Positions 1 through 64,000 are shown, counted from the first letter of the stretch. The stretch is DNA of 64,000 bases from a virus (IMGVR_UViG_3300006737_000029:1-64000); one strand, 5' to 3'. The notes: a model not told the origin generated them from the letters alone. Numbers and translations are program-made.

Positions 1-75
1 CGCACACTTACATTAGTGTCTGGAAAGTGTTTACTCTATGCTAGAAGAAATACGTCTACATCAGCTACAGTATAA
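1..75 (+). CDS. 3' end of a gene truncated by the window edge
   Basis: Frame 1 is open to TAA 73-75, which overlaps the ATG of the next gene (TAATG). Confidence 0.6.
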   Translation, partial: RTLTLVSGKCLLYARRNTSTSATV

Positions 76-854
76 TGGATATTTTAGGACTAGGATTACC
101 AATAACTAAAACACAATATTTTGATGGTCTTAAGGGACCAACTGATATAGGTGGTGATGATATTATATTGTGGTTTGACTGGACAGACAGACCCACAGTA
201 GTTGAATCTACTGGTAATATAGAATCAATTTCTAATAAAGCAACAGTTACACCCTGGTCTACTGCTTATCTTGCATCTATAGGTGGTACTCCTGTATACA
301 GCAACTTAAATGGTCAAAATGGTTTTAATTTTTCTAGTCATCTAGGTGGAGGACAATCTTATCAGTTATATGATTCAGGAGGTAATGCACAATCAGTTAA
401 TTATGGTGAAGATTATACAATAGCTGTAGTTCAAGAAAATGATGCTTTTTCAGGTGTTTCAGGAATAACTGGAGGTAGATCTCCTAATGGTTATGCTTTT
501 AGATGGAGCGGTTCTACTTTAATTGGAACAACTTATGCTCAAGGTGGACAAGCTAATGACTCTATTAATCCTGTAGGTACAAGTGAAAATGATTTTGGTT
601 TTTGTTTACAGATTGTTGATAATGTTAATGATCAAATATCAGTTGTATTTAACGGAGATTCAAATACTCCTGGAACTATAACTGGTGATCCTGTTAATAC
701 AGTAGGAGCACTTTATGTTGGTAAGGGAAATAATACTTCACAATACTTTACAGGTAAGATTTATGAGTTTATGCTTTTCAAAGGAGTGCTATCACCAGAA
801 CAACTAGTTCAACTAAACACATATGTTAAAACAAAATATGACTTTACTTTTTAA
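75..854 (+). CDS. LamG/concanavalin-A-like lectin-fold virion protein
   Basis: N-terminal LWFD and C-terminal 'LYVG...YFTGKIYEFMLF...L..Y...KY' pattern typical of phage LamG-like domains; G/S/T/N-rich. Confidence 0.6.
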   Translation: MDILGLGLPITKTQYFDGLKGPTDIGGDDIILWFDWTDRPTVVESTGNIESISNKATVTPWSTAYLASIGGTPVYSNLNGQNGFNFSSHLGGGQSYQLYDSGGNAQSVNYGEDYTIAVVQENDAFSGVSGITGGRSPNGYAFRWSGSTLIGTTYAQGGQANDSINPVGTSENDFGFCLQIVDNVNDQISVVFNGDSNTPGTITGDPVNTVGALYVGKGNNTSQYFTGKIYEFMLFKGVLSPEQLVQLNTYVKTKYDFTF

Positions 855-858
855 ACCT

Positions 859-1908
859 ATGAGAACAATTATTTTTATATTATTATTTTGCGTTAGTTTA
901 ACAACTAATGGGCAAATATTTAGTGATTTCTTTAAGTATTCAACGATTTATACATCAGTTAATGGGAACAACTCAGTAGCTGATCAGACTGTTTATGATA
1001 TAAAAACAGGGACGTTACTTAACGAAGTAGTAGAGACCCCTTATGATTATACATTAACATTAGGGATTAGAAAGATACAAAGATTTCAATACGAACCACA
1101 GTTACCATTTAAAGATGGGACAGAGACATCATATAACGATGCAGCTACTATAGGAAGAGTAAAGAAAGGATTTGAATATTTATTTGAAGTAGATTATGCG
1201 AGGCAACAAGGTATTAGGTTTGTTAACCAGAACCATTTCTTAAGGTACAATACAACGAAGTGGATGGCTAAAGTAGAATACTTACAAGATGGATTTGCAG
1301 ACATAAAATATTTTGAAAGTTCTCAACGAGCAAGGATTAATTCAAAGGGCAAACTCTCTTTTAACGTGGGGGCATGTCAGAGAATCTCAGAGCCCTATGG
1401 ATTTAATCCGCTTGAGGAGTGGATGTTACCTAACGGGACCTTGCACTATACTCAACTAGCGCTTGATGAAGGTTACACGGTCAACTTTTCTGACCCTGAG
1501 AATATAGAGTACTTAAGTCCTTCTGGTAACGTTGTAGCAAATAGCGTAGAAGTGTGGGAAGCAGTGGTTGTTCCTGAAATACTTTCTAACTATGTTGACG
1601 CTGAGAGAGCTGAATTACAAAGTCAATGGGTTCATTCTTTGATTATAGGATTTGATTACTATAAATATAACAAAGACATATGGCTGCATGCATGGGGTAA
1701 CGTACTACCTTATCACTATAATGATGGCGGGCAGTTTTCATATCATAACTTTAATGATGGTAAACAATGGTTGGATTATTCTGCAGGAATGATCTTTGGT
1801 TATAAAGTAACAAGAAATCTTGGAGCCTTTGTAGAAGGTAAGTATAATAAATACTGGGACAGAAAGTGGTATAACTTTAAATTTGGTATTAACTACAAAA
1901 TATTTTAA
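859..1908 (+). CDS. putative secreted outer-membrane beta-barrel protein
   Basis: Signal-peptide-like MRTIIFILLFCVSLTTNG from ATG 859; aromatic-rich amphipathic strands; C-terminus YNFKFGINYKIF ends in Phe. Confidence 0.55.
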   Translation: MRTIIFILLFCVSLTTNGQIFSDFFKYSTIYTSVNGNNSVADQTVYDIKTGTLLNEVVETPYDYTLTLGIRKIQRFQYEPQLPFKDGTETSYNDAATIGRVKKGFEYLFEVDYARQQGIRFVNQNHFLRYNTTKWMAKVEYLQDGFADIKYFESSQRARINSKGKLSFNVGACQRISEPYGFNPLEEWMLPNGTLHYTQLALDEGYTVNFSDPENIEYLSPSGNVVANSVEVWEAVVVPEILSNYVDAERAELQSQWVHSLIIGFDYYKYNKDIWLHAWGNVLPYHYNDGGQFSYHNFNDGKQWLDYSAGMIFGYKVTRNLGAFVEGKYNKYWDRKWYNFKFGINYKIF

Positions 1909-1910
1909 TT

Positions 1911-2048
1911 ATGGCTAAAAAGAAAAAAACAAAAAGTAAAAAAGATGCTTGCTACCATAAAGCTAAGGCTAAGTATAGTGTGTTTCCTAGTGCTTATGCT
2001 AGTGGATATATTGCTAAGTGTAGAAAACGTAGAGGTAAAATAAAGTAA
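1911..2048 (+). CDS. small basic protein (45 aa, PSAYASG motif)
   Basis: Not in the ORF track; MAKKKKTKSKKDACYHKAKAKYSVFPSAYASGYIAKCRKRRGKIK; stop overlaps next ATG (TAATG). Confidence 0.75.
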   Translation: MAKKKKTKSKKDACYHKAKAKYSVFPSAYASGYIAKCRKRRGKIK

Positions 2049-2305
2049 TGGCAGTAAGAAAAACAAAAGCAGGAGCTAATCTTAAACGTTGGTTTAAAGA
2101 GAAGTGGAAAGATGAAAAGGGTAACCCTTGTGGATCTTCTAAAAATAAGAAGACTAAAAAGTGTAGACCTACTAAACGTGTGTCAAAGAAAACACCACGT
2201 ACATGGGGATCTTTATCTAAGTCACAAAAAGCTAAAGCTGTTGCTGAAAAAAAGAAAGTAGGAATGGGCCGTAGAACTAGCTCTATTAAAAAACGTAAGA
2301 AATAA
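2048..2305 (+). CDS. small basic protein, DUF5872-like
   Basis: LKRWFKEKWKD...CG...CRP motif; K/R-rich; translationally coupled at both ends. Confidence 0.65.
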   Translation: MAVRKTKAGANLKRWFKEKWKDEKGNPCGSSKNKKTKKCRPTKRVSKKTPRTWGSLSKSQKAKAVAEKKKVGMGRRTSSIKKRKK

Positions 2306-2592
2306 TGGCTACTAAAAAGAAAACAGTTAAGAAAAAAACAGTTAAGAAAAAAGGTGCTACTAAAGGTTGTGGTATTAAAAACGGTTGCAAAAGCAAAAAG
2401 GGTGGACTAACTGCTAAGGGCCGTAAAATGATTAATAAAAAGACCGGGTCTAATCTTAAGGCTCCTCAACCAGGCGGAGGCCCAAGAAAGAAATCTTTTT
2501 GTGCTAGATTTAAAGGTATGAAAGGTCCAATGAAAAAACCAAATGGTAAGCCAACACGTAAAGCGCTTGCTATGAAAAGATGGAAGTGTTAA
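2305..2592 (+). CDS. small basic protein, DUF6321-like
   Basis: GGLTAKGR...LKAP...RKKSFCAR...W.C motif common in aquatic phages. Confidence 0.65.
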   Translation: MATKKKTVKKKTVKKKGATKGCGIKNGCKSKKGGLTAKGRKMINKKTGSNLKAPQPGGGPRKKSFCARFKGMKGPMKKPNGKPTRKALAMKRWKC

Positions 2593-3291
2593 ATGAGTTG
2601 GTTAGGACAACATATATGGGGATTTATATCTAGATTTAGAAATAAGATATACATAGAAACTATTGAGACAGGTACATCTGATAAAGTTTTAGTTAGAGAA
2701 TCAGACGGACTAGTTAAAGAGAAGGATTGCAAGTGCGCTAAAGGTGATGAAGTAAAAGAAGTGAGAGGCACATCTCCAATTCAAGTAGATAATACTGATG
2801 TAGAAAAACCTGTAGTATCTGTTACCGCTGCTTCTGGAAGTAGTAGAGGTACAATGACTGCTGCTGATTTTACTAAGTTAGCTGGTGTTGCAACAGGAGC
2901 AACAAGAAATGTTGGTGAAGTTAAAGAAGTAAGAGGGACGGCCCCTGTATCTGTAGATGCTACGGATCCAGAGAAACCGGTTGTATCTGTTAATGATGCA
3001 AGCAGAACTGCAACAGGGCTGATGACCAAAACAGAATATATAAAACTTCAAAGTATAGCAGCTAATGCAGACGTAACCCCAACATGGGTACCTGCTAAAG
3101 ATCCAAGTTATCTAACAGCAACTGTTGGATTTAGTGGTACACTTACAGTTTTAGCTGATGTAGTAAAAGGAGTAAATAGTTATCTAGAGATAACAGTTAG
3201 AAACGGTTTAATAATATCAACAAAGTCTGTGTTGTCACAGAATGCTAATGGCCCTTCTGTTCCAGCAGCATCAGGCCCAACACCAAAATAA
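2593..3291 (+). CDS. fibre-like structural protein with 56-aa tandem repeat
   Basis: Two copies of EVKEVRGT.P..VD.TD.EKPVVSV..AS....G.MT.....KL; the G.M..ADK.KL-like element is typical of phage fibres. Confidence 0.55.
   Translation: MSWLGQHIWGFISRFRNKIYIETIETGTSDKVLVRESDGLVKEKDCKCAKGDEVKEVRGTSPIQVDNTDVEKPVVSVTAASGSSRGTMTAADFTKLAGVATGATRNVGEVKEVRGTAPVSVDATDPEKPVVSVNDASRTATGLMTKTEYIKLQSIAANADVTPTWVPAKDPSYLTATVGFSGTLTVLADVVKGVNSYLEITVRNGLIISTKSVLSQNANGPSVPAASGPTPK
2749..3084 (+). repeat. diverged 168-bp tandem duplication
   Basis: EVKEVRG codons start at 2749 and 2917 (168 nt apart). Confidence 0.8.
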
Positions 3292-3302
3292 AAAAATAAA
3301 TT

Positions 3303-3731
3303 ATGCCAGTAATAATAAAACCTGTAATAGGACTAGGAACAAGAGTTATGAAGATCCGTGAATGGACCCCTATTGATAAGTGTGGGCCTAGCGGAGTTTC
3401 AGATATGCAACAGGATACAGCAAAGTTTAAAGAAGTTACTTTCTGTAATATTAATAAATCTGGTCCTGTAGTTATACATGTAGGTGTGTTTCAAAGAGGT
3501 ACTTTTGCTGGGGGAGTTTTAACAACTGAATTAAATCCTCCTGATGTAGCATTGATGCTACAGTATAATACAGAAGTTCCAGTAGGTGCTACCTTTAGTT
3601 TAAAAGATTTTTATATAGATAGATTATACTTAGAGTGTGGAGACTCACAAAATGAACCAATAGTTGCTGTATGGGTTTCTTCAGAAAAAGAAACTGAGAC
3701 AGGGTATTTAGATGTAATACAGAGAAGATAA
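3303..3731 (+). CDS. hypothetical protein (possibly virion)
   Basis: 142-aa ORF, A-rich leader, coupled to the next gene. Confidence 0.6.
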   Translation: MPVIIKPVIGLGTRVMKIREWTPIDKCGPSGVSDMQQDTAKFKEVTFCNINKSGPVVIHVGVFQRGTFAGGVLTTELNPPDVALMLQYNTEVPVGATFSLKDFYIDRLYLECGDSQNEPIVAVWVSSEKETETGYLDVIQRR

Positions 3732-3964
3732 TGTGGAAATTATTTAAAGATAAGAACGATATAAATGAAAAGAATGTAGTTGGGTTTATATCTTTTGCTA
3801 TAATGGTGCTGTTTGCTATTATAGATTTGGGAACCGCTCTTATGTACCTAGGGTATGTGGGAGGTGGTGAATTAGAAATTAACGACACTATATACAACTC
3901 TTTTGTTATGGTAACATTAGGGTGTTTTGGTATTAGTGCATTTGAAAAAATTAAAAAATCTTAA
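3731..3964 (+). CDS. two-TM membrane protein, possible holin/antiholin
   Basis: Two hydrophobic segments, basic C-terminus EKIKKS, close to the holin. Confidence 0.55.
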   Translation: MWKLFKDKNDINEKNVVGFISFAIMVLFAIIDLGTALMYLGYVGGGELEINDTIYNSFVMVTLGCFGISAFEKIKKS

Positions 3965-3968
3965 GGTT

Positions 3969-4061
3969 ATGAAAAAATTTATTTGTATTTTATTATGTAA
4001 GGTAACGTTTAACAAAGTATGCTTAGGCTGGTGTGGACCAGACTGCTGCTTAAAAAAATAA
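3969..4061 (+). CDS. Cys-rich mini-protein (30 aa)
   Basis: Not in track; MKKFICILLCKVTFNKVCLGWCGPDCCLKK fills the gap between neighbours. Confidence 0.55.
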   Translation: MKKFICILLCKVTFNKVCLGWCGPDCCLKK

Positions 4062-4065
4062 AATT

Positions 4066-4239
4066 ATGCCAAATAATATGAGAAGGGCGGGTATGAAGTA
4101 CGGAACAGGTGGTTCTACACGTCCAAACAAAATGCCTTCTTATAGAAAGGGGGGACAAGCTAGTTTACTAACTAAAATATCTAGAGCTCCTAAGAAAAAG
4201 AAAGGAATGAAAGGCTGTGGGTGTGGTGGTCAAGTATAA
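4066..4239 (+). CDS. small basic protein with three xxGG motifs (57 aa)
   Basis: Not in track; MPNNMRRAGMKYGTGG...SYRKGG...KGCGCGGQV. Confidence 0.65.
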   Translation: MPNNMRRAGMKYGTGGSTRPNKMPSYRKGGQASLLTKISRAPKKKKGMKGCGCGGQV

Positions 4240-4253
4240 TAAATAAAAATAAT

Positions 4254-4646
4254 ATGAGTATACTAGGAACTATATTTAGTGGAGGAGCAAAAGATCTTGT
4301 TGAAAGTGTTGGTGGTGTCATTGATGGACTCCACACTTCAGACGAAGAGAAGCTGGCCGCTAAACAAAAAATGAAAGAACTTGTAGCTACTTATGAGATA
4401 GAGATGGAAAAGCAAATCACTTCAAGGTGGGAAGCTGATATGAAGTCTGACTCATGGCTATCTAAAAACATTAGACCATTAGTATTAGCATTCTTAGTTG
4501 TTAGTACCGTGCTATTAATATTTATTGATGCAGGTGTTATCAACTTTGTTGTTGAAGCTAAATGGACTGATTTATTGCAATTAGTATTAATCACGGTGAT
4601 TGGTGCCTACTTTGGTGGCCGTTCACTAGAAAAAACAAAGAAATAA
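4254..4646 (+). CDS. holin, 3TM (GTA_holin_3TM-like)
   Basis: True start probably ATG 4254 (MSILGTIFSGG); RWEADMKSDSWLSKNIRP followed by TM helices and AYFGGRSLEK. Confidence 0.75.
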   Translation: MSILGTIFSGGAKDLVESVGGVIDGLHTSDEEKLAAKQKMKELVATYEIEMEKQITSRWEADMKSDSWLSKNIRPLVLAFLVVSTVLLIFIDAGVINFVVEAKWTDLLQLVLITVIGAYFGGRSLEKTKK

Positions 4647-4726
4647 TGGGACAATGTGTATGTGGTAAAACAAAAGCAGAAGACGGTTCTTGTGATGGAT
4701 CTCACAAGGAAAAGTGTACTAAGTAA
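4646..4726 (+). CDS. minimal CDGSH-type iron-sulfur peptide (26 aa)
   Basis: Not in track; MGQCVCGKTKAEDGSCDGSHKEKCTK; TAATG overlaps at both ends. Confidence 0.75.
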   Translation: MGQCVCGKTKAEDGSCDGSHKEKCTK

Positions 4727-5079
4727 TGTATACTTATACTATTGAACTTATACGGGTCATTGATGGTGATACTATTGATGCATATATTGACCTGGGCTTT
4801 GATGTCAAGGTTAAGAAACGTATAAGATTCATGGGTATAAATACTCCTGAGTCACGAACTAGAGACCTTGAAGAAAAGAAACGGGGCCTAGCTGCAAAAG
4901 ATAGAGTTAAGTGTTTACTTGAATGCTGCTGTAGAATTGAATTAAAATCCCACGGTGTGGGCAAATACGGCAGGTGTCTTGGTGAAATAACTATAGATAC
5001 AGAAGGTAAGATTGAAAACTTAAATGAATTGTTAATTGCTGAAGGTCATGCAGTAGCATACTTTGGTGGAAAAAGATAA
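4726..5079 (+). CDS. thermonuclease (SNase) family protein
   Basis: RVIDGDT, RIRFMGINTPE, GKYGRCL and LNELLIAEGHA motifs. Confidence 0.9.
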   Translation: MYTYTIELIRVIDGDTIDAYIDLGFDVKVKKRIRFMGINTPESRTRDLEEKKRGLAAKDRVKCLLECCCRIELKSHGVGKYGRCLGEITIDTEGKIENLNELLIAEGHAVAYFGGKR

Positions 5080-5081
5080 AG

Positions 5082-5240
5082 ATGAAAAAAATAAATTGGA
5101 TAAATTCTTGGAGACAAGGAAATAAAAAAGAGATATATGATGTCTCAATTAGATTAGGAAGACTTACATTACTTGAATTGTACTGTAATCCTGGTGTTGA
5201 GCATAGATTTATAGTTTTAAACTTTGGGTTTGAGCTGTAA
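5082..5240 (+). CDS. hypothetical protein (52 aa)
   Basis: Not in track; MKKINWINSW...VLNFGFEL, fills the intergenic gap. Confidence 0.55.
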   Translation: MKKINWINSWRQGNKKEIYDVSIRLGRLTLLELYCNPGVEHRFIVLNFGFEL

Positions 5241-5245
5241 ATTTA

Positions 5246-5254
5246 GTATATTAT
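5246..5254 (+). promoter_or_regulatory. GTATATTA motif, candidate phage late promoter
   Basis: Same motif at 31945, 48459, 53441, 54833 and 61069, each upstream of a + strand gene. Confidence 0.55.
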
Positions 5255-5262
5255 AATATACT

Positions 5263-5538
5263 ATGGCAACTAAAAGAGATTATAAAAAAGAATACAAGAA
5301 GTTTCAGTCCTCTACTAAAGCAAAAAAGGATAGAGCAGCTAGAAACAAATCACGTAGACAAGGTCTCAAGGTTGGTAAAGTACGTAAAGGAGATGGAAAA
5401 GATCTTCATCACCCAAGCGGGCCCCGTTCTAAGAAGACAGTTGTTATGTCTGCTTCAAAGAATAGAGGCAAAAAAGAAAAAAGTAGAGTAAAAGGTAGTA
5501 AAAGAAACTACCCTAAAACAAGAAAAAAAAGTAAATAA
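5263..5538 (+). CDS. small basic HNH-like protein
   Basis: RDYKKEY...RAARN...KGDGKDLHH...SASKNRG pattern. Confidence 0.6.
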   Translation: MATKRDYKKEYKKFQSSTKAKKDRAARNKSRRQGLKVGKVRKGDGKDLHHPSGPRSKKTVVMSASKNRGKKEKSRVKGSKRNYPKTRKKSK

Positions 5539-5556
5539 TTAAAACACTATAGAAAA

Positions 5557-5973
5557 ATGGCAACAATTACAGCAAGACTTACTTTAACAGGCACTGGTAC
5601 AACTAGTGACGTGTTAAATATAGATAAAAGCAAAGCGCTTACAGTAACAAATCCAACTGTTCAAGTTGGTACAACAAAATTAACAACAACATATGCAACA
5701 ACTATTTCTGATTTAGACGGTAGTAAGAATGCTGTAGATACTTATTTGTATATTATGAATACGTCTCCAGGATCTGAAACAGTTCATGTACAAGTTGTAG
5801 CAACAGCTACATGTACTGAGTCAGGTACAGCTACAGTAACACAATCTCCTCTAGCTAAATTAGCTAAAGGTGAGTTTGCAATAGTTCCTCTTGAGGCAGG
5901 TGCTAAAGTGCAGTTTAAAGGATCTGCTGTTACTGCAGTTATGGAGTACGGCTTCTGGACTAAGGGAGTTTAG
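5557..5973 (+). CDS. hypothetical beta-rich structural protein
   Basis: T/A/V-rich 138-aa ORF, last gene of the + block. Confidence 0.6.
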   Translation: MATITARLTLTGTGTTSDVLNIDKSKALTVTNPTVQVGTTKLTTTYATTISDLDGSKNAVDTYLYIMNTSPGSETVHVQVVATATCTESGTATVTQSPLAKLAKGEFAIVPLEAGAKVQFKGSAVTAVMEYGFWTKGV

Positions 5974-6170
5974 TCAAAATCATATATAGTTGCTAAATAA
6001 TTGATTGCCCAATCATATGCAGCAGCCGGGTGAGTAAATAGTTTTCTTTTTCTTTTTACCCATCCGGTTGTTTTGCGTTCATATACCATGAACTCCCATT
6101 TTTTTCTATAGGGTCTACAGCTTACCCATATTCCCCTTTCTAATAAATATTTTATGTCATGTTCTTCCAT
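5970..6170 (-). CDS. hypothetical protein
   Basis: ORF from ATG 6170 (MEEHDIK...), convergent with the + block. Confidence 0.6.
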   Translation of the reverse strand: MEEHDIKYLLERGIWVSCRPYRKKWEFMVYERKTTGWVKRKRKLFTHPAAAYDWAINYLATIYDFD

Positions 6171-6171
6171 A

Positions 6172-7008
6172 TTAAAAAATATATCTAATTGTTTTTGTGT
6201 CAAAATGATTTGAGTATATTTCCTTAAACATTGCTAGAAGCTTATGCTTCTTTGCTATAGGATACCTCATCACTCCTGATCTGTTTTTAACTTCATCTGA
6301 ATACTTCATAATCTCACGGGCCTCATCACTAGCTTTAATCATTTGATTAACATGATTAGTAAGTGCTATAACTTCACACTTGTTTTCACCTGCCACTTCT
6401 TTAACACGTTTAAATAGCTGATCATAATGCTTAGACCAACCGGGCATAAATATAAGAGGAGAATAATTTAAGTGTACTTCCCATCCTAATTCTTTGAGCC
6501 GATTAACATCAGCTATTCGGCTCTCTATCTTCTGCATCTTAGGTTCTAATACATCTGAATAAGCTTGAGGCATAAGGCTTACCCTTACTCTAGGTGGTTT
6601 ATTAAAATGATTAACATCAAGCTTAAGGAGACCCGGATACTTAGTAGCCATAGTACTATTTAACTGAGGGTGATCATCAAAGCGCTTAAGGTAATCATGT
6701 AATGGTTCAGGCATAAACTTTTGCATTAGAACTAAATCTGAATTACAAGCTATGTCTACCATTGTATATACTGGATCTTGTTGGTTAGGAACTTTAGTGT
6801 AGCCCGCTTCCCAAGCAAGAACAGAATTAAATATGTCATCAACATTTGTGTTGACGTAAACTCTTTTACCATTATATCTTGCCATATAACAGTAAGTATT
6901 TACACAACCCCCCATACATCCGTAGATTATATTGGGAGCTATGCAGTCAGAACTATTATTATTTTGTTTTGTTATTAATGTTTTTGTTTTTTGTTTTTTA
7001 ATTGCCAT
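6172..7008 (-). CDS. spore-photoproduct-lyase-like radical SAM protein
   Basis: SDCIAP...GCMGGCVNTYCY cysteine cluster, PNQQDP, ATKY, RVRVSLMP and VHLNYSP match the SplB-like family. Confidence 0.75.
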   Translation of the reverse strand: MAIKKQKTKTLITKQNNNSSDCIAPNIIYGCMGGCVNTYCYMARYNGKRVYVNTNVDDIFNSVLAWEAGYTKVPNQQDPVYTMVDIACNSDLVLMQKFMPEPLHDYLKRFDDHPQLNSTMATKYPGLLKLDVNHFNKPPRVRVSLMPQAYSDVLEPKMQKIESRIADVNRLKELGWEVHLNYSPLIFMPGWSKHYDQLFKRVKEVAGENKCEVIALTNHVNQMIKASDEAREIMKYSDEVKNRSGVMRYPIAKKHKLLAMFKEIYSNHFDTKTIRYIF

Positions 7009-7078
7009 GTTCTTTTATTAGTGTATAAGTAATAAACCACCATGCTATAACTATTATTGCAAACACAAGAGTGCTCAT
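6998..7078 (-). CDS. single-TM micro-protein (26 aa)
   Basis: MSTLVFAIIVIAWWFITYTLIKEHGN; overlaps neighbours. Confidence 0.45.
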   Translation of the reverse strand: MSTLVFAIIVIAWWFITYTLIKEHGN

Positions 7079-7167
7079 AAATTAGTTATAGCCATGATAA
7101 TTGTTGTTAATATAAGTCCACAAAATCCAATGAATGCTCCAATGTAACTACTTCTTTTTCCTTCCAT
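7075..7167 (-). CDS. single-TM micro-protein (30 aa)
   Basis: MEGKRSSYIGAFIGFCGLILTTIIMAITNL; ATGA overlap with the next ORF. Confidence 0.5.
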   Translation of the reverse strand: MEGKRSSYIGAFIGFCGLILTTIIMAITNL

Positions 7168-7273
7168 TGATTCTATTGTTTATGTGACCTTCAATTTGTG
7201 ATGCGGCATACATGCCAGTAACTATCCCTGTTATATACAGGGTTACTCCTCCAATAATGTAAATTAATTCCAT
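7148..7273 (-). CDS. single-TM micro-protein (41 aa)
   Basis: MELIYIIGGVTLYITGIVTGMYAASQ...GRKKK; A-rich leader. Confidence 0.55.
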   Translation of the reverse strand: MELIYIIGGVTLYITGIVTGMYAASQIEGHINNRINGRKKK

Positions 7274-7298
7274 TTTTTATTTAGTTTAGTTAGTTGTT

Positions 7299-7482
7299 AC
7301 CCAAAGGGTAGATGTCTTTCCATCAGTCAGTCTTGAATAATCTTGAAGCTTATGAATTACGTAAAATAAAAACCAGTTCAGGGGTCCGTGTTAACGCTGA
7401 GGCACACTCTTAACAATAAATTGCAGATTAAACATCATACTAGAAGACATCCTAGTAATAAACTACCTCACTTCAAACACAA
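7299..7482 (-). ncRNA. candidate structured RNA
   Basis: ORF-free; several complementary pairs (7438-7443/7452-7457, 7389-7394/7410-7415, 7311-7314/7321-7324, 7343-7348/7471-7476, 7307-7311/7463-7467). Confidence 0.4.
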
Positions 7483-7932
7483 TCAAAATAGTTTTTGCTG
7501 ATTAGGATCATCAAGATCCTTGCTTTCTAACTTATGTTGTAAAGCGGCCAATGCTCTCCATGCTACCTTAGCAAGATGTAAACACCCATCATCATGTTCA
7601 TCAGCCTGTAATAAATGTCTCATTAAAGCATCTAGATGATCCGTGCTCTTGCTTTTATCCCAATGTAAAGGCTCACCCGGATGGTGTTGCTCATTACCTA
7701 TACGTGATATATTAGATACTTCCTTTAGTGCATCAGGGAAATACTTAACAACTCCTGTATATATAGGAAAATCTTTTCTATTAGGTTTAAGATCATCAAT
7801 AGAGTAAGGTTTATTAAACTCTAGTCCTGGTGGACATGACATCTTCACGTCCCCAGGTGTTGAGTAATTATATGGATAGTTTCTATATGTATCATAATAA
7901 TATTTATTATGTCCATTCTTCTTCTTTGTCAT
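7483..7932 (-). CDS. dATP/dGTP diphosphohydrolase domain protein (DUF5664-like)
   Basis: FPDALKEVS..S..G..QH.....LHW.......DALMRHL...HLAKVAWRALA. Confidence 0.75.
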   Translation of the reverse strand: MTKKKNGHNKYYYDTYRNYPYNYSTPGDVKMSCPPGLEFNKPYSIDDLKPNRKDFPIYTGVVKYFPDALKEVSNISRIGNEQHHPGEPLHWDKSKSTDHLDALMRHLLQADEHDDGCLHLAKVAWRALAALQHKLESKDLDDPNQQKLF

Positions 7933-8828
7933 AGTGAAAATACATTTGATGAAGAATCATAATCACTTTGCTCATTTTCTGATCTTGCAGCATCTAATTC
8001 ATCAATAGTTTTACCATCAGGTAGTTCTATTAAATGTTCTTCAGGCATTTGAATATCATCTTCTGGGTTAGTATAGTTATCTTTAGGAGCTACATGAGAT
8101 GTGCTTAATACTTCTCCTGTCATAAACTCATGAAACTTAGATTGCTTTTTCATCCAGTCTCTTGGGTGAGTTGACTTGAAAGCTTGTGTAACATGGTTGT
8201 AAAACATCCACGCTGTGTCAGGATCAACACCATAAGCAAATGATGGTTTTTCCATCTCATTTTTAATAACAGACATTTGTTGACTATCTACAAGTTTTTC
8301 TTGCATATATAAACGTCCTGCTAATTCTGCTTGTTCTTTAAGTGATAAAGTTATACCCTGAAAAGCATTCTTATCAGTAATAAGCTGATTAAAGTTTTGC
8401 TTTGCCACACTTATTTGACCTGCAATTGATAATGCAATATCTGCATTAGCAGTTCCAGTATGCTTTCTACCAAACGTAGCTATATCTCCATGAACCATTC
8501 CATTATTACATACAAATACATAAGCTCCTATGCCGCATTGGAATCTAGTACTCTTATCATATGAATTGGTCCAAGCAAACATCATTCCCATATCAGCATC
8601 CTGAGTCATCCCAGGACTACTAATATGATAAATACCTTGTGCTACATTAGCATTATGACTTGCTCTAAAGGTTTGATTATCAACCGTTAAACCATTGACT
8701 TTCAATAGTTTCTGTGTGTGATCCATCACTTCTTTATGTGATACCACTGTATACGTCTTACCATGTTGTGGTAAGGATGCATTCTCAAGGAATGCTTTTG
8801 TTGTTGTTATTGCTTTTTTATGTCCCAT
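7929..8828 (-). CDS. DUF932-like protein
   Basis: YTVVSH, NSYDKS, FVCNNGM, RKHTG and AWMFYN.VT motifs. Confidence 0.65.
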   Translation of the reverse strand: MGHKKAITTTKAFLENASLPQHGKTYTVVSHKEVMDHTQKLLKVNGLTVDNQTFRASHNANVAQGIYHISSPGMTQDADMGMMFAWTNSYDKSTRFQCGIGAYVFVCNNGMVHGDIATFGRKHTGTANADIALSIAGQISVAKQNFNQLITDKNAFQGITLSLKEQAELAGRLYMQEKLVDSQQMSVIKNEMEKPSFAYGVDPDTAWMFYNHVTQAFKSTHPRDWMKKQSKFHEFMTGEVLSTSHVAPKDNYTNPEDDIQMPEEHLIELPDGKTIDELDAARSENEQSDYDSSSNVFSL

Positions 8829-8835
8829 ATTGTTA

Positions 8836-8843
8836 CAAATTTA
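8836..8843 (-). promoter_or_regulatory. Bacteroidota -7 promoter element TAAATTTG
   Basis: Matches TAnnTTTG, just upstream of the 8828 start. Confidence 0.5.
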
Positions 8844-10838
8844 TTAAAATAAGTTTAATTGATTACTACTAAATCCTAGAATATTATTGATCTCTTTCTC
8901 TATAGCTTGCTGATAATATTTATAGTTAATATCATACTCAGAGAACTTCCCTTTTAGTTCCATATTATTAAACACGGTACTCATCCAGGGGCCTGCTTCT
9001 AACTGTATTATACGCCCATCATTCTTGTTAACTTTAATTAACTTGGATCCTGATTTAGTAATATAATATCTGTTAATTTTTTGCAGGTTATCTGACTTAG
9101 CTTCACCTTCTTTTACATACTCCGCTTTTACTTGCCAACCATTGTTAGTTTTAGAACCAATACAATAGTCTAGAATATTTGTGTTTTCTTTAAGATACTC
9201 TTCAGGTAACTTATTGTTTACAAAATATTCATATATACCTTTTGGTATTACAAGCTTGGATTTGTTTTTATGAAGTGCTAATCCTGTGAATTCAAAACGA
9301 CCCTTACATTTAACAGGTGAATAATAGAATTTATCCTTCTCTACTTTAAATAAATAGTGAGAATTTTTTCTTTTTATTTCTCTCCATGTAGTTAGGTCTG
9401 TCTCAACAGGTTTAAAAATACCAATATAATTATTGACATCTCCAAAGATAAGTCTTTGATATTCATCATGTTCTAAATTTAGTTCAGTTGCCTCTTCCCA
9501 TTGCTTACATACTTTATAATACTCTTCCTTTGCTGACTCAGGAATAATAGTCTCAATACCGTCAGTGTTTTGCATAATTGCACGTGCTTCTGGTATTGCT
9601 TCCATAATCATTTCATAAAGCATCATGAGCGTCAATTGCCCATTGATTGTAATCCGCATTGTGAACTCCGGATCATACAGAAAAGAATTCTTATCATTAG
9701 ATAAACCATATGTACTATTAAGTATAATTTTATATACATAATTCATAGGATTACTCTTAGGAATCTTTTTTCTTTCTGTAAAGAACCACTCATATAGTTC
9801 ACAAAACTGTGACTTAGGTAAGTGTGCTGGAGACCAACCATTCTTAATTGCTAGATTAGGATAGAAAGATGTAACATCTGATGACATTATTATCTCTCCT
9901 TCTTGAGGCTCATATACACCGGGGCTTGCTGCACCGTGTACTCCTCCTAAACCAAAATCTGTTTTCACTCCCTTATATTTAACACTATACTTAAAGGCCC
10001 CTTTTATATTAAGAGGGTCTAATTCTACAGTTTTAAATCTTTCAAGAAGTTTTTGAAACTCTGGTGTTTTAAATGATACATAAGGTAATATAATATCTTG
10101 TAACTTAATTACTTTTCTAAACGTTCTCATCTTCTTAAGTTCCCATTTGGGTATGTCTAACTCTTTGCTGAGGTAGTAACCAAACAGTTCCTTGCTGATC
10201 CTAGGTTCAGATGCATTAAATAAATTAATATTATATTGTTGTGATAAATCTTTTCTTAATCCTATTAGCGCTTTGGATCTATTATATATTTCTTGAGTTG
10301 CTCTTACATCATTGATACAATAATCAATAACCATATCAACTTCTTGTTGAGTAGTTATTTCTGTGTCATGAGCAATAGGCATATCAAGAATATTATTCCA
10401 ATCCATTGTATACTCTATCCATTTTAGGCTAGATAGTTTTGCCATATTATCCCAATGATTTAACTTGAATACATCTATTTGAGGAATGACCATCTTCCAT
10501 TCAGGATACTTAGAGAACTCTCTGTTGTTAGATCTTTGAATAGTAGCTTGTGCTTCCTCATATATATGATGAACTAAGTCTTCAGTTGATGCTGCTAGCA
10601 CAGCCTTCTTCTTATCAAGAAACCAGTGTGTTATCTGTGCATCAAATCCTAAACCATTAAATGATATATGATACTCTTTATTATTTTTATTTTGTTCAAG
10701 AAATTCTATAAAAGCTTTTCTATCATCTCTGAATTTATGAATAACAAATGTTTTAGTCTCTTCTGTTTTGTAATGTTTAAATACTCCACAAAAGAAATTA
10801 CACAATGTTTCATAATCCATTACCCAATGGTTCTTCAT
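8844..10838 (-). CDS. polB: family B DNA polymerase
   Basis: ExoI DYET, ExoII FNGLGFD, ExoIII YCINDV; polymerase motifs DVTSFYP, KIILNSTYG, NTDG. Confidence 0.92.
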   Translation of the reverse strand: MKNHWVMDYETLCNFFCGVFKHYKTEETKTFVIHKFRDDRKAFIEFLEQNKNNKEYHISFNGLGFDAQITHWFLDKKKAVLAASTEDLVHHIYEEAQATIQRSNNREFSKYPEWKMVIPQIDVFKLNHWDNMAKLSSLKWIEYTMDWNNILDMPIAHDTEITTQQEVDMVIDYCINDVRATQEIYNRSKALIGLRKDLSQQYNINLFNASEPRISKELFGYYLSKELDIPKWELKKMRTFRKVIKLQDIILPYVSFKTPEFQKLLERFKTVELDPLNIKGAFKYSVKYKGVKTDFGLGGVHGAASPGVYEPQEGEIIMSSDVTSFYPNLAIKNGWSPAHLPKSQFCELYEWFFTERKKIPKSNPMNYVYKIILNSTYGLSNDKNSFLYDPEFTMRITINGQLTLMMLYEMIMEAIPEARAIMQNTDGIETIIPESAKEEYYKVCKQWEEATELNLEHDEYQRLIFGDVNNYIGIFKPVETDLTTWREIKRKNSHYLFKVEKDKFYYSPVKCKGRFEFTGLALHKNKSKLVIPKGIYEYFVNNKLPEEYLKENTNILDYCIGSKTNNGWQVKAEYVKEGEAKSDNLQKINRYYITKSGSKLIKVNKNDGRIIQLEAGPWMSTVFNNMELKGKFSEYDINYKYYQQAIEKEINNILGFSSNQLNLF

Positions 10839-11071
10839 ATTTTAAATCTTCCCCATTTAGGATCTTGAGCATCCATATCTGCATCAAAATTTGCTCTATC
10901 AGCAGCTTTATTATGATGAGCATTGAATAATTTTAAATTTTCATTCTCTTCTTCAATTTCACCACTATATTTCCACAACTGATCTGCAGTCATTTCTATT
11001 GGACCGTTATCTTTTTTGTCCTGTTTTGCTTTTATTATCCCTTCTATAAACTTTTTTATATTTTCTTTCAT
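10835..11071 (-). CDS. hypothetical protein
   Basis: 78-aa ORF, ATGA overlap with polB. Confidence 0.6.
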   Translation of the reverse strand: MKENIKKFIEGIIKAKQDKKDNGPIEMTADQLWKYSGEIEEENENLKLFNAHHNKAADRANFDADMDAQDPKWGRFKI

Positions 11072-11189
11072 AAGCTTCCATGTTTTTCATTAATTGATTT
11101 TGTTGTTCTATTCTACGACCTTCTTCTAGTGCATATCTCCCTAGAAAAAAGGTACCTGCAAGTACTGCTAATAATATTATTGTTGACAT
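11007..11189 (-). CDS. small N-terminal TM protein
   Basis: MSTIILLAVLAGTFFLG hydrophobic N-terminus. Confidence 0.5.
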   Translation of the reverse strand: MSTIILLAVLAGTFFLGRYALEEGRRIEQQNQLMKNMEAYERKYKKVYRRDNKSKTGQKR

Positions 11190-11207
11190 TGGTTTAAATT
11201 TGAGACC

Positions 11208-11232
11208 AAAAAAAGGGACCGAAGTCCCTTTC
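11208..11232 (-). terminator. intrinsic terminator
   Basis: aaagggac-cgaa-gtcccttt hairpin (UUCG loop on the - strand) followed by a U tract on the - strand. Confidence 0.8.
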
Positions 11233-11257
11233 CCTGGATTGGTTAATAAAGAAAACC

Positions 11258-11710
11258 CTAAACTAAGTTCAGGTTAGTTGCTTTCTCGGAAGAAAGTGCT
11301 CTTTTCATTTCCTCCACATCATTCTCAATGATAGGAGCATATTCATATGAATCAGCATTTATTGCAAATCTCTCAATGAAATCCTTGATTTCAGTTTCTT
11401 CTACAATATAATACTCAGCATGTGTTTGCATCATAACTCTTTGTTCTTTGGTGTCTTTACCATTTGGTCTTTTACCAATTTTCATTTTGACTTCATCTCC
11501 ATTGTCATCAATCTTTGGAACAAAGTGATAAGAATTTTTATTAATTCTTGAAATAACAGCAAGTATTTTACTACTTGGGTCAAAAATAACCTCTACATAT
11601 GGACAATCCACAGTAACAGGTGTTAACTTGAATGTTTTGTATGGTCCCCAGTTTGATGTTGTTAGCAACATATTCTGTCCATACATTGGTTTTGTGTTTC
11701 CTTTACTCAT
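11258..11710 (-). CDS. hypothetical protein
   Basis: 150-aa ORF with its own TATCTTTG element at 11737-11744 and a terminator downstream. Confidence 0.7.
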   Translation of the reverse strand: MSKGNTKPMYGQNMLLTTSNWGPYKTFKLTPVTVDCPYVEVIFDPSSKILAVISRINKNSYHFVPKIDDNGDEVKMKIGKRPNGKDTKEQRVMMQTHAEYYIVEETEIKDFIERFAINADSYEYAPIIENDVEEMKRALSSEKATNLNLV

Positions 11711-12297
11711 TTTAAAATATATTTTGAATTAGAATACAAAGATAACATTTTATTCTTAAAAATAATAGCTTTGTCAGGTTTTTTATATATAAGGTGTTCT
11801 TTATCCATATCCGGTTTACTACATAGTTCTCCTACCTCTTGCAGCTGTGATACATCAACATTAAGTTCTTCTGCATATTGATCCATATAGTACTTAGGAT
11901 ATAAAAATTCTTCAACATATCTTGCTATTGCACCTTTCTCACCAAAGAAATTCATAACAGTATCTTTTGTTGACTCAGTGAAATTAGAGTATTTTCCTCT
12001 GACCAGGCTTACATAGTCAGAAGCAAAATCACTCATATCAAACACATATAGGTGAACATTCTTATCAAGAGAGACATAATCAAAAAATAATATATTAGAA
12101 AACAAAAAGTCATTTTCAAATCTTGACCACTCTTCACTCTTTTTTTGTTCATATAGACAAATAAATTTCTTATCCTTTACGGTGAAATTATCCGCCCAAC
12201 TTAAAAACGTTTCTACTGGAACAAAATCCACCCCTTTCTTTATACCTAATAAAGGATAGAGGAAGACTTTGCTTTTTTGGAAGTATTCTGTATACAT
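11707..12297 (-). CDS. hypothetical protein
   Basis: 196-aa ORF coupled to its neighbours. Confidence 0.7.
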   Translation of the reverse strand: MYTEYFQKSKVFLYPLLGIKKGVDFVPVETFLSWADNFTVKDKKFICLYEQKKSEEWSRFENDFLFSNILFFDYVSLDKNVHLYVFDMSDFASDYVSLVRGKYSNFTESTKDTVMNFFGEKGAIARYVEEFLYPKYYMDQYAEELNVDVSQLQEVGELCSKPDMDKEHLIYKKPDKAIIFKNKMLSLYSNSKYILK

Positions 12298-13305
12298 TTA
12301 TAACACAACTTTATTATTAATAAACTCATACGGTAAATCAAAGTTCATTTCTTCTAAGTGAAACTTACACGCCTTTAATACTTCCATGAGTTGCTTACCC
12401 CATGATTGCATTGTAGCTTCACTTACTTCAAAATTATACACTTGATTATACGTATCTACTACTATAAAGTTAAAGTTTATTTTGTAACCTTGTATACCAT
12501 CTGGTATATTTTTTAATACCAACATTGTATAAACAGCAGCCTGCATCCAATAATTATAATAATCTACAGTGTCAACAAAACTGACGATAGACTTACCTGA
12601 CGTTTTTATGTCTATGATAGTGATTGCTCTTTTCTTATGGTCTATAATGTATTTATCTACATAACCCTTAAGACCAAACTTAATATCCCTTAGATCACAT
12701 TCTAGGTATGATTCTGCAAATGATTCAGTTTCATCTAACTCAAAGTCTGTTATAACTGGATCAAGTAAATCCATTATATCTTTCTTTGACTTAACAATCT
12801 CTACACGTTCTAATGTTCTGTCATACATATCCTGATCAATGATGTCTTTACCCTCTGATACAAGTAGAAATTTAAAATACTCCTTGTTATCATCCGTGAG
12901 TACCTTAGATAATCTCTTTGAGTCATCTTTGATAGACTGATATAAATTCTGATGTTTCAATGCACTAATGATCTCAGGTTCTAAATCTTCTAAGTCCCCA
13001 ACAGCATTTCCTTTAACTTCATTAAGGACTCTACGCACAGCATCTGATGGTATCTTACCCGGTAGTAATGCAAAATCATTCTTAAAATTATCTGGTTGCA
13101 ATAATAATAGATGTAACAACCTGCCCTCTATTAGATGCTTTTCTGTTCTTACTTCTCTATCTTTAAGGACATAGTCCTTGTAGAAAAGCTTAGGGGAGAA
13201 CCTAAGTCTATTCATACTTGAATATGAAAACTTAAATTCTCCTCTGTCATACTTATCTTTAAATATTTGCTCTTTGTCTGTCATATTAAAATGGTAATCC
13301 GTCAT
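12298..13305 (-). CDS. PD-(D/E)XK exonuclease (RecE/DUF3799-like)
   Basis: FSYSS, G.LLH, KGYVD...IIDIKT, Y.MQAAVY. Confidence 0.8.
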   Translation of the reverse strand: MTDYHFNMTDKEQIFKDKYDRGEFKFSYSSMNRLRFSPKLFYKDYVLKDREVRTEKHLIEGRLLHLLLLQPDNFKNDFALLPGKIPSDAVRRVLNEVKGNAVGDLEDLEPEIISALKHQNLYQSIKDDSKRLSKVLTDDNKEYFKFLLVSEGKDIIDQDMYDRTLERVEIVKSKKDIMDLLDPVITDFELDETESFAESYLECDLRDIKFGLKGYVDKYIIDHKKRAITIIDIKTSGKSIVSFVDTVDYYNYWMQAAVYTMLVLKNIPDGIQGYKINFNFIVVDTYNQVYNFEVSEATMQSWGKQLMEVLKACKFHLEEMNFDLPYEFINNKVVL

Positions 13306-14533
13306 TTAATTCTAGGGTGCTGGCCTCTTTGACCGCTTGATTAAACCCTACACTCTTTACTTTACTCTTCATATCAGGAGTTAAACTTATAGAACTTCTT
13401 TCTATTTTGAATACTTCCTTTGAATTTGCTAGACCTGTAGCATTAAGAACTACTTCTTCAAATACTAAATCTAATACATGCTCCATTGCATTCTTAGTTA
13501 AAGCATCATCTTCAACAAGAAGCCTTATAAGATTCTCATACCTAACTGCATTCCCATAGTTATAACTTGTATTGTCATAATATTTCTGAAAAGCTTTTCT
13601 TAAACTCTTAAAGTTAACCGTGTTATAAGTTTTGGTATTCTTAAAAGTTTCAAAGTAATGAAAGAATAATATTGCTATATAAGTCTTAGATGTTTCAATG
13701 TTACAGTTTGCCAACGTTGTCATTGCTACTGTAATATCTTCTTTGTTACCAGACTTAATCATATCCTTTAACTGAAGATACATTTCATCATCTAATGTAA
13801 CTGAGTCAGAAGACATTAATTTATTAGCGTCTTCATCTAAGATCCATTTAAAGTTTCCACTAACTATATCTTTAAAGGTTTCAGCATTCTTACTTTCTAT
13901 AAAAGCTCTACAATCAATTGCGTTGCTATTCTGATTAAAAGAAGTCATCACCGGCTTGAAATATTTTTCAATACAATCAGGATGATAATAATAGTTACCA
14001 TTTCTAGTATTAATTAAACAGTCATCTTCTAATCCATCAATTACTTTAATTATCTCTAACCAATTGTCAAAAGACGCAGTATTATTCTGAACAACTTCCT
14101 TAAACATATCAACAGTTACGTACTCAGAATACCATGTCTCTTTGATTATGTTAGTTAATAAACCATAAGATAATATTCTAACATCAGCTTTGCTAGCATC
14201 TCTAATAACTTTTATGTCATTATCAGTACAAAATAAAGATACCTTATCTCTAGATAAATTTAATTTTGGATACCTGTACATAGTTTTAATACCACTAAAG
14301 TCATGGACTTGTTGTGATTTTAATTCATCTATCATACTTCTAACATACTTATCCATTCTGTCATAACCACCACCACGGTTACGTTCTGCATCTTTAGCAG
14401 TTAAGAATACATCAGGTATGTAATGACCCGGATCTTTTAAGATTATATTTTCTTTTTTTATTTTAGCATGAGCAATTCCTTCATCATCAGAAGGCATTTG
14501 CCAGTTTAAATCATAAATTTTTATCAATTTCAT
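13286..14533 (-). CDS. BRCT-like domain protein
   Basis: MYRYPKLNLSRDKV......DIKVIRDASKADVRI resembles the BRCT core; paralogous segment in the next gene. Confidence 0.45.
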   Translation of the reverse strand: MKLIKIYDLNWQMPSDDEGIAHAKIKKENIILKDPGHYIPDVFLTAKDAERNRGGGYDRMDKYVRSMIDELKSQQVHDFSGIKTMYRYPKLNLSRDKVSLFCTDNDIKVIRDASKADVRILSYGLLTNIIKETWYSEYVTVDMFKEVVQNNTASFDNWLEIIKVIDGLEDDCLINTRNGNYYYHPDCIEKYFKPVMTSFNQNSNAIDCRAFIESKNAETFKDIVSGNFKWILDEDANKLMSSDSVTLDDEMYLQLKDMIKSGNKEDITVAMTTLANCNIETSKTYIAILFFHYFETFKNTKTYNTVNFKSLRKAFQKYYDNTSYNYGNAVRYENLIRLLVEDDALTKNAMEHVLDLVFEEVVLNATGLANSKEVFKIERSSISLTPDMKSKVKSVGFNQAVKEASTLELNDGLPF

Positions 14534-14537
14534 TTTA

Positions 14538-15605
14538 TTAATTTTTAATTTTTAAATACTTTTCTCTATACTCTGGTTTAATCTCTACTTTAAATACATA
14601 CAAATCTCTATTAGATATATAAATATCTGATCTACATTTAGGCTCCATGTATTTAAATCCTACAGGAGTTAATACTCCTAATTCATCATGCTCTTTTATA
14701 AAATCTTCAGCACTTAGTCTTTGATACCAGTCAAATCTAATATCATCAACCCAATGACTAAAGTCTTTATTACGTGATGAAATTCTGTAATGACTAATTT
14801 CTTGACACATCTTCCAGATCAAATGGTGGTTAATATCAGACTGAATAGTAGGAAGAATCTTAACTAACATCTCTTTGTCATCATCACCGCTATTATACAT
14901 AGCCACAATAGTTTCTAACAATTCATCTGTTAAAGGTTGCATGTTAGGAGATTCACGTAAGACTCTGTCTTCATCTACTGTCTCAGCACCATTTCTAATC
15001 TTCTCTAATATTTCTAATCCCATTCCTGTATATACATAACAATCATATGGAAGAGAATCATATTCAGCATAAGACAAACTACTGTTTAGTTTTTCCCACA
15101 TACCAGGATCATTTATCACATGCCCCACTTGCTCTTGTTCCATCCAATCATTCATTGCATCACACAGAGGTTCATGAGTTTCAAATTCAGTTATACTATA
15201 ACCGTTATTTACTTTAAACATGATCTTACGCATTGGAAGATTTTCTGAATGATTAAGATCTTCATATACATTATAGTTAGTAATAAATATATCTGCGTCA
15301 GAAACTTTATTAGTTATCTTTATGCTATGTTCACTAAGTTCCTGCTTCATTCTATCTGCAGATATACTTGACCCTGGTAAGATAAATGCTTTCTTACCAT
15401 TCATATTTCTTAAGGGAGTTTCTTTATCCCCGGTAACCCAATCTTTATGTTTTTCCCATGCGTCTCCACAATCACTTACAATTACTGTAGTACGTTTAGA
15501 GCTATCTCTAGAACAGATCATACCATTGATGTCTGTACTAGAGAGCCCTAAATTAGTAACTGTTTGTGTCATAGAACGCACATCTTTGTGCAATTCTTTA
15601 CTCAT
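14538..15605 (-). CDS. BRCT-like domain protein
   Basis: GKKAFILPGSSISADRMKQELSEHSIKITNKVSDADIFIT resembles the BRCT core. Confidence 0.5.
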   Translation of the reverse strand: MSKELHKDVRSMTQTVTNLGLSSTDINGMICSRDSSKRTTVIVSDCGDAWEKHKDWVTGDKETPLRNMNGKKAFILPGSSISADRMKQELSEHSIKITNKVSDADIFITNYNVYEDLNHSENLPMRKIMFKVNNGYSITEFETHEPLCDAMNDWMEQEQVGHVINDPGMWEKLNSSLSYAEYDSLPYDCYVYTGMGLEILEKIRNGAETVDEDRVLRESPNMQPLTDELLETIVAMYNSGDDDKEMLVKILPTIQSDINHHLIWKMCQEISHYRISSRNKDFSHWVDDIRFDWYQRLSAEDFIKEHDELGVLTPVGFKYMEPKCRSDIYISNRDLYVFKVEIKPEYREKYLKIKN

Positions 15606-15606
15606 A

Positions 15607-16872
15607 TTACTTAAGTGTCATTTTAATAATTTCCGGATTCATCATAAACTTATTAAACTTCTGCTTGTTACCATTAAAGATAGTTCTAACAACTAAATAC
15701 TTAAGATCATTAGAAAAGTAATCTTTAGTACACAATTTTAATAGTCTATCAGTAATCTTCTGATTAACTGTATTCTCCTTAGAGTATACAACAGCATAGT
15801 TAGCAAGTCTTGTTGCTAATGTTGAAGCAATGTCTGCACGGTAAGTATCTTCTTTACCAACACAACTGCTCAACTCTCCTACTATGTATGCCTCATTCTC
15901 ATGAGTTAACAAGTCTTTTGGTGTAACTAACTTGTCTAACTTATTGTTAATGAATATTGTAAACATAGAAGCAAACTCCTCACCTACACTACCTTCACCA
16001 ATCATTTGGATTAATGGTAGGTTTTCATCAAAGTTATCAAAGCTAGATATAGCATTAAAGAATGTTGATATAGATCTAGCATTAGTCTCTTGAGTTACTA
16101 ACTCAGGATGCATTAATAAGAAGTTAATACATCTAGTGTCTATACCTTCTTCTTCTGCCCAACGAGCCCATACATCTACATCAAACTTTAGATTAGCTGT
16201 AATGTATCTTGTCTTCTGTGCTGAGTCAATACTATTAACCATGTAATCACCGTTATCAGGATTAGCTGTCAAGATGATGTGCCAATCTTCTGGTAAAGTC
16301 CATGAGATGTAAGTCTGACGGTCTACTAACTCCATAACTGCTTGGATGAATCTTGTATCTGCACGATTCCAGTCATCAAGTAAAAGGATACCACCTTTCT
16401 TTCTTCCTGCTATCCATTCAGGTGCACAGTAAGACATACGGTTTGCACCGGTCATCTTCCATCCACTCTTAAGATATTCAGATACAGCTAACTCATCAAC
16501 CCACTGACCAACTTTCTTAGTAGTAGTTTTATTTGCTAGCTTAAGTAGATCATCAGTTGCAGCGCCAGTTCTACCATAGTTTACATCATCACCCTTAACA
16601 GGTACTTGCTTCTCTTTATACATTTGGAATTGTCTAGTAGGAAAACCTACAAGGTCACCCAACTCTTCTATCTGTGCTAAGTTTAACTTAACAAAATCTA
16701 GATCATGTTCCTTAGCCATATCCATGATAGATGTTGTCTTACCAATACCGGACTCACCAACAACTTCAATTGCTACTGGTTTCTTTCCTTGCTTCTGTAA
16801 GAATCTGTTATTATCTACTACGTGATTTACAAATCCTTTTAGTTCATCAATGTTTAAATTTACTTGTGCCAT
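15607..16872 (-). CDS. MoxR-like AAA+ ATPase
   Basis: Walker A GESGIGKT, Walker B LLLDDWNRA, sensor ILTANP, DSAQKTR. Confidence 0.88.
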   Translation of the reverse strand: MAQVNLNIDELKGFVNHVVDNNRFLQKQGKKPVAIEVVGESGIGKTTSIMDMAKEHDLDFVKLNLAQIEELGDLVGFPTRQFQMYKEKQVPVKGDDVNYGRTGAATDDLLKLANKTTTKKVGQWVDELAVSEYLKSGWKMTGANRMSYCAPEWIAGRKKGGILLLDDWNRADTRFIQAVMELVDRQTYISWTLPEDWHIILTANPDNGDYMVNSIDSAQKTRYITANLKFDVDVWARWAEEEGIDTRCINFLLMHPELVTQETNARSISTFFNAISSFDNFDENLPLIQMIGEGSVGEEFASMFTIFINNKLDKLVTPKDLLTHENEAYIVGELSSCVGKEDTYRADIASTLATRLANYAVVYSKENTVNQKITDRLLKLCTKDYFSNDLKYLVVRTIFNGNKQKFNKFMMNPEIIKMTLK

Positions 16873-16880
16873 AATTTCTT

Positions 16881-18062
16881 TTATTTATTAATTTGAATTT
16901 TGAGTCCTGGTAAGTCTTCATTTATACTACAACGAGAACTGTGTACCCAAAGAGCATTCTTTGGACAGTCTTCTGGAGTATATGCTTCACCATCTGTTAA
17001 ATATATTAGAGCAGTGTAATGCCCCTTTTCATTGTAATGATCTATTACAGGTTGGAAGCTTGTGCCTCCTCTACCTTTGATCTCCCAATCCTTTCTTGGA
17101 TTGAATTCCTCTACGGAATTTATACTTGTGTCACACTGTACTACTGTAATTTTGTGACCCGTTTTATGCATGTGTGTAAGCTCATTCATGAACTCTTTAA
17201 GTTCATCATTAGATACAGATCCGCTTGTGTCAACACCAACACAGATATGATTCTTGTATTTAATCTTAAGCCCTGGACTACCAGTATACCTTTTATTATA
17301 TTTACGCCTAAGTTTCTTAGTGTATATAATACTAGAATTACCAACAAATCTTCTTAAGTATTGCTTCCACGGAAATGCTGGTTGTTCTATTTCATTTAAC
17401 TTCCTTATTATCTCTGCTAATTCACCAGGTATTGAACCACATCTTTTTTCAGTAGCTTCAGCAGTTTCTTTTAACTGATGTTCAATTTGTTTTTGAACTA
17501 ACTTCTTATCAGCTTCAGATAATTCTTCAAACTCATCCCATGTAGGATGACAATAAGGACTAGCCCCATCCATATTACCTAATATGTTATCTAGTGTAGG
17601 AGACGTACCATCTTGTTGTGCTCCCTTTAGAAGATCATAATACACCTTAGTACCTGCTCTTGTTGGAAGATTTAATTCAGAAAATGTTTCTAATGTTAGA
17701 CCACCTTCTGGAAGATAATCATGATCAATATACTGATTGATCTCTATGTCTGCGGCTACATTAAACAATCTCATATCATCAAACTTATCTCTTATTAACA
17801 AATGCCCAAAAGACACATGTAATATCTCATGCTTTAATAAACCAATCTGTTGTTTTTCATTTAGTCCATCAAAGAATTCTGGATTAATTGCTAGCTGCAC
17901 ACCCATTCCATTCTTGCTCACACCTGCAGTGGGCAAATCATTTCTATATTTCTTGTTCATTCCAACGAGAAACAAACCATAGAATGGTTCCTTAAACATC
18001 AGTGACTTACAAGCTTTAGATACTTTATCTACTATTTTTTGTATGTTAATAGTTGTATTCAT
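16881..18062 (-). CDS. HEXXH metallopeptidase-vWA protein (DUF2201-like)
   Basis: KHEILH, NVAADIEIN, MIDAS DTSGS, GGGT, LTDGE. Confidence 0.88.
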   Translation of the reverse strand: MNTTINIQKIVDKVSKACKSLMFKEPFYGLFLVGMNKKYRNDLPTAGVSKNGMGVQLAINPEFFDGLNEKQQIGLLKHEILHVSFGHLLIRDKFDDMRLFNVAADIEINQYIDHDYLPEGGLTLETFSELNLPTRAGTKVYYDLLKGAQQDGTSPTLDNILGNMDGASPYCHPTWDEFEELSEADKKLVQKQIEHQLKETAEATEKRCGSIPGELAEIIRKLNEIEQPAFPWKQYLRRFVGNSSIIYTKKLRRKYNKRYTGSPGLKIKYKNHICVGVDTSGSVSNDELKEFMNELTHMHKTGHKITVVQCDTSINSVEEFNPRKDWEIKGRGGTSFQPVIDHYNEKGHYTALIYLTDGEAYTPEDCPKNALWVHSSRCSINEDLPGLKIQINK

Positions 18063-18342
18063 CTTTTAGTCTTTCAAATATTAAACGTTCATTATTATTA
18101 TTTACTAATTTTTCAAAGTGATTTAACCTAAATCTCCAGTTGTACTTGATCTCATCAAATCCAATACCCTTCATAAAGTCTATTCTCTTGGTTCCACCAA
18201 AAGATTTAATCATTAGTAAATCCAGGACATGTGTCCTATTGTGATTTTTATATAATTCTAAACCCATAAAAAAATCCTCCGGGTTGGAGGATCTCATCAT
18301 TTCTATAAGCTTATCATATACTTCTACATTTAGCTCGGCCAT
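18046..18342 (-). CDS. small helical protein sharing a motif with the BRCT-like proteins
   Basis: LNVEVYDKLIEMMRSSNPEDFFMGL. Confidence 0.65.
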   Translation of the reverse strand: MAELNVEVYDKLIEMMRSSNPEDFFMGLELYKNHNRTHVLDLLMIKSFGGTKRIDFMKGIGFDEIKYNWRFRLNHFEKLVNNNNERLIFERLKDEYNY

Positions 18343-18357
18343 ATTACTATTATATTA

Positions 18358-18747
18358 TCATTCATCTTTTAATTTATTTAACTGTTCTTCAATTTCAATC
18401 CAGACCCCTGGATTTTCTTTATCATATTCATATGTTTCAAACTTTGGTATTATAAATTCACAGTTATCATCTTCAATCCAATCATGTTTAACCATATCAT
18501 CTTGTACAGTTTGACATGGATTAATGTAATCAAACTTATGGCGGCTACCCCTAACAAACTTAAAGGTTATAGTAAGAGGGAATTCATACTTAGCAATCTC
18601 ATATTTAAACTGAGGTGCTATTCTTATATAATCTCCTTTAGTGTCTGTTCTATACTTCATAACAGTTTTACTTGCTATAAAGTATTTTCCTGTCCACCTT
18701 CTACTATTCTTTGAGCTTGGTACATTACCCGGTATCCACCATTTCAT
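18358..18747 (-). CDS. RusA-like Holliday junction resolvase
   Basis: VPSSKN, FDYIN....VQD.M....WIEDDN, NPGV. Confidence 0.75.
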   Translation of the reverse strand: MKWWIPGNVPSSKNSRRWTGKYFIASKTVMKYRTDTKGDYIRIAPQFKYEIAKYEFPLTITFKFVRGSRHKFDYINPCQTVQDDMVKHDWIEDDNCEFIIPKFETYEYDKENPGVWIEIEEQLNKLKDE

Positions 18748-19718
18748 ATGCTTGATTTTATTAAGTTAAACAACTTAGGCTTAACTGCTTCGGCCCCATA
18801 CTTTTTAACTGCATCTGATATATCTTTTTCAGATTTAATATATATACCATCTATATTATATACACGTTTGTATGTCTCCATTGCAGTGTGACCTGCTTCA
18901 TCATTATCAAACAAAGATAATACTTTTTTATAATTCTGCTTAAGATTATGAATGATATGTGGCTTGATGATAGTGTTCTCACTATGTGGAGCTATAAACT
19001 CTAGATTAAAACCAAAAGAACTAAGACACATTCCATCCTTAAGAGATGACACTATGACTAAGTAATCTTTCTTATAAGTTAATTGGTCAAGTCCTTGAAG
19101 ATGTTCTAACACTTTGGTAAATTTATTTTTCTTGCTATGAGGTTGATATATCTTATAGCATTTACTTGACGTGTCAAAGTATCCATAGATCCCTTGCTTT
19201 TGTATCTTGATTTTTTCAATACCTGATTCAGAATCTTTTACCATAGTAAAATAATCTAATGGTAGTACTAAATGTTTAGCTAACATTGATGCACCTATAT
19301 TAAACTGTAACCAAAACTCTGCGTCTTGATCATTCCAGTCTCTTGTTATTGTAGCATCTAATTTAAATTTTGGAGCAGGTACAAATTCTTCTGAATCAAA
19401 TATACCACCATCCATTACCCATTTATTATAGTCTTCAACTATTCTAAACAAAGCCTTGGAATAATTCAGGTCAAATAATTCTTGTACTAGATCAACTTTA
19501 CTTCCTTGTTTACCTGTAGAAAAATCTTTAAACTTATATTCATTCTTATATGGACATAAATAGATACACATACTTGGAGTACGTTCATTAGGATTAAACA
19601 CAGACTTAATCTTTAAATCCTGACCGGCTAACCTTTCAGGTAAAGTTAAGTAGTATTCAAATACCCATGCACTATTCACATCATTTTTATTATCAGCAAA
19701 TCCTTTTGTAGTAAACAT
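18744..19718 (-). CDS. DNA primase (TOPRIM)
   Basis: SVFNPNERTPS, FKDFSTG, SSLKD, LFDNDEAG, KDISD. Confidence 0.82.
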   Translation of the reverse strand: MFTTKGFADNKNDVNSAWVFEYYLTLPERLAGQDLKIKSVFNPNERTPSMCIYLCPYKNEYKFKDFSTGKQGSKVDLVQELFDLNYSKALFRIVEDYNKWVMDGGIFDSEEFVPAPKFKLDATITRDWNDQDAEFWLQFNIGASMLAKHLVLPLDYFTMVKDSESGIEKIKIQKQGIYGYFDTSSKCYKIYQPHSKKNKFTKVLEHLQGLDQLTYKKDYLVIVSSLKDGMCLSSFGFNLEFIAPHSENTIIKPHIIHNLKQNYKKVLSLFDNDEAGHTAMETYKRVYNIDGIYIKSEKDISDAVKKYGAEAVKPKLFNLIKSSI

Positions 19719-19811
19719 AGTATTAATATTAAAAAGTTAGGGGGCTGTGATCACAAATAGATCCCCATTTAATTTTCCTCTGATGGAAAAACCCCTTACT
19801 TTTATTGTTTA

Positions 19812-20501
19812 TTAAAGATCAAAGTCAGATCCTGCAGAACCATTCATAGCTGGTTCAAAGTTACTATTAGATGATGGAGCAGATCCTCCGTCTTTCTTAA
19901 CTAACTTACGTACATGAACTTTCTCATCAAAAGAAATTAATCTACTGTTGTTAATCTCAACATCAGTTGACTCAGCAGGGATACCATCCTTTGATAACTT
20001 AGGTAAATATAAATCATTGTTTATATAACCTTCTTTGTTCTCCCATTCTCTTGATCCTAAGCATACATTAAAGAATGTACCTGAGAATAATTTGCTTGCT
20101 GCAGATACAAAGTCCTCAATTGTTTGAGCTTCTACTGCATCTAGTTCACTTCTCTTGTTCATTACTTCACTTAAGAAAATCATAGACTTAAGAACTTCTT
20201 GATCTCTATCAATCTCTCTACCACTTGGTAAAGTTGTAGACTTATATGGATAAGGAGTCATTCTAACTCTACCAATTTGTCCTTCATATCTACCTGCAGA
20301 CTCATTATCTTTATCTCTAAAGAATCCTTCAAAGTCTCCACTAACTGGTTCAGTTTCTACATGTAGCATTACATTGTATGCTTCAGAGTCATAAGGAGTT
20401 TGCTCAAATGTTATTGAGTTTATTCTTACTACGTTATTTCCTGGTCCCATTAAAGGTCTTACTTTACCGGCACCTACTTGCATGTCTTTTGTATTTAACA
20501 T
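19812..20501 (-). CDS. putative single-stranded DNA-binding protein
   Basis: Lies between primase and an AAA_24 ATPase; beta-rich core, flexible acidic tail ending SDFDL. Confidence 0.6.
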   Translation of the reverse strand: MLNTKDMQVGAGKVRPLMGPGNNVVRINSITFEQTPYDSEAYNVMLHVETEPVSGDFEGFFRDKDNESAGRYEGQIGRVRMTPYPYKSTTLPSGREIDRDQEVLKSMIFLSEVMNKRSELDAVEAQTIEDFVSAASKLFSGTFFNVCLGSREWENKEGYINNDLYLPKLSKDGIPAESTDVEINNSRLISFDEKVHVRKLVKKDGGSAPSSNSNFEPAMNGSAGSDFDL

Positions 20502-20525
20502 CTTTTCTTTTTTTAAAATTAATAA

Positions 20526-21206
20526 TTATTTTTCATACTCTGCTATACAGTCTTTAACTAACTGTAGATCATTTTCTATAAAGGAATCTTTAAACATTCC
20601 CATTGGAGATTTACATGTGTTCTCTCCATTATTTACGGTATCAAATCCATACTCTAAACCATCTTCATCTTTCTTAACACGGCCAAATAGAACTATAGAA
20701 AATAAACCTTCTAACGTTAAGGTGTTGTCAATCATCTTACCAATTGTTTTAGCCTTAACTTTTCTGTGTCCATTAACATCTGTTGAATCCTCTGAGTGAG
20801 TTAAGAAAAAGATAGTTAAGTCATCTCTCATATCTTTAGGCATCTTAGCAACCTGTGCTAAGTTAGCTGCAATCTGAGTAAACTTATCATAACCTTTCTC
20901 ATTGGCTCTGTCAAAGTATTCAAAGCTGGACATATACTGCCAGTCATCAACAACTAATGTCTTGATGTTAGGCATTTTATCATTAACATGATTCATTGCT
21001 TTAATAATACCAGCCGCTGAAGATGCTGAAGTCATATTACCTTTTGGATTATCTTTAGAAATGTTTTTGTAATTTCCTTTCCAACCTTTAAACGGTAGTG
21101 GTTTATTAGCAATGTTAATAATGAAAGTCTCTTTTGGATCTAATTTTCTGATTGAGGTAGACTTTCCTGTACCTGAATCTGCAATAACTAATACGCTTTG
21201 TGCCAT
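20526..21206 (-). CDS. AAA_24/Sak4-like ATPase
   Basis: ADSGTGKS, LVVDD, FLTHSE, EGLFSIV, KSPMGMF. Confidence 0.8.
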   Translation of the reverse strand: MAQSVLVIADSGTGKSTSIRKLDPKETFIINIANKPLPFKGWKGNYKNISKDNPKGNMTSASSAAGIIKAMNHVNDKMPNIKTLVVDDWQYMSSFEYFDRANEKGYDKFTQIAANLAQVAKMPKDMRDDLTIFFLTHSEDSTDVNGHRKVKAKTIGKMIDNTLTLEGLFSIVLFGRVKKDEDGLEYGFDTVNNGENTCKSPMGMFKDSFIENDLQLVKDCIAEYEK

Positions 21207-21716
21207 TTATTTACTTAATTTTTGGTTAATACTTAATAGTGCTTTTTCTATTCCTTTTAATACATCTACAATGTCTCTCTCTGACTCAGGATTTTTTATA
21301 TTAATATCCCGTGTTGTTAAGTTAGTCACTGCTTCTTCTAATGTTTCTTCCTTATTAGATCTAGAATTTATATCATTGATTACTTTTAATTCACCAATAG
21401 GAATGATATGTCTTTCATGTCCTGACTTTGATGTAACTAATTCATACTCTTCAGCCCAATGAGGATTGTGTTTTAATAAATACAATGTTCTCTTTAGATC
21501 TTCAGACTCATAAGCAATGCTTACAAATTCAGTATATATATCTTCCCCCTTTTGTAATTCACTAGGGAAAAATGATACATGCTTTTCATCCTTACCAGGT
21601 GGCCTGTATGCCATCTTAGGAATATATAATGGATGTTGTAACTTCTTACCTTCAAAATAAGGCTTATGTTCTTCATACAACTCCAATACTTTTTTCTTTC
21701 TTTCAGCTGGTGTCAT
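21207..21716 (-). CDS. hypothetical protein
   Basis: 169-aa ORF in the replication operon. Confidence 0.7.
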   Translation of the reverse strand: MTPAERKKKVLELYEEHKPYFEGKKLQHPLYIPKMAYRPPGKDEKHVSFFPSELQKGEDIYTEFVSIAYESEDLKRTLYLLKHNPHWAEEYELVTSKSGHERHIIPIGELKVINDINSRSNKEETLEEAVTNLTTRDINIKNPESERDIVDVLKGIEKALLSINQKLSK

Positions 21717-21731
21717 TTAATTAATTTTTAT

Positions 21732-22691
21732 TTATACTTGTCTACGTGGAGCTTGAGCTGGTGTGTCCATCTCTAAGATTTCCATTCTTTCAAATGCTGC
21801 TTTGAAGAATGACATACGTGCATCACCATTCCTTGCCTTAAGGAAATGTAATACTAAAGTTTTGTCATCATCAATAACATATCTATCTGGTCCATAATAT
21901 TTAATCTTCTGCTTAGCTGGCCGGTTAATACCTATTAAAGTATCAGCATGCTGTAGCATTGCATCAGATCCAAATATGTCTGACTCAAGAATATAGTTAC
22001 CATACTTACCATCAACGGCCCTATCTGGGTTATCAATGTTTCTATTAAGCTGAGACAGTGCTATAAATAAACACGGATATTCACGCTTAACTTGTGTAAA
22101 GAATTCACCTAATTCAAATAACATATCTAATCTATTGTTCTGATAAGGTGCTCTCTTAACTAGTATAGTATGGTCCAAAGTTATTATAGTCTTCTGTCCT
22201 TTATGTTCATTCATATACATGTCAACCTGCTCACGCATTTGATTAACAGTCATAGGTACTGATACTATATCTACAGGAAACTTAACTCTATCCTTAGCAT
22301 ATAGATGACATCTATTAAATGTTTCAGAATCTAATGTACTACCTGCACTACACAATTGTTTATATGTTTGACCAGTAAGTGATGAGAACTCTCTAATTGC
22401 TGAGGTTCTACCTACCATTTCAAACTGAAACTCTAATACTCTGAACTCATCCTCTGGATTAAGTATAAATGATTCTCTAATGATCTGATCTTTTATTAAT
22501 GTCTTACCTGAACCAGGTCTTCCACCAATAACAGTGAGTGTATTCCACTCTAATCCATCTGTTACAGCATCATTGAACTTAGGCCACGGTGTATATATGG
22601 ATTTCTCCTTGCCTGATTGTCTATCAAGCATATATCTAAGTGCTTCTTGGAAGGCGGTATGTTGGCCATTCCACATTGGTTTATTACTCAT
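21732..22691 (-). CDS. dnaB: DnaB-like replicative helicase
   Basis: GGRPGSGKT, FEM, LDH, LSQLNR, KARNG. Confidence 0.9.
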   Translation of the reverse strand: MSNKPMWNGQHTAFQEALRYMLDRQSGKEKSIYTPWPKFNDAVTDGLEWNTLTVIGGRPGSGKTLIKDQIIRESFILNPEDEFRVLEFQFEMVGRTSAIREFSSLTGQTYKQLCSAGSTLDSETFNRCHLYAKDRVKFPVDIVSVPMTVNQMREQVDMYMNEHKGQKTIITLDHTILVKRAPYQNNRLDMLFELGEFFTQVKREYPCLFIALSQLNRNIDNPDRAVDGKYGNYILESDIFGSDAMLQHADTLIGINRPAKQKIKYYGPDRYVIDDDKTLVLHFLKARNGDARMSFFKAAFERMEILEMDTPAQAPRRQV

Positions 22692-23287
22692 ACAACGTTT
22701 TCACTAAAATGATTATTATCTTCTTCCTCTACTCCATCTCTGATCATATCACAATAGTCTGCAAGTTGTGATTGTTTAACCTTACTTTGATCTGCTTTGG
22801 ATATAAAGTATTGACTAGTCTGCATATAAAGATAATCTTTCTGTGCATACTCATTAACATATCTTCTTGTAGCATCAATAACTTCGTCCCATGTGTAGTC
22901 ATAGTTCTCAAAGAACCATCTAAAATTATTTATTAATGTCTTCACATTAACTCTGGCCGGTTTACCATGTGGTAATTTACCTGCAGGAAATAGTTCTCTA
23001 TACTCCTCAACCTTTTCTGTATACTCTTTACCCATTAGATGGATATTAGTTTTCTTTTTAGCTTTAGTAAAGTAAGCATCATATTTTACTATGATGTCTC
23101 TACCTTTCTTAGTAATGTCAACAGATTTACCTTGTTCATAATTAACAAACTTCTGTTCAACTAACCCTCTTATTTCTAGATGAGGGTTAATTGTTTCAAT
23201 ACTAGTACCATTATCAACTGCATAAAGAAGCAACAGCTGATTTGGTGTTAGCTTGTCTATTAACATTTCCTGTAGTAGTTCCCACAT
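22688..23287 (-). CDS. putative replication initiator/helicase loader (wHTH)
   Basis: N-terminal wHTH-like L...LV....V.....ITKKG; directly upstream of dnaB. Confidence 0.5.
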   Translation of the reverse strand: MWELLQEMLIDKLTPNQLLLLYAVDNGTSIETINPHLEIRGLVEQKFVNYEQGKSVDITKKGRDIIVKYDAYFTKAKKKTNIHLMGKEYTEKVEEYRELFPAGKLPHGKPARVNVKTLINNFRWFFENYDYTWDEVIDATRRYVNEYAQKDYLYMQTSQYFISKADQSKVKQSQLADYCDMIRDGVEEEDNNHFSENVV

Positions 23288-23732
23288 ATTCTTTTATATA
23301 TTTTTTAAAGTGATTAAACATTGAGTTGAATTGTGAATCATTAATTTCTATGTAGTTTTCTATAGTTTTTATACTATGAATAACTGTAGCATGATTCTGT
23401 ATTAAGAACCTACCTATACCTATCTTACTGTATCCATACTTGTAAGCAACATAAGAGAATAACTGTTTCCAAGCTACTATTTCTTTTGTCTTTCTTTTAA
23501 CTCCTTGTAATGTTTTAAATTGTATTAATTCATCACAGTGAGTATGCATTGCAGGAATAAATAATAGTTCAATGTCTTTAAGAGTAAGTCTCTCAGTATC
23601 ATTTACATAAGATATTGTACTTTTAATTCCTCCAACTTGAATGTTGACAGGGTACTGATGTTTAGATTCAAATGTTTCTATAAAGTTGGCTACATCTTTA
23701 GCCATCTCTGGTGTCAAAATACTATTGTCCAT
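23214..23732 (-). CDS. DnaA domain IV-like HTH protein
   Basis: IGRFL..NHATVIHS matches the DnaA C-terminal HTH signature. Confidence 0.7.
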   Translation of the reverse strand: MDNSILTPEMAKDVANFIETFESKHQYPVNIQVGGIKSTISYVNDTERLTLKDIELLFIPAMHTHCDELIQFKTLQGVKRKTKEIVAWKQLFSYVAYKYGYSKIGIGRFLIQNHATVIHSIKTIENYIEINDSQFNSMFNHFKKYIKEYVGTTTGNVNRQANTKSAVASLCS

Positions 23733-23751
23733 ATTGGTTTTTTTGGGTTAG

Positions 23752-23801
23752 CAAATATACAAAATTAATTGTATTTTATTTAGATTTTTTTCCTATATTT
23801 G
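23752..23801. promoter_or_regulatory. divergent pair of Bacteroidota -7 elements
   Basis: TATATTTG on - at 23752-23759 and on + at 23794-23801, between divergent genes. Confidence 0.7.
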
Positions 23802-23820
23802 TACCATAAAATAATATATT

Positions 23821-24339
23821 ATGAGTGACGAACAAGAATTAAAATCCTTTAAAAATAAGGTAAAAGAGATGATTGAACTTAGTGAACAATTACCTCAAGA
23901 TGTTTTCTCAGCAGTACCTGATGAAGACACTGTTGATATTAAAATTTCAGGTGCATTTAGTAGAGCAGTTGGTAAAGCGTTAGAGTATATACTAACTTCA
24001 ATTGATCCACTAGAAGCAACAAGAGCATTAGAATTTATCAAGGCAGACTACAAAGATGTAGATACTACTCTTGTAAAAGACTATGATGTTGCTATTTGGG
24101 TTCTATTGAATATCCAAAATGAATTTAATGCACAAGCGGGCCTTCAAAAGAAGACTAGAATATATGACAGAGAAGCCTTTATGGGTGCTTTAATGTCTAA
24201 AGATCCAGATCAAATCAATCCATTAACGGATGATGAGATAGCTGAGCGTGTTATAGCAAATCAAAAAGAGATTGATGATAAGCTAAAAGCAGAAAAGAAG
24301 AAGAAGAAAAAAACCACTAAGAAAAAGAAGAAAGACTAA
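23821..24339 (+). CDS. hypothetical protein with poly-Lys tail
   Basis: Only substantial + strand gene in the - block; has its own promoter; ends EKKKKKKTTKKKKKD. Confidence 0.75.
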   Translation: MSDEQELKSFKNKVKEMIELSEQLPQDVFSAVPDEDTVDIKISGAFSRAVGKALEYILTSIDPLEATRALEFIKADYKDVDTTLVKDYDVAIWVLLNIQNEFNAQAGLQKKTRIYDREAFMGALMSKDPDQINPLTDDEIAERVIANQKEIDDKLKAEKKKKKKTTKKKKKD

Positions 24340-24707
24340 CGTAAGTTAGATCCACAAAAATCTCCTAGTGCAATTGCTGCTTGTATGGCAGCATTCAGTT
24401 CATCTGTATCACAATCTGCAAAAGACTTACATACTTCCCCTATACATAGGCCGGCTTTGTCCTTTATTTCTTCTTTTAAAGGTTCAAAGTCCATGCCTGT
24501 GTCATTAGCTAATTGTCTAATCATTGCATGAATTCTTTTCATTTGTGCATATGTTGCATCCTTACCTTGTACTTCAAGTGTTATGTTAATCTTGGTGCCA
24601 TCAGGTAAAGAATCTAACATTTCATTATACTCCGTTTCTTTTATAGATAGGGAATGTTTCCACTCCCCATCTGTTTTTATTAGTATACTATTAAATAATC
24701 CTTTCAT
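24336..24707 (-). CDS. NinB-like hypothetical protein
   Basis: T.AQ..RIHAMIRQLA..TG...KSFA pattern. Confidence 0.5.
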   Translation of the reverse strand: MKGLFNSILIKTDGEWKHSLSIKETEYNEMLDSLPDGTKINITLEVQGKDATYAQMKRIHAMIRQLANDTGMDFEPLKEEIKDKAGLCIGEVCKSFADCDTDELNAAIQAAIALGDFCGSNLR

Positions 24708-24764
24708 ATTGTTTTTATTATATGAGTTCCAGGTTGTTCATCACCTGGATCACTCATTATTATT

Positions 24765-25055
24765 TTAATAATCATCTCTGTACATGTCAGGATCTGGTTC
24801 ATCATTTTCTATTTCTTCTTTGATAGTTTCTAAAACTTCTTCAAAGTCTATGTCAAAATCTAAGATGCCTAATACATCAACGTTAACCATATTATTATTC
24901 TTGTCAGGTAAAGTCATTAATACCTTTTCTATATTTATAGATAAGTCTGACCCAGGATGATCACGTGTTTCTCTTTCACCTGGTTCATATGTACAATGGA
25001 ATTCTAAATCAGATCCATCCCAGTCTATGTTTGTAATCCAATTATAACTAGGCAT
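24765..25055 (-). CDS. acidic hypothetical protein
   Basis: YEPGERETRDHPG motif, 96 aa. Confidence 0.6.
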   Translation of the reverse strand: MPSYNWITNIDWDGSDLEFHCTYEPGERETRDHPGSDLSINIEKVLMTLPDKNNNMVNVDVLGILDFDIDFEEVLETIKEEIENDEPDPDMYRDDY

Positions 25056-25284
25056 ATCTTAATGTGTTTACATCTACTAATACAAATTTTTGTCCACAAT
25101 CTTGACAATCTACATCATTAGGAGAGTTATATAATAGTTTTGATTTATTACAATTAGGACACGGTACTTGTATGTACGTATCTTTATTTTGTATTGATGC
25201 CGCATAAGCTTGTACATATGCTCTTGGACACCCATCATATTGTTCTTCTTGCATTTGCATGAAGATTTCTTTCATTCTACCCAT
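25048..25284 (-). CDS. zinc-ribbon protein
   Basis: CPNC...CQDCG. Confidence 0.65.
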   Translation of the reverse strand: MGRMKEIFMQMQEEQYDGCPRAYVQAYAASIQNKDTYIQVPCPNCNKSKLLYNSPNDVDCQDCGQKFVLVDVNTLRYA

Positions 25285-26383
25285 AATTTAATTGTTTGTT
25301 AGTTGGTTCAAAATATTTAATTTTATCATCTGAGAATTCAGCTAATGCTTTCTTAACCCATTGTTCATCAACGGTATTCTTATAACATAATATATGACAC
25401 ATTGCTGTCTCATCAGGATTAAGTCTTAGTAATCTACCTATTCTTTGTGCTGATTTCCTTTCATTACCATATGCATGCATAATAACACCGCTACGTAGGC
25501 CAGGAATAGAAACCCCTTCACTAAGCTGAAGGACACATGAAAGTTTATCAATTGTTCCATTACTAAATAGTTCTAAATTCTCATTGCTATTCTTATTCTT
25601 TGAATGATAGCTGTAATCACAGATTCTATCCGCTTGTTTTTGAGTATTTGCAAAGATAATACATTTGTCCTTAATTATCTTAAGTAATTGTTTTGTATAA
25701 TTCTCTTTGGTTGGATACTCCATCATTGCTTTCATTCTCATTATGGCAGCTAATTGCTTTTGCTTACCAAATGGAGACTCTTCAATTCTACCTGAAGTGT
25801 ACTCATAGTCTTTTACTTCAGATGTATACCAGGTACCACCATCCTTTCTTTTCTTAGGAAGGTTATTATAGTTAGAGAGAGGTAACATATGTACAATGAT
25901 CCTATAATCATTAAGAATGTTACTATCTGCTGCCTGATCTACATCAAAGTTATATACTATTGGGCAGTATCTATTTACCATTTCTTCTTTTTCCCCACTC
26001 ACTGGTGGTGTACCGGTTAAACCAAGGATTTTACCTGTGTATGCATCAAGAAAATCTCTATGCCCGGTAAGAAGACTATGACACTCATCTAAGTATACTA
26101 TATCATACTCTGTAGGCTTATGCTTATTAAGAGAAAGATAGGTAGTAAACTTAATATGGTCAAGTAAGTGAGTGCAGTTAAGTTCAGCACACTCAGTACG
26201 CCATGACTCAAATATACTTTTTTTAGGTGCAACCACAAGGAATGAAGAGAAGGCATGATAGTGATTCATCATATGTTGCAATGCAATCCTTGTCTTACCA
26301 ACCCCCATAGATATACCCAGACCACATCTACTATGTTGAGATATAATCTCTAATGCTTTGTCTTGTACTTGGTCTCTACTCAT
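25277..26383 (-). CDS. superfamily 2 helicase
   Basis: MGVGKT, DECH, GLTGTP, LSEGVSIP, QRIGRLLR. Confidence 0.9.
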   Translation of the reverse strand: MSRDQVQDKALEIISQHSRCGLGISMGVGKTRIALQHMMNHYHAFSSFLVVAPKKSIFESWRTECAELNCTHLLDHIKFTTYLSLNKHKPTEYDIVYLDECHSLLTGHRDFLDAYTGKILGLTGTPPVSGEKEEMVNRYCPIVYNFDVDQAADSNILNDYRIIVHMLPLSNYNNLPKKRKDGGTWYTSEVKDYEYTSGRIEESPFGKQKQLAAIMRMKAMMEYPTKENYTKQLLKIIKDKCIIFANTQKQADRICDYSYHSKNKNSNENLELFSNGTIDKLSCVLQLSEGVSIPGLRSGVIMHAYGNERKSAQRIGRLLRLNPDETAMCHILCYKNTVDEQWVKKALAEFSDDKIKYFEPTNKQLNYG

Positions 26384-26625
26384 AACTCATACTTATAATT
26401 AACTTTACCATAATCTGCAGATTTTAAATATCTTATAGTTCCCATGGCATGTACTAATACTTCAATGATATGTTGCTTATCCATCTTCATTAGTTGATGC
26501 GCATCTACACCAGTATACTTATCTACATTATTATAGTCTCTAGCTTGAGCTATCTCTTTATTCAATACCTCTTTGTATTCTATTTGATTTACAAAGGCCT
26601 GTGCTGCATTATCTAATTTGCTCAT
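26380..26625 (-). CDS. hypothetical protein
   Basis: 81-aa ORF in operon. Confidence 0.6.
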   Translation of the reverse strand: MSKLDNAAQAFVNQIEYKEVLNKEIAQARDYNNVDKYTGVDAHQLMKMDKQHIIEVLVHAMGTIRYLKSADYGKVNYKYEL

Positions 26626-26851
26626 ATGTTATATTATTTTTTTTCATTATATATTCTAGTTTCTTTCTTAGTGCACTCTTTGATGCTCTTGTTGATGCCC
26701 ACGGAGAGTTACCTTTAAGTATACTGTCTCCTGTAGTACTATTCCCTTCTATTTTATTAATAGTTGTCATTAGGTTTTTACAAACCTCAATTGTCTTGTC
26801 AGTCATAATATGTTTTTTATTTGTCAGTAAATCCCATCTCTGTTGATTCAA
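26609..26851 (-). CDS. hypothetical protein
   Basis: 80-aa ORF in operon. Confidence 0.55.
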   Translation of the reverse strand: MNQQRWDLLTNKKHIMTDKTIEVCKNLMTTINKIEGNSTTGDSILKGNSPWASTRASKSALRKKLEYIMKKNNITYEQIR

Positions 26852-27233
26852 CAGGATGCTCCTCTATCCACATGTGACAGCTCCTACACACTGATAACCA
26901 AGTAGTTGGGTCATTTAAATATTTCCCTCTACCTTTCTTATGATGTACATCAGTAGATTGTAGGTTACAGTTGTGTAGTGATGCTTGACACAATGGATTC
27001 TTCTCTAAGAATACTCTTCTTAGTTTGGTGTAAATAGTAAGTTGAACAGACATCTTAGAAGAAACTTTCTTTATTGGTTTTGTATTCTTTTTCAACACCG
27101 GTTTAGTTTTGATAGAGTTTACTTTATCCTTTATTCTATGCCAACATGGCTTACAATAACGGTTACCAGAATGATTCTTCCAGATGTACTGTTCAGACTT
27201 ACAGCCTACACACAATTTCTTTTTTGCCTTCAT
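26817..27233 (-). CDS. Zn-finger/HNH endonuclease
   Basis: CVGC...CKPC, then C.....C.....DVHH..GRG.........VCRSCH. Confidence 0.75.
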   Translation of the reverse strand: MKAKKKLCVGCKSEQYIWKNHSGNRYCKPCWHRIKDKVNSIKTKPVLKKNTKPIKKVSSKMSVQLTIYTKLRRVFLEKNPLCQASLHNCNLQSTDVHHKKGRGKYLNDPTTWLSVCRSCHMWIEEHPVESTEMGFTDK

Positions 27234-27724
27234 CTAACTGCTAGATAATTTTGTGGCAAAAGTCCTTCAGATATAAACTTGATGATTAAATCCTCATATG
27301 TTATATCTAATTGTTTCAATGACATTTTGTTAATGAACTTGTCATCAGTATTATTAACATCTTCATTAAGGAAGTGTTTAGCTAAAGGACTATGGTCAAA
27401 TATTTTAAATATTTCATTGGCTCTCTTGTTACATATAACTTGTTTCCAAGAATTTATAACTTGTTGTGAGCGTCTCCATACTCTCTTTATCCTTCTCTTT
27501 TTATCCCAGTGCATTTTTTCTAATTCATCTGCTGTGTAGACATTTAAACCGTGTAGCACTCTTTTAAAAAGGAAGTGTTGTCTTTGTGACAACTGGCTGT
27601 ATACTATTTGTTGTGTAAGATCTTTTGTTAATGTTTGATATTCACTCAGTATACCTAGGTAACTTAATTTATTTACTAATCTCTGTTGGTTCAGCGTAGC
27701 TAGCTGATCTTTGGTTAATTGCAT
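27230..27724 (-). CDS. hypothetical protein
   Basis: 164-aa ORF. Confidence 0.7.
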   Translation of the reverse strand: MQLTKDQLATLNQQRLVNKLSYLGILSEYQTLTKDLTQQIVYSQLSQRQHFLFKRVLHGLNVYTADELEKMHWDKKRRIKRVWRRSQQVINSWKQVICNKRANEIFKIFDHSPLAKHFLNEDVNNTDDKFINKMSLKQLDITYEDLIIKFISEGLLPQNYLAVR

Positions 27725-27760
27725 TTTATTATTTTATTTAAATTATTACTATACTAGATA

Positions 27761-27805
27761 TAAAAAAGAAAGAGAGTAACCAGGTTATGACAACTGATTA
27801 CTCTC
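27761..27805 (-). terminator. intrinsic terminator
   Basis: gagagtaa...ttactctc stem, U-rich tract follows on the - strand. Confidence 0.6.
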
Positions 27806-27847
27806 AATCTATAGTAGCTATGTTATAGGTTAGCTAAGCCTTAGTTC

Positions 27848-28555
27848 TCAAAGTGTGAAAACATTTGGATCATCTTCTGATGTTAATACGATCTCTTCTT
27901 GTTCAGATACCATATCATCTATGATGTCTTCTTTAAAAGTATCATTAGCAATTTCAGTAGCTACATCTTCTACTGTCTTCTCATCAGTCTCATCCTCATC
28001 TGGATCAGCTGGTGTATTTAATACTTCAGCTTCAACTTCAGCAATGGCATCCTCTAAATCAATTTGATTCTCATCTACCTCATCTTCAGTTTCTTCTGAG
28101 TCAGTAACTTTAACATTTTGTAAATCTTCTAATGTTGATGCATTAGCTGCGTTAGCTTCTCTAATTGCTTGACCGTTGTTATGTGCAATTAAAGTATCTT
28201 CTAACATTCCTGTTGCATCATACTTAGTAACCCTGTATATTGGCTGTCCATCAAGACAACATACTATATCAGTCTTACCTGCCATCTTAAGGTTTCTTTC
28301 TTCACCATCAAATGACTCTTGTACAACTATGTTACCTGGTAACTTCTTGTACTTCTTTATACCTGAAGCAATTAACTCTTCAGTCTTACCGTGGATTAAT
28401 GTTGAAATTGTTTTTACGTTGATCCAACCATTACTAATCATGGTCTTCTCTTGTGTTAATCTAACGTGAGCATATTCTGCATTTCTTTTAGATACTCTGA
28501 TTGTGTTACCCATGTCATCTTTGACAATAGTAACTGGTTTGTTTTTAAAATTCAT
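27848..28555 (-). CDS. hypothetical protein with long acidic tail
   Basis: Globular N-terminal half, D/E-rich C-terminal ~90 aa. Confidence 0.7.
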   Translation of the reverse strand: MNFKNKPVTIVKDDMGNTIRVSKRNAEYAHVRLTQEKTMISNGWINVKTISTLIHGKTEELIASGIKKYKKLPGNIVVQESFDGEERNLKMAGKTDIVCCLDGQPIYRVTKYDATGMLEDTLIAHNNGQAIREANAANASTLEDLQNVKVTDSEETEDEVDENQIDLEDAIAEVEAEVLNTPADPDEDETDEKTVEDVATEIANDTFKEDIIDDMVSEQEEIVLTSEDDPNVFTL

Positions 28556-28588
28556 TGGTTTTAATTTATTTAAACACTCTGTTAATTA

Positions 28589-28843
28589 TTATATGTCTTC
28601 TTTGCTTTGGTCATAATGTTCCCGTAACTTTTCTTCATCAGTAACATTGTGTAATGCATAAGGATCTTTTACCTTTGCTTGCTTTTTTGTTTTACTGGAG
28701 AATGGTTTGTACCATGGATTATTAATTTCCATTAATTGTGAAGGACTAAGACACTCAAGGTCCCTCAACTCCTCATCAGTCATATCTAAATATGCTTCTG
28801 TGGATATTTCTATTGTGTGGCCGTTGGCTAGTTGGTATAACAT
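28589..28843 (-). CDS. hypothetical protein
   Basis: MLYQLANG.TIEIS.E.YLDMTDEEL; TATTTTTG element at 28865-28872. Confidence 0.65.
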   Translation of the reverse strand: MLYQLANGHTIEISTEAYLDMTDEELRDLECLSPSQLMEINNPWYKPFSSKTKKQAKVKDPYALHNVTDEEKLREHYDQSKEDI

Positions 28844-28938
28844 TTTATTTTTATTTTTTATTCACAAAAATAATAATACTATGTCACGTAGTAACTAACC
28901 TTGACTCACAATTTTTAAAATTTATAGTAGTATTATAG

Positions 28939-29430
28939 CTATCTCTCTTCCAGCTTCTGCATATTGCTGTATAATAAGCTTGATATAATACTATTTACAG
29001 GTAAAATATCTATATAATCTACTTGATTATCACGTATTTTTAATTTTAAATCATCAGTAACACCGTATGATTCAACATTAAAGGTAGTATCATAGGAACA
29101 AAATGCTCCATATCCACTACTATCTTTTATTTTACCTAAGAATAATGTTTCATTATTAAGTTTAAATGCATAACCTTTATCAAGTAGTACATCTAACTCA
29201 CCTAAATCTTTAATCTTCCAATCCTTTTTAATCTTATACAAGATAAAGTCTTGCTCATTAAGTATAAGAGGTTGAGGTTGATTAATAACTAAATGTAATA
29301 TTAAGTTTATATATGACTCACCACTTTTTAACATTAAATTAGAAACATAGTCTTTAATGTGATCAGGTACGTTATTGTTTAATACCTGATCACATATTAG
29401 TTTCTTAATTACATCTTCATGAACTTCCAT
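28939..29430 (-). CDS. hypothetical protein
   Basis: 163-aa ORF. Confidence 0.65.
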   Translation of the reverse strand: MEVHEDVIKKLICDQVLNNNVPDHIKDYVSNLMLKSGESYINLILHLVINQPQPLILNEQDFILYKIKKDWKIKDLGELDVLLDKGYAFKLNNETLFLGKIKDSSGYGAFCSYDTTFNVESYGVTDDLKLKIRDNQVDYIDILPVNSIISSLLYSNMQKLEER

Positions 29431-29741
29431 TATACTGCTACCTCCTGTAATCTATCAACAATCATCTCTTTTGTTTCATCAGATGTATGATCAGCATTCA
29501 TTATCTCACGAAATACTGCCAAGACTGCTGCTAGTTTACCATTACTGGTTTGTATCATGTTCTCTAAAGATACTAATTCTTCTACTTGTCTAGATAATCT
29601 GTTCTCCATAGACTGTATAAGCTTTGGTAACTTAAGTTCTTTGTCTTCATTATATCCTTTGACTAATTTATCATGTAATTCAGTCATAGGTTTTATAGCT
29701 GGTGGCACTTGTGGCCCGTCTATAAGTTGGAATTCTTTCAT
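29430..29741 (-). CDS. coiled-coil hypothetical protein
   Basis: 103-aa ORF, coupled to neighbours. Confidence 0.6.
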   Translation of the reverse strand: MKEFQLIDGPQVPPAIKPMTELHDKLVKGYNEDKELKLPKLIQSMENRLSRQVEELVSLENMIQTSNGKLAAVLAVFREIMNADHTSDETKEMIVDRLQEVAV

Positions 29742-30460
29742 AAATTTAAATCTTTTAGTGTTAAGTTAATTACATATGCATGTCTATCATAACATACATT
29801 CTCTGATTTTCCTGCTTTGTCTAAGATTATACTTTGGTTTTCCTTCAAATGATTCAATATAAAAGAGGTAATCTTTGACATTCTTTTGACATCATCAATG
29901 TTATCCCAGTTATTCTTAAAATTTATACCTGGCTTATTATACTTTATATCAATAGTAGTAGTAACATCACCCCATTCTTGTATTCTCATCTGAACATCAA
30001 CAATATCAACATCCTTATGGTTGTATTCATTGAACAATTTATATGGTAAGTTTAAAACTAAACCATTGCCAGTTACTACAATACTTGGAGTATTACCATA
30101 CTTAGCATCAAACATAAGGATAAGATCTTTTACCCACTTACCTCTTTTAGAATGGATGAAGTAACTTATATCAGTTATGTCTGTAACTTTGTTGTATCTC
30201 TGTACAACACTGTTCATATAATAACTGTTTGCTACTGTAATATCATTAGTGTTTGACCATATATTTAATGTATTACCTTTAAATATATTTCTACCTCTAA
30301 CAATGTTAGTTGGTTTCTTCATCCCATGTTCCATGCTTGGGTTTACGTCTGTAGTCTTTGTTAGACTTGTGAGCTTTTGTTTTATACGGTTCATAACCGA
30401 GTTCAAGGTCCACTTTCCGTTTAATACTTCTCTTCTGTTGCTTAGATAATTTTCTTCCAT
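29738..30460 (-). CDS. hypothetical protein
   Basis: 240-aa ORF. Confidence 0.7.
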   Translation of the reverse strand: MEENYLSNRREVLNGKWTLNSVMNRIKQKLTSLTKTTDVNPSMEHGMKKPTNIVRGRNIFKGNTLNIWSNTNDITVANSYYMNSVVQRYNKVTDITDISYFIHSKRGKWVKDLILMFDAKYGNTPSIVVTGNGLVLNLPYKLFNEYNHKDVDIVDVQMRIQEWGDVTTTIDIKYNKPGINFKNNWDNIDDVKRMSKITSFILNHLKENQSIILDKAGKSENVCYDRHAYVINLTLKDLNL

Positions 30461-30600
30461 TTTTTTTCATTTTATTAATTTGCTATTTGATTAAACAATT
30501 GCTATATATACTAAGATAATTACGAATAATAAATATATCATTGGTATAAGCCAAGTTATATGTTTTTTATACTTGTGTACAAGGTGCATTAATCTTTCCA

Positions 30601-30876
30601 TCATCTTATAATTGTTGTATCCTGTGTCTCAGGATTAATTTGATATTCTATTTCTTGGTAGTAATACAAAGATACATTGAATCTATTTGGATCAGATGGA
30701 TGATATAATGTATCCATATGCCATCCAGTTCTTGTATCATCTTCATGATTTATTGTATCACTGCTTACTACTATGTGTGTGCACATACTTATAGTAAATA
30801 CTAAACATATAAGTATTGCCCATGATTTTGTTGATCTTGGTTTCATCTTATTTAATTTTTTAAAGGTGACTAACAT
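30601..30876 (-). CDS. membrane-anchored hypothetical protein
   Basis: WAILICLVFTISMC hydrophobic segment; start may be ATG 30846. Confidence 0.55.
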   Translation of the reverse strand: MLVTFKKLNKMKPRSTKSWAILICLVFTISMCTHIVVSSDTINHEDDTRTGWHMDTLYHPSDPNRFNVSLYYYQEIEYQINPETQDTTIIR

Positions 30877-30885
30877 TATTCTTTT

Positions 30886-30981
30886 ATGGGCACACGAACT
30901 CAGAACCTATTTACCCATTACGGTGGAGATTTAATTTTACCTGAGTTATTGTGTGTTATTCCCACCCTAGCCTAGACTAGG
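30886..30981 (-). ncRNA. candidate structured leader/ncRNA
   Basis: Nested stems 30886-30890/30961-30965, 30891-30895/30951-30955, 30897-30903/30941-30947 and hairpin 30966-30981. Confidence 0.4.
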
Positions 30982-31345
30982 ATTGACCTTAATATTTTTA
31001 ATATTGCGGTTATGTATATGCTCATCCTATAGAGAGAGAAGAGACTATATATGTTATTGTAGTACTATAGTGTAGTACTAGATAGTTTGTACCACTAATA
31101 ACAGTCATGATAGCTATATTATTAATATGTACTATGTAAACAGTCATGTGGTAAAAAGTGGAGAATAATGGTAAATGAGACCACATCCTCACACTTTTAC
31201 ACACATAAAATGTTTTTTTCCTAACTTTTTCTTAGGTTTTCTTGGAATTGCAGGACAAATGACACAAATATCACAAGTAAGTATGCATGATAGTGATTTA
31301 TCCTAGAAGAAACACCAACTCAAGTCAGTGTTTTCTCTCTGGAAC

Positions 31346-31753
31346 CTACGCAGTAGGTAGTCCAGCCCAGTAACAGTTAGTAACAGGCTTGGCTGTTTTA
31401 CGGTTGATTACTGGTTTAGCTGGCGTTAAAGACCCATCTTCTTGTTCTTCAACAAGTACGTCTAGTGTGAAGGTGTCACCAACTTTAGGCAAGTCTTTAG
31501 GCTTGGCCTTTGTAACATCCATTGGTACAAAGTAGTTGTGACCGAAGTTTGGTAGAAGTGAGAAGCCTCTGGCTTTTATCTTCCCAAACTGCATTACAGT
31601 GTCACCGGTATTACTACCACGGTTGTCACGTAACTTAGTAACTCTTTCCACGTCAGCTGCTGTGCAATGATTTTCACAGAAGATGACTGCTTTCTTTGAT
31701 TTAGCTACTGATTTGAAGTGTAGCTCTTTCTGAACTTTGATTAGATTTCCCAT
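31346..31753 (-). CDS. hypothetical protein, first gene of the - block
   Basis: 135-aa ORF, visibly less AT-rich than its flanks, followed by a hairpin at ~31308-31335. Confidence 0.7.
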   Translation of the reverse strand: MGNLIKVQKELHFKSVAKSKKAVIFCENHCTAADVERVTKLRDNRGSNTGDTVMQFGKIKARGFSLLPNFGHNYFVPMDVTKAKPKDLPKVGDTFTLDVLVEEQEDGSLTPAKPVINRKTAKPVTNCYWAGLPTA

Positions 31754-31944
31754 TTTTGTTTAATTTTTAAGGGTTAATTACTCCCTGTCTCCACAGTATT
31801 CTTTACCGGGGTACAACAGGTTCAGAACAAAGTTGGGGAGCCGCAGTGTAGGACCCAACTAAATTGCCATGCACACAATTTTTATAATTACTGGATATGT
31901 GTTAAAGTGTAGGGGGGTTTGCTAGGAATATTTTTATTATTTTT

Positions 31945-31953
31945 GTATATTAT
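31945..31953 (+). promoter_or_regulatory. GTATATTA motif
   Basis: ttttGTATATTATag, 26 nt before ATG 31971. Confidence 0.55.
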
Positions 31954-31970
31954 AGTATAGCATTTTTAAT

Positions 31971-34900
31971 ATGTCAAGAAAATTAAAAAATAAGAGTAAG
32001 AAAATATTACCAAAGGCTCAGTCAGGAAGATTTTTAATTGGGTCAAATTCTCCTAGGTTTGTGCCTCCTAAAATAAGACCTAATTTTGTTCGGTCACTTA
32101 GGAATTATTATCCTAACCTTGACATTAGGGGAATAGGTACTCAACCTAATTTGTTTAGTGGAATTAATGAGTTAGGTATGCCTACAAGTAATTTTGCTAA
32201 TCTTACAGATTATGAGAAAACAGCATTAGGAAGATTCAACATAGGAGAATATCAACCAGTTGATTCTAGGTTTAATAATCTTGTACAAAACTACCAGCAT
32301 CTTAATACTGATAAGAATCTAGCTATAGACATGGCAAACATGGCGGTGGATTTTAGTCAAACTAGTCCTGGATCGTATTTTGAAGTATTAACAAAAGGAG
32401 AGCCGTCTTCTTTTATGTCTGAAATATTTAGAGATCCTAATATTAATGTTTTTAACGCAAGGAATCCAATAGTTAATGATGGAACGTATGATTATAATAA
32501 TCCATATGCTGGAAATTTTAGAGATAATTTTACAGGTGAATTTGAAAAGAATTTAAGGTCATATGGTAAGCATGGTTTTTATGCTAATCAGGTTCCATTA
32601 TCAGGAGCAACTGAGATAGCTAATAGGTTTATGCCTGCAAATATGCAACTTAGACCCATTACAAGTTATGGTAAGGGTGATAATTATTTTGCAAACCAAA
32701 TGAGTTTAGCACCTAAAGGAACATATCCCTATAATATAACAACAAGACCAGGATATGACTACTTACAAGTAGGTAGTCCTGTAGCTGATTACATGGTAAC
32801 TGGTTCAACAATGTATAACGTTGACCCAATTAGTAACTTAGGTAAGTATAGAGGAAGAGGTGAAATGGATAATCAGCATAATTTCTTATTAGGTCGTACT
32901 AATAGTCCATCAATAATTTTATCAGGGGATCAAGGATTTGCAGGTATGCAGGGGGGAAATGATAAAAGAAGGTTGTGGAGTGGGATAGAAACGCCAGGGC
33001 GTGGAAAAAACGTACCAAACTTAAATACAAACCTATCTCCTCTTTTAAGAGAGACATTTAATCTTAATACTCCGTTTCAAGGAACGTTTATGAAGTTTCC
33101 TTATATGAATACGTATGAAAGAACAATAGACGGTAACATACCACGGACAGAAAGAATTGGGGCAGATGGAAAAGTAGAAGAAATATCCAGCTGGAACATT
33201 GATGATAGACATAAATCTTTTAATGATTTAACATCTGATAATCGTATAGCATATAGAAAGAATTTTGATTGGCTAAGACCAATGAGTAGAGAAAATCATT
33301 TTTATCCTGGTACTTTTCTTAAACAAGACGGATCTCCGTTTAACGTAGACTTTGACTATACAAGAGGTGTACCAGCGAACCCAAAATTAGGACAAATAGA
33401 TCAGTATATCCCAAGCTATTTTTTAGGATTTGATTGGGGTATGAAACCGAACTATGGTCTTCCTAATAAGTATAAGTATCTTGATGATTTTGATATTAAA
33501 AGTCTACCTAACTTAAGAGATAAAAAAGAAAAAGGCGGAGAGCTTCCAAAGGCGCAATTTGGTAAAGGTTTGTTTGGAAATTTATTTAAAAAACCAAATA
33601 TAGGATTAAAAGGGGGTAAACAATATGATTACGCTAATAAGAGATTTGTACAACCAAAAGCACTTGAAAATACAAATATATATAGAAAAACTGCTTCAGA
33701 AAGAACACATCCAGTTATTGGTGATTATTCTTTTAGCAGTATGCAAGGTGAATATGATTGGTTACAAAATGCTAATCAAATGTCAGACAAGTTTGTTATA
33801 GCCAAGAATCCTATATATAATAATGATGGACAGTTGATTTCTTATGATATGCCTAATTTAACTAATGATGGCTATCTGACATTAAATGATTTTTTTGATA
33901 GATCAGGTGATGAAAATTTTAAAAGCCTTTTTAAAACAGAAAAATCTATAGATGGTCTTTTACAAGACATAAATAAACAAGGATTATTTCATTTAGATAT
34001 GCATTCTAATAATATTATGGTAAAACCAGGTTTTGGTGGTAGTATATTAGATTATAAAATAATTGATCCTGTTGGGTTACCTCAAATAACCCGTGACATG
34101 GACTTCTCAACTTTTGCACCACTAGAATTTAATCAATTAAAATTAAATTTACATCCTACGTTTTATCCAGAAACAACACAATCTACAAGGTTTAATAATG
34201 TAATGGATTTCTATGGTGGTATAGAAAAAGACAGATACGGAACTATACTTCTTCCTAATGAAGCAAAATTTAATTCTAAAGGAGAGTGGAAAAAAGAAGG
34301 TGGACAATTACCAAAAGCTCAGATGGGTAGATTTAAATTTTCTCCTAAAGTTAGAAATAAAATGACTACGGATGGTAATCTGTTACCTGTTAAAAAGTTT
34401 GATAAACTAATAGCTAGAAATTTTACAACTGGTGAACAACAGTATTTACAAAACCTTCTTTTATCTAATCCTAGTTTAGTACAAAATGGAAACATAAATC
34501 TTAATAATCTTGAACTAGCTGCAGATAAAAGTGCAATGAGTTTTAAATTTCAAGATATAAATGATTTTGATACACGTATGGTTAATGGTGTTGAAGGTGT
34601 AAGATCTAGATGGACTGATGTAGGTTCTGTAGATCCAACATTCACTTATTTAACTGGTGATACACCTGATTTTGGACTTTACAGGTATCCAGAAATACTA
34701 CCATCACAGTTTAGCTACTTAAATCAAAGTAATGTGCGTAGTCCTTACATGCAATTTAAAGGTGATCAAATTACTCCAACAAATTTCTCTATAGGAATGA
34801 CTGGATTAAATAAACCATACTTAGATAATCATCATGATGGGCTGCATATACTTGATCCAGGAGCTCATGGATGGATGAGGGGTTTTGTGGATAAAAGATT

Positions 34901-37900
34901 TCCTAACAGATATAATCTAAAAGAACTTCAGACTGATATTAATAAAGATCCTATGTTTGATCTTTTAAAGTCTAAAAATATTTCTCAATTATCTGAACAA
35001 GTAGATAAATCAAAATTTAGAATAGGTAAAAATGAAAAGGAAATAGCAAGAACACAGAATGAATTACAACTTATTCAACAAAGAAAAAATGAAATATATG
35101 GGCGTGATGAATATACTGATGAACTTGCAGAATTAGAACGTTTAGAAGAAGGTTTAACTCAGTCGTTGGAACATCATATGAAGAATTATCCACTTGCTAA
35201 AAGAATCATGGCTAATAGTGATGGTGATATGAGTAATTTAATTCAACTATCAAGAATAGGATTTGATCCTTATGCTAGACTAAATAATGAAGCGTTTGCT
35301 TTCTTGCAGGATAAAGGTTTTAATGAAATTGTAATACCAAATGCTAAAACAATAGCTCAAATACAAGGATGGGATCCAGACTTACCTAATAGTTATAAAG
35401 GTACTTTAAATTATTATAATACATTACAAAACAATTCTCAATTAACAAATACTGGTAATACTTTTGACTTAGATAACTATAGTGGTAATATATTTAATTT
35501 ACAACGTACACAAAAACCGTTTGAATTATTTAAAAAATATGGTGGTCAAACTTCAACATATTCTTTAGATACAAAACATAAAAATTATAAAAAAGGCGCA
35601 GAAATATATAAATATGGTGGTCAAACTTATAGTATGGAAAAAGCACAAAATGGAAAAGAAACTAATACATATGATCAAGAATATGGTATGTTTGAAAATT
35701 GGCTTCAAGAGCAAGAAGCTAGTTGGGATTATATAAAAAATACTCCTTCTTCTGTATTAAAACCTGATGGTAAAACATATTATATGATGTATGAAGATAA
35801 CAAATTCTACCCATATTATTTTAAAAACTCTGATGGTACAGTAGAAACTGAAGCTACAGTTGGTTTTGGAATGAAAGGTGCAGATGTGTATGAAACATAT
35901 AAAGACGGAATGTCCCTAGAAGAGGCAGAAACAGGTAGAAAAAAAGATATTGACAATGCTTTAAGAAAAACTAAAATATTTATTGATGCTAACTACGGAG
36001 AAGGAGAATATGATAAATTAGATGCTAGAGAAAAGTTTATGCTAGCTGATTTTACTTATAATCTTGGAAAATTAAGTAAATATCCAAACTTTGCTGATGC
36101 AATAATGACTAATAATTTTGATAAAGCATTAGCAGAATATATCAGGAAAGATCAAGAAGGTGGAACAGAATTAGGTAGAAATGATGCTTATTTAAATACT
36201 TATTTACAACCTTGGATAAACAGTGAACAAGAAAAAATAGCAGAGGAAGCAGCTAATTTAGAAAGAATGAATAATTTAATGCAAGAACAACTTGTAATTC
36301 CAGCAGATAATACAATGGTAGGTCAAAACTCATTTGGTGGATGGAAAGCAGGGGGTGAAACAATTAAAAATAAAAAAATGAAAACAAAAGACTTAGATTA
36401 TTTTAAAAATGGCGGTAGTTTAAAAAAAGCACAGAATGGATTTTCTGGTGCATCACTTCTTTCTAACCCAAATAATCAGCAAAGCTCTTTAATGAATAAA
36501 ATGCAAAATATACTATATCAAAATCAAGTTGATCAGTATTATGAGCCATATGGAGGAAAAGAGGAGTATGAGAAAATGAGAAGATGGGCACAATATCAAG
36601 ACGCATTAGCTAGTGGTAATGAATCAGTAATAAATGCATACAAATCATTATATCCTGAGTTTGAAAATATGTCATATGGTGATGCCTTTGCGTTATCTAG
36701 ACAATCACAAGAATTTGCAAGTCCAGGAGCGTTTGGTTTAGAAGGTGAAACTAACACAATGTTTAAAATGCCTTACGGTGATGATGGAATGCCTAATTTT
36801 AGATGGAATAATCAAGTATATGGTGTTGAAGAGGGTGATGATAATATTTTTGATTGGAGAACTGGAGACCAAATTGATAATATGTTTGGTGATATAGATC
36901 AACAAATGAATATGGACTTTCTTATAGCTAATCCTGATTTGACTAATGCAAACCCTGAAGATTATTATAACTATATGGTAGAATACTATAAGGATGATAA
37001 AGATAAGTCAAGGCTATTAAGAGACATAAAGAAAAATAATCCAAAAAATTATTTAAATATGTTATCTCCTTCTATGAATTCTGGATTATATAATGCATTA
37101 CGTACTCAACAAGGACTAGATGCTAGTTTAGATCCATCTGGTTGGAATGATCCTGACGGTGACGAGATTGTTGAAGACTCTGATATTAAGAGTTTATATA
37201 ATCCTGAGATTAATTATGTAGATAATATAGGCGGAGGTGCTGGTTATACAAGCATGAGTGGTGACCATGGTTATGCTGCTTGGCAAAATGTTCCTTTATC
37301 TAACGTAGCTGGAGATTATCAGGATATGGGTACAAATCAACATGCTGTTGATTCATATTTAGCTTCTGATCAATTTAACTTAGGATCAGAGGCTGCAAAA
37401 AAATGGTTAGCTAATTATAATAAAGAAAATTTAGCAACCTTTAAAGAAGACTTTGGTAAAGCATGGTTTACTAATTCTGATCCAAACTCTGCATATCCAA
37501 GTCAAACTTTAAATAAAGAACAATATAATAAGTTTTTAGAATATACACCTGGTCAAGAAGGTGAAGGCCGTAATGATCTTTTTGAAAATATATATAACGC
37601 AATGAATCACCAAATTGCTACAAATAATATTGGTAATAACACACTTACTTTTAATAACCCAAATAATAATGAGGAAGATTTGTTAGACTTTGCTAATGGA
37701 GACATGTATGAATATCTTAAAGATAGAAGAATGGGATTGCTTAATGCTAAAGGAGATAGATTTAATGCAGGAAAAGCAAATTTGTGGGGACAAACAGTTC
37801 CTGTAACAAATGAAAGATCAAATCAACCAACAAGTTTTTATGAAGCAAATGTAAGTAAACCGTGGAATAATGTTCTTAACTGGGCTAATGCTCCAACGGG

Positions 37901-38606
37901 TGCTCCACCATTATCAGGTTTAATATTCAACACACTTGATTGGGCTGGAGATATAGTAAGACCTGCCCTAGTTTCAGGGTTACCTGAAGATTGGAAACAA
38001 AATGCTTTTGGTGATGCTCAATATTATGATGCTGGAAAAAGATTGATTGAAAGTCCAAGTTGGAAAAATCTTGGTACAGTTGGTTTAGATATAGCATCTG
38101 TTGTACCTGTTGGTAGAGGTGCAAGTATGATTTATAATGCTGGAAAACAAGGTTTAAGAAATACAAAATTTTTAACTTCAGGTTTAAATAGTAGTAAAAG
38201 TCTTAGAGGTAACTTTAATACATTAAAAGGTAACTATAGTGATTTTAGATATATGAACCCTAAATTAAAAAATATGTATAGCTTTGATAAACAAAATCCT
38301 GGAGCATTACGTACTCATTTAAATCAAAAAGGTCCTTTTACTGTTAATACTCCCGCTGGTCGTCAATATAACTTAACAGGAGATATGTTTAGTCCTAATC
38401 AAACACTTATTGGAAAAAACAATATTAATTATGGTGCAGCGTTTGATAAGTACAAACATTATGGAATTGCACCTGGATATATTGCAAATAGTTTTATGGA
38501 ACCTAATCAGAACATAACATTTGGTCAACCAAGTTTTTTGAATACACAGATACCTTCCAGTACATACAATCAAAAACTACCTTTGAATTATTTCAAAGCA
38601 AAATAA
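31971..38606 (+). CDS. giant modular (polyvalent) protein with kinase-like and lysozyme-like domains, probable virion cargo
   Basis: 2211 aa; repeated KxGG-x-LPKAQxG linkers; HLDMHSNNIM..IIDP; TVGFG...FTYNLG. Confidence 0.7.
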   Translation: MSRKLKNKSKKILPKAQSGRFLIGSNSPRFVPPKIRPNFVRSLRNYYPNLDIRGIGTQPNLFSGINELGMPTSNFANLTDYEKTALGRFNIGEYQPVDSRFNNLVQNYQHLNTDKNLAIDMANMAVDFSQTSPGSYFEVLTKGEPSSFMSEIFRDPNINVFNARNPIVNDGTYDYNNPYAGNFRDNFTGEFEKNLRSYGKHGFYANQVPLSGATEIANRFMPANMQLRPITSYGKGDNYFANQMSLAPKGTYPYNITTRPGYDYLQVGSPVADYMVTGSTMYNVDPISNLGKYRGRGEMDNQHNFLLGRTNSPSIILSGDQGFAGMQGGNDKRRLWSGIETPGRGKNVPNLNTNLSPLLRETFNLNTPFQGTFMKFPYMNTYERTIDGNIPRTERIGADGKVEEISSWNIDDRHKSFNDLTSDNRIAYRKNFDWLRPMSRENHFYPGTFLKQDGSPFNVDFDYTRGVPANPKLGQIDQYIPSYFLGFDWGMKPNYGLPNKYKYLDDFDIKSLPNLRDKKEKGGELPKAQFGKGLFGNLFKKPNIGLKGGKQYDYANKRFVQPKALENTNIYRKTASERTHPVIGDYSFSSMQGEYDWLQNANQMSDKFVIAKNPIYNNDGQLISYDMPNLTNDGYLTLNDFFDRSGDENFKSLFKTEKSIDGLLQDINKQGLFHLDMHSNNIMVKPGFGGSILDYKIIDPVGLPQITRDMDFSTFAPLEFNQLKLNLHPTFYPETTQSTRFNNVMDFYGGIEKDRYGTILLPNEAKFNSKGEWKKEGGQLPKAQMGRFKFSPKVRNKMTTDGNLLPVKKFDKLIARNFTTGEQQYLQNLLLSNPSLVQNGNINLNNLELAADKSAMSFKFQDINDFDTRMVNGVEGVRSRWTDVGSVDPTFTYLTGDTPDFGLYRYPEILPSQFSYLNQSNVRSPYMQFKGDQITPTNFSIGMTGLNKPYLDNHHDGLHILDPGAHGWMRGFVDKRFPNRYNLKELQTDINKDPMFDLLKSKNISQLSEQVDKSKFRIGKNEKEIARTQNELQLIQQRKNEIYGRDEYTDELAELERLEEGLTQSLEHHMKNYPLAKRIMANSDGDMSNLIQLSRIGFDPYARLNNEAFAFLQDKGFNEIVIPNAKTIAQIQGWDPDLPNSYKGTLNYYNTLQNNSQLTNTGNTFDLDNYSGNIFNLQRTQKPFELFKKYGGQTSTYSLDTKHKNYKKGAEIYKYGGQTYSMEKAQNGKETNTYDQEYGMFENWLQEQEASWDYIKNTPSSVLKPDGKTYYMMYEDNKFYPYYFKNSDGTVETEATVGFGMKGADVYETYKDGMSLEEAETGRKKDIDNALRKTKIFIDANYGEGEYDKLDAREKFMLADFTYNLGKLSKYPNFADAIMTNNFDKALAEYIRKDQEGGTELGRNDAYLNTYLQPWINSEQEKIAEEAANLERMNNLMQEQLVIPADNTMVGQNSFGGWKAGGETIKNKKMKTKDLDYFKNGGSLKKAQNGFSGASLLSNPNNQQSSLMNKMQNILYQNQVDQYYEPYGGKEEYEKMRRWAQYQDALASGNESVINAYKSLYPEFENMSYGDAFALSRQSQEFASPGAFGLEGETNTMFKMPYGDDGMPNFRWNNQVYGVEEGDDNIFDWRTGDQIDNMFGDIDQQMNMDFLIANPDLTNANPEDYYNYMVEYYKDDKDKSRLLRDIKKNNPKNYLNMLSPSMNSGLYNALRTQQGLDASLDPSGWNDPDGDEIVEDSDIKSLYNPEINYVDNIGGGAGYTSMSGDHGYAAWQNVPLSNVAGDYQDMGTNQHAVDSYLASDQFNLGSEAAKKWLANYNKENLATFKEDFGKAWFTNSDPNSAYPSQTLNKEQYNKFLEYTPGQEGEGRNDLFENIYNAMNHQIATNNIGNNTLTFNNPNNNEEDLLDFANGDMYEYLKDRRMGLLNAKGDRFNAGKANLWGQTVPVTNERSNQPTSFYEANVSKPWNNVLNWANAPTGAPPLSGLIFNTLDWAGDIVRPALVSGLPEDWKQNAFGDAQYYDAGKRLIESPSWKNLGTVGLDIASVVPVGRGASMIYNAGKQGLRNTKFLTSGLNSSKSLRGNFNTLKGNYSDFRYMNPKLKNMYSFDKQNPGALRTHLNQKGPFTVNTPAGRQYNLTGDMFSPNQTLIGKNNINYGAAFDKYKHYGIAPGYIANSFMEPNQNITFGQPSFLNTQIPSSTYNQKLPLNYFKAK

Positions 38607-38642
38607 ATTATTAATTACTTGCAAGTTTAATGTTTTTATTTA

Positions 38643-38650
38643 TAACTTTG
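38643..38650 (+). promoter_or_regulatory. Bacteroidota -7 element TAACTTTG
   Basis: TAnnTTTG upstream of 38669. Confidence 0.6.
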
Positions 38651-38668
38651 CAACCAAAAACATAACAT

Positions 38669-38974
38669 ATGAGTATAGAAGACTTAAACTGGGACGAATT
38701 TAATAATATGAGTGAAACAGAACAGATAAAACATGAAGAAGCATTTATTCATCATGCGTTTCTAAATTCATACCGCCTTCTTGTAGGGAATGATACATAT
38801 TTAAAATTCCTAGAAGAGGAGAAACCTACCGTATCTCTTACATTTATGCATGACATCACATCATCTGACAATCCAGATGAGGAAGATGTTTTAAATTTAA
38901 TTGATTACTTTGCAGAAAGAGATGATTTTGATAAATGCATTGCACTCAGAGATAAATTTATAAAAAAAAAATAG
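38669..38974 (+). CDS. hypothetical protein
   Basis: 101 aa; C-terminal LIDYF.E.DDFDKCIALRD resembles a UVR-like helix. Confidence 0.65.
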   Translation: MSIEDLNWDEFNNMSETEQIKHEEAFIHHAFLNSYRLLVGNDTYLKFLEEEKPTVSLTFMHDITSSDNPDEEDVLNLIDYFAERDDFDKCIALRDKFIKKK

Positions 38975-38992
38975 TTAACTAAACCATTTGTT

Positions 38993-39658
38993 ATGCCAAC
39001 TGCAAACAAAAGCAAGACTCCACCACGTGGAGCAATAAGATTTTCAATAAGTCTTTCTGAAGAACAAAAAAAAGCCAAAACTGAAATATTAAAAAAACCT
39101 TATAACTTTATTGTAGGAAGAGCAGGTAGTGGAAAAACACTTCTTGCAGTTCAAATTGCTTTAGATCAGTTCTTTAAAAGACAATATAATAAAATTATAA
39201 TTACAAGACCTACAGTATCAACAGAAGACAACGGTTTCTTACCCGGATCTGAACGTGAAAAAATGGAACCTTGGCTAGTACCTATTAGATCAAACATGCG
39301 TAAGGTATATAATAAACCTTTGATTCTTGAGAAGATGGAGAAAGAAGAAAAGATTGAATTGTGCTCTCTGGCTCATTTTAGAGGCCGTACATTTGATAAC
39401 TCTATTGTAATAGTAGATGAGTTCCAGAATCTAACTAGAAGTCAATTAGCAATGGCAATTGGTAGATTAGGAAAAGATTCAAAAATAATCTTTTGTGGTG
39501 ACTCATATCAGATTGATCTAAAAGATAAAAACTATTCAGCTTATCATGACATGTCTAAACTGACTAATTCTAAATATGTATTTAAAACAGTATTAGAAGA
39601 TTCACACAGACATGATGCAATTGAAGAGCTACTTGATCTATTAAACGGGTATCACTAG
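38993..39658 (+). CDS. phoH: PhoH-like ATPase
   Basis: GRAGSGKT, ITRP, GFLPG, RGRTF, VDEFQN, RLG..SK, GD..QID. Confidence 0.95.
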   Translation: MPTANKSKTPPRGAIRFSISLSEEQKKAKTEILKKPYNFIVGRAGSGKTLLAVQIALDQFFKRQYNKIIITRPTVSTEDNGFLPGSEREKMEPWLVPIRSNMRKVYNKPLILEKMEKEEKIELCSLAHFRGRTFDNSIVIVDEFQNLTRSQLAMAIGRLGKDSKIIFCGDSYQIDLKDKNYSAYHDMSKLTNSKYVFKTVLEDSHRHDAIEELLDLLNGYH

Positions 39659-39767
39659 ATAAGAATTAAACTTATTTTATTTAATTTTAAAAAAAATACA
39701 AGAAGATAAACCTTTTTTGTTTATTTTTTTGTATATTTGTAATATATTAATCATAAATCAATTTAAA

Positions 39768-40046
39768 ATGGCAGAAAAAATGCAACAAGAACTATCAGAC
39801 GAAGAAATGGTAGCAAAACGTGAAGAAATTACAACGTTTTACAAAGAAAACATTGAACACTTAAAAGTTCAATTAGAGTATGAAGGTATGTTAAGAGATA
39901 TTGAAAAGGCAAGAGCTGAAAGAGTTCAAGCTCAAATGTTCTTAGCACAAGCAGCTGCTCCACCTCCATCTACTGAAAATGGTAACCCAACTCCTGATGA
40001 AGTACCAGCAAAAAGGACTTTAAAAAGAGTACAAGATGAGGTATAG
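39768..40046 (+). CDS. coiled-coil hypothetical protein
   Basis: Likely start ATG 39768 (MAEKMQQ) downstream of TATATTTG at 39732-39739. Confidence 0.65.
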   Translation: MAEKMQQELSDEEMVAKREEITTFYKENIEHLKVQLEYEGMLRDIEKARAERVQAQMFLAQAAAPPPSTENGNPTPDEVPAKRTLKRVQDEV

Positions 40047-40659
40047 CAAAGAACAAATTAAAAGGACGCTAGAAACTAAAGGTCACAAGTGGTTTGAAAA
40101 TGGAGACTACAATGTAAATATTGTAGGAGTAAGAAATTCTGAAACTGCAGGTAAAGTAACTAATAAGTTTGATGATACAATGACTGTGTCATATAAAGTT
40201 AATGGAGAATGGGTATATCATGAATTTGATTGTACTACTGATCCTGGCTCACATTATATGGATGCACCAATTGTTAAATCAAAAGGTACTGCAGTATTAA
40301 AAGAAGGACAATATCCTAAATCACATAAGATTAGAAAACATCAAGGTAGATATGAAGCATTAGGACAACAAAATCCTGTAACAGTTTATAGAGATAATAA
40401 TAGAGATGACATCTATAACTTTAACTCAGAAAATTTAGATACAGGATTATTTGGTATTAATATTCATAGAGCCACTAAATATGCTGGTAAAAAGTCAACA
40501 CAAGTAGATAAATGGTCTGCAGGTTGTCAAGTAATTGCCTCTAATGATGATTGGACTAAGTTCATGAAGATTATGAGAAAGGCTAGAGATACCTGGAGTA
40601 ATAATTTTACATATACTTTAGTTAACAGCAATGATATTGTTAAGACATGGCTGTCGTAA
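40036..40659 (+). CDS. endolysin-like peptidase (YkuD/L,D-transpeptidase-like fold)
   Basis: NIVGVR, TTDPG, GINIHRA...WSAGCQV catalytic His/Cys motif. Confidence 0.7.
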   Translation: MRYSKEQIKRTLETKGHKWFENGDYNVNIVGVRNSETAGKVTNKFDDTMTVSYKVNGEWVYHEFDCTTDPGSHYMDAPIVKSKGTAVLKEGQYPKSHKIRKHQGRYEALGQQNPVTVYRDNNRDDIYNFNSENLDTGLFGINIHRATKYAGKKSTQVDKWSAGCQVIASNDDWTKFMKIMRKARDTWSNNFTYTLVNSNDIVKTWLS

Positions 40660-41000
40660 ATAAAGTTGATAAAAGAGTTAAGGTAACTAAAGATGCTATA
40701 ATAAAGTATCAAATAGTTACATATTGTTTTTTAAATGATATACAAATAAGTAAAGCTGATTTAGAATGTTTAAATGAATTAGCTAAACTCAAAGATGCTG
40801 AATTAAATAAATTCTGTAAAGTAATATCTGAAAAGCAAATCTTTAAAAGCCCTCAATCATGCAGAAATGCAATCCAAAAAGCAAAATCCAAAGGATTGAT
40901 TGAGAAGGTTGATAAAAAAATTCTTTTATCATCTGATATACAACTGCAAGTAGATGGGAGTATTTTATTAGATTATAAAATTCTTAGTGTTGAAGAATAA
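40647..41000 (+). CDS. putative winged-HTH protein
   Basis: SPQSCRNAIQKAKSKGLIEK helix-wing pattern. Confidence 0.5.
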   Translation: MAVVNKVDKRVKVTKDAIIKYQIVTYCFLNDIQISKADLECLNELAKLKDAELNKFCKVISEKQIFKSPQSCRNAIQKAKSKGLIEKVDKKILLSSDIQLQVDGSILLDYKILSVEE

Positions 41001-41361
41001 TATAAAACCAAAAACATATAAAATATTCTATTCTGATATTGCAAAGGAATGTGAGGTACATGAGAATTTGGTAGAAGAGTTTGTAAGATTTTTCTATAGT
41101 GAGATAAGAAAGCATCTAGAAGAACTAGATCACACAAGAATTCTTTTACCAAATCTCGGTACTTTCATTATAAGAAAAAATAGAATTGAGAGATCAATTA
41201 AAAGACATAAAGACATGTTGGGAAACATGGAAAAAACAACGTACACAGGATATGGTAAACATTTACCTGTAAAAGAGAAGTTACTTAAAATGGAAAAAGC
41301 TCTTGTACGTATTGAAGAAGAGTTAGTAAATAAAAAAAATTGGAAAGATGAAAATAAATAA
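40987..41361 (+). CDS. HU/IHF-like DNA-binding protein
   Basis: IAKE......VEEFVRFFY.EI...L......ILLPNLGTF; expected position in crAss-like capsid modules. Confidence 0.65.
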   Translation: MLKNNIKPKTYKIFYSDIAKECEVHENLVEEFVRFFYSEIRKHLEELDHTRILLPNLGTFIIRKNRIERSIKRHKDMLGNMEKTTYTGYGKHLPVKEKLLKMEKALVRIEEELVNKKNWKDENK

Positions 41362-41686
41362 ACTTTTAAATGCAGTAAAACATCTAGATAAAGTATATGA
41401 AGGTGTAAAAAATAGTATATGGAAAGATGAATTTGTTGAAGAAATTGCAAATGATAGATATAGTATATGCACTAAATGTGCAATGTTTGACTTAAAAGGA
41501 CATCATTGTGCAATGCCTAAAACACAACCTTGTTGTGCAAGTTGTGGTTGTAGTTTAGCATTTAAAGTAAGATCTTTATCAAGCGGCTGCCCTTTACATC
41601 ATTGGGATGCAATTATGTCTGAAGCTGACGAAAACCAATTAACAGAAAATCAACGTAAAAATAAAAAAGATGCCGGTAATATTTAA
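41348..41686 (+). CDS. Cys-rich zinc-binding protein
   Basis: R..ICTKC...C..CGC...K.......CP...W. Confidence 0.65.
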   Translation: MKINKLLNAVKHLDKVYEGVKNSIWKDEFVEEIANDRYSICTKCAMFDLKGHHCAMPKTQPCCASCGCSLAFKVRSLSSGCPLHHWDAIMSEADENQLTENQRKNKKDAGNI

Positions 41687-42503
41687 AGAAGATGGACATG
41701 TGTATCAAAGTTTAGATGAAAACTTAGAAAAGGATAATATAAATTGGACAAGTGTTACATCTTTTATTGCAAAGTTTAAACCTAAGTTTGATAAAAAAGC
41801 TGTTGCAAAAAAATCTTGTAAAAATAAACGTTCAAAATGGTTTGGACTTAAACCTAAAGAAGTTATTAAAATTTGGGAAAAAGAAACAGATAGAGCAATT
41901 AAGTTAGGTAATTGGTACCATAATCAGAGAGAGTCTGATATGCTTGATTTTAAAACAATAGAACGTGAAGGGGTAGAGATACCTATAATAAAACCTTTAG
42001 TTGATTCTACAGGTATTAAAATGGCTCCTGTGCAAAAGTTAGAGCCTGGTGTTTACCCAGAACACTTTGCATTCCTAAAATCAGCTTGCATCTGTGGACA
42101 AGCAGATCTTGTAGAAGTAGTTAATGGAAAAGTAAACATTACTGATTATAAAACTAATAAAGAGATAAAAGAGAAAGGTTTTACAAACTGGGAAGGTATA
42201 ACATCAAAAATGTTTAAACCTGTAAATAACCTTGAGGATTGTAATTTAAATCATTATAATTTACAATTAAGTATTTATATGTACATTATACTTAAGCATA
42301 ATCCAAAATTAAAAGCTGGTAAACTTACAATACAACATGTATCATTTGAAAAAGAAAAAGATGATGAATATGGATACCCAATTAACAAATATAATTCTGA
42401 CGGAGATCCAATTATAAAAGAAATAAAAATGTATAACCTTCCATATCTTAAAGATGAAGTAAGAAGTTTAATAATGTGGATAAAAGATAATCCATTATGC
42501 TAG
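41670..42503 (+). CDS. PD-(D/E)XK nuclease
   Basis: H.Y, SVTS, CGQADL, ITDYKTN, Y.LQLS.Y. Confidence 0.85.
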   Translation: MPVIFKEDGHVYQSLDENLEKDNINWTSVTSFIAKFKPKFDKKAVAKKSCKNKRSKWFGLKPKEVIKIWEKETDRAIKLGNWYHNQRESDMLDFKTIEREGVEIPIIKPLVDSTGIKMAPVQKLEPGVYPEHFAFLKSACICGQADLVEVVNGKVNITDYKTNKEIKEKGFTNWEGITSKMFKPVNNLEDCNLNHYNLQLSIYMYIILKHNPKLKAGKLTIQHVSFEKEKDDEYGYPINKYNSDGDPIIKEIKMYNLPYLKDEVRSLIMWIKDNPLC

Positions 42504-43015
42504 TAAAATTATTTGACATACAAAATGATAAAGTAATTCCATCAGAACACTGTTATACAATAAAAAGTTTAAAGAACATAATGGATAAATATCCTGACAC
42601 ACACATGAGTGTTTACCTTTATGTATTCTATATGACATGTCCAGATCCAGATATGAATCCTTTCTTTAATATGCCTGAGCATGAAAAAGAAGAAATCATA
42701 ATAGAGGAGATTGGATTAGAAGAATCTCCAGAAGATGAAATAATAATAAATGCAATACGTAGATGTGAAGATTTATATCAAACTCCTACATTTAGAGCAT
42801 ACAAAGGAATTAAGTCTATGTTAGATAGACTTGCAAGATATATGGAAACCACATCTATTGAACATGGTAGAGATGGTAATTTAACATCATTAGTAAATAC
42901 TGCAGCTAAGTTTGATCAAATAAGACAATCATTCAAGGGTGCGTATAATGATATGAAAGATGAACAAAAAAGCCAAGTACGTGGAGGACAAGGTTTGGCT
43001 TATGATCAAATGTAA
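42497..43015 (+). CDS. hypothetical protein, candidate terminase small subunit
   Basis: Helical protein ending QVRGG...YDQM, two genes upstream of TerL. Confidence 0.45.
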   Translation: MLVKLFDIQNDKVIPSEHCYTIKSLKNIMDKYPDTHMSVYLYVFYMTCPDPDMNPFFNMPEHEKEEIIIEEIGLEESPEDEIIINAIRRCEDLYQTPTFRAYKGIKSMLDRLARYMETTSIEHGRDGNLTSLVNTAAKFDQIRQSFKGAYNDMKDEQKSQVRGGQGLAYDQM

Positions 43016-43037
43016 TAACTTTAAAAACTAAAAAAAA

Positions 43038-43313
43038 ATGCAAAAAATTATCCCATTAGGTAACAAGGTGTTAGTCAAGTTACATGAAAAAAAAGAGACA
43101 TACGGTAATTCTGGTATATTTATACCTGACTCAGCACAAGAAGAACCTATGACAGCAACAATAATGTCAGTAGGTGAAGATGTAAAAACAATGAAAGAAG
43201 GAGACAATGTAAGATTAAGTGAGTTTGGTACTCCAATGTCAATTGAATCTGAAGGTGTTACCTGTTTATTATTTAATTCACAAGATATTGTTGCTAAAGT
43301 AATTGATGTATAA
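43038..43313 (+). CDS. groES: GroES-like co-chaperonin
   Basis: IPLGNKVLV, SGIFIPDSAQE, VGEDV..MKEGD.V, DIVAKV. Confidence 0.88.
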   Translation: MQKIIPLGNKVLVKLHEKKETYGNSGIFIPDSAQEEPMTATIMSVGEDVKTMKEGDNVRLSEFGTPMSIESEGVTCLLFNSQDIVAKVIDV

Positions 43314-45495
43314 AATAGTTCCAACATATAAGGATGGTAAATGGTCAGAGACTGAATTTGAATCAATAGAGGATTTTAGATCTTTTATTGATTCAATATT
43401 TAAAGAGCCTGGTGAATATGGTTTTGATTCTACCGCCTTATTATTTAATGAACAAGCAGTTAAGTTTAATACTGATGGTGTCTATTGTGATAAACCCTTT
43501 AGATCAAAAGATTTTATAAAATACTGGAATGATCAAAAAAACAAATGTAGAGAAGGCGTAATATATCACAGTGATAATAAAAGCTGGTATATAACTAGAG
43601 ATTATTATATGTGGTTAAATTTCTTACCAATCTTTGATAAAGAAGAAAAGAAATACGGATTTGCAAAAATAAGAGATGCACAGTACCATATGGCTTTATA
43701 TGAGCTAATGGCTGAGATAAACTATAAACATGTAGCAATACTTAAAAAAAGACAGATTGCTTCTTCTTATTTCCATATGGCAAAGATTGTTAATCAATAC
43801 TGGTTTGAGGAAGGATCAATATGTAAGATTGGAGCTTCACTAAAAGATTATATTAATGATAAGGGTTCATGGAAATTTTTAGATGAATATGCAACATTTC
43901 TTAATCAACATACAGCATGGTATAGACCTAACAATCCAGATAAAGTTCTTCTTTGGGAACAAAAGATTGAAGTTAGAATTAACAACAGAAAAACTCAAAG
44001 AGGTTTAAGATCAAAAATACAAGGTGCATCATTTGAAAAGAATGCAACAACAGGTGTAGGTGGACCATGTACCTACTTCTTTCATGAAGAGGCGGGTATT
44101 GCTCCTAAGATGGATCAAACATATGAATATATTAGACCTGCAATGTCTTCTGGTATGATGACTACAGGTCAATTTATTGCAGCTGGATCTGTGGGTGATC
44201 TAGATCAGTGTGAACCATTAAAAAAGATGATACTAAATCCTGAAGCAAACGGTATACTTGGAATTGAAACAGATTTAATGGATGATAAAGGCACAATAGG
44301 AATTGCTGGATTATTTATTCCAGAACAATGGTCTATGCCTCCTTATATAGATAATTACGGTAATTCAAAAATTGAAGAATCACTAGTTGCTATTGAGAAA
44401 GAAAGAAGTCAATGGAAAGATGAATTAGATCCTGAACAGTTTCAATTACGTATATCTCAAAAACCAATCAATATAAATGAAGCATTTGCATACAGGAAAG
44501 CTTCAATATTCCCACAAAGTTTTCTAACTAAACAAATGAGAAGGATTGAACGTAAAGAATACTCATATGAATTTATTGAATTAGAAAGAACTGATAAGGG
44601 AATTAAAGCAAATAAATCTAATAGAACACCTATAGATGAATTTCCAGTAAGAAAAAAGAGGGAAGATAAAGGGGGTGTACTACAAGTTTGGGAAAGACCA
44701 ATTAAAGATCCTGGTTTTGGAACTTACTATGCTTCTATTGACCCTGTGTCAGAAGGTAAAACAACAACATCAGATTCACTTTGTAGTATTATTGTATATA
44801 AAAATCCAATAGAAGTAACAAAAGAAACTCCTGAAGGTTTAGAAACATTTATTGAAGGGGATAAAATTGTTGCTACGTGGTGTGGAAGATATGATGACAT
44901 TAACAAAACACATGAACAATTAGAAAAGATTATTGAATGGTATAATGCATGGACAATTGTTGAAAATAATATATCATTATTTATTCAATATATGATTGCT
45001 AAAAGAAAACAAAAATATTTAGTTCCAAGATCACAGATGGTCTTTCTAAAAGACCTTGGTTCAAATAATAATGTATTTCAAGAATATGGTTGGAAAAATA
45101 CAGGAACATTATTTAAAAGTCATCTTATATCATATGCAATTGAATTCATTAGAGAATCAATTGATGAGCAATTGGATGATAATGGTGAAGTAACAAAAGT
45201 TACATTTGGTGTAGAAAGAATTCCTGATAAAATGCTTATAACAGAAATGCTTCAATATTATCCAGGTTTAAACGTGGATAGACTTGTGTCATTTGCTGCA
45301 TTAGTGTCATTTGCTAAGATGCAACAAGCAAATAGAGGGTATGTTAAACGAAAAGAGAAAGATAAGTCACTAGAATCTTTGGAAAATTCACAAAATTTGT
45401 ATAAATTGAATATGAGACCTTTTAGTAATTTAGGTAGAGGAAAGATCAACTCTACTATGAAAAAAAGAAGAAGTCCATTTAAAAGATTAAAATAA
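43306..45495 (+). CDS. terL: terminase large subunit
   Basis: LKKRQIASS, FFHEEAG, nuclease ASIDPV, IVENN, NVDR; precedes the portal. Confidence 0.88.
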   Translation: MYKIVPTYKDGKWSETEFESIEDFRSFIDSIFKEPGEYGFDSTALLFNEQAVKFNTDGVYCDKPFRSKDFIKYWNDQKNKCREGVIYHSDNKSWYITRDYYMWLNFLPIFDKEEKKYGFAKIRDAQYHMALYELMAEINYKHVAILKKRQIASSYFHMAKIVNQYWFEEGSICKIGASLKDYINDKGSWKFLDEYATFLNQHTAWYRPNNPDKVLLWEQKIEVRINNRKTQRGLRSKIQGASFEKNATTGVGGPCTYFFHEEAGIAPKMDQTYEYIRPAMSSGMMTTGQFIAAGSVGDLDQCEPLKKMILNPEANGILGIETDLMDDKGTIGIAGLFIPEQWSMPPYIDNYGNSKIEESLVAIEKERSQWKDELDPEQFQLRISQKPININEAFAYRKASIFPQSFLTKQMRRIERKEYSYEFIELERTDKGIKANKSNRTPIDEFPVRKKREDKGGVLQVWERPIKDPGFGTYYASIDPVSEGKTTTSDSLCSIIVYKNPIEVTKETPEGLETFIEGDKIVATWCGRYDDINKTHEQLEKIIEWYNAWTIVENNISLFIQYMIAKRKQKYLVPRSQMVFLKDLGSNNNVFQEYGWKNTGTLFKSHLISYAIEFIRESIDEQLDDNGEVTKVTFGVERIPDKMLITEMLQYYPGLNVDRLVSFAALVSFAKMQQANRGYVKRKEKDKSLESLENSQNLYKLNMRPFSNLGRGKINSTMKKRRSPFKRLK

Positions 45496-45617
45496 TGTAT
45501 GATTGGGTAACAACTACTACTATTGATAATGATGGAATATACAATTCTATTCAGTACATTTATGTGTATAGTACATATACTCCTGAAGATGATATTATCT
45601 ATAATGAAAATAATTAG
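45495..45617 (+). CDS. acidic mini-ORF (40 aa)
   Basis: Not in track; TAATG-coupled to terL and ends 3 nt before the portal ATG. Confidence 0.4.
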   Translation: MYDWVTTTTIDNDGIYNSIQYIYVYSTYTPEDDIIYNENN

Positions 45618-45620
45618 AAT

Positions 45621-48386
45621 ATGAAAGTATTAAGCGCAATGCAATTAAAGAATGGTGCTAAAGCAGAAGGGGCTCATGTTGCTGCATCATTAACTCAACC
45701 ACTACAATTTTTACCTGCTAAAGAAAAGGATGATCAGTGGGCTGCGTGGAATCTTGATTGGTTAGAAAAAAGAGGTCTTGATTATCTTAGAGATAATGCA
45801 AGAAAAGTTTTAAAAAATTATAAGTTAGCAAAAGGTATAATTGATAAAACAGATTACATCATTGAAGAAGATAATGATTATACACAATTAATTGATATTC
45901 TAACTAAAGAAGATGAGACTGCATTAGAACTTAAATTTTATCCTATTATACCAAATGTAATAAATGTTTTAGTTGGGGAATTCTCTAAAAGATATTCTAA
46001 AGTACAATTTAGAGCTGTTGATGATACATCTTACAATGAGATGTTAGAGCAAAAAAGATTACAGATTGAAGAAACATTACTATCTGATGCAAAAAGTAAG
46101 TTAATGTTAAGCATGATAAAACAAGGTGCTGATCCACAATCAGAAGAATTCCAACAAGCTACTGCACCAGAAACATTAAAATCATTACCAGAAATACAAG
46201 ACTTTTTCTCTAAAGACTATAGAAGTATGGTAGAAGAATGGGCACATCATCAGTTAAATGTTGATGAGGAAAGATTTAAAATGCAAGAACTTGAAGAAAG
46301 AGCATTTAGAGATATGCTTATTTGTGATAGAGAGTTTTGGCATTTTAAAATGATGGAAGATGATTATAGTGTTGAGTTATGGAACCCTGCTTTAACATTC
46401 TATCAAAAATCTCCTGACTCAAGATATATATCTGATTCTAACTTTGTTGGTAAATGTGATATGATGAGTGTTGCTGATGTTATAGACAACTTTGGATATT
46501 TAATGACTGCAGATCAACTTAAATCTTTAGAAAGATTATATCCTGCAGCAAATGCAATATATTTAGATAATGGACATCAAAATGATGGTTCATATTATGA
46601 TGCTACAAGATCACATGAATGGAATACACAAAGACCTGGATTAGCTTATAGAAAACTTATGAGTAATCATGACTACAATGCTAGCTCATATGGTGGAGAT
46701 ATTGTTCAAGCTATTCTACAAGAAGGAGATGATATAGGAAAATGGGGTGATTATAATATGATGCGTGTTACAACATGTTATTGGAAAACACAGAGAAAAG
46801 TAGGACACCTTACTAGAATTACAGCAGACGGTGATCTATCACAAGAGATAATTGATGAAGGATATAAGATTACTGATAAACCTGTTTATAATACAAAACT
46901 ATTTAAAGCTAAAACAAAAGAAAATTTAATTCAAGGTGAACACGTTGATTATTTTTGGATTAATGAAGTTTGGGGTGGTATTAAAATTGGACCTAATGCT
47001 CCATCATCATGGAGAAGTGATACAAATGAAGAATCTCCTATATATCTAGGTATAAATCAACAAAAGCCTGGTAGAATAGAATATCAGTTTAAAGGTGATG
47101 ATTCATTATATGGATGTAAACTCCCAGTTGAAGGAAGAGTGTTCTCTGATAGAAACACAAGATCAACTTCTCTAGTAGACCTTATGAAACCATATCAAAT
47201 TGGATACAATATGGTTAACAATCAAATAGCAGACATACTAGTAGATGAATTAGGTACTGTAATTATGTTTGATCAAAATGCATTACCACGGCATTCAATG
47301 GGTGAAGATTGGGGTAAGAATAATTTAGCAAAAGCATATGTAGCAATGAAGGACTTTGGTATGATGCCGTTAGATACTTCTATTACTAATACAGAAAATG
47401 CTACTAACTTTAATCATTACCAAACATTAAACTTAGAACAAACAAATAGATTAATGTCAAGAATTCAATTAGCAAATCACTTTAAGACACAAGCTTTTGA
47501 ATCAATTGGTATTAATCCACAACGTATGGGTGGCGCAATTGCACAACAAACTGCAACAGGTGTAACACAAGCAATGAATCAGTCATATGCACAGACTGAG
47601 ATGTATTTTACACAACACTCTGATCACCTAATGCCACGTGTTCATCAGATGAGAACAGATTTATCACAATATTATCATAGTACAAACCCTTCAATTAGAT
47701 TGAGTTATGTAACTACAGAGGCAGAAAAAGTTAATTTCCAGATAAATGGAACTAAGTTATTATTAAGAGATTTTAATGTATTCTGTACTACTAAGACTAA
47801 TCATAGACAAATATTAGAACAGTTGAAACAAATGGCTCTTACTAATAATACAACAGGAGCTTCAATCTATGATCTTGGTAATGTTATTAAAGCAACAAGT
47901 ATTGCTGAAGTTTCAGATGTACTTAAAGATGCTGAAGCTAAATCTCAACAACAACAGCAACAACAGCAGCAATCTCAACAGCAAATGGCTCAACAACAAC
48001 AAGAAGCTGCTGCTAAAGAAGCTGAAGCTCAAAGACAATTTGAATCTCAAGAGAAGGAAAAAGAGAGACAGAAAGATATTACTGTTGCTGAAATTAGATC
48101 TGCAGGCTATGGAGCTATGCAAGATATTAATGAAAATAAACAAAGTGATTATATAGATGCGCTTGATGACATCCGTAAAAGAGATGAGTATAGAGAGCAA
48201 ATGAATCTCAAAAGAGAACAAATAACAGAAAAAAGATCATATGACAAAGATAAGTTAGCAATTGATAGAGAAAAATTAGCTACTCAAAGATCAATTGCTG
48301 ATAAAAATCTTGCTATTGCAAGAGAAAATAAAAACAAATATGATGTTAAAACTGAGTCAAAATCTAATAAGAACAAGAAGAAATAA
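45621..48386 (+). CDS. portal protein
   Basis: 921 aa after TerL; YPIIPNVINVLVGE, SLVDLMKPYQ..YN, C-terminal Q/E-rich coiled coil as in crAss-like portals. Confidence 0.82.
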   Translation: MKVLSAMQLKNGAKAEGAHVAASLTQPLQFLPAKEKDDQWAAWNLDWLEKRGLDYLRDNARKVLKNYKLAKGIIDKTDYIIEEDNDYTQLIDILTKEDETALELKFYPIIPNVINVLVGEFSKRYSKVQFRAVDDTSYNEMLEQKRLQIEETLLSDAKSKLMLSMIKQGADPQSEEFQQATAPETLKSLPEIQDFFSKDYRSMVEEWAHHQLNVDEERFKMQELEERAFRDMLICDREFWHFKMMEDDYSVELWNPALTFYQKSPDSRYISDSNFVGKCDMMSVADVIDNFGYLMTADQLKSLERLYPAANAIYLDNGHQNDGSYYDATRSHEWNTQRPGLAYRKLMSNHDYNASSYGGDIVQAILQEGDDIGKWGDYNMMRVTTCYWKTQRKVGHLTRITADGDLSQEIIDEGYKITDKPVYNTKLFKAKTKENLIQGEHVDYFWINEVWGGIKIGPNAPSSWRSDTNEESPIYLGINQQKPGRIEYQFKGDDSLYGCKLPVEGRVFSDRNTRSTSLVDLMKPYQIGYNMVNNQIADILVDELGTVIMFDQNALPRHSMGEDWGKNNLAKAYVAMKDFGMMPLDTSITNTENATNFNHYQTLNLEQTNRLMSRIQLANHFKTQAFESIGINPQRMGGAIAQQTATGVTQAMNQSYAQTEMYFTQHSDHLMPRVHQMRTDLSQYYHSTNPSIRLSYVTTEAEKVNFQINGTKLLLRDFNVFCTTKTNHRQILEQLKQMALTNNTTGASIYDLGNVIKATSIAEVSDVLKDAEAKSQQQQQQQQQSQQQMAQQQQEAAAKEAEAQRQFESQEKEKERQKDITVAEIRSAGYGAMQDINENKQSDYIDALDDIRKRDEYREQMNLKREQITEKRSYDKDKLAIDREKLATQRSIADKNLAIARENKNKYDVKTESKSNKNKKK

Positions 48387-48458
48387 TATACTTAGCTATA
48401 TACTACAAAAAACTTTACCTAAATTAAAAATTTTTAAGGTTTAATAATAAAAACTTTT

Positions 48459-48467
48459 GTATATTAT
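48459..48467 (+). promoter_or_regulatory. GTATATTA motif
   Basis: ttttGTATATTATat upstream of 48508. Confidence 0.55.
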
Positions 48468-48507
48468 ATATGTAATAACCAAGAAGTTTAACTAAAACCA
48501 ATATAAT

Positions 48508-49842
48508 ATGTCAGATAAAATGCAACAAACAACGACAGTTCAAGAAGTAGATGTTAACCTAGATGAGATCTTTAATGGAGCTCCTGGGGCAGGATCTGTT
48601 GTTACTCCTGAAAAGGAAACTAAAAAACCAAATGTATTCTCAAAACCAGATAATGTAGATTTATCATTTTTAGATGATGGTAGCATTAACAACCCAACAG
48701 AAGAAGAGAGCAAACAAGATGGAGAAGAGGTTAATGCTTCTTCAACTGAAAATACTACAGCTGATTCACCAGAAGTTACAGAAACACCAAAAGCAGCTGA
48801 GGGAGGAGATACAGCTGGAACTGAAACAGTTTCAAAAGATGAAGTAGATGAAATACTTAATGAAGGTTTAGATTTAGCTGAATCAGAAGATGAAAAATCT
48901 ACTGCAAAAGGTAGAAAGAGAATTAATGATATGGCTGATGTCTTCAAAAAAATGATTGAAAATGAAGAAATCATTCCGTTTGATGATGATAAAGACTTAG
49001 ATGATTATTCTGCTAAAGACTGGAAAGAACTTATTCAAGCTAACATGAGTGAAAGAGCTAATAAAGTTAGAAGAGAAACTCCAAAGCAGTTCTTTAACAG
49101 TTTACCACAAGAATTACAAGTAGCTGCAAAATATGTAGCAGATGGTGGTACAGATTTAAAAGGTTTGTTTGGTGCACTAGCACAAACAGAAGAAGTAAGG
49201 TCACTTTCATTATCAGATGAAGATGGACAAGCTCACATTATAAGAGAATATTTAACTGCTACAGGATATGGTAGTCCAGAAGATATTCAAGAAGAAATAG
49301 AAATTTGGAAAGATTTAGGTAAACTTGAAAAGCAAGCATCTAAGTTTAAACCAAAATTAGATAAGATGCAAGAGCAAGTTGTTGCAAGAAAATTACAACA
49401 ACAAGAACAAATGAAAGCTCAACAACAAAAAGCATCAGAAAATTATATGGCTAATGTGTATCATACGCTAAAAGATGGTAAAGTAGGAGACATGAAGGTA
49501 AATAAGAAAACACAATCTCTATTATATAATGGACTTGTTAATCCTTCATACCCATCTATTAATGGTCAAAATACAAACTTATTAGGACACTTGTTAGAAA
49601 AGTATCAATTTGTTGAACCAAACTATAACCTTGTTACTGAGGCACTATGGTTATTAGCTGATCCAAAAGGATACAAATCACAATTGATGACAAAAGGTAC
49701 TAACAAAGCAGTTGAACAAACAGTTAGAAAATTAAAAACTGCACAGTCAACTAAAACTGCAAGTACAGGAGGAGTAGCTGAAACAAAAGCTTCAAGAAAA
49801 AGAACTCTACCAAGAAATCCTAATATATTTAAAAGATTTTAA
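48508..49842 (+). CDS. putative capsid scaffolding/assembly protein
   Basis: Acidic disordered N-terminus and helical body; lies between portal and MCP. Confidence 0.65.
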   Translation: MSDKMQQTTTVQEVDVNLDEIFNGAPGAGSVVTPEKETKKPNVFSKPDNVDLSFLDDGSINNPTEEESKQDGEEVNASSTENTTADSPEVTETPKAAEGGDTAGTETVSKDEVDEILNEGLDLAESEDEKSTAKGRKRINDMADVFKKMIENEEIIPFDDDKDLDDYSAKDWKELIQANMSERANKVRRETPKQFFNSLPQELQVAAKYVADGGTDLKGLFGALAQTEEVRSLSLSDEDGQAHIIREYLTATGYGSPEDIQEEIEIWKDLGKLEKQASKFKPKLDKMQEQVVARKLQQQEQMKAQQQKASENYMANVYHTLKDGKVGDMKVNKKTQSLLYNGLVNPSYPSINGQNTNLLGHLLEKYQFVEPNYNLVTEALWLLADPKGYKSQLMTKGTNKAVEQTVRKLKTAQSTKTASTGGVAETKASRKRTLPRNPNIFKRF

Positions 49843-49887
49843 AAACTGAAACTATAACAATAATTATTAATTAAAAAAAGTGAAAAA

Positions 49888-51516
49888 ATGGCAACACCGG
49901 TTTTAAACAACGGTCTCTTTTTAAGAGACACCTCATACTCGGCTAGTTCACATATTGATTCATATCACTTAACACAAATGCTTGGTGACGCAGAGCCAAT
50001 GGACATGGGTCCAGTGGAACTGTGGGCAATGACGCAAAAGGTAGAAATGCCTTTGTATCAGATGGCATCGTTTGGTGGTAAGAACACAATTATGGTTGAC
50101 AATGCAAGAGGAGAGTACAAATGGCAGACTCCAATTTCAGAATCTTTACCAATGTCCCTAGGGAACTTGGCAGAGACTGCAAATGGAGCAGGTGCTGATG
50201 GTACACCTTTCAAGATCAGATTATCTAAAAGAGAATTTGGTCATGGAGACATCATTACCTATGACAAGTACAATGGTCTTGAATTCTACATTACTGCAGA
50301 TGACATCGTTCCTGTAGGAGATGGATGGGTTTATACTTGTACTTTAGTAAATAACGCTTCTGGCACAGGAATTGATGTTAAATATCTTGCTGCTGGAACT
50401 AAGTTCTTCAGAAAAGGTTCTGCAAGAGGTGAATATGGAGAAAGATTCTCTGATATTTCAACTGGAGCAGGGTTCAGAGAATTCTACAACTTTGTTGGAG
50501 GAGCTGAAGCACACGTACACTATTCAGTTTCATCACGTGCTGATCTTATGATCAAAGGTGGAATGAATGCTGATGGTACTGTACCTGTAACTGAGATTTG
50601 GAGAAACTTTGACAAGAACATTGATCCTTCTTTAGATTCTATTGAGTCTATTGCTGGTGCAATGGGTAAAGACTATGTTAAAAAAGCATTTGATAATGGT
50701 TCTCTTTCTAGAACGTTCTTAACGTCTCTTGAAGCAGCACACCTTACTAAAATTGCTAATGACATTGAGTGTTACTTAATGTGGGGTCATGGTGGTAGAG
50801 TTAAGCAAGATGGACCGGATGATATTAGATTATCAGTTGGTTTATGGAAGCAATTAGATAACTCTTTCAAACGTGTATACAACAAGTCAGCATTTAGCTT
50901 AGATATGTTCAAGAATGAACTTTACAACTTCTACGCTGGAAAAGTTGAATTTGATGGTCCAGATCCAAAGAGACAATTAATTGTTCAAACTGGAATTGGA
51001 GGTATGCAGTTAGTAAATGCAGCTATTAGCGCTGAAGTAAATGGCGTTTCTGGTAATAACGGAATGGTAACAAATCTTGATAACATTGGTGCAATCACTG
51101 GAAAGGGAATGGACTTAGGTTACGGATTTGCTTACACAAGTTTTGTTATACCGTTCTTAGCAAACGTTAAGTTTGTATTGAACCCAGCATTTGATAACTT
51201 ACATACTAATGACATTGAGAATCCATTAGTAGATGGTCGTCCATTATCTTCTTACAGCTTCATCATCTTTGATGTAACTGATGAAGGAAATGACAACATT
51301 TACTTATTGAAACTTTCTTGGGATAATGCTCTTAAGTGGTTCTACCAAAATGGTACTATGGACTACATGGGAAGATCACAAGGATTTGCTTCTTCAGGAC
51401 ACTTCAATGGTTATCGTGTAATGATGACTCAAACCATGCCGGCTGTATGGGTTAAGGACCCAACTAAGGTACTTAAGATAGTTATGAGAAACCCAGTTAC
51501 TGGAGGATCATTCTAA
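49888..51516 (+). CDS. major capsid protein
   Basis: 542 aa; position in the module; highly-expressed-type codon usage (ttc/tac/aac); strong terminator after; EYKW, YLMWG..G, G.WKQL, VQTGIGG. Confidence 0.8.
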   Translation: MATPVLNNGLFLRDTSYSASSHIDSYHLTQMLGDAEPMDMGPVELWAMTQKVEMPLYQMASFGGKNTIMVDNARGEYKWQTPISESLPMSLGNLAETANGAGADGTPFKIRLSKREFGHGDIITYDKYNGLEFYITADDIVPVGDGWVYTCTLVNNASGTGIDVKYLAAGTKFFRKGSARGEYGERFSDISTGAGFREFYNFVGGAEAHVHYSVSSRADLMIKGGMNADGTVPVTEIWRNFDKNIDPSLDSIESIAGAMGKDYVKKAFDNGSLSRTFLTSLEAAHLTKIANDIECYLMWGHGGRVKQDGPDDIRLSVGLWKQLDNSFKRVYNKSAFSLDMFKNELYNFYAGKVEFDGPDPKRQLIVQTGIGGMQLVNAAISAEVNGVSGNNGMVTNLDNIGAITGKGMDLGYGFAYTSFVIPFLANVKFVLNPAFDNLHTNDIENPLVDGRPLSSYSFIIFDVTDEGNDNIYLLKLSWDNALKWFYQNGTMDYMGRSQGFASSGHFNGYRVMMTQTMPAVWVKDPTKVLKIVMRNPVTGGSF

Positions 51517-51532
51517 TCTTAATTAACAATAT

Positions 51533-51572
51533 GAAAGAAGGGGGAGCCTAGTGCTCCTCCCACTTTCTTTTT
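51533..51572 (+). terminator. intrinsic terminator
   Basis: ggggagc-ctagt-gctcctcc hairpin plus T tract. Confidence 0.75.
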
Positions 51573-51607
51573 AAACCAAAACTGTAATAACCAATAAAAA
51601 TTTAAAA

Positions 51608-52621
51608 ATGGAAAACATAACAATTTTAGAAAAAACTGATGCTGTAAAAGATAGTGCAATTGCTATCCGTGCATATTTTAATCCTTCAAATGATAATATG
51701 GGATTAGAAAAATATAACATGTCACTACATGAAGGAGCTTATCATAGTGAAAGTATTGCATGTTTAGAAAGAAATGGAATTAAAAGATATATAACAGGAT
51801 TAAATGAGTTTGCTCCTGAAATAAAGTCATTACCTGCTGATCAAAAGAAAGCTAAGGTAAGACAAATTAGAGAAAACGTTATAGAACTTGAAAAAGAATT
51901 AGCATCTAATGTTATTGATATTGATGATAAAGACTTTTGGAGTAAAGTTCAAGTAGTTAGACCTGATAATGATGCATTTTGGAATAAGATAGTTATAAAA
52001 GTAGGAAATGATCCTGTATATCTTGACCCAAAAGTTGATGCATATGATAGAATTAAACTATTAGCTATTGAAGCTGGTGGTTTTTCTTTAGTTGCTGATA
52101 GTTTAGCTGCTGCTAAAACTACTGGTAAATATAAGTTTTACTTAGATAAAGTTATTGAAACTGCAGGTACAAGAACTAAAAATGCTAAAATTAGAAATAA
52201 AGCTCTTGGTATATTAAGTGATCTCTATGATGAAGATAAAACTAGACTTATGCATGTTGTTAAAATACTAACTTTTAATAGTGCACAGTATACTCATAGT
52301 ACACCGCTTGATGTATTATATGAAGATGCTGATGGTTATATAAATGGTGAGGGAAGAGAATCAGATGTATCAAAAGCTTCAAAGAATTTTATAGATGCTT
52401 CTAAACTTAGCTCTGAGGATTTACATGTACACTCAATGATTAAAGATGCTTTAGCATTTAACATGCTAACAACTAAATCTGATGGATATATCTATGAGAA
52501 GAAGTCAAGTAGTAAAATTGCTACAACAAGAGAAGGTGTTGCTGAGTATCTTAAGAATCCAGCAAATGATGAAATGTTAATGGGAATTAAAGCAGAAGTT
52601 GAATCAATGTTAAATAATTAA
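51608..52621 (+). CDS. conserved capsid-module protein
   Basis: 337 aa directly after MCP, as in crAss-like gene order. Confidence 0.6.
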   Translation: MENITILEKTDAVKDSAIAIRAYFNPSNDNMGLEKYNMSLHEGAYHSESIACLERNGIKRYITGLNEFAPEIKSLPADQKKAKVRQIRENVIELEKELASNVIDIDDKDFWSKVQVVRPDNDAFWNKIVIKVGNDPVYLDPKVDAYDRIKLLAIEAGGFSLVADSLAAAKTTGKYKFYLDKVIETAGTRTKNAKIRNKALGILSDLYDEDKTRLMHVVKILTFNSAQYTHSTPLDVLYEDADGYINGEGRESDVSKASKNFIDASKLSSEDLHVHSMIKDALAFNMLTTKSDGYIYEKKSSSKIATTREGVAEYLKNPANDEMLMGIKAEVESMLNN

Positions 52622-52623
52622 CA

Positions 52624-53328
52624 ATGAATAATACTACACTACAAATAAAATTTAGACAAAGACTAAACAAGCTTGCCAGCAATGACTATGATAACATAGA
52701 GTGTTGGCAAATTGTTGAATCTTTTAATAAAGCACAAATTGAGTGGTGTAGAAGACAACTTCATGGTTCTAATCCAACAAGAACGTCTGATGAACAAACT
52801 AAAAGACGTATTGATGACTTACAGATATTATTAACAACACAACCAATTACAGGTTCAATGCAAAATGAGTATTTTTTGGGAACAAATTTTCCAAACAATT
52901 ACATGGAGTATAAAAGGGTTGATACAGATGCAACAACAGAATGTTGCAAAAAAGATCCTAGATCAATGACTGTCTACTTAGCTGAAGAAGCAAATGTAGA
53001 TTTGATCATGAGAGATCCTTTAAAAAGACCTGATTTTGAATGGGGTGAAACTTTTTGTACGTTAGCAAATAATACAATAAGGATTTATAAAAGAGAATTT
53101 GATGTTGTTAATCCTAGAATTACCTTTTATAGAAAACCTAGAAATATTGAAATAGAAGGATGTTCTGACCCATATACTAATAATATTTCAGCAGCAGACA
53201 TTGAATCTGAATTCAAAGATGATATTGTTGAAGTAATAATAGATGAAGCTTGTGCAATTATAGCAGGAGATATAAATGATGCTAATAATTATATAAGAGG
53301 GCCACAACAAGCAGAGAAAAATAATTAA
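52624..53328 (+). CDS. head-tail adaptor/ring protein
   Basis: FNKAQ.EW, RRIDDLQ.LL, FYRKP, E.IIDEA pattern of crAss-like ring proteins. Confidence 0.65.
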   Translation: MNNTTLQIKFRQRLNKLASNDYDNIECWQIVESFNKAQIEWCRRQLHGSNPTRTSDEQTKRRIDDLQILLTTQPITGSMQNEYFLGTNFPNNYMEYKRVDTDATTECCKKDPRSMTVYLAEEANVDLIMRDPLKRPDFEWGETFCTLANNTIRIYKREFDVVNPRITFYRKPRNIEIEGCSDPYTNNISAADIESEFKDDIVEVIIDEACAIIAGDINDANNYIRGPQQAEKNN

Positions 53329-53348
53329 TAACTTAAAAATTAGAAACT

Positions 53349-53441
53349 ATGCCATACGGAAAAGGTACATACGGATCAAAGGTTGGAAGACCTCCTAAGA
53401 AGAAAAAAAAGAAAAAAACTACTAAAAAGAAAAAAAAGTAG
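53349..53441 (+). CDS. tiny basic peptide (30 aa)
   Basis: Not in track; MPYGKGTYGSKVGRPPKKKKKKKTTKKKKK. Confidence 0.65.
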   Translation: MPYGKGTYGSKVGRPPKKKKKKKTTKKKKK

Positions 53442-53559
53442 TATATTAATATAGAAGGGATAAGAGTTCAGGTTTGGGTACTTTTATCTTGGATTTAACA
53501 AACCCATTCTTTTTGTAATTAAAAAAAGCCCTCTGAATACATAAGGAGGCACTATAAAA

Positions 53560-54753
53560 ATGGCGTATTTTAATCATGCTTATGTTAAGGCTGCTGTAAT
53601 TAGCACCACAGAAGCAACAAAAGATGTAGCTACCAAAGATTTAGCAAAAGGCGAGTTAGGTCTAGTAGATGCTGCAGATTATCAAACAGTAGTTTTTCCT
53701 ACTGCAAATGATTCTCAAGTACCATCTGAGTACCTATTAGTATTTGGTAACTACAATCAAACAGACACACTTGGTAATAACCCTGCAAGAGGAGGTTATG
53801 CTGAGTCAATTAAAACAAAAATGATCAAACCAGCTTATGTTAACTCTCTTTGGAAACAAGATTGTGTAGTTGGTGCTGCTCAAACTATTGAAATTGTAAT
53901 TCCTGATGGATGTTTCAAATGTGATGGTTCTACAGTTGATCAAAATCAATTAAGAATTGATCTTAAAGGTGATGCGGTATTACGTTACTTAAACAGATTT
54001 TCTTATGTTACTTTAGACTACAGAGAGTGCTGTGCAAGTGGTACTGATGTTCCTGGAGCTGATGTTGTAGCTGCATGGGTAACTAGAATCAATGAAGATC
54101 CTTTATTAAATCCATTCATTACTGCAACTGCTGCAGCATCTGGTGGTACTAATAAAAAGTTAGTATTAACTGTTGATTATACTGCAACTTTCTTTGATAA
54201 CTGTTCTTATGACACTAGAGACTGGTACGGAACTGCTCCGTTAAAAGTAATTGTTTCTCCAGTTGATGATGCTGGTGATCCTTGTACTAGTACATGTATG
54301 ACTGCTACAGATGGAGGTGGTCAAGCTGTTACTGCTTTTGGTAAAAATGCTGCAATTGCAGTTACTACTAAATCTGAAACTACAGGTGAAACTGTTATTG
54401 AAGAAATCATTCTTGAAGGTAGATACAGACAAGATGGTGGTTGGAATCAAGGTAATAAAGATTCTGCTAGAATGAGAGACATTCAGCATGGAGATGCATT
54501 ACTTGGTTGTGGTACTGGTGCAGTAGATAGAACAGCATTCTATGCTTGTTATTACTTACAACACTCAGTTCCTAGATTTAACAATCCAACTGGAGTATTT
54601 GATAATGATCAATACATGTATAAGTTCTATGTACCTTGTACAACTACTAATGAAAAAGGTGAGGCTGTAACAAATCCTGAATTAGCAAAAATGGACTTCT
54701 TATGGAATTCATTAGCTAACAAGTCTGGATTAACTGTTACTGATTACGTATAG
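53560..54753 (+). CDS. abundant structural protein (auxiliary capsid-like)
   Basis: 397 aa, own GTATATTA motif (53441) and terminator; beta-rich and Cys-rich. Confidence 0.55.
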   Translation: MAYFNHAYVKAAVISTTEATKDVATKDLAKGELGLVDAADYQTVVFPTANDSQVPSEYLLVFGNYNQTDTLGNNPARGGYAESIKTKMIKPAYVNSLWKQDCVVGAAQTIEIVIPDGCFKCDGSTVDQNQLRIDLKGDAVLRYLNRFSYVTLDYRECCASGTDVPGADVVAAWVTRINEDPLLNPFITATAAASGGTNKKLVLTVDYTATFFDNCSYDTRDWYGTAPLKVIVSPVDDAGDPCTSTCMTATDGGGQAVTAFGKNAAIAVTTKSETTGETVIEEIILEGRYRQDGGWNQGNKDSARMRDIQHGDALLGCGTGAVDRTAFYACYYLQHSVPRFNNPTGVFDNDQYMYKFYVPCTTTNEKGEAVTNPELAKMDFLWNSLANKSGLTVTDYV

Positions 54754-54778
54754 TAGTTAATTAGTTTATATACTAAAG

Positions 54779-54812
54779 AAAGAGTGAGGGTAAATTCTCA
54801 CTCTTTTTTTTT
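54779..54812 (+). terminator. intrinsic terminator
   Basis: aagagtgag-ggtaaatt-ctcactctt plus T tract. Confidence 0.85.
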
Positions 54813-54880
54813 CCTTTTTATTAATATATTTTGTATATTATTAATAGATACTATATTATAATAAGGACTAAAATAATACT

Positions 54881-55426
54881 ATGGCTGCCAAACATATACT
54901 AAGCTTAGAAGTTTTACCTGTATCAAACACAGAAGTATTTAGTGTTAAAGATACAAGCACATATGCAAAAAATTTAAAAATAAGCTGCCCAGAATTGCTA
55001 ATAACAGTTCCAGGATTTAATCAACCAGCGTTAATTAAAGTTACTGAAAATTTTGATCTTACAATAAATGCTTGTGCATTAAATGTGCAAACAACAAATT
55101 GTAATAGCTCACGTGTTATGATTCCTGATGGTTTGTATATAATCAGGTATCAAGTTAGTCCTCATGATAAAGCCTATGTAGAATACAATCACTTAAGGGT
55201 TACCAATTTAATGAAGCAATATTATGATAAATTATGCCAATTAGACCTTGCTCCATGCGTACCAACTTCAGAAAGAAAAAGATTATTAAGTGATCTTAAT
55301 GACATTAGAATGTATATTGATGCAGCAGTAGCAAAAGTTGAATATGCAGCAAACCCAAATGCTGGATTAGAATTGTTTAACTTTGCTAAAAAATTATTAA
55401 GTAAAATTACTTGCCCTACATGTTAA
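54881..55426 (+). CDS. putative structural protein
   Basis: IPDGLYIIRYQV motif, Cys-rich; GTATATTA at 54833. Confidence 0.6.
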   Translation: MAAKHILSLEVLPVSNTEVFSVKDTSTYAKNLKISCPELLITVPGFNQPALIKVTENFDLTINACALNVQTTNCNSSRVMIPDGLYIIRYQVSPHDKAYVEYNHLRVTNLMKQYYDKLCQLDLAPCVPTSERKRLLSDLNDIRMYIDAAVAKVEYAANPNAGLELFNFAKKLLSKITCPTC

Positions 55427-55452
55427 ACCAATAACCAATAAACTATAAAATT

Positions 55453-55593
55453 ATGGCACAAACTTGTTCACATTGTAAAAGACAAATAGGATGCGGATGT
55501 CAACAAACAACCGCAAGTGATAAGAAAATTGTATGCAAAACGTGTAAATCAGCATATGAAGCTGCACTTGCTGCAGGATTAGTTAAAAAATAA
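55453..55593 (+). CDS. Cys-rich mini-protein (46 aa)
   Basis: Not in track; MAQTCSHCKRQIGCGCQ...VCKTC... Confidence 0.6.
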   Translation: MAQTCSHCKRQIGCGCQQTTASDKKIVCKTCKSAYEAALAAGLVKK

Positions 55594-55595
55594 AG

Positions 55596-58500
55596 ATGGA
55601 ACCTAAGAAAGACAACATTATACAAAAGATCACTACTGAACGAGGTTTTGCTGATGAGATATACAGAAAGTATAAGTATGACAGATACGGTATTGGTTCA
55701 TGTTGTGGATCTAACCTTCCTTCAAGTATAAAGGATAAATATCTTTGTGATTACCAAGATAACAAAGTATCACAATATGATAACATAGAAATTGTAAAGA
55801 CAACCTACACTCCACCAACAGGTGGTGCTCAAGACGATCCAAATAGACCATCTTGGGTTGATGAATATTGTGGAAATACACAGGGAGATGTAGATATATA
55901 TTTTTATTATGATGCTACATCATTAGGGTTACCTGCAGTTCAAGCTGCATATGCCGCTGCATCAGAATGGGTAGAGATAGTTAGATCTGGTAATACTGAT
56001 GCTGTTGAAGGTTCTTGTACAGGTGGAGAAGCAACTGGTATAAATGAATATCACACAACAGTATTTGGTGAGAGATGGCTTGATTGGGCTACTTCAGCAA
56101 TGACTGGAGTTTTTCAAAATTCTGGTAGTTGTGGTGGTGCTGGTACAACAATGGCTAATGGAAGCGCATGCACAACTGGAACAGCTGTAGATGTAGATCC
56201 AAATCCAGCAAGAAATTTTGGATCAAATGCTTGTGGAAGTGCATCTGATTCAGCTTTTCCTGTAACTGTAAATGCTAATAATAAATTTTGGCAGATATTA
56301 ACCTGGGCACAAGGAAATAATGTTGAGATGTACAACGGTGGTATTGCAGGAGCAACTGTAGCTAATAGTTCTACAACTAATAACTCAGGTGCAGCATTTT
56401 CTTCTACAGTTACAATAGGACCTCCACCTCCTGCTACAAATAAAAATTTATTAGTTATATGCTTTGCTGATGAATCAACATCACAAGTGTTGCAACAACC
56501 ATATCATGATAATGGTCCAGCTATTAATTGGAATACTGCAACAGACGGAACTGGAACAGTAACTCCATGTTGGGCAGCTGATCATACAGAATTTATTTCC
56601 CAAAGAAATACTTGGATGGCTGCACAAACAGGAAGACAATCAGACTTTTTCTTATACCCTTCCAAGCCTATAGCAGGTAGTACTGATTCTGTACGACCTT
56701 TTGTACTTCACAGTTTAGGTGGAATATCTAGTGGTGATAAAACTCCACAAGATGGAACTTTTAATACAATACCTTATTGTTCTGTAGGATCACTGAGTCC
56801 TATTGGTACATCAAATCCTTACTTTGCTCAAGGTTATGGAGCTCTTGATCAACATGGTTGGGGAGTTGAGCCTGCTACAGAATATTTTACTGCTAGCACA
56901 TTCCAACAAGACTTAGATGAATTTACTGAGTTATCAACTTGTAATGATTCAGAATGTTTTTTATTTGTTATTAAAAATCAAAACGGTGATCCAGTAGAAA
57001 ACCATCCAATAGTCATAAGGGGAGGTATAGTAGGTTATACAGATGAAAATGGATTGTTTAGATGGTGTGTAGAAAATGCATCAGATCCTGCAAATAGACA
57101 TCATGTATTAGATTTGTGTACATGTCTTACAACAACTGGTGGATGTAGATCACAAAAAGTTTCAATGACAGTTACAGACAATTGTCTTACATCATGTCCT
57201 GCAACACCTTTTCAAGCTTGTGATCCTGAAAAAGAACCACAATCTTCTGGTAATGAAAAAGAAGGTTGTACAGATCCAGCTGCAGATAATTTTGATCCTG
57301 GTGCAAGTATAGATGATGGTACATGTACTTACTGTGCACAATTTAATATAACAGAGGTAAGTAGAACAAATGCAACAGACATTGGTGGCGTATGTCAAAA
57401 TGATGGTGCTATTAATGTAACAGTTAATGGTGGTATTGCTCCTTATACTTATTCTTGGACAGGACCAAGTGGTTTTACAGCTAATACACAAAATATATCA
57501 AGCTTGTGTGGTGGGGTATATACTTTAATGGTATCTGACAGTTCTACAAATCCTTGTTTAGAAACTATGGTCTTTTATTTAGATCAAGATACTCAAATAA
57601 TATTTGGTTGTACAGATGCCACGGCATGCAACTATGATGCAGCTGCTAATACAGATGATGGAAGTTGTTTATATTCAGGATGTACAAGTGATTCAGCAGT
57701 AAATTATGATCCAACAGCTACTGCTGATTGTAATTGTGAACCACCAACTTCTGCAGCATACCAAAATGTTGTAGGTTGGGATAGTTGTTGTACAGCTTGT
57801 GTAGACGGATGTATGGATCCAAATGCTAATAATTATGATGCTGCTGCTACATGTGATGATGGCAGTTGTACATACAACTGGAGTTGTGTAGAAACAACTG
57901 TACCAGGAGGTGCTCAACAAGATATAAACTGTCAAAACATGACTTATGTTGGAACGTTTAATAATACAGACTTTAACACATCACAATTAGACTTTTTAAA
58001 TTATATTTCAGATCCAGCTAATAATTTAGACACTATACCAATTATATCATTAAGATTTTCAACAACATATTTAGCACCTGTTTCTAATTCATGTTTTGAT
58101 ACTGTTGCAAATAATGGTGCTCCATTAAATATTGTTTCAAGTATAAGAGTAGGTTGGGGTTGGAGTAATGCTGATACTGTACCACAAACAGAGTGTAACC
58201 CAAATGAATGTGGATGTATTTCACAGTCTCCACTATTACCAGATTGTTGGCCATCTTCATGGACACAGTTTTTACCTAATGGAAATTATGATTCACTTTA
58301 TACTCATCAAGGATCATGGAGTAGTTTTACAGATTTATTAAATACAACAATAGCAGATGGTCAAACATGGATGGATCCAAGTGGAGCAACTATAACAACA
58401 TTTACTGGATTGTTATATTCAGAAGTAATGGCAATATTTCAATATTCACAAGGAAGTTGTGCAAGTGAAAACGATGCTCCTGGAACTAATTTAATTTTCC

Positions 58501-61037
58501 CTCAGTGTTGTTGTATTTATGAGTGGACTCTTTATGGTTCTAGACCTGCATCATTATGTACATGTTCAGAAACTACAACTGTTGATTGTAATTGTACTGA
58601 GATGCTTGATGGAACAGGAATATATCCAACTGAAAATGATTGTTTAAATGCTGCAGAAAGTTGTTGTAATGTAAATCAAAGCAATGGTAATTTTCTATGT
58701 GTACCAGGCATGCTTATTAATAATTGTAGCAACAAAGTAGAAGGTAATCCAGGAGCTACAATACCTTGGGGAACTGGTGTTAATGTTCTTATTGCAAATG
58801 AGTTTACACAAACTTATCCAACACTGACAGATCCGTCTCTGTTTTACTGGAATATTTTAAATGCTCCTGGAGCATGTATGGACCCAACTACAAATATAAA
58901 TACATATGTATTAGATTCAGCTGCATCTCCAGGTATTGTATTTATTAAAAATGGTGTAGTAGAATATGAATTACCAGGAACAACTAATGGTATGGCTAAT
59001 AGTTGGAATACAATATTAGCTCATATGAGCAACGATCATGGTTATGATGGTGTGACTTATCCATCACTTACAGGAATGAATTTCCAACAAGTATTAGTTC
59101 AACTTACTACATCACAACCAGGTGTATGGTTATTAGACGCTAATATAAGAGCTTGTGGATGTATTCAGGATGGAACTTGTGATTGTATACAAGATAATAG
59201 TGGAACTTATATAGATTATCCTTCATGTATTACTAGTTGTTGTCAACTTTTTTCAGCTGGTTGTACAGACCCTACAAGTTTTTCTTATAGTTCAACTGTA
59301 GCTATTGACGATGGTAGCTGTATGGACTGCACTAATCCTATTTTAAGTCCAAACTTTTTTGCTGGAGATCCTATAAATCACACTATTACAACTACAAATC
59401 CTACATCAAGCGGTGCTGCAGATGGTACAATAACAGTTGATTTTGCTACTGGTTTTGGTTTTAACTGGTATATCAATCCTACCACTCAACAAGAAGGAGG
59501 AATCATGGTGCATGTTTATAATACTTTAACAGGCGCACTAGTAGGCTCTACACCTCAAATAGCTTCTCCAACTGCATCATACACATTTGATAATACAAAT
59601 ACAACAGGTATTCCAGATGGAGATTATACAATAATAATAGAACAAGTTATTTTAGTAAATGGTATTTTATATGTACAATGTACAAATACTAGTTATCAAA
59701 ATGTAGGACTAGGTTCAGGTTCACAACTATGGGAATGTAATCCAGGAACCAGTTATGATGAATCATTAGTAACACCAGGTATAACATTAAATACTTACAA
59801 TGCTAGTAATACAGCTACGTATTTTAATGTTGCAGGAATAAATGCTGGTAATACAAATGGGCAAGGATTTTATACAGGCTATGAGCTTGCACTAGATGAT
59901 TATGTTACTTCTAGTTATAATATTATTCCTCTTGGAGCAGAATGGCCTTGGTGGTATCAACAAACTTCTACAGCTGGAGCAGTAGCACCTGGTGTACAAT
60001 GTCAAAATAGTGCAACAAACGCATATAAAACATCTTTTACTAGAATTGATTTCCGTGATTTAAGAGATGGAGGATTTAATCTGTACAGTTATTATATCCT
60101 TCAAAATAACACATGGGCTGACATGGTTAGTTTTGTTAATGGAGCTATTAGTGCTTCTCATCCTGATAATGTAAGCTTTACTGTATTAAAAGCTGCTGTA
60201 CAAGCATATAGTGCTAATTATGATTTAGTAGTTACTTTACAACCTGTTCTTTGTGAATCTACAGGATGTGGTTGTGTACAAAGTCCTACAGGTACACATG
60301 CAACTCAAGCAGCATGTGATACAACTTGCTGTACAATAGGATGTACTGATCCTGCTGCTGATAACTATGAGCCTAATGCTGCTACTGATGATGGAAGTTG
60401 TATATACTGTAGTAATTTTATGGGTGTTGTTACATTATATCAACCAACTATACCAGCAGGATCAACAAACTGGAGTGGATCTAATATAAATGTAAACAAT
60501 GGACAAATACTGGCAACAGGAATAGGAGGATCTGGTACTTATAATATGGACGTTTACTGGGCAGGATATAATGGTAATGTAGCAGTTAATCCAACTGCAC
60601 TATGGCCTGGTTTTTATAAGATTGTAGTTACTGATTTACTTTATGGTTGTACACATACATCTTATCAACAACTAGATCCTTTATTAGCTAAATGTCATGA
60701 TGAAGGTACTCCTATTTGGTTACCAACTAGTCTGTCACAATTTGGAGATGTAACTGGTGTAAATAATTTCTTGAACATTAATACGTCAACTACAAGTTCA
60801 ACTAATTATCAAATTTATGCAACTAGCTCAACATCATTTGAAGTTAGTAATCTTAACTTAAGTAATGCTTATACTATTACAATATTTGATAGTTCAGGAA
60901 CACAATTGATAACTTGTACTAGTTGTGATACTCTAGCAGTACCAAACACAACAGCTGGAGAGTCATATTACATTCAGATAGAACAAGCAACTGATTGTGC
61001 ACAGATAGGAGCAATTTTTGTAATGCCAACAATTTAA
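55596..61037 (+). CDS. giant Cys-rich fibre/adhesin-like protein with SprB-like and GCTD..A.NY....DDGSC repeats
   Basis: 1813 aa; DGAINVTVNGGIAPYTYSW SprB-like unit; six GC(T/M)-led repeats. Confidence 0.7.
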   Translation: MEPKKDNIIQKITTERGFADEIYRKYKYDRYGIGSCCGSNLPSSIKDKYLCDYQDNKVSQYDNIEIVKTTYTPPTGGAQDDPNRPSWVDEYCGNTQGDVDIYFYYDATSLGLPAVQAAYAAASEWVEIVRSGNTDAVEGSCTGGEATGINEYHTTVFGERWLDWATSAMTGVFQNSGSCGGAGTTMANGSACTTGTAVDVDPNPARNFGSNACGSASDSAFPVTVNANNKFWQILTWAQGNNVEMYNGGIAGATVANSSTTNNSGAAFSSTVTIGPPPPATNKNLLVICFADESTSQVLQQPYHDNGPAINWNTATDGTGTVTPCWAADHTEFISQRNTWMAAQTGRQSDFFLYPSKPIAGSTDSVRPFVLHSLGGISSGDKTPQDGTFNTIPYCSVGSLSPIGTSNPYFAQGYGALDQHGWGVEPATEYFTASTFQQDLDEFTELSTCNDSECFLFVIKNQNGDPVENHPIVIRGGIVGYTDENGLFRWCVENASDPANRHHVLDLCTCLTTTGGCRSQKVSMTVTDNCLTSCPATPFQACDPEKEPQSSGNEKEGCTDPAADNFDPGASIDDGTCTYCAQFNITEVSRTNATDIGGVCQNDGAINVTVNGGIAPYTYSWTGPSGFTANTQNISSLCGGVYTLMVSDSSTNPCLETMVFYLDQDTQIIFGCTDATACNYDAAANTDDGSCLYSGCTSDSAVNYDPTATADCNCEPPTSAAYQNVVGWDSCCTACVDGCMDPNANNYDAAATCDDGSCTYNWSCVETTVPGGAQQDINCQNMTYVGTFNNTDFNTSQLDFLNYISDPANNLDTIPIISLRFSTTYLAPVSNSCFDTVANNGAPLNIVSSIRVGWGWSNADTVPQTECNPNECGCISQSPLLPDCWPSSWTQFLPNGNYDSLYTHQGSWSSFTDLLNTTIADGQTWMDPSGATITTFTGLLYSEVMAIFQYSQGSCASENDAPGTNLIFPQCCCIYEWTLYGSRPASLCTCSETTTVDCNCTEMLDGTGIYPTENDCLNAAESCCNVNQSNGNFLCVPGMLINNCSNKVEGNPGATIPWGTGVNVLIANEFTQTYPTLTDPSLFYWNILNAPGACMDPTTNINTYVLDSAASPGIVFIKNGVVEYELPGTTNGMANSWNTILAHMSNDHGYDGVTYPSLTGMNFQQVLVQLTTSQPGVWLLDANIRACGCIQDGTCDCIQDNSGTYIDYPSCITSCCQLFSAGCTDPTSFSYSSTVAIDDGSCMDCTNPILSPNFFAGDPINHTITTTNPTSSGAADGTITVDFATGFGFNWYINPTTQQEGGIMVHVYNTLTGALVGSTPQIASPTASYTFDNTNTTGIPDGDYTIIIEQVILVNGILYVQCTNTSYQNVGLGSGSQLWECNPGTSYDESLVTPGITLNTYNASNTATYFNVAGINAGNTNGQGFYTGYELALDDYVTSSYNIIPLGAEWPWWYQQTSTAGAVAPGVQCQNSATNAYKTSFTRIDFRDLRDGGFNLYSYYILQNNTWADMVSFVNGAISASHPDNVSFTVLKAAVQAYSANYDLVVTLQPVLCESTGCGCVQSPTGTHATQAACDTTCCTIGCTDPAADNYEPNAATDDGSCIYCSNFMGVVTLYQPTIPAGSTNWSGSNINVNNGQILATGIGGSGTYNMDVYWAGYNGNVAVNPTALWPGFYKIVVTDLLYGCTHTSYQQLDPLLAKCHDEGTPIWLPTSLSQFGDVTGVNNFLNINTSTTSSTNYQIYATSSTSFEVSNLNLSNAYTITIFDSSGTQLITCTSCDTLAVPNTTAGESYYIQIEQATDCAQIGAIFVMPTI
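57264..60401 (+). repeat. dispersed ~21-aa Cys-bracketed protein repeats
   Basis: Copies start at 57264, 57606, 57678, 57807, 59259 and 60339. Confidence 0.8.
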
Positions 61038-61094
61038 GCAAATTGATTGTTAAAATGATAAATAATTTGTATATTATTAATGTAGAATAAAGAT

Positions 61095-62237
61095 ATGATA
61101 CCAACTAATTCAAATAATCCGCAGAACTGTGATCCTATTTCATCTAATTGTGTAATTTGGCAAGGTCCAGATTTAGACTGTGTAAACGTATGTCAAGGTG
61201 ATACAATAAGTGATGTTGTAGCTGCATTATGTACACAACTTTCTCTTTTAGAAACATTAATTGGATCAGGAAATACTGAGTTTAATATTGCTAATATTAA
61301 TCAGTCAGAATTAACAGGAAATACAGCAACTACTCTAGAAGAGTTAATTCAGTTAATGATTGATAATATAGTTATTAATCAAGGAGGACAAGGTACAGGT
61401 ACAGGAACAGGTGACCACGGAAAACATATGGATTGTGCTGATGTAATGGCTTGTGCTGTTACAGGAATGCCTGCTTGTTTTGAAGAACATACTGGATTTA
61501 ATAATGGACAATCTTTACAAAGATGGTTATCTGAAGTTGCACAAGAACTTTGTGATTTACAAACTTCTGGTTCAACAACACAAGCAATAACTACTACATT
61601 ATCAGCTAAAGTAGCAAATTTAGAAACACAGCCAACTGGAGAAATGAATCCAATGATATACTCTAGTGGTGTTGTACCAAAAGGACAACTTACTCCTATT
61701 GCAACTGTTGTACAAGCATTAGATTCACAATTTGTAACTTTAAGAAACACAACAGGTACTCCAGCTAATTTAACAGTTGGTGTAAATAATCAGCCAGCAG
61801 ATTTAGGACAACCTGTAAGCACAGCTGGTTTTTCATCACCTTTAAAAACATCTCCTGTTACAGCTGGGGATGCTTTATATAACATGTGGTTAGCTGTAGA
61901 AGATTTAAGGGCGGCAACAAAAGACATTCAAGATAACTGTTGTTCAACTGTACAAATGCAAAGAATGGGTGGCATTAGATCATTTTATGCAAACGGAGAT
62001 AGTTGTACAACAGCATTAGCTGCAGCAGCAACATCAAGTAATTGTACAGATATTTGGAATACTACAGGTGTACAGTTTGATACAACTGTTAGAGCATATA
62101 CTGATGCATATACTGCAACAAGTAATACAGAATTACTAAATAATAGATATTATGCATTATGTCCTGGTGGACCAATAGCAAGATACCAAAGAACTACACC
62201 TTATTGGACTGATGTAAAAAGCAGTTGTTCTGAATAA
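61095..62237 (+). CDS. Cys-rich structural protein
   Basis: CDPISSNCVIWQGPDL.C...C.GD motif, coiled segments; GTATATTA at 61069. Confidence 0.65.
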   Translation: MIPTNSNNPQNCDPISSNCVIWQGPDLDCVNVCQGDTISDVVAALCTQLSLLETLIGSGNTEFNIANINQSELTGNTATTLEELIQLMIDNIVINQGGQGTGTGTGDHGKHMDCADVMACAVTGMPACFEEHTGFNNGQSLQRWLSEVAQELCDLQTSGSTTQAITTTLSAKVANLETQPTGEMNPMIYSSGVVPKGQLTPIATVVQALDSQFVTLRNTTGTPANLTVGVNNQPADLGQPVSTAGFSSPLKTSPVTAGDALYNMWLAVEDLRAATKDIQDNCCSTVQMQRMGGIRSFYANGDSCTTALAAAATSSNCTDIWNTTGVQFDTTVRAYTDAYTATSNTELLNNRYYALCPGGPIARYQRTTPYWTDVKSSCSE

Positions 62238-62253
62238 ATAAAAAAATAAAAAA

Positions 62254-62796
62254 ATGGCTTGTAATAATTGTAATAATAATACTCAAACAGAATGTAACAA
62301 TCTAGCATGCGGATGTGCTGATACGTCACAAACTATGCCATGTGTATATAATGATTGTAGAGAAAAAGGTGCTGAACAATGTGAAGAAATAATGTGTGCT
62401 GCATGTGTTTCTTATTGTGCAGATACTTTTGAAGCTTCATTAGGTAATACAATATTACAGGTAGCTAATGGAGAAAGATTAGATAGAATTTTACAAAGAA
62501 TGGTTTTATTTATGACTAATGCTCCTTGTGTAGATTCTGCACCACAATTAGTATCATTAGGAACAATTACAGCTACTACAATAATTGTTGAGTGGTCAGG
62601 AGTTCCTGCTAATGCAACGGTAGATGTTGAATATAAACTTCCACAATCTGGAGGTTGGACAACAGCTGCAAGTAATTTAAATACATCAACTACATCTCAT
62701 GAAGTAACAGGATTAGTTGCAAATACAATATATCAATTCAGAGTTATCAATGGTAGTTGTTCATCAGTAATAGTTACTGGAAGCACTGTGATATAA
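62254..62796 (+). CDS. Cys-rich protein with C-terminal fibronectin type III domain
   Basis: ITATTIIVEW...VEYK.....W...VTGL.ANT.YQFRV. Confidence 0.75.
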   Translation: MACNNCNNNTQTECNNLACGCADTSQTMPCVYNDCREKGAEQCEEIMCAACVSYCADTFEASLGNTILQVANGERLDRILQRMVLFMTNAPCVDSAPQLVSLGTITATTIIVEWSGVPANATVDVEYKLPQSGGWTTAASNLNTSTTSHEVTGLVANTIYQFRVINGSCSSVIVTGSTVI

Positions 62797-62852
62797 ATAA
62801 AAAAAACAAGAAAGTGAGGGTTTTATATTGGTTTTCCTAAACTTAATTGTCT

Positions 62853-62885
62853 GAGGCCTGGCGTTAACACCGGGCCTCTTTTTTT
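62853..62885 (+). terminator. intrinsic terminator
   Basis: gaggcctgg-cgttaaca-ccgggcctc plus T7. Confidence 0.85.
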
Positions 62886-62907
62886 ATATCTGTTAATATT
62901 TTTTTTA

Positions 62908-62915
62908 TATATTTG
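62908..62915 (+). promoter_or_regulatory. Bacteroidota -7 element TATATTTG
   Basis: TAnnTTTG upstream of ATG 62941. Confidence 0.6.
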
Positions 62916-62940
62916 CAACAGTTTAACTAAAAAAATTTAT

Positions 62941-64000
62941 ATGGACTCACTATTAGAAAAAATTAAAGCATCATTTAAGTGGAAAAAAACCTCTGATTAT
63001 TGTGCAGAGAAATTAAACATCACAATAGATGACTATGATAAATTGAAAGATTACGTCAAGTCTAAAGAATTATTAGAGAACTCATCAACCTCATATGAGT
63101 ATAATCTAGAAAAAGGTGAAGCAAAAATGGAAACTATAAGTTCTTCTGAACCTAAATCACCTGAAGAAATAATTGATATATTAAATATTGACACAACTCA
63201 GTGGAAACTTTCAAGTTATTGGAATAAACAAATGGGAGATCATTGGAGGGTATCTGCAATGGTTACAAGACTAAAAGATAATGAAGTAGATAATGTTGCT
63301 GAATTATTAAAAGGGTTTAAGCCAAAAAAATATAAAGAAGTAAAAAGAATTAAAACTCCAGGTAAAACAAAAACAGCTGGAGTTTTGTCATTACAAGACA
63401 TACATTTTGGTAAAGAAGGAAATGAAACTATTGATAAATGTTTTGAAGAAACAATTATTGATTTAGTTGAAAGAGCCACAAGTGCTCATCATTTAGAAAA
63501 AATATTCTATGTAGTAGGGGGAGATCTAATCAACATGGACACATGGAATGGGACCACTACTAGTGGAACACCATTAGATAACTGTAAGACTGCTACAGAG
63601 GCTTATATGCAGGCATTTAATGCTATACAATGGAGTATTAACTATATCAAACAGTTTTGTGATGAATTACAAGTAGTTTATATCCCTGGTAATCATGATA
63701 GACTATCTTCATTTCATTTAGCTCATGCACTATCTAAATGTTTTGATAACCCAACTATACATTGGGATGTTGTATATCTTGAGAGAAAAGTTTATGTATA
63801 TGAAGATAACTTCTTTGCTTTTGAACATGGTGATGTTAATACTAAAAATTCTTTATTATTATATTCTATGGAATATCCTAGAGAATGGGGTAAGACATTA
63901 TATAGAACATTATATACAGGACATTATCACCATAAGAAGAAGATTGAGTATATAACTGAACATGAAAATACTGGATTTATGTTAAAGATATTACCTAGTT
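62941..64000 (+). CDS. calcineurin-like metallophosphoesterase (3' truncated)
   Basis: Not in track (runs off the end); in-frame DIHFG, GGDL, PGNHD, FEHGD, GHYHH. Confidence 0.85.
   Translation, partial: MDSLLEKIKASFKWKKTSDYCAEKLNITIDDYDKLKDYVKSKELLENSSTSYEYNLEKGEAKMETISSSEPKSPEEIIDILNIDTTQWKLSSYWNKQMGDHWRVSAMVTRLKDNEVDNVAELLKGFKPKKYKEVKRIKTPGKTKTAGVLSLQDIHFGKEGNETIDKCFEETIIDLVERATSAHHLEKIFYVVGGDLINMDTWNGTTTSGTPLDNCKTATEAYMQAFNAIQWSINYIKQFCDELQVVYIPGNHDRLSSFHLAHALSKCFDNPTIHWDVVYLERKVYVYEDNFFAFEHGDVNTKNSLLLYSMEYPREWGKTLYRTLYTGHYHHKKKIEYITEHENTGFMLKILPS

What the first reader, a model, noticed from the sequence alone, without database searches (positions are those of the whole stretch)
31971..38606. 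2211-aa protein divided by a recurring KxGG-x-LPKAQxG linker: candidate processed virion cargo polyprotein
Seen: a conserved linker recurs at the N-terminus (KILPKAQSG, ~32001), at 33522 (KKEKGGELPKAQFG), 34287 (WKKEGGQLPKAQMG), 35529-35654 (FKKYGGQT, YKKGAE, YKYGGQTYSMEKAQNG) and 36342-36440 (WKAGGE, YFKNGGSLKKAQNG). The ~230-720 aa segments between linkers are unrelated to each other, and the two recognisable enzymes (kinase-like, lysozyme-like) each sit exactly between two linkers. Known precedents: Gly-Gly cleavage sites of adenovirus and African swine fever virus polyprotein proteases, and short capsid-targeting sequences on T4 internal proteins. Inference: the motif is a capsid-loading tag and/or maturation-protease site, so swappable effectors can be chained, packaged and released into the host as separate proteins. 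The gene heads the late block behind a GTATATTA motif.
Basis: partly seen in the sequence, partly recalled or inferred. Interest (0 to 1): 0.85.

Follow-up and report, generated by a model that had tools for sequence, protein, structure and literature searches.

The report
Junction tag in phage cargo protein
A giant protein of an uncultured marine crAss-like phage is a string of unrelated modules, among them a small kinase and a cell-wall-cutting lysozyme, joined and capped by one short conserved peptide that many related phages share and that no paper I searched describes; whether the peptide is cut or is a docking tag is still open.

Summary
ORF 31971-38606 (+) encodes 2211 aa with KAQxG five times (aa 15, 527, 782, 1224, 1486), against at most 2 in 20,000 shuffles, and nowhere else in the 72-kb record.

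The peptide has two parts: aromatic-K/Q-x-GG, then x-LPKAQ-x-G. It lies in low-confidence linkers around a confidently folded GH24 lysozyme and next to a truncated kinase-like core. It is conserved as amino acids, not as DNA.

A degenerate-DNA scan found it in at least 119 viral contigs, 111 of them inside ORFs of 300 aa or more. Relatives gain, lose and reshuffle modules at it, and many proteins begin M-(basic)-LPKAQxG.

The phage is crAss-like. In 28 loci the tagged gene directly follows the muzzle-like gene, where crAss001 encodes cargo protein C1. This is therefore a polyvalent virion cargo protein with an undescribed junction and cap tag.

Cleavage is not shown. I found no protease and no shared site in capsid proteins. 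One orthologue keeps its modules without LPKAQxG. A related GG joint lies inside a crAss001 domain reported as one modelled piece. I favour an uncut recognition tag (0.45) over a processing site (0.25).

This scan had already noted the motif in at least 14 other genomes.

The parts
31945..31952 (+). GTATATTA, 19 bases upstream of the start codon (possible late promoter element, not tested)
   Evidence: exact match. The window count of 11 is not above chance (6.73 expected).
31971..38606 (+). Gene for the 2211-aa modular (polyvalent) protein P0001
   Evidence: Homologues P0002-P0010.
31971..32027 (+). N-terminal cap: MSRKLKNKSKKILPKAQSG (basic stretch plus LPKAQxG, no Gly-Gly)
   Evidence: The same kind of start heads many other proteins of 136 to 2737 aa. 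pLDDT is about 26.
32028..33521 (+). Module 1 (aa 20-517), no known family, not folded with confidence
   Evidence: Homologous modules lie inside other tagged proteins L040, L073 and L099.
33522..33563 (+). Joint 2: KKEKGGELPKAQFG
   Evidence: pLDDT is about 25.
33564..34286 (+). Module 2 (aa 532-772): truncated protein-kinase-like domain, confident core aa 570-712
   Evidence: Invariant K, E, HxDxxxxN and KxxDP. The same module lies between two joints in L110.
34287..34328 (+). Joint 3: WKKEGGQLPKAQMG
   Evidence: G777 G778 L780 K782 A783 Q784 G786 are invariant in the sequences that cover them. pLDDT is about 30, directly before a confident fold that starts near aa 790.
34329..35525 (+). Module 3 (aa 787-1185): small confident N-terminal fold, long helices, no known family
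35526..35654 (+). Joint region 4: FKKYGGQT ... YKKGAE ... YKYGGQTYSMEKAQNG
   Evidence: pLDDT is 30-38 (model residues 1-42).
35655..36290 (+). Module 4 (aa 1229-1440): GH24 T4-type lysozyme fold
   Evidence: 43 of 54 aligned homologues match PF00959. Profile against T4 lysozyme E 6.3e-10. pLDDT is mostly 82-94. Foldseek finds T4 lysozyme at E 4e-3, TM 0.59. VIA Z 10.4, rmsd 2.9, 138 aligned.
36291..36443 (+). Joint region 5: ...FGGWKAGGE...YFKNGGSLKKAQNG
   Evidence: pLDDT is 36-56 (model residues 256-319).
36444..38603 (+). Module 5 (aa 1492-2211): two confident, mostly helical parts (about aa 1505-1700 and 1785-1935) and a weakly folded tail; no known family
45621..48386 (+). Portal protein (context: shows that the phage is crAss-like)
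   Evidence: phrog_6547, 1.6e-95; nearest cultured relative is Leptolyngbya phage Lbo-JY46 at 31.6%, gut crAss-like phages at about 22%.
49888..51516 (+). Major capsid protein (context)
   Evidence: Pfam Crass_capsid, 2.6e-31.

Best explanation
P0001 is a polyvalent cargo protein of an uncultured, probably marine, crAss-like phage. It is one chain of five unrelated modules, at least two of them enzymes: a truncated protein kinase and a GH24 muramidase. It is most likely packed in the virion and ejected into the host with the DNA.

The modules are capped and joined by a two-part peptide that lies in flexible linkers. A C-side cap of the upstream module (aromatic-K/Q-x-Gly-Gly) is followed, after 1 to 6 residues, by an N-side cap of the downstream module (LPKAQ-x-Gly, preceded by basic residues). 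At the true N-terminus only the second half is present.

Shown here:
- The motif is real, is selected as a peptide and is clade-wide.
- It lies at module borders.
- It marks the places where relatives gain, lose and exchange modules.

Inferred: the peptide is a recognition tag read by a conserved partner of the virion or its assembly or ejection machinery. Such a partner would load, position or thread each module, much as short segments of crAss001 cargo protein C1 bind the portal, tail rings and muzzle. On this reading the chain stays uncut.
For: Phage type and place:
- Capsid protein matches Pfam Crass_capsid at 2.6e-31, with portal and terminase beside it. The portal is nearest to crAss-like phages.
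- The last ORF of the record (66267-72125) is weakly like the crAss001 muzzle protein gp44 (E 4e-5).
- In 28 loci a tagged ORF directly follows such a muzzle-like gene. In crAss001 that is the position of gp45.
- These tagged ORFs include L040, L073 and L099, which hold a homologue of module 1, and L104, which holds a homologue of module 2.
- Some tagged ORFs are weakly homologous to gp45 itself (E 1e-7 to 1e-5).

Module content fits virion-borne entry and effector proteins:
- P0001 has a GH24 lysozyme and a kinase-like core.
- Among 26 non-redundant tagged proteins Pfam finds LysM 7, SLT 6, YkuD 3, SET 2, Peptidase_M91 2, and Amidase_2 and NlpC/P60 1 each.
- Iyer et al. 2017 (PMC5512222, passages read) describe polyvalent proteins of Bacteroidetes (pro)phages with exactly such truncated kinases and lysozymes.

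The tag is under selection as a peptide:
- Its columns are the conserved ones inside variable linkers.
- The copies use different codons; 16 to 20 of 30 bases are identical.

The tag lies in linkers:
- pLDDT is 25-38 at joints 2-4 and 36-56 at joint 5.
- The lysozyme between joints 4 and 5 has pLDDT mostly 82-94.

The tag is clade-wide:
- At least 119 viral contigs hold it, 111 of 119 inside ORFs of 300 aa or more.
- 70 of 146 instances have an aromatic plus K/R/Q residue just before GG. In prokaryote genomes the figures are 31 of 120 and 6 of 118.

Module exchange at the tag:
- P0002 has an extra module of about 100 aa between two joints.
- P0007 starts at joint 2.
- P0008-P0010 lack the kinase module exactly between joints.
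- The kinase module of L110 lies between two joints.
- 15% of 1189 internal alignment ends lie within 10 aa of a joint, against 3% for random positions.

Against cutting, and therefore for an uncut tag:
- No KAQxG lies in the portal, scaffold-like or capsid proteins.
- No peptidase family was found in the 16 other late ORFs scanned.
- The motif is long (about 13 residues) and has two parts.
- crAss001 gp45 has related GG joints. One of them (aa 426-435) lies within residues 425-552, which the paper describes as one modelled portal-bound domain.
- crAss001 virion gels show bands of 150, 270 and over 300 kDa, the sizes of its uncut giant cargo proteins (Methods text).
Against: - Presence in the virion is not shown for P0001 or for any tagged protein.
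- The P0001 gene is not at the canonical place after the muzzle gene. It sits upstream of the PhoH-terminase-portal block, a synteny shared by about 20 loci.
- No binding partner is known.
- In five genomes that are 99-100% complete the strict PKAQxG form occurs only 2 to 5 times, almost all in one stretch of 1 to 7 kb. The tag therefore cannot be the general loading signal of all cargo.
- An N-terminal tag after a short basic pre-sequence, and strong purifying selection on internal copies, are just what a propeptide or cleavage site would also show.
- The crAss001 arguments are indirect: that phage lacks LPKAQxG, and I saw no coordinates and no gel figure.
- The record is only 62% complete, so a protease could lie in the missing part.
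- Most internal alignment ends (78%) are more than 30 aa from a scored joint, and the median distance equals the random one (169 against 172 aa).
- Module 1 was not folded with confidence, so the linker status of the N-terminal tag and of the upstream side of joint 2 is not established.
Confidence: 0.45

Rival explanations
1. Processing site. The joints are cut by a phage or host protease, during head maturation or after ejection. The modules then act as separate proteins, and the N-terminal copy is a removed propeptide or targeting sequence.
For: - The N-terminal copy follows only 3 to 15 mostly basic residues in many proteins. This resembles cleaved targeting peptides of T4 internal proteins (recalled).
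- A Gly-Gly precedes the tag.
- The same modules occur fused or as separate genes that start with the tag: P0036 is a stand-alone kinase-like protein, P0007 starts at joint 2, and Lbo-JY46 XAI97384 starts MKIRIIGLPKAQIG. Covalent linkage is therefore not needed.
- A few neighbouring genes look like a joint split in two, for example L023 and L022.
- Internal copies are strongly conserved.
- Polyvalent proteins are sometimes processed, for example P1 DdrB (PMC5512222, passage).
Against: - No protease was recognised in the 72-kb record's late block.
- Among 26 tagged proteins only 2 carry a peptidase-type module (Peptidase_M91).
- The motif is absent from the capsid, portal and scaffold-like proteins.
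- The GG and LPKAQxG halves are separable, with a variable spacer. N-terminal copies lack GG, so GG cannot be the universal scissile site.
- L009 keeps its modules but lost LPKAQxG.
- The related crAss001 GG joint lies inside one modelled domain, and that phage's giant cargo proteins run at full size.
- Phage N4 virion RNA polymerase is packaged unprocessed (PMC5512222, passage).
Confidence: 0.25
2. Fusion scar with a passive linker role. LPKAQxG works only as an N-terminal cap of free-standing module genes, for example for translation start, stability or loading. Internal copies are leftovers of gene fusions and serve merely as flexible spacers.
For: - Fused and split forms of the same modules exist.
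- Internal joints look like a C-terminal cap plus an N-terminal cap.
- Joints lie in low-confidence linkers.
- One orthologue has lost LPKAQxG at its joints without losing modules.
Against: - Internal copies are invariant or nearly so between orthologues that are only 43-62% identical overall, while the rest of each linker varies.
- The copies differ in codons, so the peptide itself is kept.
- The motif persists in proteins that share no alignable module with P0001.
- Leftovers without function would decay.
Confidence: 0.15
3. Host-directed short linear motif. After ejection each tag binds a conserved host protein or structure, so that it places or activates the effector modules inside the cell.
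For: - The motif lies on effector-type modules (kinase, SET, peptidoglycan hydrolases).
- The giant proteins evolve much faster than the portal: the portal is 74-90% identical where the giant protein is 36-55% identical or shares a single module. This is typical of conflict proteins, yet the tag stays constant.
Against: - No host is known and no host partner can be named.
- Real-looking copies in prokaryote genomes are limited to about five low-GC contigs that look like phage DNA.
- The peptidoglycan-cutting modules act outside the cytoplasm and the kinase or SET modules inside it, so one common host target is unlikely.
Confidence: 0.1

Closest known systems
Polyvalent proteins of phages and conjugative elements (Iyer, Burroughs, Anand, de Souza, Aravind 2017, PMC5512222; passages read)
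   Same: - A giant phage protein with several unrelated effector domains in one chain, thought to travel with the DNA.
- The paper names truncated protein kinases typical of Bacteroidetes (pro)phages, with stand-alone versions, and frequent lysozyme domains. P0001 has both.
- Recombinational shuffling of modules is proposed there too.
   Different: - The word 'linker' does not occur in that text (0 hits), and I saw no conserved junction peptide described in the passages.
- Its kinase alignment is in a supplementary file that I could not see, so membership of the same kinase clade is not checked.
- No MPTase-type peptidase was found in P0001.
Cargo protein C1 (gp45) of Bacteroides phage crAss001 (Bayfield et al. 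2023, PMC10172136; passages read)
   Same: - A crAss-like virion cargo protein encoded right after the muzzle gene.
- Short segments of one chain bind the portal, tail rings and muzzle.
- gp45 has aromatic-x-GG joints at about aa 263, 332, 426-435 and 562, and a basic N-terminus.
- Some tagged proteins are weakly homologous to gp45 residues 357-441.
   Different: - crAss001 has no PKAQxG anywhere.
- P0001 itself shows no BLAST similarity to gp45.
- P0001 is 2.6 times longer and carries enzymes.
- Its gene lies elsewhere in the genome.
Capsid targeting sequence of phage T4 internal proteins (recalled, no call)
   Same: A short N-terminal peptide shared by several packaged, injected proteins.
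   Different: - The T4 peptide is removed by the prohead protease, which also cuts the capsid proteins.
- Here no protease is known, capsid proteins lack the motif, and the motif also lies inside chains.
Gly-Gly-X polyprotein processing by adenovirus and African swine fever virus cysteine proteases
   Same: A Gly-Gly at the borders of virion protein modules.
   Different: - No such protease was found.
- The best-kept part is LPKAQxG, not GG.
- N-terminal copies have no GG.
Virion-borne peptidoglycan hydrolases such as T4 gp5 (PDB matches) and T7 gp16 (recalled)
   Same: A lysozyme-type domain carried in the particle to open the cell wall at entry.
   Different: Here it is one cassette among five in a chain with tagged joints.

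Membership tests
Polyvalent proteins (Iyer et al. 2017) | Two or more unrelated effector-type domains in one polypeptide of a phage or plasmid | tested here: met
   Kinase-like core and GH24 lysozyme in one 2211-aa chain. The segments are unrelated to each other.
Polyvalent proteins (Iyer et al. 2017) | Delivered into the recipient cell together with the DNA | not testable with these tools
   Only context is available: a late-type operon, crAss-like phage, and relatives at the cargo position.
Polyvalent proteins (Iyer et al. 2017) | Kinase of the distinctive clade that lacks the C-terminal subdomain | tested here: inconclusive
   The confident core is only about 143 aa (aa 570-712). The best fold match is the minimal NleH2 kinase domain, but it is weak (E 0.13, TM 0.40).
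Protein kinase-like superfamily | ATP-binding Lys, helix-C Glu, catalytic HxDxxxxN, Mg-binding Asp (DFG equivalent) | tested here: met
   K53 nearly invariant; E74, H154, D156, N161, K176 and D179 invariant in 12 sequences; the profile hits the catalytic loop to DFG region of kinases, best E 1.1e-5. P0001 alone gives only phrog_3297 'kinase' at E 0.0032 and no Pfam hit.
GH24 / Pfam Phage_lysozyme (PF00959) | Sequence membership | tested here: inconclusive
   P0001's own segment matches no Pfam family. 43 of 54 aligned homologues match PF00959. The profile hits T4 lysozyme at E 6.3e-10.
GH24 / Pfam Phage_lysozyme (PF00959) | T4-lysozyme fold | tested here: met
   pLDDT mostly 82-94. Foldseek finds T4 lysozyme at E 4.1e-3, TM 0.59. 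VIA Z 10.4, rmsd 2.9, 138 aligned to 9kbs_A; Z 10.3 to 4zpu_A.
GH24 / Pfam Phage_lysozyme (PF00959) | Catalytic Glu (T4 E11 equivalent) | tested here: inconclusive
   The profile alignment to T4 lysozyme starts at residue 18. E1275, D1276, E1292 and T1296 are invariant in the family but were not mapped onto the catalytic positions.
Crassvirales-like phage | Crass-type capsid, portal and terminase; muzzle protein | tested here: met
   Crass_capsid 2.6e-31. Portal phrog_6547 and terminase phrog_6681. The muzzle-like ORF has only a weak match to gp44 (E 4e-5). Formal taxonomy was not tested.
crAss001 cargo protein C1 (gp45) family | Sequence homology to gp45 and a gene directly after the muzzle gene | tested here: not met
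   P0001 gives no BLAST hit to gp45, and its gene lies before the PhoH-terminase block. Other tagged proteins meet both criteria.
Maturation-protease substrates (T4 CTS type; adenain or pS273R GG-X type) | A cognate protease encoded by the virus, and the same site in capsid or scaffold proteins | tested here: inconclusive
   No peptidase family was found in the 16 other late ORFs scanned, and no motif lies outside P0001. However, the record is 62% complete and many ORFs have no family.
Maturation-protease substrates (T4 CTS type; adenain or pS273R GG-X type) | Cleavage at the site in virions | not testable with these tools
   No proteomic data exist for any tagged phage. 'Lbo-JY46' occurs in no searched paper.

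The most novel reading that the evidence does not exclude
The two-part peptide is a processing-and-loading code of a large uncultured clade of crAss-like phages. On this reading LPKAQxG loads each module, and the joint is then cut by a protease that is still unrecognised. Any effector cassette that carries the caps can thus be plugged into a cargo gene, packed and released as a separate protein in the host. That would be a plug-and-play effector delivery grammar with no described counterpart in phages.
Probability: 0.2. Interest if true: 0.85.

Novelty: new variant of a known kind. Interest (0 to 1): 0.6.

Why it matters
Crass-like phages are among the most abundant viruses known, and how they choose, load and eject their large protein cargo is an open question. 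A short, conserved tag at every module border and at many N-termini gives a concrete handle on it. The tag can be mutated, fused to a reporter, used as bait for its reader, and used to find cargo genes in metagenomes.

The tagged proteins are also a rich, fast-changing store of entry enzymes and candidate host-takeover enzymes: kinase, SET methyltransferase and many peptidoglycan hydrolases. If the tag proves to be a cutting or loading code, it would explain how such effectors are exchanged so freely.

Tried and rejected
- **Family scans of P0001.** Whole-protein Pfam and PHROG scans gave 0 families. Scans of the five segments gave only sub-threshold hits apart from the weak kinase PHROG.
- **GenBank phages.** blastn and tblastn of the gene or protein gave no match. 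tblastn of the commonest N-terminal module of tagged proteins also gave no match.
- **Search for split forms.** The 'shorter' length setting returned only 5 fragments, most from short contigs.
- **Scan of prokaryote genomes with the degenerate pattern.** About five low-GC contigs looked real, so nothing could be learned about the host.
- **Cultured relatives.** Cellulophaga phages phi17:2 and phi14:2 and crAss001 have no PKAQxG. Lbo-JY46 has one, at an N-terminus.
- **Motif profile against PDB sequences.** Only chance-level rows, best E 0.43.
- **ESM Atlas with the commonest N-terminal module.** No usable hit.
- **Single-linkage clustering.** Clustering of tagged proteins and of inter-joint segments lumped most into one component and was not informative.
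- **Neighbouring genes that split a joint.** Only 5 of 377 adjacent pairs passed my loose filter, and two of them look accidental. I use this only as anecdote.
- **Recombination-linker idea** (conserved DNA at joints): rejected, because the copies share only 16-20 of 30 bases.
- **Ribosome-skipping or arrest peptide:** considered and dropped, because the motif also sits directly after the start codon.
- **Complex prediction.** The portal (alignment A8) with a 34-aa joint peptide (alignment A7) gave no verdict: score 0.00, mark 0.32, controls not run. This is evidence neither for nor against binding. I tested no other partner (scaffold-like P0164, capsid protein, ring proteins).
- **AF2 of aa 1-1185.** The model was poor (mean pLDDT 40.9), so modules 1 and 3 remain without a fold assignment. 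Modules 3 and 5 were not searched as single domains.
- **Literature.** 'LPKAQ' anywhere in the text gave 9 unrelated papers. 'crAss-like' + 'cargo proteins' + 'proteolytic' gave 0. 'Lbo-JY46' gave 0.
- **Material I could not see.** The crAss001 mass-spectrometry table and coverage figure, the crAss001 gel figure and the kinase alignment file of Iyer et al. were therefore not seen and may bear on the question of cutting and on the kinase clade.

Full report
**The observation.** ORF 31971-38606 on the + strand is open and encodes 2211 aa.
- Shuffling the protein 20,000 times never gave more than 2 copies.
- The motif occurs in no other frame of 40 aa or more in the 72,125-base record.
- The five segments show no similarity to each other at E <= 10.

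**The phage.** The window is part of an IMG/VR virus record that is estimated to be 62% complete.
- The + strand block after the giant gene encodes a PhoH-like ATPase, an exonuclease, the large terminase, the portal, an acidic scaffold-like protein and a capsid protein that matches Pfam Crass_capsid at 2.6e-31. A 1813-aa fibre protein with a SprB repeat follows.
- The portal is nearest to Leptolyngbya phage Lbo-JY46 (31.6% identity), then Cellulophaga phages phi17:2 and phi4:1 (26%) and the gut crAss-like phages (about 22%).
- The last ORF of the record, cut by the record's end (66267-72125), is weakly like the crAss001 muzzle protein gp44 (E 4e-5).
- The phage is therefore an uncultured crAss-like podovirus. 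One fragment of the protein family comes from a TARA ocean sample.

**The modules.**
- Module 4 (aa 1229-1440) is a T4-type lysozyme.
  - Its own sequence passes no Pfam threshold, but 43 of 54 aligned homologues match PF00959.
  - The profile hits T4 lysozyme and T4 gp5 (best E 6.3e-10).
  - AF2 folds it with pLDDT mostly 82-94.
  - The model matches T4 lysozyme (Foldseek E 4.1e-3, TM 0.59) and endolysins (VIA Z 10.4, rmsd 2.9, 138 aligned).
  - I could not map the catalytic Glu.
- Module 2 (aa 532-772) has the protein-kinase hallmarks.
  - The Lys is nearly invariant and the Glu, HxDxxxxN and KxxDP motifs are invariant.
  - A profile hits the catalytic-loop region of kinases (best E 1.1e-5).
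  - The confident core is only about 143 aa, and the fold matches are weak. The first is the minimal NleH2 kinase domain (E 0.13, TM 0.40).
- Modules 1, 3 and 5 have no family.
  - Module 1 was not folded with confidence.
  - Parts of modules 3 and 5 were.

**Where the motif sits.**
- In the model of aa 1186-2211, joint region 4 (aa 1186-1227) has pLDDT 30-38 and joint region 5 (aa 1441-1504) has 36-56, on either side of the confident lysozyme.
- Joint 3 (pLDDT about 30) lies directly before a confident fold that starts near aa 790.
- For the N-terminal copy and the upstream side of joint 2 the model says little, because all of module 1 is poor.
- In the alignment of 10 family members (43-88% identical to P0001), the motif residues are the invariant or nearly invariant columns inside otherwise variable linkers.
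- The three GGxLxKAQxG copies share only 16-20 of 30 bases and use different synonymous codons. The peptide is what is kept, not a DNA recombination site.

**Module exchange at the motif.**
- P0002 has an extra module of about 100 aa bounded by two joints.
- P0007 begins MAKKLKIPKAQFG and continues with the kinase-like module, so module 1 is missing exactly from cap to joint.
- P0008-P0010 lack the kinase-like module exactly between joints and have other ends.
- Single modules of P0001 recur in otherwise different tagged proteins.
  - Module 1 is found in L040, L073 and L099.
  - The kinase module is found in L110, between joints at aa 713 and 994, and in L104.
  - The lysozyme is found in L054, L081 and L100.
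- Over 102 non-redundant tagged ORFs, 15% of 1189 internal alignment ends lie within 10 aa of a scored joint, against 3% of random positions.
  - Even so, 78% are more than 30 aa away and the medians are alike.
  - The joints are therefore preferred borders but not the only ones.

- In 111 of the 119 the motif lies in an ORF of 300 aa or more.
- 113 of the 119 have GC below 0.42.
- 70 of 146 instances have an aromatic and a K/R/Q residue in the three positions before GG.
- The same pattern in prokaryote genomes gave mostly chance hits: 31 of 120 in long frames, 6 of 118 with that upstream signature, and about five real-looking low-GC contigs.
- A profile built from the instances shows that the two halves are separable.
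  - The spacer between GG and LP varies.
  - Single residues can change: LPQAQ, LPIAQ, LQKAQ, LKKAQ.
  - Some copies lack GG or the final G.
- Many proteins of 136 to 2737 aa start with M, a few basic residues and (LP)KAQxG. One is XAI97384 of the cultured phage Lbo-JY46, which lies in that phage's cluster of giant genes.
- In five genomes that are 99-100% complete (117-124 kb), PKAQxG occurs 2 to 5 times, nearly all within one stretch of 1 to 7 kb on one strand. The reversed-pattern control gave 0.

**Why cargo.**
- In 28 loci the tagged ORF directly follows a homologue of the muzzle-like ORF. In crAss001, gp45 follows gp44 in the same way.
- Several tagged ORFs are weakly homologous to gp45 residues 357-441.
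- crAss001 gp45 is a mass-spectrometry-confirmed virion cargo protein. Separate short segments of it bind the portal, the tail rings and probably the muzzle (PMC10172136, passages).
- The domain census of 26 tagged proteins is dominated by cell-wall modules (LysM, SLT, YkuD, amidase, NlpC/P60, lysozyme), plus SET and Peptidase_M91 (SET also).
- This is the picture drawn for polyvalent proteins, including truncated kinases in Bacteroidetes phages and lysozymes (PMC5512222, passages).
- P0001's own gene is at another place, before PhoH-terminase-portal. About 20 loci share that synteny.
- The canonical cargo position of this genome lies beyond the end of the record.
- Virion presence of P0001 is thus an inference.

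**Cut or not.**
- In favour of cutting:
  - The N-terminal position behind a short pre-sequence.
  - The Gly-Gly.
  - Modules that exist both fused and as separate tagged genes.
  - A few gene pairs that look like a split joint.
- Against cutting:
  - No KAQxG lies in the portal, scaffold-like or capsid proteins.
  - No peptidase family was found in the 16 other late ORFs scanned. A peptidase-type module occurs in only 2 of 26 tagged proteins.
  - The motif is long and has two parts.
  - L009 keeps the module order at 27-36% identity but retains only the aromatic-K-x-GG halves.
  - In crAss001, the related joint AFGGWLNTQGG (aa 426-435) falls inside residues 425-552, which the paper describes as one compact portal-bound domain.
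  - That phage's virion gel has bands of 150, 270 and over 300 kDa (Methods of PMC6235969), the sizes of its uncut cargo proteins.
- The crAss001 points are indirect. That phage lacks LPKAQxG, and I saw neither coordinates nor figures.
- I therefore rate an uncut recognition tag at 0.45, a processing site at 0.25, a fusion scar with a passive role at 0.15 and a host-directed motif at 0.10.

**Known or new.** The kind of protein is known (polyvalent proteins; crassvirus cargo proteins). The conserved two-part junction and cap peptide is not described in the texts I could search.
- 'LPKAQ' gave 9 unrelated papers.
- 'crAss-like' + 'cargo proteins' + 'proteolytic' gave 0.
- The polyvalent-protein paper does not contain the word 'linker'.
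- It matches no solved structure by sequence.

Earlier follow-ups of this same scan reported the motif in at least 14 other genomes and reached a similar open verdict. Those are unchecked notes, and I used them only as leads to the polyvalent-protein paper and to gp45.

- Counts against a prokaryote-genome control.
- The codon evidence.
- The test on alignment ends.
- The N-terminal cap on a cultured phage protein.
- The confinement of the tag to one short cluster in complete genomes.
- The contrast between a slowly evolving portal (74-90% identity) and fast-evolving tagged proteins (36-55% identity, or one shared module) in the same contigs.

Noticed in passing
IMG/VR loci L107, L012, L019, L030, L039, L075, L090, L025 (C-termini of large ORFs): At least eight large ORFs in tagged gene clusters end with a second conserved peptide, roughly [DE][DE]-I-x-x-F-x-x-x-G-G-x-[IV]-E-[YF]-I at the very C-terminus. 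Others end in GGWLDKY(Q). These may be further caps of the same grammar.
   Followed up: no
window 45621-48386 against 31971-38606, compared in L009, L010, L004/L049, L005-L008: The portal is 74-90% identical between phages whose giant protein is only 36-55% identical or shares a single module. The giant protein evolves far faster than the virion core.
   Followed up: partly
record positions 66267-72125 (beyond the window's end at 64000): An ORF of more than 1950 aa, cut by the end of the record, is weakly similar to the crAss001 muzzle protein gp44 (E 4e-5 and 0.002). Homologues precede tagged ORFs in 28 loci. Further tagged cargo genes of this phage may lie just beyond the record.
   Followed up: partly
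L032:375-2432 (+) and two of 26 tagged proteins in alignment A6: SET-domain (PF00856) and Peptidase_M91 (NleD-like) modules occur inside tagged proteins. They are candidate host-modifying effectors.
   Followed up: no
L104:10275-10484 (+) and 28 other loci: An N-terminal module of about 70 aa (…NPYNVIPSGDITMKGVDFPV…) is shared by tagged proteins of 29 loci. It has no Pfam, GenBank-phage or ESM Atlas match.
   Followed up: partly
L010:6602-12040 (+): A 1813-aa tagged protein holds two copies of a module of about 95 aa that ends in a hydrophobic stretch (…YGILPF[ST]AGPLV…). Each copy follows a joint. It may be a membrane-inserting element.
   Followed up: no
window 48508-49842 (+): The 444-aa protein between the portal and the capsid protein has a very acidic, probably disordered N-terminal third and a basic C-terminal tail. 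This fits a scaffolding protein. It has no family hit.
   Followed up: no
window 31945, 48459, 53441, 54833, 61069, 5246 (+): GTATATTA stands shortly before several late-type genes, but its total count (11) is within chance (6.73 expected; 6 of 100 shuffles reach 11).
   Followed up: partly
window 40987-41361 (+): A small HU/IHF-like DNA-binding protein (PF18289 at 5.1e-7, PF00216 at 0.0017) lies in the block between the giant gene and the terminase. crAss001 also has an HU/IHF-like gp42.
   Followed up: no
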